32,000 bases of DNA, taken from assembly GCA_048939465.1 (NCBI GenBank), contig JBHLPL010000003.1, positions 1 to 32,000 on the forward strand, written 5' to 3'. Position numbers and translations under genes: made by a program. How positions within the stretch are numbered: the first letter of the stretch is position 1; every line of letters begins with the position of its first letter. Under the pieces are notes generated by a model, which ran no database searches, had not been told where the DNA came from, and worked only from the letters and a program-made list of their open reading frames with translations. Shown piece after piece: positions 1 to 32,000 of the stretch. Source of the stretch: Promethearchaeota archaeon (GTDB taxonomy: Archaea > Asgardarchaeota > Odinarchaeia > Odinarchaeales > JBHLKK01).

Positions 1-117
1 ATCCTGAGACAGCTACTCCAACTTCTTTTTTTGACATATATCTTTCACCAACCTTGCTTTCATTTTGATTAAAGCGTCCCCTTATTGAAAAAAGGTCATA
101 TTTAAGAATTCTTATGC

Positions 118-2364
118 TTATCTTGGGAGTAATCTGCCATGCTTTGCGCTTTTGATTCGGTCGAGCGATATGCTTGCGCTCGCACGGAGCGTGGGATTTT
201 TATCCCTCAGCATTTCCTCAAGTAGAGGAATTGCCTCAGTAACGGCACCAGGATTGATGCCCCCTAATCTTCCTAAAGCTACGATGGACTTCCATCTTAC
301 GAGGGTTTCACTGTCTTTAATAGCTTTGATTAGCAAAGGTGTTACAAGACTTGATGTTGACGTTTTCGTTCCGATTTTGCTTAGAATCGTACATATCTCT
401 CCACGTGTAAAAGAATCGGCGTCGTCAAACATATCTATTAATGAAGGGATGATAGTGTTCGGTTTAACCATCCCGATCTCGACCAGAGATGCAGAGACAA
501 CATCAGAGACAACGGGATCCGTTCCAAATTTCATTAACAATTGGGGTGTGAAATCATCTATTAAATCAGGTTTGGCACTCCCTATCCGGCCAAGAGCTTC
601 TATAGCGCAACGACGCAATTCCGGATTCTTGTGATTGAGCGCGTCCATTATCGGATCCATTGCTTCAATCACTGCATCAGGATTTACATTTCCTATTTTG
701 CCTACGGCCTCTATTGCCCGACAGCGTACAGAGATATATTTATGTTTCAATGATTTCATCAGCATAGGCGTGATCTTGCTAATACTAGAGGGTGTTGGTT
801 CCTTAGTCTCAGAAGAGGGTGGTAATTTTGTTATTGTACGTTGCTTCCGCCTGAATAATCTTGCAATTGGGGAAATGAAATGAGTGATTGAACCGGGTAA
901 TCTGGTGCCAATCTTATCAATAGTTTCAACAGTATGCCAACGAACGGAGGAGTGCTTGCGTCTAATCATTTCAATCAGAGGTGCCAACGCCCTAATCACG
1001 GCGTCAGGTCTCTCATTCCCGATCCTATTTAGGACTTCAATGGCAGGCCAGTTTGATGTAGAATCATCCATTAGCTCTTCAGTCAACAACGGTGCAACAA
1101 CTTCAGGCTTGGACTTTCCGATTACATGTAGCGCGTTAATGACCATCCTCTGCTCCAGAGAATCAGGACTCCTCAGCCTTTCGATCAAAAGAGGAACTGT
1201 TTCAATAAAGGGCCCAGGATTGATTTTAGCCACTCTGCCAAGTATATAAATCGCTCTTCTGCGAATGGATGGCTTATCCTTGAGTGCCCCCATCAGGTTC
1301 GGTGAAGCATTTATGATTGCTTCAGGTTTGATGTTTGAAATCCAGGCCAAGACTTCTATCGCACTTCGGCGAAGCGGCAGATATTTATCATCTAGAAAAC
1401 GTGCTATCAAAGGGATTGCGTCGGCCACTAATCCAGGCTCGATAAAACTTATTCTTTTCAAAGTCTCGACTACTCTTAGGAGTTTCTTAGAATCCTTTAT
1501 TCTTAGAGCTTGTTTCAAAATCGATACGCTACCAACTACGCCGTAGAATTCAGGGAATACTCTTGAAAACCAGTAGATAAATACTTCAGAGGCCCAGGAA
1601 AAGACTTCAGTCATAGCTCTCCAAACGAGCGAGGGGCCCCTTCGATTCGCAATCTCAGAGATATATCTTATCTGTTTATAGTTTTTTAGGCCCCTGAGTA
1701 ATAGTTTCCATTGTGCTTCATCATCCCTAAAACTCCTTTGTGATAGCTCCTCTAGACGATACCTAGCCGTCCTTAATTCATCTTGGAATTTGAAGGGGTC
1801 CTCGAGTTTTTCATATATTACAAACCTAGACTTGCCTTTTCTACTCCACCATTTGGTAAGAACATCGTCGGTCAGCTTTTTCAGGGATACGTTTTCCGTC
1901 CCCATTCCATCATGTGGATCAAAGGAATGCCACACATGCGTTATTTGGAATTTCGGCTTAACTCCTTTGAAGAACTTTTTGTGATCGGGGTTTTTTGGAG
2001 ATATATACCCTACGGAATAATGTAGGTCATCATAATATACCTCATCCACATCCCCTTTTTTGCTTAGGAAACAGAATATCGGTTCATAGTCGAATGAGTG
2101 ACAAAGCCAAGGAAGGAAAGGAACATGTTGAAAATCCCAGTAGTAGATATACTGTATGCACATTCTGTTATTACGGGCATCTTTTACTATTCTATAGTAA
2201 ACTGCCTCCAGATTCGCCTCGTCACCCTCCAGATTAGAATGAATTAGAGGTAAATGCTTTCTAGCAAAACGGTCATCAAAATAAACCTCATAGTTTCTAC
2301 CGGCCACATCCTCAATGCTGTAGCGATTCTCTCCGACCAGAGGTCCGTCTGTATCCCTTTCCAT
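118..2364 (-). CDS. HEAT-repeat protein (748 aa) with an uncharacterised N-terminal globular domain
   Basis: The C-terminal ~450 aa has recurring HEAT-like motifs (RRSAIEVLAWI, RRRAIYILGRV, RCRAIEAVGKIG, RRCAIEALGRIG, RWKSIVALGRLG). The N-terminal ~230 aa is non-repetitive and aromatic/His-rich (IQYIYYWDFQH...CHSFDYEP). Confidence 0.85.
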   Translation of the reverse strand: MERDTDGPLVGENRYSIEDVAGRNYEVYFDDRFARKHLPLIHSNLEGDEANLEAVYYRIVKDARNNRMCIQYIYYWDFQHVPFLPWLCHSFDYEPIFCFLSKKGDVDEVYYDDLHYSVGYISPKNPDHKKFFKGVKPKFQITHVWHSFDPHDGMGTENVSLKKLTDDVLTKWWSRKGKSRFVIYEKLEDPFKFQDELRTARYRLEELSQRSFRDDEAQWKLLLRGLKNYKQIRYISEIANRRGPSLVWRAMTEVFSWASEVFIYWFSRVFPEFYGVVGSVSILKQALRIKDSKKLLRVVETLKRISFIEPGLVADAIPLIARFLDDKYLPLRRSAIEVLAWISNIKPEAIINASPNLMGALKDKPSIRRRAIYILGRVAKINPGPFIETVPLLIERLRSPDSLEQRMVINALHVIGKSKPEVVAPLLTEELMDDSTSNWPAIEVLNRIGNERPDAVIRALAPLIEMIRRKHSSVRWHTVETIDKIGTRLPGSITHFISPIARLFRRKQRTITKLPPSSETKEPTPSSISKITPMLMKSLKHKYISVRCRAIEAVGKIGNVNPDAVIEAMDPIMDALNHKNPELRRCAIEALGRIGSAKPDLIDDFTPQLLMKFGTDPVVSDVVSASLVEIGMVKPNTIIPSLIDMFDDADSFTRGEICTILSKIGTKTSTSSLVTPLLIKAIKDSETLVRWKSIVALGRLGGINPGAVTEAIPLLEEMLRDKNPTLRASASISLDRIKSAKHGRLLPR

Positions 2365-2497
2365 TTCAACTCACGAGTAGGAAGGCATAGACGCCTATTA
2401 AGTATTATCGTCTCACGAGGATATGGCCCTCTTAGAAAGCAAACGTGCAACAAATGCAAAAATCACGGAACGAAGTTTCTATTGAGATATCTTGAAC

Positions 2498-2761
2498 CTA
2501 TTCGATTGCTTTGTATACCATATCGTTTGGTCTTGCTCGACCCACTATCTTGAGTCCGATGCTTTGTCCTGCTTTGGCAGCAGCCACATTCTCGTGCTCT
2601 ATTTGCATCGAGGCAACATTCTGCTCAATATCTGTGGTCGCTCCTTTTATTATAATCTTATCACCGACCGATACGGAATCCGTTAGTTTTATCACAGCAA
2701 CACTTATTTTTGAGAAGTAATGAGTCACCTTTCCAATTTCCTTCAACTCGTCATCTCCCAT
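2498..2761 (-). CDS. Small EF-Tu domain II-like beta-barrel protein ('translation elongation factor-like protein')
   Basis: EIGKVTHYFSKISVAVIKL...VGDKIIIKG...SMQIEH...AKAGQSIGLK matches this widespread ~85-aa archaeal family. Confidence 0.8.
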   Translation of the reverse strand: MGDDELKEIGKVTHYFSKISVAVIKLTDSVSVGDKIIIKGATTDIEQNVASMQIEHENVAAAKAGQSIGLKIVGRARPNDMVYKAIE

Positions 2762-2926
2762 GCAATTCCTCCCAGTTTTTGAGATATATACTACGTACAG
2801 GTTTTAGATTAATTTATCCTTTGTTATGATATACTGCCACCGGTTATATTATTCAAATGAATGGCTTTTAATATAAGAAGAAGAACCTATCCAAGATTAG
2901 AATTACACAAGAGTGGAGGATCTCAG

Positions 2927-3982
2927 ATGTTAGTCCCAAAAAACAAGATTATTAGTGGCGTCAAAACCATGTTTGAGATGAATATGAATGTGAAAGAAAA
3001 TGAAAAAGTCCTCATTTTGACTGATGAGCCTACCCCAGATCAATGGAGAATGTTCGACGAAAACAGGCTTATCGATATGATACAAAGAATATTCTTGGCG
3101 AAAATGGTATCTGACGTTGGGTCTGAGCTCTATGGCAAAGATGTGGATTTCCTGGTGTTTCCATCGCTTGGTAAGAGTGGAACAGAACCAACACAAGATA
3201 TCTCCAGCAAGATGCTAGAGTATGATGTTGTTATTGCCTTAACAACCTTCTCTCTATCCCACACAAAATCTAGAGCCGCAGTTTGCAAAAAAGGAGGACG
3301 ATTTGCATCTATGCCTACTTTTACACCCGATATGTTCTTTGAAGGAGGCCCTATGTCGGTAGATTACGATGCAATTGCTAAGGAGAGTATTGAGCTTGCA
3401 GAGATGGCGACCAAGGCTCGAAAGGCAAGAGTGGAAGGTCCTGACGGCACTCTAATCGAAATGGAATTAGGCAGGGAATTTGAACCAGATACAGGATTGT
3501 ATCGGAACCCGGGAGAGTGGGGAAATCTACCAGCTGGAGAGGCTTATGGGGCGCCCATGGAGGGAACTGCAAACGGGAAAATTGTGGTCCTTAAAGGATG
3601 GCATCCCAGACTGGAAGAGCCAATGATTGTTACGGTTAAAGACGGTCTAGCTGTAAATATTGAAGGAGGGGGGAGTGAAGGCGATTGGTATCGTCAACTT
3701 TTGTACATCGGAATGGAGATACCCGATGATAAGAAGGATCTAATAATGAGTAGGCGCAACATTGCAGAGCTAGGCATTGGAACGAATCCCAACGCAAAAC
3801 GGCCAGATATAATTCTGGAGGCAGAAAAGATCAAGGGAACCGTACACATCGCCATAGGCGATAATTCGCACTTTCCTGGCGGAAAAATCAGCTCAGATCT
3901 TCATCAAGACTTTGTGATACCTAATGCCAAACTTTGGCTTGATAATAATAAGATAATTGACAGCGAGAAGTTCAGACTTTAA
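2927..3982 (+). CDS. Aminopeptidase, thermophilic metalloprotease M29 / AmpS-like
   Basis: Motifs GNLPAGEAY, NIAELGIGTNP, EKIKGTVHIAIGDN and SDLHQD. Start reassigned to ATG 2927, which follows a GGAGG at 2915-2919 (ORF track starts at 2861). Confidence 0.85.
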   Translation: MLVPKNKIISGVKTMFEMNMNVKENEKVLILTDEPTPDQWRMFDENRLIDMIQRIFLAKMVSDVGSELYGKDVDFLVFPSLGKSGTEPTQDISSKMLEYDVVIALTTFSLSHTKSRAAVCKKGGRFASMPTFTPDMFFEGGPMSVDYDAIAKESIELAEMATKARKARVEGPDGTLIEMELGREFEPDTGLYRNPGEWGNLPAGEAYGAPMEGTANGKIVVLKGWHPRLEEPMIVTVKDGLAVNIEGGGSEGDWYRQLLYIGMEIPDDKKDLIMSRRNIAELGIGTNPNAKRPDIILEAEKIKGTVHIAIGDNSHFPGGKISSDLHQDFVIPNAKLWLDNNKIIDSEKFRL

Positions 3983-4032
3983 AACAATAGACCTAATGAG
4001 CCATCTTGAAAGTACCATCAATAGAAAAATAG

Positions 4033-4128
4033 TGGGCCCGCCGGGCTTCGATCCCGGGACCTTACCCGAAGTGTTCTCACTTTCTCGGTTATCAGCCGAG
4101 CGCTCTAACCAGGCTGAGCCACGGGCCC
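4033..4128 (-). tRNA. tRNA-Ile(GAT) with a ~21-nt intron in the variable region (best fit 43/44, 4063-4083)
   Basis: Acceptor GGGCCCG/CGGGCCC, D-stem GCTC/GAGC, anticodon arm CTCGG-CTGATAA-CCGAG, T-arm CCGGG-ATCGAAG-CCCGG. Removing AAAGTGAGAACACTTCGGGTA restores the variable region AGGTC. The BHB-like fold is relaxed and CCA is not encoded. Confidence 0.9.
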
Positions 4129-4195
4129 TTTTGCTGCCTGATTTTTTATGTTTTGACGGCTTTTTATCTTTTTGGTTATTGCTCGAAGGAATCAT

Positions 4196-4298
4196 TGGTG
4201 GACCGGAGGGGATTTGAACCCCTGGCTTGCGGTCTCCTGCTAGTTGCAGTGACTCTCCGCCTTGCGAAGACGGCGATCTTCCACTGATCTACCGGCCC
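4196..4298 (-). tRNA. tRNA-Ala(CGC) with a 28-nt intron at 45/46 (4227-4254)
   Basis: Acceptor GGGCCGG/CCGGTCC with G3:U70, anticodon arm CCGTC-TTCGCAA-GGCGG, T-loop TTCAAAT, encoded CCA. A GCGG/CCGC central helix with two 3-nt bulges gives the mature variable region AGGCC. Confidence 0.93.
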
Positions 4299-4326
4299 TG
4301 AGCCTTCCTTAACTAAAGAACCTACG

Positions 4327-6822
4327 TCAAGAGACTATGTAGATATATGGATGTTGTATCGATTCAGATTTAAAGACTAAGGTGTATTTCTCCTTTTTAG
4401 GTGGTTCTTGATCCCAATCTTGGTCCGGTCTATCGGAAAACGTTTGAGAGTCTTCCGGAGGGAAAAAGTCTAGAGTTTTGATGTTGTGCATGTTTTTAAG
4501 ATCTCTTTTGAATGGAGAGAGTTCTTCTGGTGCGTGCACGGCTGTGATCGGTGCGTTCAGGGCTATTCTCCGTGCTTTTTTAAATGACCAGATGGCGCTG
4601 TTAAATTCTGTAAATAGATCACTGAGCTGCAATATGGGCAACTCCCATTCTGAGCTGGGTTGAGGAAATTGCGTCGTATGAATGCTTTCTCCCTTAGAAT
4701 ACAGCTGTTGATATATTTTTTCCGTCATGAAGGGACATATAGGTGCTAGAAGTTTCAGAATTGTTTTGAGAACCATATGAAGCGTGTACCATGCCCCGTT
4801 CTGTAGCTCCGTGGAAAATTGTCCATTACGATTGTAGCATCTAGGTTTTACAGACTCTATGAAGTGAGACGCAAAGAAGTCCCAAGTGAAGGAGCGCACG
4901 CTAGTTGCCGGGGGTTGAAAATCTAAACCCTCATATCCTTGGATACATCGTCGAATGGTTTCGTTTAGTTTGGCCAAAACAAGACGATCAGTATCTGTGA
5001 ATTCATACCCATCCTGAGGTACTGGAAACGTCGATACGAACCTTGCAACGTTCCAAAGTTTAGTTAGGAATTTGAATGCCCCATTTAGCCGTTCTTCTGA
5101 GCAACGTATATCACTTCCAATACTTGCTTCCAGAGAATGAAATAGTCGGATGGCATCAGAACCGTATTTCTTAATGATGGGTTTAGGAGGTATTGTGTTT
5201 CCTAATGATGTGTGCATAGCTCTTCCTTCAGCATCAAGTACCATTCCACCAAGCCATATATTCTTGAATGCTGGTTTTTTCAGCAGTTGAAATGTTCTAA
5301 GTAAGCTGTAATATAGCCATGTTCGAACTATATCCTTCGCTTGAGTTCGTATGGAACAGGGGAACGCACGTTTGAAAAACCCTTCATCTCGCATGTAGGA
5401 TAGAATCTGAAGTTGACTTATTCCAGAGTCAAACCAGGTGTCGAACGTTCTCTCTTCGCCTACGAATTCACTGCTATCACAATACGGGCATTTGTCAAAT
5501 GGCGGTGGGTCTTTCCAAGGCTGATAATATTCTCCCGGTGGAGGTACTATTGGTTTATGACATTTCTTGCAGTACCATAAAGGAATCTCGTCTCCGTAGT
5601 ATCTTCTTCTGCTTATAGGCCAGTCCACGGTTATCGATTCTAACCAGTTTAGGAATATTTGTTTATGCTTTTTAGGGAACCATTTGATTTTTGACTCGAT
5701 TTTTCTAAGGTCTTCTTTGTAATCGAGTTGTTTCAAATAATATTCGGGCATAGCTACGAACTCTATCGGGTTTCCGGAACGCCAACATGTAGGCGTCCTA
5801 TGAATGGTCTTTTCTTGTTTGACAATGAGATCGCTTGCCTTTAGGTCTTCGATTATAGCATGCTTTGCTTCTCTTACGGTCATTCCAGCATACTTTCCAG
5901 CAGCCTTAGTCATCTTTCCATCAGGTGATATTGCAGCAATAGGTTCGAGTGCTAAATCCCTGAAAAGGCGTACGTCTGTGTAGTCACCATAGGAGCATGT
6001 CATTACTGCGCCAGTTCCAAACTCCATTCTTGCCTCACGATGAGGAATAATCGGGACCCTTATATCATACAATGGTACGATGGCAGTTTTATCGTGAAGG
6101 TGTCTATATCTTTCATCATCCGGATGTACCATCACAACTGCACAGGCAGGCAGTAGCTCTGGGCGTGTGGTTGCTATAACAAGATCTTCTCCGGTTTCTA
6201 GAACCCTGAATTTGATATAGACAAGATGTATCTCTTCTTCTTTGTATTCGATCTCCGCATCCGCAATTGTGGTATTACAAACTGGACACCAGTTATTAGG
6301 TCTTGTATCAACATATACTTGTCCTCTGTTCCATAATTCGATGAATGTTGCTTGGGTTATTCTTCTGTATTCAGGGCTATCTGTTCGGTATATGTCTTCA
6401 TGTTCAAAGGAGCTACAGCTTAGACCAAGACGTTCAAATAACCAAATGATTTCTTTTTCGTGTTTGTCGAGGAATTGTCGACATAGCGAGAGGAATTCCT
6501 CTCTTGGCGTTTCACGCATGGTTATTTTGAATTCTTTCTCAACCGAGACCTCTACAGGAAGTCCATTCCTGTCTATTCCGAGAGGAAACAGGACTTCAGA
6601 ACCGCACATCCGTTTATACCTAGCAATTACATCTATCTGGGAGTAGTGTATTACACGATGAAAAGCTAGCGTTCCAGACGGATAGGGAGGGGGTGTATCG
6701 ATAGAAAATATCGGTTTTTCTGTTTTCTTATCAAAAGCATATGTTTTTTTCTTTCTCCAAGAATGCATGATCTCTTCTTCGAGGTTAGGAATCCATCTTT
6801 TTTCCTTTAACTTTGGTCTCAT
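4327..6822 (-). CDS. valS: Valyl-tRNA synthetase homolog, archaeal type, with degenerate HIGH and KMSKS motifs
   Basis: SIDTPPPYPSG, HYSQID, GIDRNGLPVE, editing-domain motifs ATTRPELL and GTGAVMTCSYGD, DWPISRRRYYG, FDTWFDS, R..GA.KFLTKLWN. The HIGH position reads AFHR and the KMSKS position reads AMHTS. Confidence 0.9.
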   Translation of the reverse strand: MRPKLKEKRWIPNLEEEIMHSWRKKKTYAFDKKTEKPIFSIDTPPPYPSGTLAFHRVIHYSQIDVIARYKRMCGSEVLFPLGIDRNGLPVEVSVEKEFKITMRETPREEFLSLCRQFLDKHEKEIIWLFERLGLSCSSFEHEDIYRTDSPEYRRITQATFIELWNRGQVYVDTRPNNWCPVCNTTIADAEIEYKEEEIHLVYIKFRVLETGEDLVIATTRPELLPACAVVMVHPDDERYRHLHDKTAIVPLYDIRVPIIPHREARMEFGTGAVMTCSYGDYTDVRLFRDLALEPIAAISPDGKMTKAAGKYAGMTVREAKHAIIEDLKASDLIVKQEKTIHRTPTCWRSGNPIEFVAMPEYYLKQLDYKEDLRKIESKIKWFPKKHKQIFLNWLESITVDWPISRRRYYGDEIPLWYCKKCHKPIVPPPGEYYQPWKDPPPFDKCPYCDSSEFVGEERTFDTWFDSGISQLQILSYMRDEGFFKRAFPCSIRTQAKDIVRTWLYYSLLRTFQLLKKPAFKNIWLGGMVLDAEGRAMHTSLGNTIPPKPIIKKYGSDAIRLFHSLEASIGSDIRCSEERLNGAFKFLTKLWNVARFVSTFPVPQDGYEFTDTDRLVLAKLNETIRRCIQGYEGLDFQPPATSVRSFTWDFFASHFIESVKPRCYNRNGQFSTELQNGAWYTLHMVLKTILKLLAPICPFMTEKIYQQLYSKGESIHTTQFPQPSSEWELPILQLSDLFTEFNSAIWSFKKARRIALNAPITAVHAPEELSPFKRDLKNMHNIKTLDFFPPEDSQTFSDRPDQDWDQEPPKKEKYTLVFKSESIQHPYIYIVS

Positions 6823-7105
6823 ACGGGATCCACTCTCTCCAATTGCAATATAGATAGATGCAATTCACTGTTGATCTGTTTGATTGGTGAGGAATTTACT
6901 GTTCTTTGGGTTTTATATACCATTTTTGAGGAAGATTTAGATAAAAGCAGTTCTTGCCTTGCAGGGGCTACTAACAAAACAAGCCCTCCGCAGCGCCTCC
7001 TTCCTTACCTCCAAACCCTCTCACCTAGAACAAATCAAGATTATACATGAAATTGCTATATTGCTATATATCTTTTTCTTTTTCTGATAATCGACATCAA
7101 GGAGA

Positions 7106-7282
7106 TTAGGGGCCCTCAAAATCACATTTAGGGCACTTATACGTATTCCCAAATAGTCTGCACTTCTTGCATCGCCATATCGTCACTTCCCCACAGTTGG
7201 GACAAGGAAAGTGAACTGCAGGTTCATCCGGAGCTACAATACGCCCACAATCTGTGCATATCGGAGTCTCTATGCCTTCCAT
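7106..7282 (-). CDS. DUF1610 / HVO_2753-type Zn-ribbon protein (COG2888), 58 aa; not in the ORF track
   Basis: Manual translation: MEGIETPICTDCGRIVAPDEPAVHFPCPNCGEVTIWRCKKCRLFGNTYKCPKCDFEGP*, with four CxxC pairs and the FEGP terminus typical of the family. Confidence 0.92.
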   Translation of the reverse strand: MEGIETPICTDCGRIVAPDEPAVHFPCPNCGEVTIWRCKKCRLFGNTYKCPKCDFEGP

Positions 7283-7397
7283 TTGTATTCCTCGTTTAAG
7301 GTCGGTATAACCCCTAGAAAGTTAGAGTATTATTTAAACTTTTCAGGGGAAAGTGTTTGACTCATAGTGATATTCTTTCCAAGGGTTTTGGCAGGAA

Positions 7398-8621
7398 TCA
7401 GAATATAAGCGCCCGAACTAACGAGGGCAGAACTGTCAGAACGAACTTTGGATTCTTCAACATCCTAAGTAAAACTCTCGATTGAAGATCTATGTCTCCG
7501 TAGTATTCAATAGTATCGATCAGTTTCTCCTTCATGATTTGGAAGATCTTCTCAAGCTGTCTGTCTGACAATTGATTCAAGCATCTCCTGGCCCACAGCG
7601 CTGCGAAGAACTCCCAGCCAAGTTTCTTTTTCCATTCAAGTTCATAATTCCTTAGATTTGCTTCCGATGTATCCTCACTTGAAACGGACCTGGCCGCTAT
7701 CATTCCAGCTATCTGGGCGCACAATCCGCCTGTTATGACGCCTCCACCAGTCGTAGGTTTTGCTTGGCCGGCAGCATCTCCGACGACAATTAAGTTGTCA
7801 GCGTATGTTTTGGGTATTGGTCCACCAGTCAGAACCAGACCCGCTTTCTTTTGCTTAATCTCGGATTTCTCAAATTTCTTAGAGACAATCGGGAGTCTAA
7901 TAAAACGCTGCAAGAGTTTATGAGCGGTAACACCTCTCATTACTTTAGAGGCAAGACCTACTCGTGCAGTATCTTCACCGGTGGGGATTACCCACGCAAA
8001 AAAACCGGGGGCAACATTTTTGCCTAAGTAAATTTCAACAAAATCAGGATCTATATCTCTGGTATCAATGATCTCAAACTGTAGGGCCGGTAAAATCATA
8101 GATCTTTCTGGCGGTTTTAGTCCCATATTTTTCACTAATCCAGCTTTAACTCCTTCTGCGTCTATCACAACATTCGCGCGTATTTGACTATTATCGCCTG
8201 TGCACAGCAGAAGTCTTTTTCCATACCTTCTCATACGGAGGACCCTTGTATCAAGCAAAAGAGTTGCACCGGAATCTACTGCCTTTTTAGCCAGCCTCTT
8301 GTCTAGAATCTCTCGATCTATAACATAAGCCTGTTTGAGCTGGCGTTTTACCAAGAAGAGATTCCCCGAGGGAGAATAGAATTTTGCCCCTCTAACTACA
8401 TTCTGAACGCATTTTGGAGGGATCTCCATTTTCAGTCTTTTAATTCCGTCCACACTCAACAGGCCAGCGCAGTGCGTAGGAATACCGACATCTGAATGTT
8501 CTTCGATAATTGCAACGTCTAGGCCAGTTGACGCAATCTTTTGAGCAGCCATCGTACCCGAGGGGCCTGCTCCTACAACTGCAGCCTGAAAATCGATACT
8601 ATCCATAAAGGCAAACCTCAT
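7398..8621 (-). CDS. Geranylgeranyl reductase family (digeranylgeranylglycerophospholipid reductase)
   Basis: FAD motif VVGAGPSG, PTHCAGLLS, APGFFAWVIP, VGDAAGQAKPTTGGG. Confidence 0.88.
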   Translation of the reverse strand: MRFAFMDSIDFQAAVVGAGPSGTMAAQKIASTGLDVAIIEEHSDVGIPTHCAGLLSVDGIKRLKMEIPPKCVQNVVRGAKFYSPSGNLFLVKRQLKQAYVIDREILDKRLAKKAVDSGATLLLDTRVLRMRRYGKRLLLCTGDNSQIRANVVIDAEGVKAGLVKNMGLKPPERSMILPALQFEIIDTRDIDPDFVEIYLGKNVAPGFFAWVIPTGEDTARVGLASKVMRGVTAHKLLQRFIRLPIVSKKFEKSEIKQKKAGLVLTGGPIPKTYADNLIVVGDAAGQAKPTTGGGVITGGLCAQIAGMIAARSVSSEDTSEANLRNYELEWKKKLGWEFFAALWARRCLNQLSDRQLEKIFQIMKEKLIDTIEYYGDIDLQSRVLLRMLKNPKFVLTVLPSLVRALIF

Positions 8622-8688
8622 GATAGATTTTTAAGTTCTTCTTCAAAACTCTTACTCTGTAGAAGTCCATCAGTGAGAGGTATCTCGA

Positions 8689-9051
8689 TTGGTAGAATTT
8701 GAGTATAAGCAGGTTATTGTGGTACGTGCGGATTTGAAAATGTCTATCGGAAAAACCTCTGTTCAAGTAGCCCATGCTTCCGTTACCGCAGCTGAAGATG
8801 CAAGGAAAAACCGACGCAAATGGTGGAAAACTTGGATTTCTGAGGGGCAGAGAAAAATAGCTGTCAAAGTAGATTCTTTGGAGGAATTACTCGCTTTGGA
8901 GGACAAAGCCAAGGCATTAACCATACCACATGCCCTCATCACCGACAAAGGACTCACTGAGGTTCCTCCAGGCACTACGACCGCTTTAGGTATAGGCCCT
9001 GCCCCAAATGACATAATGGACAGGGTCACAGGAGGACTTCCTCTAATGTGA
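8689..9051 (+). CDS. pth2: Peptidyl-tRNA hydrolase, archaeal/Pth2 type
   Basis: YKQVIVVRADLKMSIGK...QVAHAS, GQRKIAVKV, ITDKGLTEVPPGTTTALGIGP; TTG start. Confidence 0.95.
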   Translation: MVEFEYKQVIVVRADLKMSIGKTSVQVAHASVTAAEDARKNRRKWWKTWISEGQRKIAVKVDSLEELLALEDKAKALTIPHALITDKGLTEVPPGTTTALGIGPAPNDIMDRVTGGLPLM

Positions 9052-9309
9052 ACTACTTCCAGCTTTCACAAGGGGTTTCCTCCCTCTCTCTGCCTCACGC
9101 GTCTGAGGACACTTCGGCTTCCCAGAGGGGGTTTCTGTGCCCCGAATTGACGGATACACAGGAGGAGGGGCTCGAGTTGGTTCACTCTTTAACGTGCCAC
9201 AGACACTCGGCGGCCTTGCCAAGCAGAATATACCTGCAAGGTCTGCGCTCTCAGACTGGGTTTCACGCCCATGCCGTTAGGCAAGCTTCCTCTTACGAGC
9301 ATCTTACCC
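9048..9309 (-). ncRNA. Unidentified structured ncRNA-like element, copy 1 (omega-RNA-like candidate)
   Basis: Many hairpins with GNRA loops and G:U pairs that work only on the minus strand. TATA-like box 21 nt upstream. Collinear homology to 14661-14873, with 31/39 nt identical at the 3' end. Confidence 0.7.
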
Positions 9310-9330
9310 AAAGCTTAACTTCCAAGAAAT

Positions 9331-9338
9331 CATTTAAA
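9331..9338 (-). promoter_or_regulatory. TATA-box candidate (TTTAAATG) for the copy-1 RNA
   Basis: Lies 21 nt before the start of the structured region, the same spacing as in copy 2. Confidence 0.5.
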
Positions 9339-9422
9339 CGCAACGCATCTCATTCACACGCTCTCGGACGGGGTCTCCTTGTGGAAAAAAGATAACAACG
9401 GGGTTGGGTTGGAGCTACTCAA

Positions 9423-10778
9423 ATGAGAATTTCCAAAATCGAAAAGCAGATGGGAATCGAGAAATACGGTAGCGGCACTCCAGGCATTGAAGGAAGGATC
9501 AAACAATTACTGGAAGACTTTATTGTCGAGGAAATTACACCCGAAGGAGAGATTCTATATTCGCGCAGGAGAGAGTCAATCGAGGAGAAGAAAATAGAGA
9601 GTAGCGGACCGTACACTTGGTTCACTCTTGAAAAGCATGGTTGGGATACTTTCAGTGTACTAAGACATTTGGCAAAAGTGCTCCATGTCGATTTAGAGCG
9701 CTTCTCCTTTGCTGGGATGAAAGATAAGAGGGGGATAACTGTACAACGCGCTAGTTGCTGGAAAGTCGCACCCGCTGAATTAGACAAAGTCTCCTTGAAA
9801 GATGTTTATCTTCGTGACTTCATTCGTTCAAAGAAATCAATTAAGCTAGGAGATTTGTGGGGTAATCACTTCACAATAAATGTACGAGACATGGAAGCAA
9901 ATATCGATTCATATTCTATTATGACAGAAACATGGAATGAATTGAAGGCTCATGATGTACCAAACTTCTTTGGTCATCAAAGATTTGGAACGCATAGGCC
10001 AATCACACATCTGGTCGGAAAGAATATATTAAAAGGTGATTTTAAGAACTCAGTCATCACATTTCTTACTGGAAATTCAATTCATGAAAAGGCCAATGTC
10101 AACAAAGCTCGACGCCAGCTAAATGAGACCCGCAACTTCAGCGAGGCCATCGAAGCTTTTCCAAAAAGCCTATGGTTTGAACAAACGGTGCTTCGCATTC
10201 TAGTGAAGAATGCAGAAGATTACATCGGTGCGCTCAGAGCACTCCCAAAGCGCTTCAGAATGATGTTTGTCCATGCATACCAAGCATATTTATTCAATAG
10301 ATTCTTGAGTGAACGAATCAGAAGAAATATTCCCCTAAATCGTGCAGTCAAAGGCGATATTGCGCGGATTATCAGCAAAGATTTTCCCCGCTATGTTAAG
10401 ATATCCGAAACGAATGAGCAAAAGATTGACGAAATGATAAGAATGGGGAAAGCATTTATCGTTCTTCCTCTAGTCGGATATTCTTCAAAACTTCCAGAGG
10501 GAGATATGGGAGAAATAGTCTCCAGAACACTAGGCGAGGAAGGAATCTCTCCCAAGGATTTCAGAGTTGAAAGAATGAGAGAACTGTCGTCATCAGGAGA
10601 ATTTCGCTCCGTTACTTTGCAGGTGAATAACATGAGATTCTCAGGACCGTCAAAAGACCGTATCGATCCGACAAAAACAGAAGTAGAATTCGATTTTTCT
10701 CTTCCAAAGGGTTGTTATGCAACTGTAGTCCTAAGAGAGTTCATGAAGTCAAAAGACATCATTGAAGCAGGATATTGA
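9423..10778 (+). CDS. truD: tRNA pseudouridine(13) synthase TruD
   Basis: IKQLLEDFIVEE, FAGMKDKRGITVQ (catalytic Asp), GDLWGNHF, PNFFGHQRFG, FSLPKGCYATVVLRE. Confidence 0.95.
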   Translation: MRISKIEKQMGIEKYGSGTPGIEGRIKQLLEDFIVEEITPEGEILYSRRRESIEEKKIESSGPYTWFTLEKHGWDTFSVLRHLAKVLHVDLERFSFAGMKDKRGITVQRASCWKVAPAELDKVSLKDVYLRDFIRSKKSIKLGDLWGNHFTINVRDMEANIDSYSIMTETWNELKAHDVPNFFGHQRFGTHRPITHLVGKNILKGDFKNSVITFLTGNSIHEKANVNKARRQLNETRNFSEAIEAFPKSLWFEQTVLRILVKNAEDYIGALRALPKRFRMMFVHAYQAYLFNRFLSERIRRNIPLNRAVKGDIARIISKDFPRYVKISETNEQKIDEMIRMGKAFIVLPLVGYSSKLPEGDMGEIVSRTLGEEGISPKDFRVERMRELSSSGEFRSVTLQVNNMRFSGPSKDRIDPTKTEVEFDFSLPKGCYATVVLREFMKSKDIIEAGY

Positions 10779-10794
10779 TTATTGATGAATGTGA

Positions 10795-12120
10795 TTACGG
10801 AGTTAGTCTGTGTCTATCTCTCGGGAATAGAACTACCTCTCTGATATTCTCGGAACCTGTTAACACCATTAGAATCCTTGCAAGACCAATACCACAACCA
10901 GCGTGAGGAGGCATGCCCCAATCGAAGGCCTTGAGATGGAATTCAAAGGAAGATGGATTTAGTCCCTTTTCCTCCAGACGTTTGATCAAAAGGGATTTAT
11001 CATGAACCCGCGTACCTCCAGATGCCAATTCCAGCCAACCGTACATCAGATCGAAACCATCAGATAGTTGAGGGTTATCTTTCTTGGGAGAAATGTAGAA
11101 CGGTTTCCCAGCAATAGGCCAATCAACAATGAAGTAAGGTCCTGGGAAGAGTTTCCCGAGGGTTCTTATAGCCTGTGTGTGTAAATCCTCCCCCCAAGGA
11201 ATCTTGATTCCCTTTTTGCTCAATACTCCTAAGATTTCATCGTAAGTATACCTTGGAAATGGAGTGGAAGGCGGGCTAATCTTACTTCTCACTGTTTTTA
11301 GCTCGCTCTTATAGTTCTTCATGGTCTCTCTCAGCACATAAGCGATGAGTTCCTCCGAAACCTTCATTATATCATCAGCAGTTGCGAAAGCTTGCTCAAT
11401 ATCTATCATTATTAATTCAGCCAAGTGTCTTGTGGTGCTAGATTCTTCTGCTCTAAATACGGGGGCTATCTCAAAGACTTTTTCAAATACTGAAGTTAGA
11501 ACTTCCTTGTATAGCTGTGGGCTTTGAGCCAGGAATGCTTCATCTTCAAAATACGCTATAGGAAAGAGTTCTGTCCCCCCTTCGGTAGCAGAAGAGATTA
11601 TTTTTGGCGTATGAATTTCCAAGAACCCTTGGTCAGTCAGAAACTCTCTTGTATACCTCGAAACGCCATCACGTAGCCTGAAAATAGCATAGGGGCGCGG
11701 GCGTCTCAAGTCGAGAATTCTCGCATTAAGCCTGGTATCCAGCTCAGCCTCCACTCTTCCTGTAAGTTCGAGTGGGAGTGGACTTACGGCAATATTCAGC
11801 AATTTTAATTGATCGGGTACTATTTCGGCACCACCAGGCGCTTTATCCATTTTTTTAACTATGCCTTTTATGGCGATTACGTCTTCTTTTCCAATGGACT
11901 TTGCTTTTTCGAATAAGGCTTCGTTTTTCTCAGGAACTGTTATTTGAACGCGACCGTGACTATCCCGTAGTATAATGAATTTTATGCCTCCTAGGTCGCG
12001 AATCCTATCGACCCATCCGAAGACAACAACTTCTTTACCGGCTAAGGCAGGCCCTATTTGAGTCGAATAATGAGTACGCCGCCACTCACCCAAGCTCTCA
12101 ATCTTCTTGCGTCGAACCAA
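10795..12120 (-). CDS. aspS: Aspartyl-tRNA synthetase, archaeal, probably non-discriminating (Asp/Asn)
   Basis: GWVDRIRDLGG, AQSPQLYKE, FRAEES.TTRHL.E, GMPPHAGCGIG. The anticodon-binding loop KAPGG has Pro, as in non-discriminating enzymes. TTG start. Confidence 0.93.
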   Translation of the reverse strand: MVRRKKIESLGEWRRTHYSTQIGPALAGKEVVVFGWVDRIRDLGGIKFIILRDSHGRVQITVPEKNEALFEKAKSIGKEDVIAIKGIVKKMDKAPGGAEIVPDQLKLLNIAVSPLPLELTGRVEAELDTRLNARILDLRRPRPYAIFRLRDGVSRYTREFLTDQGFLEIHTPKIISSATEGGTELFPIAYFEDEAFLAQSPQLYKEVLTSVFEKVFEIAPVFRAEESSTTRHLAELIMIDIEQAFATADDIMKVSEELIAYVLRETMKNYKSELKTVRSKISPPSTPFPRYTYDEILGVLSKKGIKIPWGEDLHTQAIRTLGKLFPGPYFIVDWPIAGKPFYISPKKDNPQLSDGFDLMYGWLELASGGTRVHDKSLLIKRLEEKGLNPSSFEFHLKAFDWGMPPHAGCGIGLARILMVLTGSENIREVVLFPRDRHRLTP

Positions 12121-12193
12121 CTCTGGACCTCCTATTCAGGATCTGAGCCATCTCAAGAGGACATGTTATGATTTGGAGGGGGATGTCTGCTAA

Positions 12194-12703
12194 TCACTCA
12201 AATACTATTCTGACTTTTTGTTCAGTTAAATGTAGAATTGCTTCTTCTAGGGTCTTGATATCCAGCGAGAGCCGTTGTGATCTAGCCCTCTTCACTCTAA
12301 TTTTCCTTTCAGTTTCTCCTGTCGGAAGAAAAACCTTGTTTACACCCATGATTTGAAAGGGAGCGAGAATGTCCTGAATGATTTTCTTGGTTGAAGATGC
12401 AGTTTCAATAACACGAATTCTTCTGTTAAACTTCCCTTCCAAATGCCTAACGATTTTACCCTTGGGACCGATGACTTTTGGGATATCACCACGATTGACC
12501 ATCAATATGGCCAGCCCATTTGTGTGCACGATACGGTTTAAAGTAACAGTTTTAAGCGCAACAAACTGTTTCTCTAATTCAAGTAACTCCTTTGCTATTT
12601 GGACATCTAACTCCGAAATCTCCCCTTTATCCAGTTTCTCTTGACAACTCGGACATAGCAATCCTGTTTGCAGGCAAAACTTGCACACTGGTGTTTTTAC
12701 CAT
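12194..12703 (-). CDS. Archaeal NusA-like KH-domain protein with an N-terminal Zn finger
   Basis: MVKTPVCKFCLQTGLLCPSCQEK and the KH GxxG motif VIGPKGKIVR. This paralog family commonly sits upstream of aspS. Start reassigned to ATG 12703. Confidence 0.8.
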   Translation of the reverse strand: MVKTPVCKFCLQTGLLCPSCQEKLDKGEISELDVQIAKELLELEKQFVALKTVTLNRIVHTNGLAILMVNRGDIPKVIGPKGKIVRHLEGKFNRRIRVIETASSTKKIIQDILAPFQIMGVNKVFLPTGETERKIRVKRARSQRLSLDIKTLEEAILHLTEQKVRIVFE

Positions 12704-13048
12704 GTTTTTCCCTCGACTATTTCCACAAGAAAGATCTTTCAATTCTTATTAAATCAGTCACTAATTTTGGTGATAGAACTTTTGGACTTGTTACCCCTTC
12801 AACGTGAGAATGAATAAAAACCTTTGGTTATTGCAAAAGGAGGAATGAAGCAACTCTCCAAGAACCTGAAGTGATTTCCATAACACCGTGTCCAAAAGTA
12901 TTCCAGTCATTTGCCTTTCCAGTCCCGTAAACCTCTCGGATACAAATAGAAGATTTATAGTTATTCCAGAATCGCGCAGTATCAGATTAGTAGCCAAAAG
13001 ACAAAAGTTAAATACCAATATCTCACCGTAAAGGAGGAGGAGAGCATA

Positions 13049-13210
13049 ATGCCGGTAGACGATCCCGATAAGAAACTAATTGCAATGAGAAATCTAATCT
13101 ACTTCAAAATATGCAGAAAATGTGGTGCCCGAAATGCACTCTCGGCCAAGAGATGTAGACGTTGCAGAAGCAGAAACCTAAGATTTAAGAAGAGAGAGAT
13201 AGGGAAGTGA
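13049..13210 (+). CDS. rpl40e: 50S ribosomal protein L40e (53 aa; not in the ORF track)
   Basis: Manual translation: MPVDDPDKKLIAMRNLIYFKICRKCGARNALSAKRCRRCRSRNLRFKKREIGK*; GGAGG upstream. Confidence 0.95.
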   Translation: MPVDDPDKKLIAMRNLIYFKICRKCGARNALSAKRCRRCRSRNLRFKKREIGK

Positions 13211-13257
13211 GTAGTCTTTTCATAAAAGCTTCAATCCTGATCATATAGATTAACACA

Positions 13258-13379
13258 GGGCGGGTGGTCTAGCGGTCTATGACGCCGCCCTCAGTTTGTC
13301 AGATATCCTGCAAGCGGGTAAACACGGCGGAAACCTAAAAGGCCGAAAATCGCGAGTTCAAATCTCGCCCCGCCCACCA
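13258..13379 (+). tRNA. tRNA-Val(CAC) with two introns: 34/35 (13293-13321, 29 nt) and 45/46 (13333-13348, 16 nt)
   Basis: Acceptor GGGCGGG/CCCGCCC-A-CCA, D-arm GTC/GAC, anticodon stem CCGCC/GGCGG, T-arm GCGAG-TTCAAAT-CTCGC. BHB geometry (GCCC/GGGT helix, bulges TC|A and AA|A) gives the loop CT-CAC-AC. The second intron leaves the variable region AAATC. Confidence 0.88.
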
Positions 13380-13529
13380 AGGGATTTAGCCCCAACTTGT
13401 CCCACAAGAAGTCAGAATCTCAAGCGGAAGTCCAATAAGAACATTTTTAAAACGAAATGATGTTTTGGAATTATTTAATAGAAGTAGGAATAGCTATGGA
13501 TAGTTATTGTTAACGGCACGGAGGTGTAA

Positions 13530-13727
13530 ATGTTGCCTGCAGCAATCAAAGATCCAAACGAGTTCATAGAGATTTCAAAAAGAGCCACAGAGTGCCGTGT
13601 AAAACGGCTAAAGGATACAGTAAAGATAAAGCTACGAACAAAGAGAATGCTATATACCCTAAAGACTGATCCTGAAACCGCAGACAGCGTTCTCGACAAG
13701 ATCGAATGCGCTATTGTCGAGGTCTAA
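13530..13727 (+). CDS. rpl38e: 50S ribosomal protein L38e
   Basis: P..IKD..EFIEISKRA.ECRVKR...VKIKLRTKR.LYTLK matches eL38. The start may be TTG 13533, given GGAGGTG spacing. Confidence 0.88.
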   Translation: MLPAAIKDPNEFIEISKRATECRVKRLKDTVKIKLRTKRMLYTLKTDPETADSVLDKIECAIVEV

Positions 13728-13734
13728 AAAGCCT

Positions 13735-14607
13735 CTAGAATATCAATCTTAAGATCAACGGTATAATCCCTAATCCTACGGCAATAGGCAATCCCGGAAG
13801 CATCTCTTTTTTAGTCAGGAGCCACAGGGTTATGCCCGAACCTACTAAGATACCTATAGAAACAAATCCCCAGGTTATTATGTCGAATATCGCGAGAGCG
13901 TGAGACGAAAGCAGAGAATAGAATGCAAGATCTCCGAGACCGATTTCCCAATCACGCGTTGAAAAGGTCATTGACAGTTCAGAATTGCTCCTTTCTTCAG
14001 AGAGCTTTACTATCTCTTTTATTGGACCCTTTTTAACAGCGAAAATGTCATATGCCGATATGAAGAGAAGGAGTAGAATCACGCTCCATGTTGGTATCGT
14101 CAGAGCAAGAAAAGATCCAATAAGGGCACCATAGAGTATTAAAACAACATTCTTTAGGTTTGCTGGAACATCTTTAGCCGATATCCCGTAAGCAGAAGAA
14201 GCTCCCGAAATCCCTCCGATGCACAACGAGCTAATCTCTACTATCGTTGCATTTACTCCCGTTAGATTTAGGTAGGAGATTATGCTCCAACCATAAAAAA
14301 GACACATGAAAAACCAGGAAAACCAAATGGCTATACCGAGAAATACCTTTAGAAAAATGTCCTTCTTATACTTGAGGAGCAAGTATATTGAAACACCGCC
14401 GATAAGTGCTATTAAAAGGAATAAAATGGCATTCATCATTGCCGCGCTAAATCCACCTTCTTCTTCGGAGAAGGGGACAGCAGTTATATTCAATTGGCCC
14501 AAGAAACCTATAAAAGTCAATAGAGCAGAAATGCAAATAACAACGATTATTGGTGTTAAGAATGCCAATTTGCTCACTTTAGGTGGAGTAGGGGGCCTGT
14601 CATTCAA
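13735..14607 (-). CDS. Presenilin-like GxGD intramembrane aspartic protease (A22)
   Basis: About 8-9 hydrophobic segments, with SAYDIFAV (YD aspartate), IGLGDL (GxGD aspartate) and the PAL-equivalent LPGLP. Confidence 0.9.
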   Translation of the reverse strand: MNDRPPTPPKVSKLAFLTPIIVVICISALLTFIGFLGQLNITAVPFSEEEGGFSAAMMNAILFLLIALIGGVSIYLLLKYKKDIFLKVFLGIAIWFSWFFMCLFYGWSIISYLNLTGVNATIVEISSLCIGGISGASSAYGISAKDVPANLKNVVLILYGALIGSFLALTIPTWSVILLLLFISAYDIFAVKKGPIKEIVKLSEERSNSELSMTFSTRDWEIGLGDLAFYSLLSSHALAIFDIITWGFVSIGILVGSGITLWLLTKKEMLPGLPIAVGLGIIPLILRLIF

Positions 14608-14660
14608 AGTTCCTCACCAGTTCCAGGAAGCCATATCATATCTTTGACACTAATAGGAAG

Positions 14661-14873
14661 GTTAACTGCTCCCAGCTTTCGCGAGGGACATCCTCCCTCG
14701 AACTCTGAAAAGTTATTGAATCTGCTTTCGGAGTGTTCAACACTGAGGAGGTCTAGGGTTGGTTCACACCCATTGTTGGTGCCGCAGGCACGAGAGAGTC
14801 CTGCCCATCAGGACATACCCGAAGGGGCTGCTTCCTTTGCTTTCCCCTCCTCGCTTTCGAGGTCACAGATCTC
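14661..14873 (-). ncRNA. Unidentified structured ncRNA-like element, copy 2 (paralog of 9048-9309)
   Basis: Shares GTGYCTGYGGCAC, GTGAACCAAC, CCTCCTC/GAGGGAGG and CCCT-YGYGAAAGCTGG-RAGYAGTTMAC with copy 1, in the same order. Confidence 0.7.
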
Positions 14874-14894
14874 AATTTTGAGTATTTGAGAAAG

Positions 14895-14902
14895 TATTTA
14901 AG
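14895..14902 (-). promoter_or_regulatory. TATA-box candidate (CTTAAATA) for the copy-2 RNA
   Basis: 21 nt upstream of the structured region. The TTAAAT-nn-TTTCT context is shared with copy 1. Confidence 0.5.
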
Positions 14903-15031
14903 CCTAGCGCAATTCATCTCCGTTCCATCAGATGGAGTCCTCAATACGGAATAGTAGATAAAGCTCCCCACTACAAATATCGTCGACATTAAGCTGAGTC
15001 ATTAGTGGATTATTGTCGAGGTATACGCTCA

Positions 15032-15604
15032 ATGATAAAACTAGTTAGAATTGGAAATCCACAGAAAGCAGTCGTTAAGAAGATTAAATCAAGCTTGGCT
15101 GAGGCATTTACACCGTTGGAGTGCGAGATTCTGGAAGATACCTTGCCTGTTCCATTAGAAACATACAGTCCTAGCAGATCGCAATTCAATTCAACACCGA
15201 TACTTCGCTACTTATCTAGATACGTTAATAGAAGAAGAGATATGGTACTGGGCATCACAGAAATAGATCTCTTTGCTTCATCGCTGAATTTTATTTTCGG
15301 GCTGGCCAGTTATACTAGCAAAACATCTATCATCTCTCTACACAGACTAAGACCGGAGTTTTATTATCAGTCTTCGGACCCTGAATTGCTAGGAGAAAGA
15401 GCCATAAAAGAGGCGGTACATGAGCTGGGGCATGTACTAGGTGCAAACCATTGCCCTGACCCAAAATGCGTTATGCACTTCTCAAATGACATAACGATGA
15501 CGGATGAGAAAGAGCACAAGTTTTGCCCCCAATGTCGAACAATCATAGATCTAGCAATTGATTTAATGATAAGACCTCATAATGACTCATCAAAAGATAT
15601 TTAA
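15032..15604 (+). CDS. amzA: Archaemetzincin (M54 Zn metalloprotease)
   Basis: HELGHVLGANHC.DPKCVMHFSN (HExxHxxGxxH plus Met-turn and Cys4 site) and LNFIFGLA. Start reassigned to ATG 15032. Confidence 0.92.
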   Translation: MIKLVRIGNPQKAVVKKIKSSLAEAFTPLECEILEDTLPVPLETYSPSRSQFNSTPILRYLSRYVNRRRDMVLGITEIDLFASSLNFIFGLASYTSKTSIISLHRLRPEFYYQSSDPELLGERAIKEAVHELGHVLGANHCPDPKCVMHFSNDITMTDEKEHKFCPQCRTIIDLAIDLMIRPHNDSSKDI

Positions 15605-15659
15605 GTTCAGCAATTCCATTTTCGATGAGGAGCGTTTAATAAATCTGGGGACATTTGAG

Positions 15660-15947
15660 ATGCCCATGTATAGCAAACTGCAGGATGTTCGAGTACGCAA
15701 TACAGACGACGAGTTCTTGGGAAGGGTAGTAGATCTTATTATAAAGAAGAAGAACGGTGATATCATTGCGCTAGTTATCGAACCAGCTAAAGATCTTCAA
15801 CTGGAGGATAAACTGCCGACAGATGACTCAGATAACATAATTCTGCCGTATTCGGCGGCAGAGTTTATAGGAAATGAGATAGTGATCGACATGAAAAAGA
15901 TGAGGATTCTACTTATGAAGCAGGGACTTAGAAGAAGTACCGAGTGA
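15660..15947 (+). CDS. PRC-barrel domain protein (CdpB-like)
   Basis: YSKLQDVRVRNTDDEFLGRVVDLII...IILPYSAAEFIGNEIVID matches the archaeal PRC-barrel pattern. Probable start ATG 15660. Confidence 0.8.
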   Translation: MPMYSKLQDVRVRNTDDEFLGRVVDLIIKKKNGDIIALVIEPAKDLQLEDKLPTDDSDNIILPYSAAEFIGNEIVIDMKKMRILLMKQGLRRSTE

Positions 15948-15967
15948 CTTCAGCCCAATTCTAATAT

Positions 15968-17239
15968 TCATATTTGATACGTCTGACCGTTCTTTGGAGC
16001 AAGCGCAGATAATCCAAAGGTGGTTTCAACATCTTCTGCAAAGGTTTTGCAGGATTCCTCTTCTCCGTGAACCACAAAAACACTTGGATTTCCTTTTACT
16101 TCCTTAACAATATCCATTAATTGCTTACGGCCACAGTGTGAGGAGAAGTCGAAATATACAACGGATGCATTTACCCTATGAGAAACCCCATCTATAGGCA
16201 GTTCTTTTGTGTCAAGCAATACTCTTCCAGGTGTACCCATTACCTGATATCCTACCAGAAATATCGCATTATCTTGATTATTTAGCAATTGTTGTGCATA
16301 AAAAACTGCATTCCCTCCATTTAGCATACCCGCCGGCGCCACAATGACGCCCGGTTCCTTAACAACTCTAGTCCTTTCTTTTCTATTCTTGATCCATCGG
16401 GCATTATTATGCGCCTTTTGAAACAGTTCATAATCGCGTAAATATTGAGGGTATTTAAACATGATTTTGCTCGCAGCTCTCCCCATTCCATCAAATGAAA
16501 CAGGATAATTCAGATCATATTTATAGAGGATGCATAAGATTTCCTGACTCCTACTTATCGCGAAGGCGGGAATCAGGGCAGTGCCGTCATCCTCAACAGT
16601 CTCGTAAACCGCATTAATGAAACCTTTTTCTAGCTCATTTCGATCCATGTGATCCCGCAACCCGTATGTGCTTTCAATTATTAATGCATCCAGCTCTGGG
16701 ACTTCCATGCTTGCACCGCTTAGAAGTTGAGTGTCCAGCGTATTTATGTCGCTTGTATAGAGTATTCTTTTTCTTTCTGCTTCAACAAGAACTGAAAAAC
16801 TGCCAGGTATGTGTCCCGAATCTATGGTCTTAATTTTGAAAGGCCTTCCAACAGATATTTGTCCGCCATTGTCGATTGGGATACCGCATTGAAACATGCG
16901 AGCTACTTCAGGCCTTTCAAATGGGAGATAATATTCGGATAGCTTGATCAAATCATTAAGCAGAAGTTGCGTCAGTTCCAGGGTAACGGGAGTTGCATAA
17001 AGAGGAATGTTTTCAGACATGTATAGTAGAGGTATGGCACCCGAATGATCTAGGTGGGCATGTGTCAGGAAAATAGCATTAAGCTCACGGGGAGATACAT
17101 GAAGCGGAAATCTGTTTGTCTTTCTCAAATATATGCCATAGTCTAGGAGTATTCTTTGATGGTCGGATTCTATCATTACCGCCGAACCACCGATTTCTTG
17201 ACAACCCCCTAGAAATGTGATTTGAACCAATACAAACAC
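15968..17239 (-). CDS. MBL-fold beta-CASP ribonuclease (aCPSF-like, lacking KH domains)
   Basis: FLGGCQEIGGS, THAHLDHSG, SGHIPGS, YTSD, IESTYG, IPAFAISRSQE, FSSH, VHGE. Confidence 0.9.
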   Translation of the reverse strand: MFVLVQITFLGGCQEIGGSAVMIESDHQRILLDYGIYLRKTNRFPLHVSPRELNAIFLTHAHLDHSGAIPLLYMSENIPLYATPVTLELTQLLLNDLIKLSEYYLPFERPEVARMFQCGIPIDNGGQISVGRPFKIKTIDSGHIPGSFSVLVEAERKRILYTSDINTLDTQLLSGASMEVPELDALIIESTYGLRDHMDRNELEKGFINAVYETVEDDGTALIPAFAISRSQEILCILYKYDLNYPVSFDGMGRAASKIMFKYPQYLRDYELFQKAHNNARWIKNRKERTRVVKEPGVIVAPAGMLNGGNAVFYAQQLLNNQDNAIFLVGYQVMGTPGRVLLDTKELPIDGVSHRVNASVVYFDFSSHCGRKQLMDIVKEVKGNPSVFVVHGEEESCKTFAEDVETTFGLSALAPKNGQTYQI

Positions 17240-17354
17240 CTTTGAAGTAGAAATCTTTATTATTGAACTTGGATTGATTGAATAATGCGTTGATGTTTTT
17301 TGAATCGTAAAAGCATTTAAAAACTTGGTGGTTGACTAAGCCGGGTGTACGAGA

Positions 17355-18071
17355 ATGGGAATTCGGATAGTGTTAAGGAAAAAAGAAGATTTGAAGGATA
17401 AGGCGTTTGTTACAGGCTTTCACGGAATCGGAGTAACAGGATATATAGTGATCAGACATATGATTGAAGTAATCAAACCACAACCTATAGGTTATATTGA
17501 AACCGATGCTCTGCCGGCCTTCGTAGGTATGGATGAAGATCGACTAAGTCTGCCTTTTGAACTCTTTAGGAAAGACGAATTAGTTTTCCTGCTCCCGAGA
17601 TTTCAGCCGTATCGTCTGGAGCAAAGAGAGTTTGCACAAGAAGTTACTAAATGGGTTGTGACCAATGAGTTTCGAGAATCCGTTATGGTTGGAGGATTGG
17701 ACAACCGCTTCAAACATAGCAACGAAGATATCTATTGTGCTTTAACCAAAACGGCACGCACCATTCGTGATGAATTGGATTTACCTGTCTTGGAAAAAGG
17801 GCTATATGTAACAGGACTCTTAGCTTTAATGTTAGCATACTTCGAGATGGATGATTTTCCTGCTCTTGCTCTACTCCCATACGCTGAGAGATCTCGTCCT
17901 GATCCAAGAGCAGCAGCCATTGCTACAAAGAAAATCAATGAACGCTATGGTCTGACTGTGGATACAGAACAGCTGATCAGCGATGCTACACTAATTGAAC
18001 AAGAAATTCAAGAGATTCTTAAACAACAAGAGGAGAGGGTAAAACAAGAGCCCGATGGAATGTATTTGTGA
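17355..18071 (+). CDS. PAC2-family proteasome assembly chaperone (PbaA/PbaB-like)
   Basis: VTGFHGIGVTGYI, PDPRAAA, and a C-terminal HbYX motif (GMYL*). Confidence 0.88.
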   Translation: MGIRIVLRKKEDLKDKAFVTGFHGIGVTGYIVIRHMIEVIKPQPIGYIETDALPAFVGMDEDRLSLPFELFRKDELVFLLPRFQPYRLEQREFAQEVTKWVVTNEFRESVMVGGLDNRFKHSNEDIYCALTKTARTIRDELDLPVLEKGLYVTGLLALMLAYFEMDDFPALALLPYAERSRPDPRAAAIATKKINERYGLTVDTEQLISDATLIEQEIQEILKQQEERVKQEPDGMYL

Positions 18072-18115
18072 GGGGGCTCTTTCAGCTCACTTCGATCCTC
18101 TTAGGACAGTTCTGT

Positions 18116-18940
18116 CTAAATATCTTTGCAGTCGCATTCTCTCATCACAGGAACTGCTCTGACTGCCCGCTTGAAAACCTCGCGTACTTTTTCTATATTG
18201 TTTCTGAAGATCTCAAGAACTTCCTTCACTGTGATCTTTGTTTTTGAGATCCCAGCCGCCCAGTTTGTTACAAGTCCTAGAGAGGCATAACACATCGATA
18301 ACTCACGAGCCAATACGCTTTCTGGGACGAGAGTCATCCCGACTATATCTGCACCCAAGATTCTGAACGCCTTTATCTCAGCAGGTGTTTCGAATCTTGG
18401 TCCATCAGTACAGACATATGTCCCCTTTGAGAAATAGGGAACTTCTGCTTTCTCACAAGCGTCAATCAGCGCCTTCCTGAGTTCCACACAAAATGGGCGT
18501 GTCACATCAATGTGAACGAACTTGGCTGTCGAAGGTTTTCCTCGCCAGAACTCTATCGGCGTTATTCCATCATAGAATGTCCTTTCCCGGCTTTTGGTCA
18601 TATCGATGAATTGATCTAGGACTACAAAACTGCCAGGTTCTATGTCAGGATTCATGGTCCCGCAAGCATTACTTGCGATTATTCTTTCGACCCCAAGCTT
18701 TTTCAGCCCATAGATATTCGCCCTGAAATTCACAAGATGGGGGGGTACACTATGCCCACTTTCTCTTTTCCCCGGAGCTGCATGACGAGGCAAGAAGGCT
18801 ACTTCTGTCTCATCGATATTCCCAACTTCTATTTGAGGTGTAGAGCCGAAGGGTGTCCTCAAGACCTCTCGTTTTGCTTCATCTAATAGGTTGTATAAAC
18901 CAGAACCCCCAATAATTGCTATTCTGACACTCTCTTTCAT
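18116..18940 (-). CDS. mtnP: Methylthioadenosine/purine nucleoside phosphorylase (MTAP family)
   Basis: IAIIGGSG, AFLPRH, VNFRANIYGLK, DQFIDMT, GPRFETPAE, VGMT..PE..LAREL. Start reassigned to ATG 18940. Confidence 0.9.
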   Translation of the reverse strand: MKESVRIAIIGGSGLYNLLDEAKREVLRTPFGSTPQIEVGNIDETEVAFLPRHAAPGKRESGHSVPPHLVNFRANIYGLKKLGVERIIASNACGTMNPDIEPGSFVVLDQFIDMTKSRERTFYDGITPIEFWRGKPSTAKFVHIDVTRPFCVELRKALIDACEKAEVPYFSKGTYVCTDGPRFETPAEIKAFRILGADIVGMTLVPESVLARELSMCYASLGLVTNWAAGISKTKITVKEVLEIFRNNIEKVREVFKRAVRAVPVMRECDCKDI

Positions 18941-18941
18941 C

Positions 18942-19775
18942 TTAATCCTCTCCGCTTTGCTGACGACCGAGCACATCCAATATGTGCGCCAGGATAGTCT
19001 CATTTGAAGCAGCAATGAAAGAAAAACCTTCCTTTGGATTCAAAGGAGTTCTAGGCTTCCTTCCCTGCAAATCAGTAAAAACACCACCAGCTTCTTCCAG
19101 GATAATCCTGGCCGCCGCGATATCAACCACCCTTGAATATCCTCTCACATCTATGCAAGCATCTAAGCTACCTTTAGCTACGTAGCAGATCTCCAGAGCC
19201 TCACTACCCAAAGTCCTTGTCTTAATGTATTTGCACAATTCGTAGTGTTGGGAAACAAACCGCAAAGACCTATAAGCGTAAAAACTAACTAACGCCTTAT
19301 CAATTCTTCTGCCCTTCGAGGTCATTATTCTTTTGCTATTCCAAAAAGCACCGTCCCCTTTTATGGCATGGAAGGTTTCCCCAATCGCTAAATTCTTTAC
19401 TACTCCTACGGACAGAGAATCTGCCGTCTGACCAGCACGATACTTGCCTAAGGCCAGCGAGGTACTGTAAAAAGGTATGCCGGTTACCGCATTTGTGCTA
19501 CCATCAATCGGGTCAACCACCAGTACAATCTCAGCTTCCTTTCCACCGACATACCGCTCGCCCATTTCCTCGCTTATCATATAGGTAGGGACGTTATACT
19601 GGCTCAGGGTTTCAACAATCACTCTCTCCGCAGCCTCGTCAATTTTCCTCGTTAATGTTTCGCTAGGATTAAGTCCTACAACGGCACCGATATCAAAACC
19701 CGAATCGATAAGAGAAAGAATTTTGCCTCGCACCTTGTCTGCTATATCTAATAGCATCTTCAGGTACTCTTTCAT
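18942..19775 (-). CDS. Inositol monophosphatase / FBPase family phosphatase
   Basis: RKIDEAAE, ISEE, VVDPIDGSTNA, RTLGSEALE, VDIAAA..ILEEAGG. Confidence 0.9.
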   Translation of the reverse strand: MKEYLKMLLDIADKVRGKILSLIDSGFDIGAVVGLNPSETLTRKIDEAAERVIVETLSQYNVPTYMISEEMGERYVGGKEAEIVLVVDPIDGSTNAVTGIPFYSTSLALGKYRAGQTADSLSVGVVKNLAIGETFHAIKGDGAFWNSKRIMTSKGRRIDKALVSFYAYRSLRFVSQHYELCKYIKTRTLGSEALEICYVAKGSLDACIDVRGYSRVVDIAAARIILEEAGGVFTDLQGRKPRTPLNPKEGFSFIAASNETILAHILDVLGRQQSGED

Positions 19776-19800
19776 TAGTCTTCACCCATTCTATTTTCTC

Positions 19801-20358
19801 TTAAAATTTGAACTGCTCAGACGCTTTTATGTAGATTTCTTCTGCACATTGGTCCGGAGATAACTTGTCTGCCTCAACTATTATTTCAGGATTTTTGGGC
19901 TCTTCATATTGTGTTTGAAAACCAGGCACCGTTCTAGTATCGCCTTTCATGGCACGCTTATATATATCCCTCGGAGCACTGGTAAGCTCTTCTCGACTCA
20001 TCTCGCGTTCTATACATATTTCCAGGGGACATTTAAGGTACGCTTCCATAAATCTTTTTATCAGCTCCCTTGCTTTATCACGATATCTTTGCCTATTGGC
20101 CGTAGCATCAAAGATCACATTTATGCCGTTATCTGCCAGGATCTTTCCCATATAAGCAAGTGCTGCATAGACGATATCACGTTCCTGATCTGAGTATGTG
20201 GGAGTGGGTGTTACAACTCTCCTTACTTCGTCCATACGGAGAAGCTGAACATGAATTCCGTTATCTTCAAGCCTATCTTTGAGGATATTGGCAGTTGTGG
20301 ATTTGCCACTACCAGGAAGGCCGGTTATCCAAATCGCAAAACCATTCTTCTTATACAT
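19801..20358 (-). CDS. Adenylyl-sulfate kinase-like P-loop kinase
   Basis: WITGLPGSGKST, D.VRR, YSDQERD, YLKCPLEIC.ERE, VPG....YEEP. The substrate cannot be established from sequence. Confidence 0.8.
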   Translation of the reverse strand: MYKKNGFAIWITGLPGSGKSTTANILKDRLEDNGIHVQLLRMDEVRRVVTPTPTYSDQERDIVYAALAYMGKILADNGINVIFDATANRQRYRDKARELIKRFMEAYLKCPLEICIEREMSREELTSAPRDIYKRAMKGDTRTVPGFQTQYEEPKNPEIIVEADKLSPDQCAEEIYIKASEQFKF

Positions 20359-20370
20359 GATGGACCTCCT

Positions 20371-21468
20371 TCAGCACTTCAGATAAGAGTTCACATCTTT
20401 TGAATCGAATCTCTCTACTTCAATCATATTATGAATGAAATTGAACAGCTTCCTTCGTACATCAAAATCTAGATTGGGATACCATATTGGAGACGCAATA
20501 ACTAGACATCGCCAAACATAAAAAGGCGGCATAACGGACAGTATTTCCTCGTCTTCTGTTTTCTCAAGGTAATTATCAATAAAAATCTCGAAAAGAGTGC
20601 GAAATTCGCCCTCAAGACGCCTGTGGGCTTGTAAAGAATAGAATAGATAGTTAACCAACATGCAAGTGACGTCGTCAGCCGGTTCTCCCCATTCTCCTCT
20701 GCTCCTATCCAGAACTGTGAAGTCTGAGCCTCTACGAAACATAATGTTCCATGGATGAAAATCACCGTGGACTTGACTGAGCCGATGTACTTTCTTCTTG
20801 ATTTTCCATCTCCAGTCAATACACTTCTTTTCGATCTCTCGAAGTTCACCTTCATTTGTGAAATCAAGATCAGCCGGATAGCTGTCGAGTAGCCCCATTA
20901 TGCACTCTCCGTGTCCGACCAGGTCGCGAATCCTCCGAATGTATAATGAAGGACTATTCTTTTTTACGGAGTGTATATTTACAAGATAGTTGGATAGTTC
21001 CTTGGTACGTACTTTGTCAAGCTCCACCAAATTCCTATTGGCTTTAATTCTTTCTAAATCATTATAATACTCAAGTCCTTCGATCTTTTCCGTCAAGAGG
21101 AAGAACTCCAGGCTGTCTCCAACCGATTTTAATGATTCTTCTTCGGTAAAAGCCCCAACGTCCACAGAACGGACGTGCTTGGGCAAACTGTTGAAAGTAG
21201 AGTGCGCCAAGAGCAATGACTGGGCTCGATCTGAAAAGTGATCATGACCGAAACCTCCTGGCTTCATGGTTCCTAGAACAACACTCTTTGTCTCGCTTTT
21301 GATTTCAAATTCTATTAAGTAGGGTTTCCCATAACCGAATCCTTTTAACTCTCCCTTCTCTATAGCCTCTTCAGTCTTTCCCAATTCACTTATGGTCCTG
21401 ATTTTCACCTTGGCGTCAAATATCTTTGATAGGTAAGTCTGCAGTCTCTCTATATTTAACGTCGGCAT
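20371..21468 (-). CDS. APH/choline-kinase-fold phosphotransferase
   Basis: Brenner motif VHGDFHPWNI followed by LDRSRGEWGEPADD. Confidence 0.8.
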   Translation of the reverse strand: MPTLNIERLQTYLSKIFDAKVKIRTISELGKTEEAIEKGELKGFGYGKPYLIEFEIKSETKSVVLGTMKPGGFGHDHFSDRAQSLLLAHSTFNSLPKHVRSVDVGAFTEEESLKSVGDSLEFFLLTEKIEGLEYYNDLERIKANRNLVELDKVRTKELSNYLVNIHSVKKNSPSLYIRRIRDLVGHGECIMGLLDSYPADLDFTNEGELREIEKKCIDWRWKIKKKVHRLSQVHGDFHPWNIMFRRGSDFTVLDRSRGEWGEPADDVTCMLVNYLFYSLQAHRRLEGEFRTLFEIFIDNYLEKTEDEEILSVMPPFYVWRCLVIASPIWYPNLDFDVRRKLFNFIHNMIEVERFDSKDVNSYLKC

Positions 21469-21580
21469 TCTGTCTCCTCCTATCGATCGCTAAACGTTAG
21501 TCATCATCCCATTTAAAAGCTTCAAGCGTTTTATCGCATAATTTGGGAACTACTCTTAATCTTAAAGAATATTTATAAAG

Positions 21581-21937
21581 ATGAAAATCTTTTACCAAGA
21601 ACCAAGCTTAGAAGGGAGAAGAATGTCAGGAAAAATCAGTAAGGTAATTTCCCCAAAAAGGATTCAGAAGTTCTTTCGTTACAGTTGGATCTTCATTGTG
21701 TTTGCAGCAGCAGGCATAATTGGGGTTTATGTAATTACGGATTTTCCATCTAGAAATACGACGTTTACCGTAGCTATATGCCTCCTTGCAGTTTTTGGTC
21801 TAACATTGGGCATGAACGGGATTATTTCAACACTTCCTGAAGAGGAGCTGCCCGAAAAATGCGGAAAGCTGTTTCTGCAATGGCTTCTTACAACGGCAAT
21901 AATTGGTATATTTTGCATAATAGCCATTGTTCTTTAG
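21581..21937 (+). CDS. Small membrane protein, about 3 TM helices
   Basis: Three hydrophobic stretches; fills the intergenic gap. The start may be ATG 21623. Confidence 0.6.
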   Translation: MKIFYQEPSLEGRRMSGKISKVISPKRIQKFFRYSWIFIVFAAAGIIGVYVITDFPSRNTTFTVAICLLAVFGLTLGMNGIISTLPEEELPEKCGKLFLQWLLTTAIIGIFCIIAIVL

Positions 21938-21970
21938 AAATCTGGAATTCTATAAGTCTGGTGACGCGAA

Positions 21971-22411
21971 GTGATAAATCGTGGGGGCATTCACAGGAAG
22001 GGAGAAGTAGATTTCTGTCAGCTCCTAGAACATTTAAGGAACAGTACAAAGCCTTCAGAAGTCGGTGCGATAGCTTGCTTTATTGGCGTTGTAAGAGGAT
22101 TAGCTAAGAGTGGAAAGAAGGTGGAAAAACTCGAAGTTGAAGCATGGGACGAGAAGACGGAGGAGATTCTGACGAGTATTTGCGATGAGCTGAGAAGGAG
22201 AAAGGGAGTCTCTGAGGTTTATATCCATCACATAGTAGGAGCTCTCAGCGTCGGGGAAGATATTGTATACGTTATCGTGGCAGGCGCGCACCGTCAAGAA
22301 GTATTTTCAACGCTAAGAGAAGCTGTTGAACGATACAAAAAGGAAGCTCCCCTCTGGAAAAAGGAGTTCCTTGAGACGGGCGAATCCTTTTGGGTTTCTG
22401 AAGGAGAGTAA
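21971..22411 (+). CDS. moaE: Molybdopterin synthase catalytic subunit MoaE
   Basis: GAIACFIGVVRG, H.VG.L.VGEDIVYV.VAGAHR, K.EAPLWKKE. Confidence 0.92.
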   Translation: MINRGGIHRKGEVDFCQLLEHLRNSTKPSEVGAIACFIGVVRGLAKSGKKVEKLEVEAWDEKTEEILTSICDELRRRKGVSEVYIHHIVGALSVGEDIVYVIVAGAHRQEVFSTLREAVERYKKEAPLWKKEFLETGESFWVSEGE

Positions 22412-22448
22412 GCTGAATAACAATAGGGATTTTATGCATTGAAAAGAC

Positions 22449-22561
22449 TGGTGCGAGGGGTGGGACTTGAACCCACGAAGGCATACGCAAGAGTGTTGTA
22501 CCACTTTTTCTACGCCAAAGGATCTTGAGTCCTTCCCCGTTGACCGCTTGGGTACCCTCGC
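22449..22561 (-). tRNA. tRNA-Leu(CAA) with a 27-nt intron in the variable-arm loop (22483-22509)
   Basis: Acceptor GCGAGGG/CCCTCGC-A-CCA, anticodon arm AAGGA-CTCAAGA-TCCTT, T-arm GTGGG-TTCAAGT-CCCAC. BHB-consistent cuts (AG|A, AT|G) restore the typical Leu arm TGGCGTAGGCCTTC. Confidence 0.92.
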
Positions 22562-22700
22562 AACATAGTGTTTTGGCGTTTCGAATCTTAACTTTATCGG
22601 TGGGATGACTCTAACCGAGAGACTAGACGGGAACAAGAACTGATAATCGAACCTCGGAAATCGTGAAGGATTACGGTGCTATTACTCTTCTTACGTATCT

Positions 22701-22979
22701 CTAAATGGTTTCCTTCAATTCCTCGAGGAATTTTATTAGAATACGCGTTATTTCATTTTTCTCGTTGAGATAGAAAAGACGCATTTGCTGGCCAACTCTC
22801 ATTTCGGTTACGACACCTTGACGGACCAAGGGTGCAATAACACGACTAACTGTGGAATGCGCCAATCTAGTCTTTCGAGCCAAATCAGAAAGATTATAGG
22901 GCTTTCCTCTCTTTTCTAGCAAGAATTGCAGTAATTTTGACTGTGCTGATCTTCCAAAGAGCTTGATGAGTTCAGACAT
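22701..22979 (-). CDS. Small winged-helix (ArsR-like) DNA-binding protein
   Basis: YNLSDLARKTRLAHSTVSRVIAPLVRQGVV is an HTH followed by a wing. Confidence 0.8.
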   Translation of the reverse strand: MSELIKLFGRSAQSKLLQFLLEKRGKPYNLSDLARKTRLAHSTVSRVIAPLVRQGVVTEMRVGQQMRLFYLNEKNEITRILIKFLEELKETI

Positions 22980-23002
22980 GTTAGGCCTCCGAGCTTTAGC
23001 AT

Positions 23003-23707
23003 CTATTCATCAAACAATATCTTGGTACCAATTTCTTCGCCCTTAACTGCTTTTATGACATTTTCAGGATTCCTTCCGTCGATAATCATAGTTGGAATAC
23101 GAGATCTCTGTACGATTTTTATAGCCAAAGTATCAAACAAAGCATATTTGCCAGCCTCCTCAGTTTCAGATTTTAGGATATTGGAGAGCTGTTCAGCCGT
23201 TACTTCTTTTAGCAGTTTTGCCTCAGGATCTTTCTTTGGTGGTTTTGAGTAGACTCCCTCAACGTCTGTCGCGTTTATTAGTAAATCGACGTTCAGGAAT
23301 TCCGCTAGAAGAGCAGCCACAGCATTCGTAGATTGACCTGCTTGAGTGCCTCCCATTACTATCGCTTTCCCGATACTCGATATTTTGCGTGCATCTTCAA
23401 AGCTTTCAGCAGGTTCGGGATAGGCATCATCGTTGAGAGCAGCGATCAAAACACGAGCGTTTAGGCGAGAGACCATGATTCCGATCTCATCACAAATAGC
23501 TTCTGATGCTCCTAGGCTGCGGAGTACAGAAATATATGTTCTCGCGATTTTTCCACCACCAACAACAACGTGAGCGACATTACCTTCAGACCACAGTTTT
23601 CTTAGGACCTCGCCATATCGCTTTATTAGGGAAAGATTTATTTCGCCATTCTTGTCTTCAATCAATGAGCCTCCAAGTTTGATTACAACCTTCACACTAA
23701 TCACCAA
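23003..23707 (-). CDS. pyrH: Uridylate kinase
   Basis: VIKLGGS, VVVGGG..AR.YI, D.IGI..SRLNA, GQSTNAVAA, ATDVEGVY. Confidence 0.93.
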   Translation of the reverse strand: MVISVKVVIKLGGSLIEDKNGEINLSLIKRYGEVLRKLWSEGNVAHVVVGGGKIARTYISVLRSLGASEAICDEIGIMVSRLNARVLIAALNDDAYPEPAESFEDARKISSIGKAIVMGGTQAGQSTNAVAALLAEFLNVDLLINATDVEGVYSKPPKKDPEAKLLKEVTAEQLSNILKSETEEAGKYALFDTLAIKIVQRSRIPTMIIDGRNPENVIKAVKGEEIGTKILFDE

Positions 23708-23836
23708 GTTTGCGGTTAGAGAAGTTTTTATGTCAAAACTTATAAGCCTACCTCGTGAAACTCTAAATCAAACGATTCACACAGACCTCATGTGCTTGCT
23801 GGGGATGTAAAAGCCGCTCCTGAGAGGTGTTAACAG

Positions 23837-25087
23837 TTGTCAGATGCAAAATCCTTCCAGAAGTTTCGACTGAAGAGGATGTTGGAATTGCTGGAAGGTA
23901 AAAAAGGATATCATACAGAGCTCGTGTCATTGTATATACCGCCAGGTAGACAGCTGAGCGATGTGACAAACTACCTAAAGCAGGAATACGGTACCGCTTC
24001 TAATATCAAATCCAAATCAACACGAAAGAATGTTATGGACTCCATTACCAGCGTGATTCAAAGACTCAAGACGATCGAGGAGACTCCACAAACAGGACTC
24101 GTTATTTTTTGTGGAGCAATTCCGCAAAATGGTCAAGGAACTGAGAGAATAGAGCAGTACGTCATTGTTCCACCAGAGCCTATTAATGTCTTCAAATATC
24201 ATTGTGATAGCGACTTCTTCTTAGACCCATTAAAGGAGTTGCTGAAAGAGAGGGGAGCATACGGATTGATGATTATTGATAGAGGTGGGGCCACCTACGC
24301 AATACTGAGAGGGAAGCATCTGGAAATTGTCCGCGACATATCATCGGGGGTGCCAAGGAAGCAGGACGCAGGAGGCCAGTCCCAAAGGAGATTTGAGAGA
24401 ATTGTCGAACAGGTAGCCCATGAGTTTTACGTAAGAGCGGGAGAGTATGCGAATGACATATTCTTACAAACTCCAGACCTCAAGGGTTTAATAATAGGAG
24501 GCCCCGGCCCTACCAAAGAGAAATTCGCCGACGGGGGATATCTTGATTACAGATTGAAGGATAAGATTATCGCAGTACTTGATGTTGGGTATACCGAAGA
24601 GATGGGAGTAAAGGAACTATTAGGAAGAGCTAGCACGATACTGAAAAGCGTAAGATATATGGAAGAGAAAGCAGTTGTTCAAGAATTCCTAAGTCATCTT
24701 GCCAGAGATACAGGACTGGCTGCCTACGGCGAGAAAGAAGTCAGAACATACCTTAGACAGGGTATAGTAGGGGTTCTTTTGCTTTCTGAGGGGCTAGATA
24801 TGACTAGAGCCACTATCGAGTGTCCGCAGTGTGATTATAGGCTGCAAAAGACCTTGAAAAGGAATGAATTAGAAGAGTTGGAAAAGGAGATAACTGAAAA
24901 TACCTGTCCCGAGTGTAATAGTTCTAAGCTGAACATAGAAGCCGTTAATATTATAGAGGAGTTAGGAGAATTAGCAGAGCAAACTGGAACAAGAGTAGAA
25001 TTAATATCTACCGAAACTGAAGAGGGTGTAGAATTGCTAAACTTAGGCGGAATAGCCGCCGTGTTAAGGTTCAAACCCGGGTCTTGA
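23837..25087 (+). CDS. prf1: Peptide chain release factor aRF1
   Basis: TASNIKS, YHCDS.F, GGQSQRRFER, GGIAAVLRF, and the CxxC..CxxC mini-domain; TTG start. Confidence 0.97.
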   Translation: MSDAKSFQKFRLKRMLELLEGKKGYHTELVSLYIPPGRQLSDVTNYLKQEYGTASNIKSKSTRKNVMDSITSVIQRLKTIEETPQTGLVIFCGAIPQNGQGTERIEQYVIVPPEPINVFKYHCDSDFFLDPLKELLKERGAYGLMIIDRGGATYAILRGKHLEIVRDISSGVPRKQDAGGQSQRRFERIVEQVAHEFYVRAGEYANDIFLQTPDLKGLIIGGPGPTKEKFADGGYLDYRLKDKIIAVLDVGYTEEMGVKELLGRASTILKSVRYMEEKAVVQEFLSHLARDTGLAAYGEKEVRTYLRQGIVGVLLLSEGLDMTRATIECPQCDYRLQKTLKRNELEELEKEITENTCPECNSSKLNIEAVNIIEELGELAEQTGTRVELISTETEEGVELLNLGGIAAVLRFKPGS

Positions 25088-25101
25088 GATGGTGACAAGA
25101 T

Positions 25102-26034
25102 TTGAATGATGAAGCTGTCAACAAGTTTGAACAGGAAGTCAACATGCGTGTTGATGAGGTTGCGCGTGCCAAAACGATATCTGAGGCAGAAAGCAGTATT
25201 GAGAGAGTTCAGAATACGCTAGGACAACTACTGGAGGTATACAATGAGAGGAATGACCGAGTAAAGTCAAAACTGGCCCAGGCAAGAATAAAATCATGGG
25301 ATAGCTATCTCCAATACATCAAAGGAAAGAGAGATTTGATCAAAATAGGGGTTGCGAATGAAAGAGGACAGTTCTCAGTAGGCTTTCAAAGGAAGAAGCT
25401 TGTTATTGGAGGCGCTAAGAAATATAAGATTCAACCAGAAGATATGATTTCAAGGATCAAGCTAAGTGGAGTATTTCTTGATATGCTGAGAAATACAAAA
25501 CTGAGCCAAGAGAAAATGACAGAGGCCATAAAAGCAGCCTATAAACTTTGTGTGCAAACCCAAGACCAGGATCTCTCCAAATTCTGCGAACGGCTAATTC
25601 AGAACTGGGCAAGGATTTCCATCGAATGGAAGATAGAGCTGCTTTCAATAGCCACAATAACTGCAATACTCAAAGGAGAAAAGGACGAAGTAAATGCATT
25701 AGTAGACAAACATTTGGATCTTGCATCTCAACTAAAGGCTCTTAACACGGGACAAAAAGAACAACCAATAAGTCTACTCGACGAGAGAGTTTTTAGGGAG
25801 ATTTTCGGTTTCTTAAATGCGAAATATTTTGGTTTAACAGACCAGCGCGGGGGGATTATTAGAAAAGGATGGGGCAGGGAAATGAAGGGGTTCCTGGAGC
25901 TAGCCGAGCCTATAAAAGATATTTCGATACCAGAGTTCGTGCTTAATTTACAATTAAAGGAGTTTTTCCCGAAAGTACTCTTACAGAATAAAAAAAAAGC
26001 GGAATACTCCATAAAGATTGAAGGAGAAGACTAA
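25102..26034 (+). CDS. Hypothetical, largely helical protein (310 aa)
   Basis: Long ORF sitting tightly between aRF1 and aEF1-beta; no family recognised. Confidence 0.75.
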   Translation: MNDEAVNKFEQEVNMRVDEVARAKTISEAESSIERVQNTLGQLLEVYNERNDRVKSKLAQARIKSWDSYLQYIKGKRDLIKIGVANERGQFSVGFQRKKLVIGGAKKYKIQPEDMISRIKLSGVFLDMLRNTKLSQEKMTEAIKAAYKLCVQTQDQDLSKFCERLIQNWARISIEWKIELLSIATITAILKGEKDEVNALVDKHLDLASQLKALNTGQKEQPISLLDERVFREIFGFLNAKYFGLTDQRGGIIRKGWGREMKGFLELAEPIKDISIPEFVLNLQLKEFFPKVLLQNKKKAEYSIKIEGED

Positions 26035-26117
26035 TCCTTAACAAGGAGTAGATGATACGAATCTCAGGAAGGTTTTTAAGAAAGAACCCAGACTGGGGGC
26101 TGAAAGGAGGTATGTCC

Positions 26118-26384
26118 ATGGGTAAAGTACTTGCTGTAATCTCCGTATTACCGAGTGGCACAGATGTGAACCTTGAGCAGCTTGAGAAAAACATAAGAGA
26201 TAACACCCCAGAGGGTGTCATGCTCAAGGAATCAAGAAAGGAACCTTTTGCCTTCGGAATAAGTGCATTAAAACTGAGTTTCCTCCTTAGCGACACAGCT
26301 GGGGGAACTGACAATGTAGAAAAGGCCATAAAGAGTCTCGACGGTGTTGGGGAAGTCAAAGTAGAATACATATCACTGGTCTAA
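26118..26384 (+). CDS. ef1b: Elongation factor 1-beta (aEF1B)
   Basis: MGKVL..I.VLP...VNLE.L...EPFAFGI.AL...GGTD.VE..IK..DGV..V. GGAGG lies 7 nt before ATG 26118. Confidence 0.93.
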   Translation: MGKVLAVISVLPSGTDVNLEQLEKNIRDNTPEGVMLKESRKEPFAFGISALKLSFLLSDTAGGTDNVEKAIKSLDGVGEVKVEYISLV

Positions 26385-26430
26385 TCCAGTTCCGATTTTC
26401 CCAAACAGGATTCTTGGTAAGACAACCGCA

Positions 26431-26598
26431 TCATCCGCGACTCTTCGATTGTTTTTCTTTTACGTGTAGTTTACATATCCCTAGTAATGGGTGAAAACAA
26501 GAGGGGCAAACCTTTTTTCCGCAGATTATGCAGATCTGAAGATTGCCCGTTTCACGCCTACAGATTTCACAAGTTTTTTTTGTCAAACCAATACACAT
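26431..26598 (-). CDS. Small Cys-rich Zn-finger protein (~55 aa)
   Basis: CEIC...CIICGKKVCPSC...C..H pattern; start inferred. Confidence 0.7.
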   Translation of the reverse strand: MCIGLTKKTCEICRRETGNLQICIICGKKVCPSCFHPLLGICKLHVKEKQSKSRG

Positions 26599-26716
26599 CC
26601 TGCTCTTAAATACATGCAAGAAGATATACAAAAACGCAATTACATGGTGCAACAAGGTTTTTATGAAATACTAAAGACTGTGTTTAGTGCTATAAATATT
26701 CAATTTTTGATTCTTT

Positions 26717-28897
26717 ATGGTGAGAGATTTGGAAATACGATTGCTTGTGACGGAAGCCAAGCAACGGGATGTGGGAAGATTTATTGCAAGACTCGATAAT
26801 GAGTCAATGGAATTATTAGAATTACAGCCTGGAGACATAGTCGGCATAAAAAGCCGTAAGAAAACCGCAGCCATAGCTTGGCCTGCATATGACGAGGATA
26901 AGGGTAAAAACATCATCAGAATTGACGGACGCATTAGAAAGAATATTGGTGCAAGCATAGGAGAAAAAGTCAGTGTTAGAAAAGGTGAAGATAAATCTGC
27001 AGCTTCAGTTGTTTTAGCACCAACATCGATTAGCATTAATGTTCCCAACTTCGAACGAATCATCAAAAGAAGGCTCCTAAACTATCCGTTGACCGTTGGA
27101 GACACAATTTTCATCCCAATCGGAATAACCAGAGAAATACCCTTCATAGTCGTATCGACTGAGCCAAAAGACATCGTTGTTGTAAGATCTCGTACAGCTA
27201 TCCAGATCAGCAAAAAACCGATGGCAGAAATTGCACGAATGCCGTATATAACGTACGAAGATATCGGGGGTCTAAGGGAGGCTATAAGACGCATACGTGA
27301 AATGATTGAGTTGCCACTCAAGCACCCGGAACTATTTAGTAGACTGGGTATTGAGCCGCCCCGAGGAGTTCTCTTTCATGGACCACCAGGATGTGGAAAG
27401 ACGCTCCTTGCACGCACAGTAGCCAATGAATCAGATGCATATTTCATATCCATTAATGGTCCGGAAGTTATGAGCAAGTTCTATGGCGAATCAGAACAAC
27501 GCATAAGAGAGATTTTTGAGAAAGCCGAGAAGAATACGCCAAGCATCGTGTTCATTGACGAGATAGATGCAATCGCGCCTAAGAGGGGAGAAGTCACAGG
27601 AGAGGTTGAAAGAAGAGTTGTTGCACAACTACTTGCACTGATGGACGGATTGCACGATCGTGGAAAGATCATAGTTATAGGCGCCACAAATAGACCTGAG
27701 GCGTTGGATTTGGCCTTGCGGCGTCCTGGAAGATTTGATCGAGAGATTGAGCTGGGTGTGCCAGGTATGGAAGAACGATTAGAGATTCTGCAAATCCATA
27801 CTCGGAGCATGCCTTTGTCGAAAAGTGTAGATCTAAAAGAGCTTGCGGAAATCACGCATGGATTTGTTGGTGCAGACTTGGCAGCCCTATGTAGAGAAGC
27901 TGCAATGAAAGTACTGCGCAGGTACATGCCTGAAATCAATCTTGCAGATGAAAGCATACCTTCAGAACTCTTAGACAAACTCGAAGTTCGAACAAGGGAT
28001 TTCATGAACGCACTAAAGGAGGTTCAGCCTTCCGCAATAAGGGAAGTGTCCATAGAAACACCAAGTGTCCACTGGGGAGATATCGGAAATCTGCAAGAAG
28101 TTAAGCAGAAGCTCATAGAGACGGTTGAGTGGCCCTTGAAGCAGGCAAAATCACTAAAGCGGATGGGAATAACAGCCCCCAAGGGAGTCTTAATGTATGG
28201 ACCCCCTGGATGTGGTAAAACTCTCTTGGCGCGTGCAGTGGCAACAGAAAGCAAAGCAAATTTCATTAGTATCAAAGGGCCCGAAATACTAAGTAAATGG
28301 GTTGGTGAATCTGAGAAGGCCGTCCGAGAGATTTTTAGGAAAGCAAGGATGGTGGCTCCGGCTATCATTTTCTTTGATGAAATTGATGCCTTAGCTCCCA
28401 AACGAGGGAGAGATTATGGTGGTTCTTTGGTTACTGAACGAATCATAAGCCAACTCCTAACTGAACTGGACGGATTAGCGGACTCAAGGGATGTAATTGT
28501 ATTGGCCGCGACTAACAGACCCGATATGCTCGACCCTGCACTGGTTAGGCCTGGACGGTTCGATAGATCAATCTATATACCGTCACCTGAAGAAGAAGCA
28601 CGATCGGAGATACTAAAAATATATACACAAAAAATGCCTCTAGCAGATGATGTCAAAATAGAGCAAATAGCTGGAATGACTGAGAACTACGTTGGCGCGG
28701 ATATAGAAGCTTTGTGTAGAGAAGCAGCCATGTTAGCTCTGAGAGAAGATTTAGATGCTAAGAGAGTTCATCGAAAACACTTTGAGATAGCTTTAAAGGA
28801 GATTCACCCTACTGTAAATCAGGAAATAATACGATGGTATGAGCGTCTGAAGGAGAGGTTCAAACAAACTCAGATTGGTCCATCACACGTAACATAG
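26717..28897 (+). CDS. cdc48: Cdc48/VCP (VAT) double-AAA ATPase
   Basis: N-domain ([13 protein letters not shown]) plus two AAA modules (GPPGCGKT twice, FIDEID and FFDEID, RPGRFDR twice). Confidence 0.97.
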
Positions 28898-28919
28898 CCT
28901 GAGTATGGGAGGAAAGGTT

Positions 28920-29183
28920 ATGAAACGACGGTATTGGGATCTTGTACCCCTGAGGAATGCCATATTAAACGCCATTGCCAAAAGACAAGGCATATTACTT
29001 GATAACGAACTCTTTACAATGCTTCAAAAGGATTTCAAGGATCTATCCTACACCAAACTGAATAAGGCTCTTATGGCGCTTGAGATAGAGGGGGTAGTTC
29101 ACGTTTCACAAATCACAAAAACCAAGAGAAGAATTGAAGTCATGAAAGAAGGAGAAGGATTTCTGCTGGTCGGCGAAGATTAA
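28920..29183 (+). CDS. Winged-helix protein encoded directly downstream of cdc48
   Basis: LSYTKLNKALMALEIEGVVHV is helix-wing-like. The start may be ATG 28905 or 28920. Confidence 0.7.
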   Translation: MKRRYWDLVPLRNAILNAIAKRQGILLDNELFTMLQKDFKDLSYTKLNKALMALEIEGVVHVSQITKTKRRIEVMKEGEGFLLVGED

Positions 29184-29220
29184 GAAGAGCTCTAGACAGA
29201 ATGAGGAACATCGAATTTTG

Positions 29221-29625
29221 CTATGCACCTTTTGCCCGAGTTATTTTTCTCTGTCCAAGTATGTTCCAGTACTCAACCTGCCCTCCAACTTCAAGTCTTG
29301 AGGAGACATCTTCTTCAACATTAGATAGCGGTATTTCCATCGTTTGATAATTCTCCATGTCCATTATCATGACGCTTTTGTCCGTTTTAGAAATTACCTG
29401 CCCAGTTCTTTTGTCAATCATTGGGGTTTCTACTGATGCGTCAGTTGGATAGACAACGCTCCGTTTGTTGTTATCAAAAAACCCTATAGCAACTATCCTG
29501 ACTTTTGCGTGACCATGCTTTCCTGCCTTGGATTTTTCAAAACTAACTATTTTGCAGGGTTCATCACCGATGATTATGAATCTCCCAACCTTCAAACTGC
29601 CGGCTTCTGCCATACGTTTCTCCAT
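29221..29625 (-). CDS. eif5a: Translation factor aIF5A
   Basis: Hypusine loop SKAGKHGHAK, P.IDKRTGQV, MD.E.YQT.E. Confidence 0.96.
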   Translation of the reverse strand: MEKRMAEAGSLKVGRFIIIGDEPCKIVSFEKSKAGKHGHAKVRIVAIGFFDNNKRSVVYPTDASVETPMIDKRTGQVISKTDKSVMIMDMENYQTMEIPLSNVEEDVSSRLEVGGQVEYWNILGQRKITRAKGA

Positions 29626-29765
29626 TATGATGTCTCCTGTATCGGTGAGTATGCTTAAGATTGCTCAAGGTTTTTAATCTTTTCTTTCAATTAGACGAAA
29701 GATTCTTTTAGTGATATTCATCTTAACATTCCCAGACACCTGATTCCAGTTTCCGGCAGGGTTGA

Positions 29766-30602
29766 TTGAGAATGTTCAAAACAGTTGGAGTAAAAGCTAA
29801 ACCAGATGAGAAAGCCGTTGAAGTTACAGAAGAGGTTGTTAGATATTTAGGGAAGCAGGGATTGGAGGTCAGAGTAAGCGAAGAAACCGCTAGGAGAATG
29901 ACCATCGAAGTTGATGCTGTGAATCTTTCAGAGATGGATGTAGACTTTCTTATAACTGTCGGCGGGGATGGAACGATCCTGCGTATACTACGAATTTTGC
30001 CTCCAGCTTACCCCCCAATTCTTGGAATCAACGTGGGCTCTATTGGCTTCTTAGCCGAGATTTTCCCGGAAGATATGTTCGATGCATTAGATAAGGTCCT
30101 GAAAGGAGAATTCGTGTTAGAAGAAGCATTTCAATTAGAAGCAGTTCTAGACGGCCAAAAGCTTCCCAAAGCATTGAACGAGGTCGCAGTTATGGGCAAG
30201 CAATTAGGCAAGATTCAGCGATTAGAGGTTTATGTAAACGGCAATTTCATCAATACAACTTTAGGCGATGGTGTTATCGTAGCCACTCCGACTGGCTCGA
30301 CGGCCTACTGCCTGTCCTCAGGCGGGCCCATTATTGAGCCCAGTTTAGAAGGATTTGCGATAGTTCCAATTTCTGCGTTTAGAACAAGTATGATTCCTTT
30401 GGTTGTACCATCGTCCAGCGAAGTGAGAATCCAAGTGACCAAATCAAACAAAGATGCAGTTGCGATTGTGGATGGGCAGCATCAAACCATACTCAAGCCA
30501 GGAGACGACATTATTGTTCAGAAGGCAGAGACTTTTGTCCCATTTATCCGTTTTGAAGGATCATTCTACAGACGCTTGAGAGAAAAATTCCTTATCAGGT
30601 GA
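29766..30602 (+). CDS. nadK: NAD(+) kinase
   Basis: GGDGTIL, GIN.GSIGFL, ALNE, GDGVIVATPTGSTAY.LSSGGP. Confidence 0.95.
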   Translation: MRMFKTVGVKAKPDEKAVEVTEEVVRYLGKQGLEVRVSEETARRMTIEVDAVNLSEMDVDFLITVGGDGTILRILRILPPAYPPILGINVGSIGFLAEIFPEDMFDALDKVLKGEFVLEEAFQLEAVLDGQKLPKALNEVAVMGKQLGKIQRLEVYVNGNFINTTLGDGVIVATPTGSTAYCLSSGGPIIEPSLEGFAIVPISAFRTSMIPLVVPSSSEVRIQVTKSNKDAVAIVDGQHQTILKPGDDIIVQKAETFVPFIRFEGSFYRRLREKFLIR

Positions 30603-30608
30603 CTGATT

Positions 30609-31127
30609 CTGACGGAGAGTAAACCAGTAATATTAGTTCTAGATACAACTGCATTTGTAAGCGGCTTTAATCCGCAGATGAGTGAGTTAGATCAGATGAC
30701 AACATCTACGGTTATAGATGAACTGGGCGGCTCCAAAGCTAAGTTGGCAGTACAAGTGTCAATATCTTCAGGTAAGATCAGGATTGAAGATCCCGACCAT
30801 GTCTCAATAGATGTGGTCAGAAAAGCTGCACGTGAAACAGGAGACATATCCTCCCTTTCTGAAACCGACATTCATGTCCTGGCACTGGCCCACAATCTTA
30901 AATCAAGGGGGACACCAATAATCGTTACAGACGATTATTCCATGCAGAATGTAGCGAGAGAACTTGGAATAAGATATCAAAAGGCAATCCAATGGGGGAT
31001 AAGGAGGAAGCTGAAATGGCAACTCTACTGTCCCTCATGCTATGCGAGATATGATCCAGATTACCGCTCTAGAGTGTGCGAAGTATGTGGTGCGCTCCTA
31101 AAAAGAAAGCCTGTCGGCAAACAATAA
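30609..31127 (+). CDS. nob1: Nob1 PIN-domain endonuclease, probable CTG start
   Basis: VLDTTAF (upstream of the ORF-track ATG at 30678), LSETDIHVLALA, TDDYSMQNVA, and a C-terminal CPSC...CEVCG ribbon. Confidence 0.9.
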   Translation: MTESKPVILVLDTTAFVSGFNPQMSELDQMTTSTVIDELGGSKAKLAVQVSISSGKIRIEDPDHVSIDVVRKAARETGDISSLSETDIHVLALAHNLKSRGTPIIVTDDYSMQNVARELGIRYQKAIQWGIRRKLKWQLYCPSCYARYDPDYRSRVCEVCGALLKRKPVGKQ

Positions 31128-31184
31128 AACGTAATAGGGTGTTTATCCTTTCTAATGAAGGAGGACGTTTGGGAGGATTCGAAT

Positions 31185-32000
31185 TTGGGTGTTGACCTCA
31201 AGGACTTGGTTTTACCCAAAACTACCAATCTTGAGCAGTTGGCTGGAAAATCCATTGCAATGGATGCTCACAATACACTATATCAATTTCTCGCAACTAT
31301 TCGACAGCCAGACGGAATGCCACTAATCGATAGCAAAAAGAGAGTCACATCGCATCTAAGCGGTTTGTTCTATAGAACAATCAACTTAATTGAAAAGGGA
31401 ATTAAACCAGTATACGTTTTCGACGGGGTTCCTCCCGAATTGAAGCTAAGAACGATTAGGGAACGAAGAAAAGTTCGTCAGAGGGCAGAGAAAAAGTGGA
31501 AAGAGGCTTTGGAACGTAGAGATTTGAAGACCGCAAGGAAATACGCTCAAGCAGCAATAAGATTGACAGAAGATATGGTTGATGAAAGCAAGAAACTTCT
31601 TGCAGCCTTGGGCATTCCTTATGTTCAAGCACCGTCTGAGGGTGAGGCTCAAGCGGCCTACATAACGGTAAGGGGTGATACCTGGGGAGCTGGAAGTCAA
31701 GATTGGGATGCCCTATTGTTTAATGCTCAAGTCTTGGTCCGCAATTTGACTATAACGGGTCGTAGAAAATTGCCTGGCAAAAATGTATACATAAAGGTCG
31801 ACCCTGAACTAATTGTTGGATTAGAAGTCCTGAATAAATTGGAGATAACCAGAAATCAACTTATCGACATAGGCATACTGATTGGAACGGATTATAATGA
31901 GGGCGTAAAGGGAGTCGGAGCTAAGACAGCGCTGAGTCTGATCAAGAAATATGGAAACTTGGAGAAGATAATTGATGTAAAGGCTTTCCAAATTGAGCCA
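31185..32000 (+). CDS. fen: Flap endonuclease 1, 3'-truncated by the window edge; not in the ORF track
   Basis: TTG start after GGAGG: MGVDLKDL...DAHNTLYQFL.TIRQPDG...SHLSGLFYRT...VFDG...QAPSEGEAQAAY...SQDWD...GTDYNEGVKGVG.KTAL. Confidence 0.96.
   Translation, partial: MGVDLKDLVLPKTTNLEQLAGKSIAMDAHNTLYQFLATIRQPDGMPLIDSKKRVTSHLSGLFYRTINLIEKGIKPVYVFDGVPPELKLRTIRERRKVRQRAEKKWKEALERRDLKTARKYAQAAIRLTEDMVDESKKLLAALGIPYVQAPSEGEAQAAYITVRGDTWGAGSQDWDALLFNAQVLVRNLTITGRRKLPGKNVYIKVDPELIVGLEVLNKLEITRNQLIDIGILIGTDYNEGVKGVGAKTALSLIKKYGNLEKIIDVKAFQIEP

Follow-up and report, generated by a model that had tools for sequence, protein, structure and literature searches.

[quoted passage not shown] The HIGH-loop lysine of ArgRS is a precedent for a basic residue in this loop, and Austin and First are said to have described in 2002 that K+ stands in for the second KMSKS lysine in human TyrRS. 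Natural deviations have been characterised in two class Ia enzymes. In many type 2 IleRS (IleRS2) the HIGH motif occurs naturally in the form G/A-x-H-H, and these enzymes are fully active, with a kcat of 45.5 per s for the ALHH enzyme of D. radiodurans (Brkic et al., 2023, PMC10485003). In these enzymes the third His structurally takes the place of the first, a swap that is tolerated by the type 2 scaffold only and inactivates IleRS1, and the non-canonical motif confers mupirocin hyper-resistance (PMC10485003). The other case is LeuRS2 of Natrialba magadii, a natural class Ia enzyme in which Ser replaces a KMSKS lysine, with an activation about 6000-fold lower and weak charging retained (PMC4005665). 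For archaeal ValRS without the HIGH and KMSKS motifs, a literature search returned no paper on the topic among its titles and abstracts.

The gene described here is a valS in the window, by which we mean the whole 32,000-nucleotide stretch of DNA that was analysed, taken from the MAG of an Odin-related Asgard archaeon. Its product is a ValRS whose ATP site reads A-x-H-R / A-M-H-T-S and which occurs in a single species-level lineage beside canonical sisters. Like IleRS2 with the G/A-x-H-H form (D. radiodurans ALHH, S. griseus; PDB 8c8w), it belongs to class Ia, starts its HIGH tetrad with a small residue and has His as the third residue, but it differs from this Ile enzyme, which has His at position 4 and an intact KMSKS, in its Arg at position 4 and the loss of the KMSKS lysine; whereas the IleRS2 motif is tied to mupirocin hyper-resistance, no inhibitor is known for the window ValRS. 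Unlike N. magadii LeuRS2, which coexists with an active LeuRS1 and has lost editing, the window ValRS is single copy and its editing motifs are intact. With a probability of roughly three in four, we consider it to be a working ValRS whose phosphate-binding charge and catalytic His have taken up new positions in the two signature loops, its activity being predicted from sequence comparison and analogy.

Family assignment and domain structure

The uninterrupted reading frame of 831 aa scored 890.9 bits against NF009687, a curated full-length equivalog model with a cut-off of 738, and 648.8 bits against TIGR00422, for which the cut-off is 612.1. Pfam assigned the class I catalytic domain (PF00133) and the anticodon-binding domain (PF08264). 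The AF2 model, which gives fold and confidence, has a mean pLDDT of 91.5, and its closest fold in the PDB is the ValRS of T. thermophilus (1GAX, TM 0.84), to which the alignment spans both ends. The class Ia architecture of Rossmann core, CP1 editing domain and helical anticodon-binding domain is thus present, and the features of the locus are listed in Table 1.

Table 1 Coordinates of valS, its domains and altered sites, and the neighbouring tRNA genes in the window
Feature	Position	Strand	Basis or remark
valS, 831-aa archaeal-type valine-tRNA ligase	4327..6822	-	Profile models, AF2, 1GAX fold match
HIGH-loop patch, codons 48-58, PSGTLAFHRVI	6649..6681	-	Codon comparison with sister species
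HIGH-equivalent tetrad A53-F54-H55-R56	6655..6666	-	Aligns with HMGH of 1GAX
CP1 editing domain, motifs ATTRPE and GTGxVMxCSYGDYxD	5788..6237	-	Invariant columns kept
G495A in the Q-G-K-D-I motif	5338..5340	-	Aligns with G488 of 1GAX, two residues ahead of D490
S525G, strand running into the KMSKS loop	5248..5250	-	Alignment
KMSKS-equivalent A535-M-H-T538-S539	5206..5220	-	Aligns with KMSKS of 1GAX
Anticodon-binding domain PF08264	4540..4989	-	E = 4e-30
tRNA-Ala(CGC), intron-bearing	4199..4298	-	Rfam RF00005, 54.6 bits; 28 nt past the valS stop codon
tRNA-Ile(GAT), intron-bearing	4032/4033..4128	-	Rfam and ARAGORN

The editing-motif residues that are invariant in the family are all kept (T218, T219, R220, P221, E222, G269, G271, M274, C276, S277, G279, D280 and D283), and the Zn cysteines are intact. 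The valine pocket and the ligand of the alpha-amino group in 1GAX, reportedly formed by P41, P42, D81, W456, D490, I491 and W495, correspond in the alignment to P44, P45, D84, W463, D497, I498 and W502 of the window ValRS, and all of these residues are kept. An earlier note, made from the sequence alone, had described the 831-aa frame, an AFHR and an AMHTS motif at the positions given in Table 1, intact CP1 editing motifs with an anticodon-binding domain, and tRNA-Ala and tRNA-Ile genes on the same strand, the nearer at 28 nt from valS. All of these descriptions were borne out.

Altered ATP-site motifs

In the tetrad that aligns with HIGH, the His stands at position 3 rather than position 1 and position 4 is Arg, so that the class I signature lacks its His at position 1 and its Gly at position 3; in the second motif, the second lysine is absent (T538). 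Codon 538 encodes Lys in all 124 of the closest relatives. The changes specific to the window ValRS comprise the 11-codon HIGH-loop patch, K538T, G495A, S525G and L608F. The patch reads ASSAWHVGGAT or ASSSWHLGGAI in the sister species, from which it differs at about 17-19 of its 33 nucleotides, as counted from the codons.

The nearest relatives in the databases are ValRS of Asgard archaea (Odinarchaeia, Baldrarchaeia and others), followed by those of Bathyarchaeia and Thermoprotei. The baseline in the 124 closest relatives is W-H-[VLI]-G-G, which lacks the fourth His, and A-M-H-K-S, which lacks the first Lys, and a few ValRS of the Bathyarchaeia type carry G-x-A-Q at HIGH with no His at all. 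Since the relatives have already departed from the textbook motifs, the true lineage-specific losses are H53A and K538T and not the entire motifs. The title of the earlier note, according to which both class I signatures are lost, implies another baseline than that of the Asgard and TACK kin, which usually have HxGG and AMHKS. His at HIGH position 3 occurred in none of the 376 other ValRS sampled.

In all other respects the window protein is a member of the archaeal-type ValRS of Asgard and TACK archaea (NF009687/PRK13208; represented by Candidatus Odinarchaeum yellowstonii, P0008, and the same-genus P0123 and P0002), with which it shares synteny, domains, editing motifs and Zn cysteines. It differs from them in having L-A-F-H-R in place of W-H-[LV]-G-G and A-M-H-T-S in place of A-M-H-K-S, in addition to G495A and S525G. 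The length of 831 aa is constant throughout the genus, within which the identity of the window ValRS is 85-87%, compared with 61-67% to the listed Odin-type sequences; the same-genus ortholog P0123, 87% identical, has canonical motifs. The AFHR/AMHTS combination, whose conservation among orthologs the earlier note had proposed to check, is thus confined to one species-level lineage.

Copy number and gene neighbourhood

If the altered gene were a catalytically dead pseudo-synthetase used for tRNA-Val binding or trans-editing, as the earlier note had suggested beside a remodelled ATP site, the true ValRS would have to be encoded in unassembled sequence or on a contig that escaped binning. The classical requirement of H53 and K538 for adenylate formation speaks for such a reading, as do the intact editing and anticodon-binding domains and the 9% of the genome that is missing from the MAG (1.96 Mb, 91% complete, 3.8% contamination). 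A search of this MAG with NF009687 and TIGR00422, however, found no second valS. The other matches that were checked proved to be IleRS, LeuRS and MetRS, besides which there were two short matches of lower score (C84 and C134, at most 36 bits). Among the genomes of relatives, 27 of 31 gave a ValRS match and each of these exactly one, including two single-contig genomes of the same order that are about 98% complete (G003 and G004).

The gene order of PTH2, geranylgeranyl reductase (GGR), valS, two tRNAs and an NicX-like gene is common to the window and its canonical relatives. Identity to these relatives amounts to 84-87% for the proteins encoded next to valS and to 85-87% for ValRS itself. This shared order, together with a divergence of the neighbours equal to that of ValRS, identifies the window valS as an ortholog and not a paralog. 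In the same genome, IleRS and LeuRS retain MSKS, so that the loss of the KMSKS lysine is not a genome-wide trend. At the locus itself, ARAGORN recovered tRNA-Ile and missed tRNA-Ala. Its census of tRNAs in the MAG, in which a tRNA-Val(TAC) on contig C88 was noted, is incomplete because many of the tRNAs bear introns.

Judged from the sequences available, the window valS is most likely the organism's only enzyme for charging valine tRNA and not a dead copy. A canonical synthetase coexisting with the altered one, as is expected beside a pseudo-synthetase, was found neither in the 91%-complete MAG nor through read depth in the metagenomic run X3, as described below. With the orthologous locus, unchanged valine-pocket residues and working counterparts for each of the motif changes also standing against it, we regard the pseudo-synthetase as quite improbable; of the two possibilities offered by the earlier note, it is the remodelled ATP site that fits the evidence of a sole valS under purifying selection with counterparts for its motifs.

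Support from metagenomes

The HIGH-loop patch, with half of its nucleotides or more altered in one block, also raises the question whether it arose through faulty assembly or sequencing or is chimeric. In the contig alignment an indel pair was placed at 6669/6658, and the ancestral codons TGG CAT TTG (W-H-L) give L-A-F when read in the +2 frame, which would agree with a compensated frameshift. The alignment with this indel pair was nevertheless no better than shuffled controls in the nucleotide test (P = 0.64-0.71), which leaves the frameshift unsupported. Copying of the patch from elsewhere in the genome was rejected, as no donor sequence was found and blastn-short gave chance matches of 10-15 nt only.

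The sequence recurs in mangrove and sediment metagenomes, although several of these could represent the source sample or have been filed more than once. Six runs belonging to three studies contained 0.98 of the sampled words of the stretch, four runs from another two studies contained 0.78-0.87, and no RNA run was listed among those containing it. Logan contigs from two runs encode the identical protein and show a few SNPs that are silent or lie in the flanks. When contigs from four runs were compared, contigs with zero differences covered both motifs. A near-identical strain from another study retains both altered motifs and has SNPs of its own. The agreement of the MAG with independent Logan contigs from several runs, those of this strain among them, makes an artefact extremely improbable.

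In run X3, from a mangrove, a contig of 3138 nt with 0 differences has a depth of 19.3, while the diverged variants are at about 4. A paralog of at least 80% nucleotide identity in the same genome is therefore unlikely, and no related valS of equal depth is present in this run, as the pseudo-synthetase reading would require. Across samples, the co-occurring variants, which are 12-17% diverged, range in depth ratio to the window type from about 1:1 to about 1:5; this variation between samples identifies them as sister populations and not as a second copy in the genome. As far as the sequence data show, the gene is the only valS and its changes are not errors, and this argues against the earlier note's pseudo-synthetase.

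Selection and branch-specific changes

Substitutions were assigned to branches using the two sister lineages, and the changes were polarised with nine outgroups. In the maximum likelihood tree the lineages split almost as a trichotomy, with end branches of 0.10 for the window lineage, 0.074 and about 0.03, and since the window branch is only modestly longer, an overall acceleration of the rate was rejected. General decay of the protein was rejected as well, as it has 5 deviations at columns conserved to at least 95%, a number not unusual for the other homologs (median 2, maximum 13). The dN/dS of the window branch, which the earlier note had also proposed to determine, is 0.18 compared with 0.11 and 0.12 in the sisters (Fisher P = 0.025), and falls to 0.16 when both motif regions are excluded; in the anticodon-binding region it is 0.12 and equal to that of the sisters, whose values in these comparisons are 0.11-0.14. 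The putative SNPs inside the window lineage are mostly synonymous.

The increase is concentrated in the catalytic half. The 11 codons of the HIGH patch have a pN/pS of 2.8 on the window branch and are the sole region above 1, and residues 490-565 reach 0.32, compared with 0.16 elsewhere and 0.11-0.25 in the sisters. At sites that are invariant in the other 11 members of the clade, 15 derived changes were found in the window lineage and 4 in each sister, and 11 of the 15 lie within residues 52-56 or 495-549. Those in 495-549 are mostly conservative (Y511F, I524L, I543T, L549I, G495A and S525G). Such an excess in the HIGH loop and in 495-549 could also be claimed for a pseudo-synthetase, but the pN/pS of the catalytic half is still 0.15-0.32. 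On the evidence of these comparisons, the changes appear to be a remodelling focused on the ATP site rather than decay, the remainder of the protein being under constraint similar to that in the sisters.

The same figures bear on a further reading, according to which the gene encodes the sole ValRS of the organism in a crippled form, with mildly deleterious mutations in the motifs that became fixed because drift is strong in a slow-growing archaeon of sediments, and that were only partly compensated. The modestly raised dN/dS (0.18 compared with 0.11-0.12 in the sisters) would agree with this, and the Lys-to-Ser LeuRS2 is a precedent for an enzyme that keeps weak charging (PMC4005665). Against it, contigs of the lineage recur in runs from several studies, and in the mangrove run X3 it dominates, with a depth above that of the canonical relatives, and the changes are patterned rather than random, with a His swap, an Arg gain accompanying a Lys loss and conservative neighbours. 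A crippled enzyme is thus improbable in our view. G56R and K538T both arose on one short branch of the window lineage, and the two motif changes are most likely recent, restricted to one Asgard archaeal species and of the kind that is tolerated in related active enzymes.

Precedents and a possible mechanism

Both kinds of altered motif are observed in relatives that are active or hold a sole copy. AFHR fits the pattern [A/G]-x-H-[basic], and in a fold search with the model of the window ValRS the IleRS structures of Brkic et al. (2023) were among the top matches. For the second motif, a search of 1.84 billion representatives led to P0139, which reads H-V-G-R with P-M-H-T-S and belongs to a clade formed by the ValRS of Methanomassiliicoccales and other Thermoplasmata. 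The KMSKS lysine is absent from all 120 sampled Thermoplasmata ValRS, mostly from Methanomassiliicoccales, which have P-M-H-[S/T/A/V]-S, and position 4 of HIGH is H in 115 and R in 5 of them. This lysine-less ValRS is the sole valS in five Thermoplasmata genomes, four of which are filed as chromosomes.

The Thermoplasmata enzymes (P0320, P0279) resemble the window ValRS in matching the same ValRS models (P0139, NF009687 953.6 bits) and in having a lysine-less KMSKS loop and a basic position 4. They are about 40% identical to it (P0139), and their lysine-less state is ancient and clade-wide, in contrast to that of the window ValRS, which is found in one species. They also keep the first His (H-L-G-H), which the window ValRS lacks, and no known active enzyme therefore joins both changes. 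Among 367 ValRS in which both positions could be aligned, 109 have a basic position 4 together with the second KMSKS lysine (K2), 121 a basic position 4 alone and 137 K2 alone, while ValRS lacking both numbered 0 of 367; these counts overstate the significance because they stem from few independent events (two or three). The window lineage is an independent case in which a basic position 4 was gained and K2 was lost.

From the alignment, the geometry of the helix and these precedents, we infer that H55 would take the role of H53 and R56 that of K538. The housekeeping ValRS of this Odin-related archaeon would then still activate valine and charge tRNA-Val, with its contacts to the ATP phosphates redistributed across the HIGH and KMSKS loops. 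The catalytic His would have shifted from position 1 to position 3 of HIGH, and the Arg gained at the ATP-facing position 4 would supply the charge that was given up with the second KMSKS lysine in A-M-H-T-S. G495A, S525G, Y511F, I524L, I543T and L549I are small accompanying changes that may fine-tune the Rossmann fold in its second half.

A bolder reading by analogy, which we find possible though doubtful, is that archaeal ValRS can draw one positive charge at the ATP phosphates from either HIGH position 4 or the second KMSKS lysine, the two being interchangeable, and that this species has been caught just after the switch and the swap of the His. The change might have been driven by a natural ValRS inhibitor in sediments that mimics the adenylate, and the result would be an inhibitor-resistant ValRS.

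Implications

The simple rule that emerges across the 367 sequences is that each ValRS has a basic HIGH position 4, the KMSKS lysine or both, and the window ValRS would extend the G/A-x-H-H idea from IleRS2 to ValRS. For annotation, it follows that a degenerate signature motif in an archaeal ValRS does not imply a dead enzyme. As sister enzymes that are 85-87% identical differ by a compact set of changes in HIGH and KMSKS, they form a natural enzyme pair for double-mutant-cycle analysis, which could show how the two loops share the stabilisation of the transition state. The function of the gene is not overturned by these changes; rather, the A-x-H-R / A-M-H-T-S site offers a natural experiment to enzymologists of the aminoacyl-tRNA synthetases and may represent an adaptation to resist an inhibitor.

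tRNA genes and co-occurring populations

The valS gene of the window and the two tRNA genes beside it are listed in the table. Identity to the sister species, which belong to the same genus and carry a canonical valS, is 96.7% in the tRNA region, compared with about 87% in valS. ARAGORN did not detect tRNA-Ala(CGC) with default settings. Run with intron search across the whole MAG from which the window derives, it reported tRNA-SeC(tca) as well as a ‘Stop’(tta) tRNA, both of which are likely false positives.

valS and neighbouring tRNA genes in the window
Feature	Position	Strand	Intron
valS	4327-6822	-	
tRNA-Ala(CGC)	4199-4298	-	about 25-30 nt
tRNA-Ile(GAT)	4032-4128	-	about 25-30 nt

Sister populations with canonical valS share sediment and mangrove metagenomes with the window lineage, as seen in contigs of the runs X1, X2 and X7 aligned to the window valS, from which their valS genes diverge by 12-17% at the nucleotide level, in a varying ratio to the window lineage. 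The depth and record tables of X1 are almost the same as those of X2, and these two runs may be a single data set filed twice.

KMSKS lysine and HIGH position 4

The second KMSKS position lacks lysine (P-M-H-[S/T/A/V]-S) in 120/120 sampled Thermoplasmata ValRS, mostly from Methanomassiliicoccales (valS loci L026-L105, proteins P0278-P0396), and these enzymes retain H-x-G-H at the HIGH site. In five Thermoplasmata genomes, of which four are filed as chromosomes, such a gene is the sole valS. Our literature search on archaeal ValRS motifs found no paper on these lysine-less enzymes.

Four Methanomassiliicoccales-type valS contigs (L078, L091, L098 and L105) lie inside public bins that bear the labels Bacteroides ovatus, Bifidobacteriaceae, Lachnospiraceae and Anaerovoracaceae, and probably represent archaeal DNA that was mis-binned.

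Among the ValRS representatives, the fragments P0191 (313 aa) and P0198 (683 aa) carry the KMSKS variants A-M-H-R-T, in which Arg replaces the lysine, and P-M-H-T-H, respectively.

In the alignments of 367 ValRS, 109 combine a basic fourth HIGH residue with the second KMSKS lysine, 121 have the basic residue alone, 137 have the lysine alone, and none is without both. In these raw counts, which ignore kinship, an either/or rule holds, by which a ValRS would carry at least one of the two.

What the first reader, a model, noticed from the sequence alone, without database searches (positions are those of the whole stretch)
9048..14873. Two paralogous, independently promoted, structured ncRNA-like genes of an unrecognised family (9048-9309 and 14661-14873)
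Seen in sequence: two intergenic minus-strand elements 5.3 kb apart share five collinear blocks. (A) Hairpin GUGYC-UGY-GGCAC (9194-9206, 14779-14791). (B) An identical GUGAACCAAC in a hairpin loop (9176-9185, 14758-14767). (C) CCUCCUC, able to pair long-range with GAGGGAGG. (D) CUCYG-(G)RAAGC...CAGAG. (E) A 39-nt 3' block with 31/39 identity (9048-9086 vs 14661-14699). Substitutions preserve pairing (GUGUC/GGCAC vs GUGCC/GGCAC; GU-GAAA-GC vs GC-GAAA-GC; AGCUG/UAGUU vs AGCUG/CAGUU), while peripheral hairpins differ in length. G:U pairs and GNRA loops work only on the minus strand. Each has a TTAAAT box exactly 21 nt upstream. Inference: this is purifying selection on RNA structure, so a functional RNA family. 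It does not fit the tRNA, RNase P, SRP, C/D or H/ACA patterns I know.
Basis: partly seen in the sequence, partly recalled or inferred. Interest (0 to 1): 0.85.

Follow-up and report, generated by a model that had tools for sequence, protein, structure and literature searches.

The report
Gene-less IS605 mini-transposons with guide-RNA scaffolds
The two "unknown RNA genes" are miniature, gene-less copies of an IS200/IS605 jumping gene that kept its ends, its promoter and the guide-RNA (omega RNA) scaffold of its lost TnpB nuclease: a real find, but a kind of element already described, here seen in an Asgard archaeon.

Summary
The two minus-strand elements are homologous, and all five blocks sit at the stated coordinates. 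They are two of about 25-30 dispersed copies in this 1.96-Mb Asgard genome, and each is longer than reported: 9048-9391 (344 nt) and 14661-14957 (297 nt).

Two congeneric genomes carry precise empty sites. The elements sit 3' of TTAT/TTTAT, with no target duplication. At the orthologous site of element 2, one congener carries a full-length ~1.3-kb IS whose tnpB reads through the same sequence up to the same ...GTAGTTCAC end. The own genome holds a tnpA+tnpB IS605 (C105) and a tnpB-only IS (C2) with the same left end, TATA box and right-end terminus.

The blocks are therefore the 3' tail of tnpB, which is the omega-RNA scaffold, plus the right-end hairpin. The "TTAAAT box" is the tnpB promoter. 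These are PATE-type non-autonomous IS200/IS605 elements with omega-RNA modules.

Helices and a GUGAAC/GUUCAC pseudoknot are kept well above slid controls, with a few compensatory changes. No intact cognate TnpB was found in this assembly, and expression could not be tested. Other agents of this scan reached the same reading on other contigs of this genome.

Verdict: a new member of a known kind, of low to moderate interest.

The parts
9048..9391 (-). Element 1 (e1 type): complete gene-less IS200/IS605 (PATE-like) element, 344 nt
   Evidence: Both congeners have a precise empty site (G001:C24 and G002:C94), where the flanks join as ...CCATTAT|ATAAGAGG.... Conservation among 12 e1 copies drops from about 0.8 to about 0.4 exactly at both ends.
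9392..9395 (-). Target / transposon-adjacent motif TTAT abutting the left end (family consensus TTTAT)
   Evidence: Empty-site comparison and left junctions of 27 family members.
9354..9373 (-). Left-end subterminal imperfect hairpin (CCCCGTCC-GAGA-GCGTGTGA; family consensus CTCCATCC-GAGA-GGGTGGAG)
   Evidence: Conserved in all copies. The same hairpin is present in the left ends of the tnpB IS on C2 and the tnpA+tnpB IS605 on C105.
9332..9338 (-). TATA box TTTAAAT, the retained tnpB promoter
   Evidence: The same box at the same place in the left end lies about 60 nt upstream of the tnpB ATG in the full-length IS on C2 and in G002:C94. That it acts as a promoter is inferred from its position and consensus.
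9048..9309 (-). Predicted transcript body, an omega-RNA (reRNA)-type scaffold of e1 type. It includes the GUGAAC loop (9180-9185), CCUCCU/GGGAGG helix and terminal GUUCAC (9048-9053).
   Evidence: Alignment and helix counts. A profile built only from tnpB 3' ends of other genomes hits 9048-9091 (E = 9.5e-7) and longer stretches of sister e1 copies. Expression was not tested.
9056..9075 (-). Right-end subterminal hairpin (CCCCUUGU-GAAA-GCUGGAAG), followed by the UAGUUCAC terminus
   Evidence: The same terminus GGAGTAGTTCAC ends the IS on C105 and C2 and the tnpB elements of five other Asgard families.
9028..9047 (-). Flanking DNA that would be read as the guide of the omega-RNA. It is antisense to the last codons of pth2.
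   Evidence: It lies directly 3' of the right-end boundary fixed by the empty sites. Guide function is inferred from the known TnpB mechanism.
14661..14957 (-). Element 2 (e2 type): gene-less derivative with an internal tnpB deletion, 297 nt
   Evidence: G001:C24 has the empty site ...CTTTAT|TTTTCAGTC.... G002:C94 has a ~1.3-kb full-length IS with tnpB at the same junctions.
14958..14962 (-). Target / TAM TTTAT abutting the left end
   Evidence: (empty site in G001, occupied site in G002).
14896..14902 (-). TATA-like box CTTAAAT (tnpB promoter remnant)
14661..14873 (-). Predicted transcript body: the first codons of tnpB fused to the tnpB tail / omega-RNA scaffold. It includes GUGAAC (14762-14767), the right-end hairpin (14669-14688) and terminal GUUAAC (14661-14666).
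   Evidence: The profile from tnpB 3' ends of other genomes hits 14662-14838 with E = 1.7e-23.
14641..14660 (-). Flanking DNA that would serve as the guide. It lies in the 5' region of the presenilin-homolog gene.
   Evidence: Right-end boundary. Guide function is inferred.

Best explanation
Both elements are non-autonomous, gene-less derivatives (PATE-type) of an IS200/IS605-family, IS1341-like insertion sequence that once carried tnpB.

Each keeps four things:
1. The left end with its subterminal hairpin.
2. The tnpB promoter (TATA box).
3. The stretch that in full-length relatives is the 3' tail of tnpB and doubles as the omega-RNA (reRNA) scaffold.
4. The right-end hairpin and the ...GTAGTTCAC terminus.

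Shown here:
- They are insertions 3' of TT(T)AT without target duplication.
- They are absent from the same sites in sister species.
- They share ends with a tnpA+tnpB IS605 and a tnpB-only IS of the same genome.
- They are homologous to tnpB 3' ends.

Inferred:
- The single Y1 transposase TnpA, encoded on contig C105, moves them in trans as single-stranded circles by way of the two hairpins.
- The retained promoter transcribes a ~210-260-nt scaffold that runs past the right end, so the flanking 16-20 nt act as the guide.
- With a TnpB supplied in trans, this RNA would direct cutting of the re-joined empty site (TAM TTTAT plus the guide match) after excision, so that recombination restores the element.

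Whether these two copies still work as guides or are decaying relics is open. I put that at roughly even odds.
For: Copy number: about 25-30 dispersed copies at 66-82% identity.

Boundaries and empty sites:
- Conservation has sharp boundaries at both ends.
- Both congeners have precise empty sites for element 1, and G001 has one for element 2. The insertions are 3' of TTAT/TTTAT and there is no duplication.
- Left junctions of 27 family members are mostly TTTAT|C.

Full-length relatives:
- At the orthologous site of element 2, G002:C94 carries a full-length IS.
- An intact 417-aa TnpB with this tail exists in G001 (Pfam PF07282, E = 2.9e-19).
- Copy C69:36781 still carries the RuvC-III remnant GLEHNHDLNGAINIGRR.
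- In the own genome, C2 has LE + TATA + a 383-aa TnpB + RE ending GTTCAC.
- C105 has TnpA (Y1_Tnp, E = 4.9e-37) plus TnpB with the same LE hairpin and the RE terminus GGAGTAGTTCAC.

Profile test: a profile built only from tnpB 3' ends of other genomes hits element 2 at E = 1.7e-23 and element 1 at E = 9.5e-7.

RNA structure:
- Helices and the GUGAAC/GUUCAC pseudoknot are paired in 76-90% of cells, against 2-75% in the slid controls; the separation is clear for H3 and the pseudoknot and weak for H4 and the right-end hairpin.
- A few double compensations occur (GGGCUG/CAGCCC to GGGCGU/ACGCCC; GCGAAC/GUUCGC).
- Stem positions change less than loop positions (0.16 vs 0.22), and 65% of single stem changes keep pairing in e1.

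Published precedent: gene-less IS200/IS605 elements that often encode omega-RNAs (PMC10055086) and archaeal PATEs formed by core deletion (PMC3119063).
Against: - No intact TnpB of the cognate (e2-type) clade was found in this 91%-complete assembly, only remnants. The three TnpB genes that are present share only about the last 35 nt of the scaffold.
- Helix H3 is only 3/6 paired in both window copies. Element 2 ends in GUUAAC rather than GUUCAC. Element 1's right-end hairpin has two extra C.A mismatches.
- Conservation is nearly uniform along the element, at 0.75-0.93. Pair retention of 71-85% is close to what neutral decay from a structured ancestor would leave.
- Copies share ancestry, so the covariation counts are not independent.
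Confidence: 0.9

Rival explanations
1. They are dead relics. The elements are IS200/IS605 deletion derivatives, as above, but the RNA scaffold no longer has any function. The shared blocks are then inherited sequence that has not yet decayed, and the conserved ends persist only because TnpA needs them.
For: No intact cognate TnpB is in the assembly. H3 is 3/6 in both window copies, element 2 has a mutated terminus, and it is only 66-69% identical to any relative. Conservation is nearly uniform along e1, and pair retention is about what neutral decay would give. No guide has a second TAM-adjacent target.
Against: The internal blocks (GGGAGG helix, TSS region) are the best-conserved parts, better than the TnpA-recognised hairpins. 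Stem positions change less than loops, and 65% of single stem changes keep pairing against a rough expectation of about one third. The TATA box is kept in most copies. The assembly is fragmented at these repeats, so a cognate tnpB may be unassembled.
Confidence: 0.4
2. They are a free-standing, non-mobile cellular ncRNA gene family of an unrecognised class.
For: No Rfam family matches. The elements are structured, GC-rich relative to the contig (53% and 50% against 43%), and have their own TATA box.
Against: Sister species have precise empty sites. The ends are typical of IS200/IS605, and the target motif carries no duplication. The sequence is homologous to tnpB coding tails and to full-length IS copies.
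Confidence: 0.02
3. They are exapted guide-RNA or regulatory cassettes. The promoter-plus-scaffold units would be kept by the host as trans-acting guides for a (possibly nuclease-dead) TnpB-like regulator, or as cis regulators of neighbouring genes.
For: Gene-less cassettes outnumber TnpB genes by roughly 25 to 3-4. Each keeps a promoter. Element 1's read-through would be antisense to the pth2 3' end, and element 2 faces the presenilin-homolog gene 53 nt upstream of its start.
Against: No guide matches a second site next to TTTAT anywhere in the genome. The insertions differ between sister species and are not conserved loci. No TnpB-like gene is linked to them.
Confidence: 0.05
4. They are small protein genes. 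Long open frames run on the plus (antisense) strand: 115 aa over element 1 and 81 aa over element 2.
For: the ORF listing shows 9048-9395 (+) at 115 aa and 14644-14889 (+) at 81 aa. Several e1 copies are open for 90-118 codons on the antisense strand.
Against: The open frame differs between copies (phase 0, 1 or 2 from the fixed right end) and is broken in others. Substitutions show no three-base periodicity (0.171, 0.179, 0.180). There is no Pfam match above noise.
Confidence: 0.01

Closest known systems
PATEs (palindrome-associated transposable elements) / gene-less IS200/IS605 elements, e.g. Haloquadratum walsbyi PATEs (PMC3119063) and the PATE-like ISGst elements of Geobacillus stearothermophilus that often encode omega-RNAs (PMC10055086)
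   Same: No terminal inverted repeats and subterminal palindromes at both ends. No target duplication, with insertion next to a short target motif. Too short to encode a transposase. The ends are shared with tnpA/tnpB-bearing IS605-type elements in the same genome. They derive from internal (core) deletion of tnpB and retain the omega-RNA-encoding right part.
   Different: The host is an Asgard archaeon. Two length classes occur, and the long e1 class carries about 45 nt of extra hairpins in the scaffold. I found no tnpB-linked counterpart of e1 in the genomes searched. The retained archaeal TATA promoter sits directly in front of the scaffold.
TnpB omega-RNA / reRNA of IS200/IS605 elements (ISDra2 and relatives; PMC8612924, PMC10097598)
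   Same: The scaffold overlaps the tnpB 3' end and the right end, and stops exactly at the transposon boundary so that flanking DNA supplies the guide. The TAM equals the TnpA target motif at the left end. There is a multi-helix fold with a pseudoknot involving the 3' terminus.
   Different: No sequence similarity to characterised omega-RNAs was tested or claimed. In the window copies the RNA stands alone, without tnpB. Binding, processing and cleavage are untested.
Haloarchaeal sotRNAs, i.e. IS1341-type omega-RNAs (Rfam RF02656/RF02657; PMC12558985)
   Same: Archaeal RNAs that overlap the 3' end of IS1341-type tnpB in the sense direction.
   Different: The Rfam models do not match these Asgard sequences, even at E<=10. 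This scaffold family is not represented in Rfam.
TldR-type exapted TnpB regulators with their guide RNAs
   Same: Only the idea that TnpB-type guide RNAs can be used away from transposition.
   Different: Here no guide has a second target, there is no linked TnpB-like gene, and the loci are polymorphic insertions. Nothing indicates exaptation.

Membership tests
IS200/IS605-family non-autonomous element (PATE type) | Subterminal imperfect palindromes at both ends and no terminal inverted repeats | tested here: met
   The left-end hairpin (consensus CTCCATCC-GAGA-GGGTGGAG) and right-end hairpin (CCCCUUGC-GAAA-GCUGGGAG, with a conserved U.U mismatch) are in all copies. In C2 and C105 the two hairpins are near-copies of each other.
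IS200/IS605-family non-autonomous element (PATE type) | Insertion 3' of a short specific target motif, without target-site duplication | tested here: met
   Empty sites in G001 and G002 read CCATTAT|ATAAGAGG and CTTTAT|TTTTCAGTC. Most of 27 left junctions read TT(T)AT|C.
IS200/IS605-family non-autonomous element (PATE type) | Ends shared with a transposase-bearing IS of the family in the same genome | tested here: met
   C105 carries TnpA (PF01797, E = 4.9e-37) plus TnpB. C2 carries TnpB (PF01385, PF07282, PF12323). Both have the same left-end sequence and the GTAGTTCAC terminus.
IS200/IS605-family non-autonomous element (PATE type) | No transposase or other conserved coding capacity | tested here: met
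   The elements are 297 and 344 nt. Open frames are not conserved in phase, show no codon periodicity and have no Pfam match.
IS200/IS605-family non-autonomous element (PATE type) | Mobility: presence/absence polymorphism between related genomes and multiple dispersed copies | tested here: met
   Actual transposition by TnpA is not testable here.
TnpB omega-RNA (reRNA) scaffold | Encoded by the 3' end of tnpB plus the right end of the element | tested here: met
   Full-length IS at the orthologous site in G002, tnpB tails in G001, G007 and G018, and a tnpB-only-derived profile that hits both window elements.
TnpB omega-RNA (reRNA) scaffold | Scaffold ends at the transposon boundary, and the adjacent flank serves as guide matching TAM-flanked donor-joint DNA | tested here: inconclusive
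   The boundary and TAM geometry are met. The G001 empty site reads TTTAT plus the exact flank of the G002 element. Use of the flank as a guide cannot be tested with these tools.
TnpB omega-RNA (reRNA) scaffold | Conserved multi-helix fold, including a pseudoknot with the 3' terminus | tested here: inconclusive
   H3 is 79% paired, H4 90%, the RE hairpin 76% and the GUGAAC/GUUCAC pseudoknot 89%. H3 and the pseudoknot stand well above the slid controls, and a few double compensations occur. The copies are related, the structures were partly chosen on these sequences, and both window copies have a weakened H3.
TnpB omega-RNA (reRNA) scaffold | Transcribed and bound by a cognate TnpB present in the cell | tested here: not met
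   No intact TnpB of the cognate clade is in this assembly (tblastn). Three other TnpB genes are present. The assembly is 91% complete and breaks at these repeats.
Rfam families (RNase P, SRP, sotRNA RF02656/RF02657, all 4227 models) | Match to a curated covariance model | tested here: not met
   Only tRNAs pass gathering scores in the window. Nothing relevant appears at E<=10 over 8800-15200.

The most novel reading that the evidence does not exclude
The ~25 promoter-plus-scaffold cassettes could be more than transposon debris. They could be a maintained, stand-alone guide-RNA repertoire that one or a few trans-encoded TnpB proteins of this Asgard archaeon use, each cassette guarding its own locus. 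Alternatively, their read-through transcripts could regulate neighbouring genes: antisense to pth2 for element 1, and a sense leader for the presenilin homolog for element 2.
Probability: 0.07. Interest if true: 0.6.

Novelty: new member of a known kind. Interest (0 to 1): 0.25.

Why it matters
The result removes a false lead. What looked like a new family of structured RNA genes is a family of IS200/IS605 mini-transposons.

It is still of modest use in three ways:
- It gives exact boundaries, the TAM (TTTAT), the promoter and a helix map for a TnpB omega-RNA family of Asgard archaea that Rfam does not cover.
- It shows that these repeats cause many of the contig breaks in the assembly.
- It documents insertions that rebuilt a gene's stop codon and that split a divergent promoter region.

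For annotation pipelines, a covariance model of this scaffold would stop these ~25 loci, and those in several other Asgard families, from being called novel ncRNAs or spurious ORFs.

Tried and rejected
- **Rfam.** Gathering thresholds on the whole window, then E<=10 on 8800-15200, gave only tRNAs and noise. The RNase P, SRP and sotRNA readings were dropped.
- **Single-sequence folding.** z-scores were only -1.7 and -0.8, which is not informative.
- **Antisense and sense small ORFs.** Rejected: no shared phase, no codon periodicity, no Pfam match.
- **Trans-targets of the guides.** For 25 elements, 16-nt guides with up to 2 mismatches found no second site next to a TTTAT.
- **A tnpB-linked e1-type scaffold.** An e1-specific 21-nt degenerate pattern was run against genome contigs and metagenome contigs. 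Each gave one chance hit, one on a Muribaculaceae contig and one inside an unrelated open frame of a metagenome contig. A BLAST of 40 relatives found e1 copies only in the same genus. The origin of the e1-specific hairpins stays open.
- **Cognate TnpB in the own genome.** tblastn found only remnants.
- **Malformed calls.** One DNA alignment and two paper runs failed on syntax and were re-sent.
- **Not attempted.** A calibrated covariance model was not built, because of the model length. Pair counts were done with my own script instead of the count of structure pairs, to avoid typing long structure strings.

Full report
**1. Observation**

- The GUGYC-UGY-GGCAC hairpin lies at 9194-9206 and 14779-14791.
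- The identical GUGAACCAAC lies at 9176-9185 and 14758-14767.
- CCUCCUC and GAGGGAGG are both present.
- The 3' block is 31/39 identical.
- A TATA-like box precedes each element.

Rfam gives nothing but tRNAs, at gathering thresholds and at E<=10. Single-sequence folding is not distinctive.

**2. A repeat family, not a pair**

BLAST and an iterated nhmmer profile against the window's own genome (G000; 1.96 Mb, 152 contigs, 91% complete) find about 25-30 copies at 66-82% identity. They fall into two classes:
- A long class, "e1", with about 13 copies, which includes element 1.
- A short class, "e2", with about 10 copies, which includes element 2.

Aligning the copies with their flanks shows two things. 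Conservation extends about 80 nt upstream of the TATA box, through a hairpin with consensus CTCCATCC-GAGA-GGGTGGAG. It then falls to background exactly at ...TTTAT|C on the left and at ...GTAGTTCAC| on the right.

**3. They are insertions**

*Element 1.* Two genomes of the same genus carry the pth2-truD interval without it. Their sequence reads ...CCATTAT|ATAAGAGG... in minus-strand orientation. This makes the inserted unit 9048-9391 (344 nt), placed 3' of TTAT with no target duplication.

*Element 2.* G001 has the empty site ...CTTTAT|TTTTCAGTC.... G002 has, at the same junctions, a full-length element of about 1.3 kb. Element 2 is therefore 14661-14957 (297 nt).

**4. What the blocks are**

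The G002 element begins with the same left end and TATA-like box.
- ...CGLEYNRDLNGAINIGNRLLGYMLKSRA... corresponds to the first helices.
- ...EVNQPQTSP... corresponds to GUGAACCAGCCCCAAACCUCCCC.
- ...EEAPCES corresponds to the right-end hairpin.

The ORF stops 13 nt before ...GTAGTTCAC.

Related elements support the same reading:
- G001 has an intact 417-aa version, which matches Pfam Cas12f1-like_TNB at E = 2.9e-19.
- G007 and G018, in another Asgard family, have TnpB genes with the same tail. Further families have 394-401-aa TnpBs that share only the last ~35 nt.
- Within G000, copy C69:36781 still has the RuvC-III remnant GLEHNHDLNGAINIGRR directly in front of the scaffold.
- C151 keeps about 100 codons of the tnpB 5' end joined to the right end. 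Different copies therefore carry different internal deletions.

As a membership test, I built a profile only from tnpB 3' ends of other genomes. It hits element 2 over nearly its full length (E = 1.7e-23). It hits element 1 over the last 44 nt (E = 9.5e-7), and sister e1 copies over 115-145 profile positions.

**5. Parents in the same genome**

*Contig C2* carries a tnpB-only IS. It has the TTTAT target, the same left-end sequence and hairpin, and TTTAAAT about 60 nt before the ATG. Its TnpB is 383 aa and matches PF12323, PF01385 and PF07282. Its right-end hairpin is a near copy of the left one, and it ends in GGGGCAGTTCAC.

*Contig C105* carries a complete IS605. It encodes TnpA (Y1_Tnp, E = 4.9e-37) and a 427-aa TnpB. 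Its left end starts TTTAC|CTTCCTCTCCGCAAGAAGACTCCATCC..., and its right end finishes GGAGTAGTTCAC. It carries the only Y1 transposase gene I came across in this genome (I did not search specifically for others), and is the obvious source of transposase in trans.

A third TnpB, split over the ends of contigs C55 and C70, has unrelated ends.

No intact TnpB of the clade whose tail matches e1/e2 was found in G000.

**6. RNA structure**

I aligned 31 scaffolds: 13 e1 copies, 8 e2 copies, and 10 tnpB-linked or foreign sequences. The core helices are kept as follows:

| Helix | Cells paired | Slid controls |
|---|---|---|
| GGGCUG/CAGCCC (H3) | 79% | 23-50% |
| CCUCCC/GGGAGG (H4) | 90% | 54-75% (repetitive, so a weak test) |
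| Right-end hairpin | 76% | 37-69% |
| Loop GUGAAC with terminal GUUCAC (pseudoknot) | 89% | 2-34% |

Clear double compensations exist but are few:
- H3 reads GGGCGU/ACGCCC in the short G007/G018 scaffolds.
- The pseudoknot reads GCGAAC/GUUCGC in C106.

Stem positions differ from the subfamily consensus less often than unpaired positions. The rates are 0.16 against 0.22 in e1, and 0.10 against 0.15 in the tnpB-linked set. In e1, 86 of 132 single stem changes keep pairing.

This fits constraint on an RNA fold, as known for omega-RNAs, but it is not proof:
- The copies share ancestry.
- The structures were partly derived from these sequences.
- Conservation along e1 is nearly uniform.
- Both window copies have H3 reduced to 3/6 pairs, element 2 ends in GUUAAC, and element 1's right-end hairpin has two extra mismatches.

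**7. Alternatives checked**

*Small proteins.* The long open frames on the plus strand (115 and 81 aa) are not conserved in phase among copies. They show no codon periodicity (0.171, 0.179, 0.180) and no Pfam match.

*Trans-acting guides.* None of 25 guides (16 nt, up to 2 mismatches) has a second genomic match preceded by TTTAT. Nothing therefore points to trans-targeting of the TldR type.

*Origin of e1.* Scans for an e1-specific motif in GTDB genomes and in metagenomes gave only chance hits.

**8. Comparison with what is known**

The elements meet every defining feature of PATEs as set out for Haloquadratum (PMC3119063):
- No inverted terminal repeats.
- Near-terminal palindromes.
- No target duplication.
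- Too short for a transposase.
- Origin by core deletion of IS605-type transposons.

Meers et al. describe PATE-like elements in Geobacillus. They state that PATEs "often encode omega-RNAs" that must be used in trans by TnpB from other IS copies (PMC10055086). Archaeal IS1341 omega-RNAs (sotRNAs) are also established (PMC12558985), but their Rfam models do not match here.

The mechanism I propose follows that literature:
1. TnpA in trans carries out peel-and-paste transposition.
2. The retained tnpB promoter makes a scaffold-plus-flank RNA.
3. TnpB in trans cuts the TTTAT-flanked donor joint to restore the element.

This mechanism is inference for these copies.

**9. Earlier notes of this scan**

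Notes on other contigs of the same genome (e1-5417504, e1-5417212, e1-5417067), and a second first-reader note on this window (e1-5417279), give the same reading. I reached it independently before consulting them, and I tested it on this window's own loci.

**10. Verdict**

The find is a new member of a known kind, Asgard PATE-type IS200/IS605 elements with an omega-RNA scaffold that Rfam does not cover. Interest is about 0.25.

Noticed in passing
window 9046-9051 (+): The last sense codon and the stop codon of pth2 (PF01981, E = 1.1e-40) are supplied by the inserted element's right end. The empty-site genomes end ...LPLI* (CTT ATA TAA). The window ends ...LPLM*, with ATG TGA formed across and inside the GTGAAC terminus. 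The insertion split the final codon yet left the ORF essentially intact.
   Followed up: partly
window 14608-15004: Element 2 sits in the divergent intergenic region between the presenilin homolog (PF01080) and an archaemetzincin (PF07998). It was inserted at an A/T-rich TTTAT|TTTT site that may have been the presenilin gene's own TATA region. The element's promoter now faces that gene, 53 nt upstream of its start.
   Followed up: no
window 4033-4128, 4199-4298, 13258-13376, 22452-22561: Four tRNA genes carry long inserts (introns), some outside the canonical anticodon-loop position. Rfam finds all four and ARAGORN finds only one.
   Followed up: no
L061 (G002:C94) 1205-2494: The full-length IS at the site orthologous to element 2 has its tnpB split into 131-aa and 300-aa frames. 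This is either a frameshift pseudogene or a sequencing error. The TnpB ORF of this clade runs through about 190 nt of the omega-RNA scaffold, to 7-13 nt before the transposon end.
   Followed up: partly
G000 contigs C151:~205-652, C125:2775-2953, C69:11694-11839: Further family members have different internal deletion end-points. C151 keeps about 100 codons of the tnpB 5' end. This indicates repeated, independent core deletions rather than one amplified mini-element.
   Followed up: partly
G000 contigs C55 (end) and C70 (start); G002 contigs C22, C18, C60 (ends): Several contigs of this and the sister assembly stop inside IS or omega-RNA repeats. C55 and C70 overlap within one tnpB. The family is thus a cause of assembly fragmentation, and copy numbers are lower bounds.
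   Followed up: no
window 9048-9391 and 14661-14957: Both elements are GC-richer (53% and 50%) than the contig (43%), and the sense strand is slightly purine-rich.
   Followed up: yes

Follow-up and report, generated by a model that had tools for sequence, protein, structure and literature searches.

Two gene-less elements in an archaeal genome, probably PATE-like derivatives of IS200/IS605-type tnpB transposons with a predicted omega-RNA scaffold

The window, by which we mean the whole stretch of 32,000 nt analysed here, comes from contig C77 of the archaeal assembly G000 (1.96 Mb in 152 contigs, 91% complete). Among its genes, two intergenic stretches are of concern: copy 1, which separates the pth2 stop from the truD start, and copy 2, which lies between a presenilin-like gene and amzA. 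Their parts are given in Table 1. Both are too short, at 344 and 297 nt, to encode a transposase or TnpB, and neither holds a real open reading frame; the sole frame spanning copy 1 runs over 115 codons of the opposite strand, has no Pfam match on record and is a spurious annotation. An earlier reading of this DNA, made from the sequence alone, had stated that neither tnpA nor tnpB is found in the window, and this holds. The four tRNA genes of the window are all long and of the intron type.

Table 1. Coordinates of the two elements, their parts and the genes beside copy 1 (positions in the window).
Feature	Position	Strand	Basis or remark
pth2	8689..9051	+	PTH2 (Pfam) on record for the same gene in another assembly
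Copy 1, 3' flank, would-be guide ATTAGAGGAAGTCCTCCTGT	9028..9047	-	Starts where family similarity ends
Copy 1, gene-less IS200/IS605-type element, 344 nt	9048..9391	-	Family profile, conserved 5' extension, empty sites in G001 and G002
Copy 1, predicted omega-RNA-type scaffold	9048..9310	-	5' end approximate, set some 25 nt past the TATA-like box
Copy 1, internal GUGAAC	9180..9185	-	Complementary (6/6) to terminal GUUCAC (9048-9053)
Copy 1, TATA-like box TTTAAAT within the left end	9332..9338	-	Family alignment
Copy 1, left-end segment, homologous to tnpB-element left ends	9339..9391	-	Comparison with C2 and C105 left ends
Copy 1, target/TAM-like motif GTTAT at the left end	9392..9396	-	Empty sites; core TTAT at 9392-9395
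truD	9423..10778	+	Start 31 nt past the copy 1 left end
Copy 2, 3' flank, would-be guide CTTCCTATTAGTGTCAAAGA	14641..14660	-	
Copy 2, gene-less short-subfamily element, 297 nt	14661..14957	-	Profile match, congener sites
Copy 2, internal GUGAAC	14762..14767	-	Complementary (5/6) to terminal GUUAAC (14661-14666)
Copy 2, TATA-like box CTTAAAT	14896..14902	-	Aligned with the family TTTAAAT
Copy 2, target/TAM-like motif TTTAT adjoining the left end	14958..14962	-	G001 and G002 sites

On the minus strand copy 1 terminates in ...GGAAGTAGTTCAC at 9048 and copy 2 in ...GGGAGCAGTTAAC at 14661; read over a longer terminal stretch, 9333 to 9048 finishes in ...GAAAGCTGGAAGTAGTTCAC and copy 2 in ...GAAAGCTGGGAGCAGTTAAC. 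Repeat finding within the window left the two copies unpaired because they are too diverged, and it was a motif search together with nhmmer that paired them. The motif GGRAGYAGTTMAC has three matches in the window at no more than one mismatch, against 0.2 expected. The third (29090-29102) was rejected as a chance match, since it falls within a 92-codon ORF and has no further similarity to the family. Rfam, searched with gathering scores and again with E values up to 10, matched neither copy and returned only tRNAs and two chance matches to lncRNAs.

BLAST and an iterated nhmmer profile, run on the whole assembly, brought together a family of about 27 diverged members whose identity to copy 1 is 66-79%. 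It falls into a long subfamily with a core of about 285 nt, which takes in copy 1, and a short subfamily with a core of about 245 nt, which takes in copy 2. The right end of the family consists of a small hairpin and GTAGTTCAC, and its boundary is exact: in 27 members the similarity stops at GTTCAC, as had been read from the two window copies, and the downstream flanks are unrelated. The variable would-be guide thus begins sharply at the right end in every copy, and the guides that had been predicted for copies 1 and 2 are their true 3' flanks. That of copy 1 is antisense to the final codons of pth2.

The left boundary has had to be moved. The sequence-only reading had let both elements start directly after TTAA, but conservation continues for about 58 nt beyond TTTAA, with the consensus TTTAT/CTNTTCTCCGCAAGAAGACCCCATCCGAGAGGGTGGAGATGAATTGCGTTGTGTTTAAATGAT... 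(here and below, a slash marks a joint between flank and element, or the corresponding point of an empty site), and empty sites in related genomes, described below, place the ends at 9391 (after TTAT) and 14957 (after TTTAT). The TTAA is therefore internal, forming part of a TATA-like TTTAAAT and not of the target site. This box is present exactly in 11 of 20 copies and as YTTAAAT in 14 of 20. In a reading of the same 20-copy alignment, the 5' flanks are TTTAT in nine copies and TTCAT in three, and end in AT in 15, from which a TAM-like motif of about TTYAT may be deduced. Near both ends the family consensus contains palindromes (CCATCC-GAGA-GGGTGG on the left, CCTTGC-GAAA-GCTGGG on the right). 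When the left ends are folded as DNA, the tnpA- and tnpB-bearing element of the same genome forms a hairpin of 9 bp and copy 2 retains a partial one, whereas copy 1 is degenerate and gives no stable hairpin.

The boundaries can be fixed independently from two congeneric genomes, G001 and G002, both of which contain the syntenic region of the window sites. The site of copy 1 is empty in both: pth2 ends in CTT or CTA followed by ATA TAA, the protein finishing in LPLI or LTLI, and no more than about 25 nt separate it from truD. On the element strand these empty sites read CCATTAT/ATAAGAGG and CCATTAT/ATTAGGGT, and the window reads GTTGTTAT/CT...GTTCAC/ATTAGAGG, so that copy 1 extends from 9048 to 9391. 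It has been inserted 3' of TTAT, without target duplication, as is seen when TTAT/element/ATTAGAGG is set against the empty CCATTAT/ATAAGAGG. The final codon and stop of pth2 in the window (ATG TGA) come from the inserted end of copy 1; the congeners have ATA TAA. It had been proposed that removal of the element would rebuild a pth2 ending in LPLI and a stop. The protein is right, but the joint was misplaced: it is CTA AT/A TAA, which matches the CTT ATA TAA and CTA ATA TAA of the congeners.

The site of copy 2 is empty in G001, where it reads GCTTTAT/TTTTCAGTC, the flank starting with TTTTCAG; by comparison with it, copy 2 has been inserted 3' of TTTAT, again without target duplication. In G002 the same TTTAT and the same right flank enclose an element (ACTTTAT/element/TTTTCAGTC). 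This element measures 1.29 kb, and a single in-frame TGA interrupts its tnpB frame. The scaffold of the short subfamily makes up the final ~200 nt of the element (...GGGAAGTGAACCAGCCCCAAACCTCCCC...GAGGGAGGAAGCCCCTTGCGAAAGCTAGGGGTAGTTCAC/), and by comparison copy 2 is short of about 1 kb of the tnpB body. Flanks and elements have diverged to a similar extent (about 74-80%), which fits an old shared insertion that later suffered an internal deletion; alternatively, copy 2 and the G002 element may have been inserted separately at the same TAM. The empty alleles that the sequence-only reading suggested seeking in relatives thus exist, for pth2-truD in G001 and G002 and for presenilin-amzA in G001, and both window sites are polymorphic among the congeners for the presence of an element.

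The genome of G000 holds three tnpB genes and a single tnpA, in keeping with the earlier suggestion that such genes be looked for outside the window. One element contains tnpB only (C2:26093-27244, 383 aa). A second, on C105, has both tnpB and the sole tnpA of the genome, a Y1_Tnp gene (C105:1108-1557, E 7e-37), and the third tnpB is divided between two contig ends (C70/C55). Pfam assigns HTH_OrfB_IS605, OrfB_IS605 and Cas12f1-like_TNB to the TnpBs, and for the C2 protein the PDB yields ISDra2 TnpB structures (E 1e-60). All three tnpB genes have right ends of the form GGAAGCYCCATCC-loop-GGGYGGRGYAGTT(C or T)AC/flank, a terminal module that recurs in the gene-less copies, whose 3' ends follow the right-end pattern of the tnpB elements (...GGAAGCCCC-hairpin-GRGYAGTTCAC/flank). 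On the 5' side, the stretch conserved among the copies (..CTNTTCTCCGCAAGAAGACCCCATCCGAGAGGGTGGAGATGAATTGCG..TTTAAAT..) is the same as the left end of the C2 element and that of the C105 element. The match to C2 takes in TTTAAAT, which in that element precedes the tnpB ATG by about 60 nt, and a TATA-like box stands at the same distance from the tnpB ATG in an intact element of G001; the box may act as a promoter. Two deletion intermediates were also found: C130 consists of a left end and ~150 nt from the 3' terminus of a C2-type tnpB, and C151 of a left end, a decayed 5' part of tnpB and a right end. Taken together, the left- and right-end homologies mean that a gene-less copy is a left end with a promoter-like box, a scaffold and a right end, from which the body of tnpB is missing. 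The sequence-only reading, which took the two stretches for right ends only, must be widened accordingly: they are whole mini-transposons.

The scaffold itself can be traced to a particular TnpB lineage, here called cognate. A phylum-wide protein search found an intact frame of 417 codons in G001, with the same left end (containing a CTTAAAT box) and the same scaffold, and further copies of the lineage in two genomes of another family. The short-subfamily scaffold is the last ~200 nt of the G002 tnpB element and of intact genes in G001, G007 and G018. That of the long subfamily aligns over its 3' two-thirds to G001 and G002 elements, at the 3' end of tnpB and the right end; a tnpB-linked parent of this subfamily, to which copy 1 belongs, was not found among the 30 relatives searched by DNA. 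Nor was an intact cognate tnpB found in the 91% complete G000, where there are only remnants, the best open frame being 94 aa. The three TnpBs of G000 are 23-44% identical to the cognate lineage, yet share the terminal right-end module. Given this distance, and a cognate lineage present only in fragments, use of the copies in trans may be impossible here. Both the cognate lineage and the C105 TnpB have glycine at the position of the RuvC-II glutamate (IVFGDL), and in sequence this matches the class termed 'RuvC-II rearranged', a common type of TnpB that is predicted to stay active (PMC10691335).

It had been noted that the internal GUGAAC can pair with the terminal hexamer, and the pairing is indeed complete in copy 1 and broken at one of six positions in copy 2. 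Its interpretation as a pseudoknot fared less well, as the single-sequence fold makes it a nested helix that closes the 3' domain. Over 31 sequences 81% of the cells of this helix pair; with the partner slid, the figure is 8-38%. Few changes are two-sided: there are compensatory pairs in C106 (GCGAAC/GUUCGC) and in the C55 tnpB (GUAAAC/GUUUAC), not in excess of shuffled alignments, and several members of the family have two or three broken pairs. The four helices of the 3' module have 88% of cells pairing against 41-50% when slid (11 short copies and four tnpB-linked sequences) and a covariation score of 0.190 against 0.162, a value attained by seven of 500 shuffles; with so little variation in most paired columns, the covariation is modest. 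For 14 copies of the long subfamily RNAalifold gives a weak consensus (-19 kcal/mol, three compensatory pairs), and the single-sequence fold of the copy 1 scaffold, at -94.7 kcal/mol, has a z-score of only -1.5 and is not exceptional. An all-against-all scan for helices was swamped by G/U-rich chance helices. These alignments are compatible with a conserved fold of the scaffold, to a modest degree.

We consider, with a probability of about 0.9, that both stretches are PATE-like, protein-less and non-autonomous derivatives of IS200/IS605 transposons of the IS1341 type (that is, tnpB-bearing) with an omega-RNA module. They have kept the left end with its TATA-like box, the scaffold region that overlaps the tnpB 3' end in full-length elements, and the right end; what they have lost is the tnpB body of about 1 kb. 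The proposal of non-autonomous IS200/IS605 elements with an omega-RNA-type scaffold, made from the window sequence, is thereby supported by the homology of the ends, the tnpB 3' ends of the congeners, the empty alleles, and the tnpB and tnpA genes of the genome.

As to how such elements might work, the published model for IS200/IS605 (PMC10055086) provides a scheme. The Y1 TnpA, of which the genome has one copy, would excise the element and paste it as single-stranded DNA by way of the end hairpins. Transcription from the left-end promoter would cross the scaffold and run on into the 3' flank, so that the resulting omega-RNA has the flank as its guide. A TnpB made elsewhere would then cut the scarless empty joint (TTAT plus flank), and recombination would restore the element. 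By analogy with that model, the window copies may be transcribed into omega-RNAs, with RNA ends at the putative positions given here, and may be bound by a TnpB.

That the copies are derived from transposons says little about whether they are still active, and they may instead be inert fossils that are neither transcribed into a usable guide nor mobilised and have no TnpB partner. We regard this as a substantial possibility, although somewhat short of an even chance; it concerns activity and not identity. The remnant state of the cognate TnpB lineage in this assembly is in its favour, as are the degenerate left-end palindrome of copy 1, the mismatch in the terminal hexamer of copy 2 and the broken terminal pairs of other members, and identities of 66-79%, which imply that none of the copies results from recent transposition. 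On the other hand, length, TATA-like box and scaffold helices have been preserved over diverged copies, the genome offers one TnpA and three TnpBs whose genes share the right-end module, and, the assembly being only 91% complete, an intact cognate tnpB could simply be unassembled.

More speculatively, the cassettes might be kept, each with its own promoter, as a dispersed guide library for a RuvC-II-rearranged TnpB of this archaeal lineage, or transcripts reading through them might act as antisense regulators of the abutting genes, as the antisense position of the copy 1 flank at the end of pth2 would allow; we think either role very improbable. A related proposal, that the copies are domesticated guide-RNA genes forming a library that acts in trans with a TnpB or a nuclease-dead TldR-type protein against other loci, had in part been entertained in the sequence-only reading and now looks very improbable. 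The promoter-like box on each cassette, the conservation of the scaffold among diverged copies and a cognate TnpB without the canonical RuvC-II glutamate could all be cited for it. The guides, however, are simply the flanks. When the 27 flanks were compared with the genome, none had a second target at 0-1 mismatch next to TTYAT and the matches at two or three mismatches were at background; one flank has a match with a single mismatch, but it lacks a TAM and about one such match is expected by chance. The absence of second targets argues against a domesticated targeting role. Moreover, each of the two window sites is empty in at least one congener, so that the loci are not fixed, and the transposon ends have been retained. 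The glycine for glutamate is of little help to the proposal, belonging as it does to a common 'RuvC-II rearranged' type that is predicted to be active (PMC10691335).

Finally, it is scarcely credible that these are structured non-coding RNA genes unrelated to transposons, their likeness to IS ends being coincidental: the many GNRA-type loops and helices, the want of an ORF and the intergenic position would suit such genes, but the homology of both ends to those of tnpB and tnpA elements extends over tens of bases, the core is homologous to the 3' coding end of tnpB, insertion at the TTAT motif is polymorphic, and a full-length parent occupies the copy 2 site in a congener.

Returning to the reading of the copies as PATE-like derivatives, we note that elements of this kind have already been described and that they do not constitute a new kind of system. 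TldR proteins, with which comparison was invited above, are nuclease-dead TnpB-like repressors with fixed omega-RNA-like guides, encoded in immobile loci without transposon ends, and their guides match a host promoter. In the present family, by contrast, transposon ends remain, occupancy of the sites varies among congeners, and each guide matches nothing but its own flank.

The closest archaeal precedent is provided by the palindrome-associated transposable elements (PATEs) defined in Haloquadratum walsbyi and other haloarchaea by Dyall-Smith et al. in 2011 (PMC3119063). Like the elements described here, PATEs are too short for a transposase, cause no target duplication, arise from IS1341/IS605-type elements by deletion of the core, and are heterogeneous, outnumbering their parents and showing strain-specific insertions (PMC3119063). 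Their near-terminal palindromes are related to those of IS605-type elements, and they have no inverted terminal repeats (PMC3119063); here such repeats appear to be absent too, and the palindromes are apparent at the level of the consensus and are degenerate in copy 1. Haloquadratum belongs to a different archaeal lineage, and many of its PATEs consist of about 52 bp of fused ends (PMC3119063), whereas the elements here, at about 300-345 nt, are long because the whole guide-RNA scaffold and the putative promoter have been kept. It should also be remembered that the 2011 paper is older than the concept of the omega-RNA.

The gene-less, PATE-like ISGst elements of Geobacillus stearothermophilus, described by Meers et al. 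in 2023 (PMC10055086), have left and right ends in common with tnpB elements and no protein gene, with a TAM beside the left end and the guide beside the right end, just as in the present copies. They often encode omega-RNAs that need the TnpB of another element, and one TnpA mobilises them in trans (PMC10055086). They differ in having a bacterial host and unrelated sequences, and the left end of the archaeal elements has a putative TATA-type promoter; in addition, the activity of ISGst has been demonstrated experimentally (PMC10055086), while the elements here are known from sequence. The standalone omega-RNAs of OMEGA systems (Altae-Tran et al. 2021, as summarised in PMC10691335) are reported to work in trans and are described as mobilised loci without effector or transposase, in genomes that also contain effector-bearing loci; to this extent the arrangement is shared, but of the compatible (cognate) effector the present assembly has yielded nothing beyond remnants. 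The sotRNAs of Gomes-Filho et al. (2015) are sense-overlapping transcripts from the 3' end of archaeal IS1341-type tnpB genes, which is the region that the mini-elements retain; they lie within intact tnpB genes (PMC4615843), whereas here the gene has been deleted.

The interest of these copies lies in the clean and well-bounded example that they offer of the decay of an archaeal tnpB transposon into cassettes of a putative promoter and a guide-RNA scaffold; within a single genus one finds the full-length parent, the intermediates of deletion, the copies without a gene and the unoccupied sites. For annotation, they flag the 115-codon ORF over copy 1 as spurious. They also help to define the TAM (putatively TTYAT) and the scaffold of an uncharacterised TnpB lineage with a rearranged RuvC-II motif, and should be useful for work on how long omega-RNA modules persist once their nuclease is gone.

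In the tnpA+tnpB element of the same genome (contig C105), the left end carries CTCCATCCGGAAGGGTGGAGTAGTTTAC (L007 997-1045), a hairpin and tail nearly identical to those of the element's right end, CCCCATCCTTTAGGGTGGAGTAGTTCAC; this left end holds a near-duplicate of the right-end module. The terminal hexamer of the gene-less copies, GTTCAC, bears a resemblance to GTTCACTCA, which is reported to be conserved at the aCas1-linked tnpB genes of Asgard archaea (PMC10691335). There, GTTCACTCA comes after a hypervariable region downstream of tnpB; here, GTTCAC comes before the variable flank.

The 115-codon ORF that covers copy 1 is an annotated gene in other public assemblies of the organism (L058 626-973), where its Pfam record is without a match; it is most likely a spurious gene call on top of the mini-transposon. 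Elsewhere in the window, the four tRNA genes are 96-119 nt long and therefore presumably carry introns, a frequent trait of tRNA genes in some lineages of archaea. The product of a 726-codon ORF is a candidate Cdc48-type AAA ATPase with two domains, and the ORF contains a direct repeat (27866-27916 and 28691-28741, 71% identity).

Features of the window and decayed tnpB elements of the genome
Feature	Location	Strand	Remark
tRNA gene	window 4033-4128		
tRNA gene	window 4199-4298		
tRNA gene	window 13258-13376		
tRNA gene	window 22452-22561		
115-codon ORF	window 9048-9395	+	spans copy 1, opposite to element
726-codon ORF	window 26717-28897	+	
Deletion intermediate	C130, end ~5375-5380		left end, final ~150 nt of C2-type tnpB
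Deletion intermediate	C151:207-644		left end, decayed 5' part of tnpB, right end
TnpB C-terminal remnant	C77:45432-45623		tblastn; window's contig, beyond window
TnpB C-terminal remnant	C73:1803-2307		tblastn
TnpB C-terminal remnant	C5:1020-1295		tblastn

Two tnpB elements of the genome survive as deletion intermediates, tblastn recovered additional C-terminal remnants of TnpB, and decayed tnpB elements of several other families are present in the genome. At the copy-2 site, the congeneric genome G002 has a full-length tnpB with a single in-frame TGA (L027 1564-1566, contig C94) at a position occupied by a sense codon in the G001 homologue; this tnpB is probably a pseudogene.

In the TnpB lineage that owns the scaffold, the canonical RuvC-II glutamate is replaced by glycine (IVFGDL or IVFGGL; L062 on G001 contig C76, L027, L063 and L064), a feature common to its intact and broken copies; the corresponding motif of the C105 TnpB is IIVGDL. 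Judged by these motifs, both fit the ‘RuvC-II rearranged’ TnpBs (PMC10691335).
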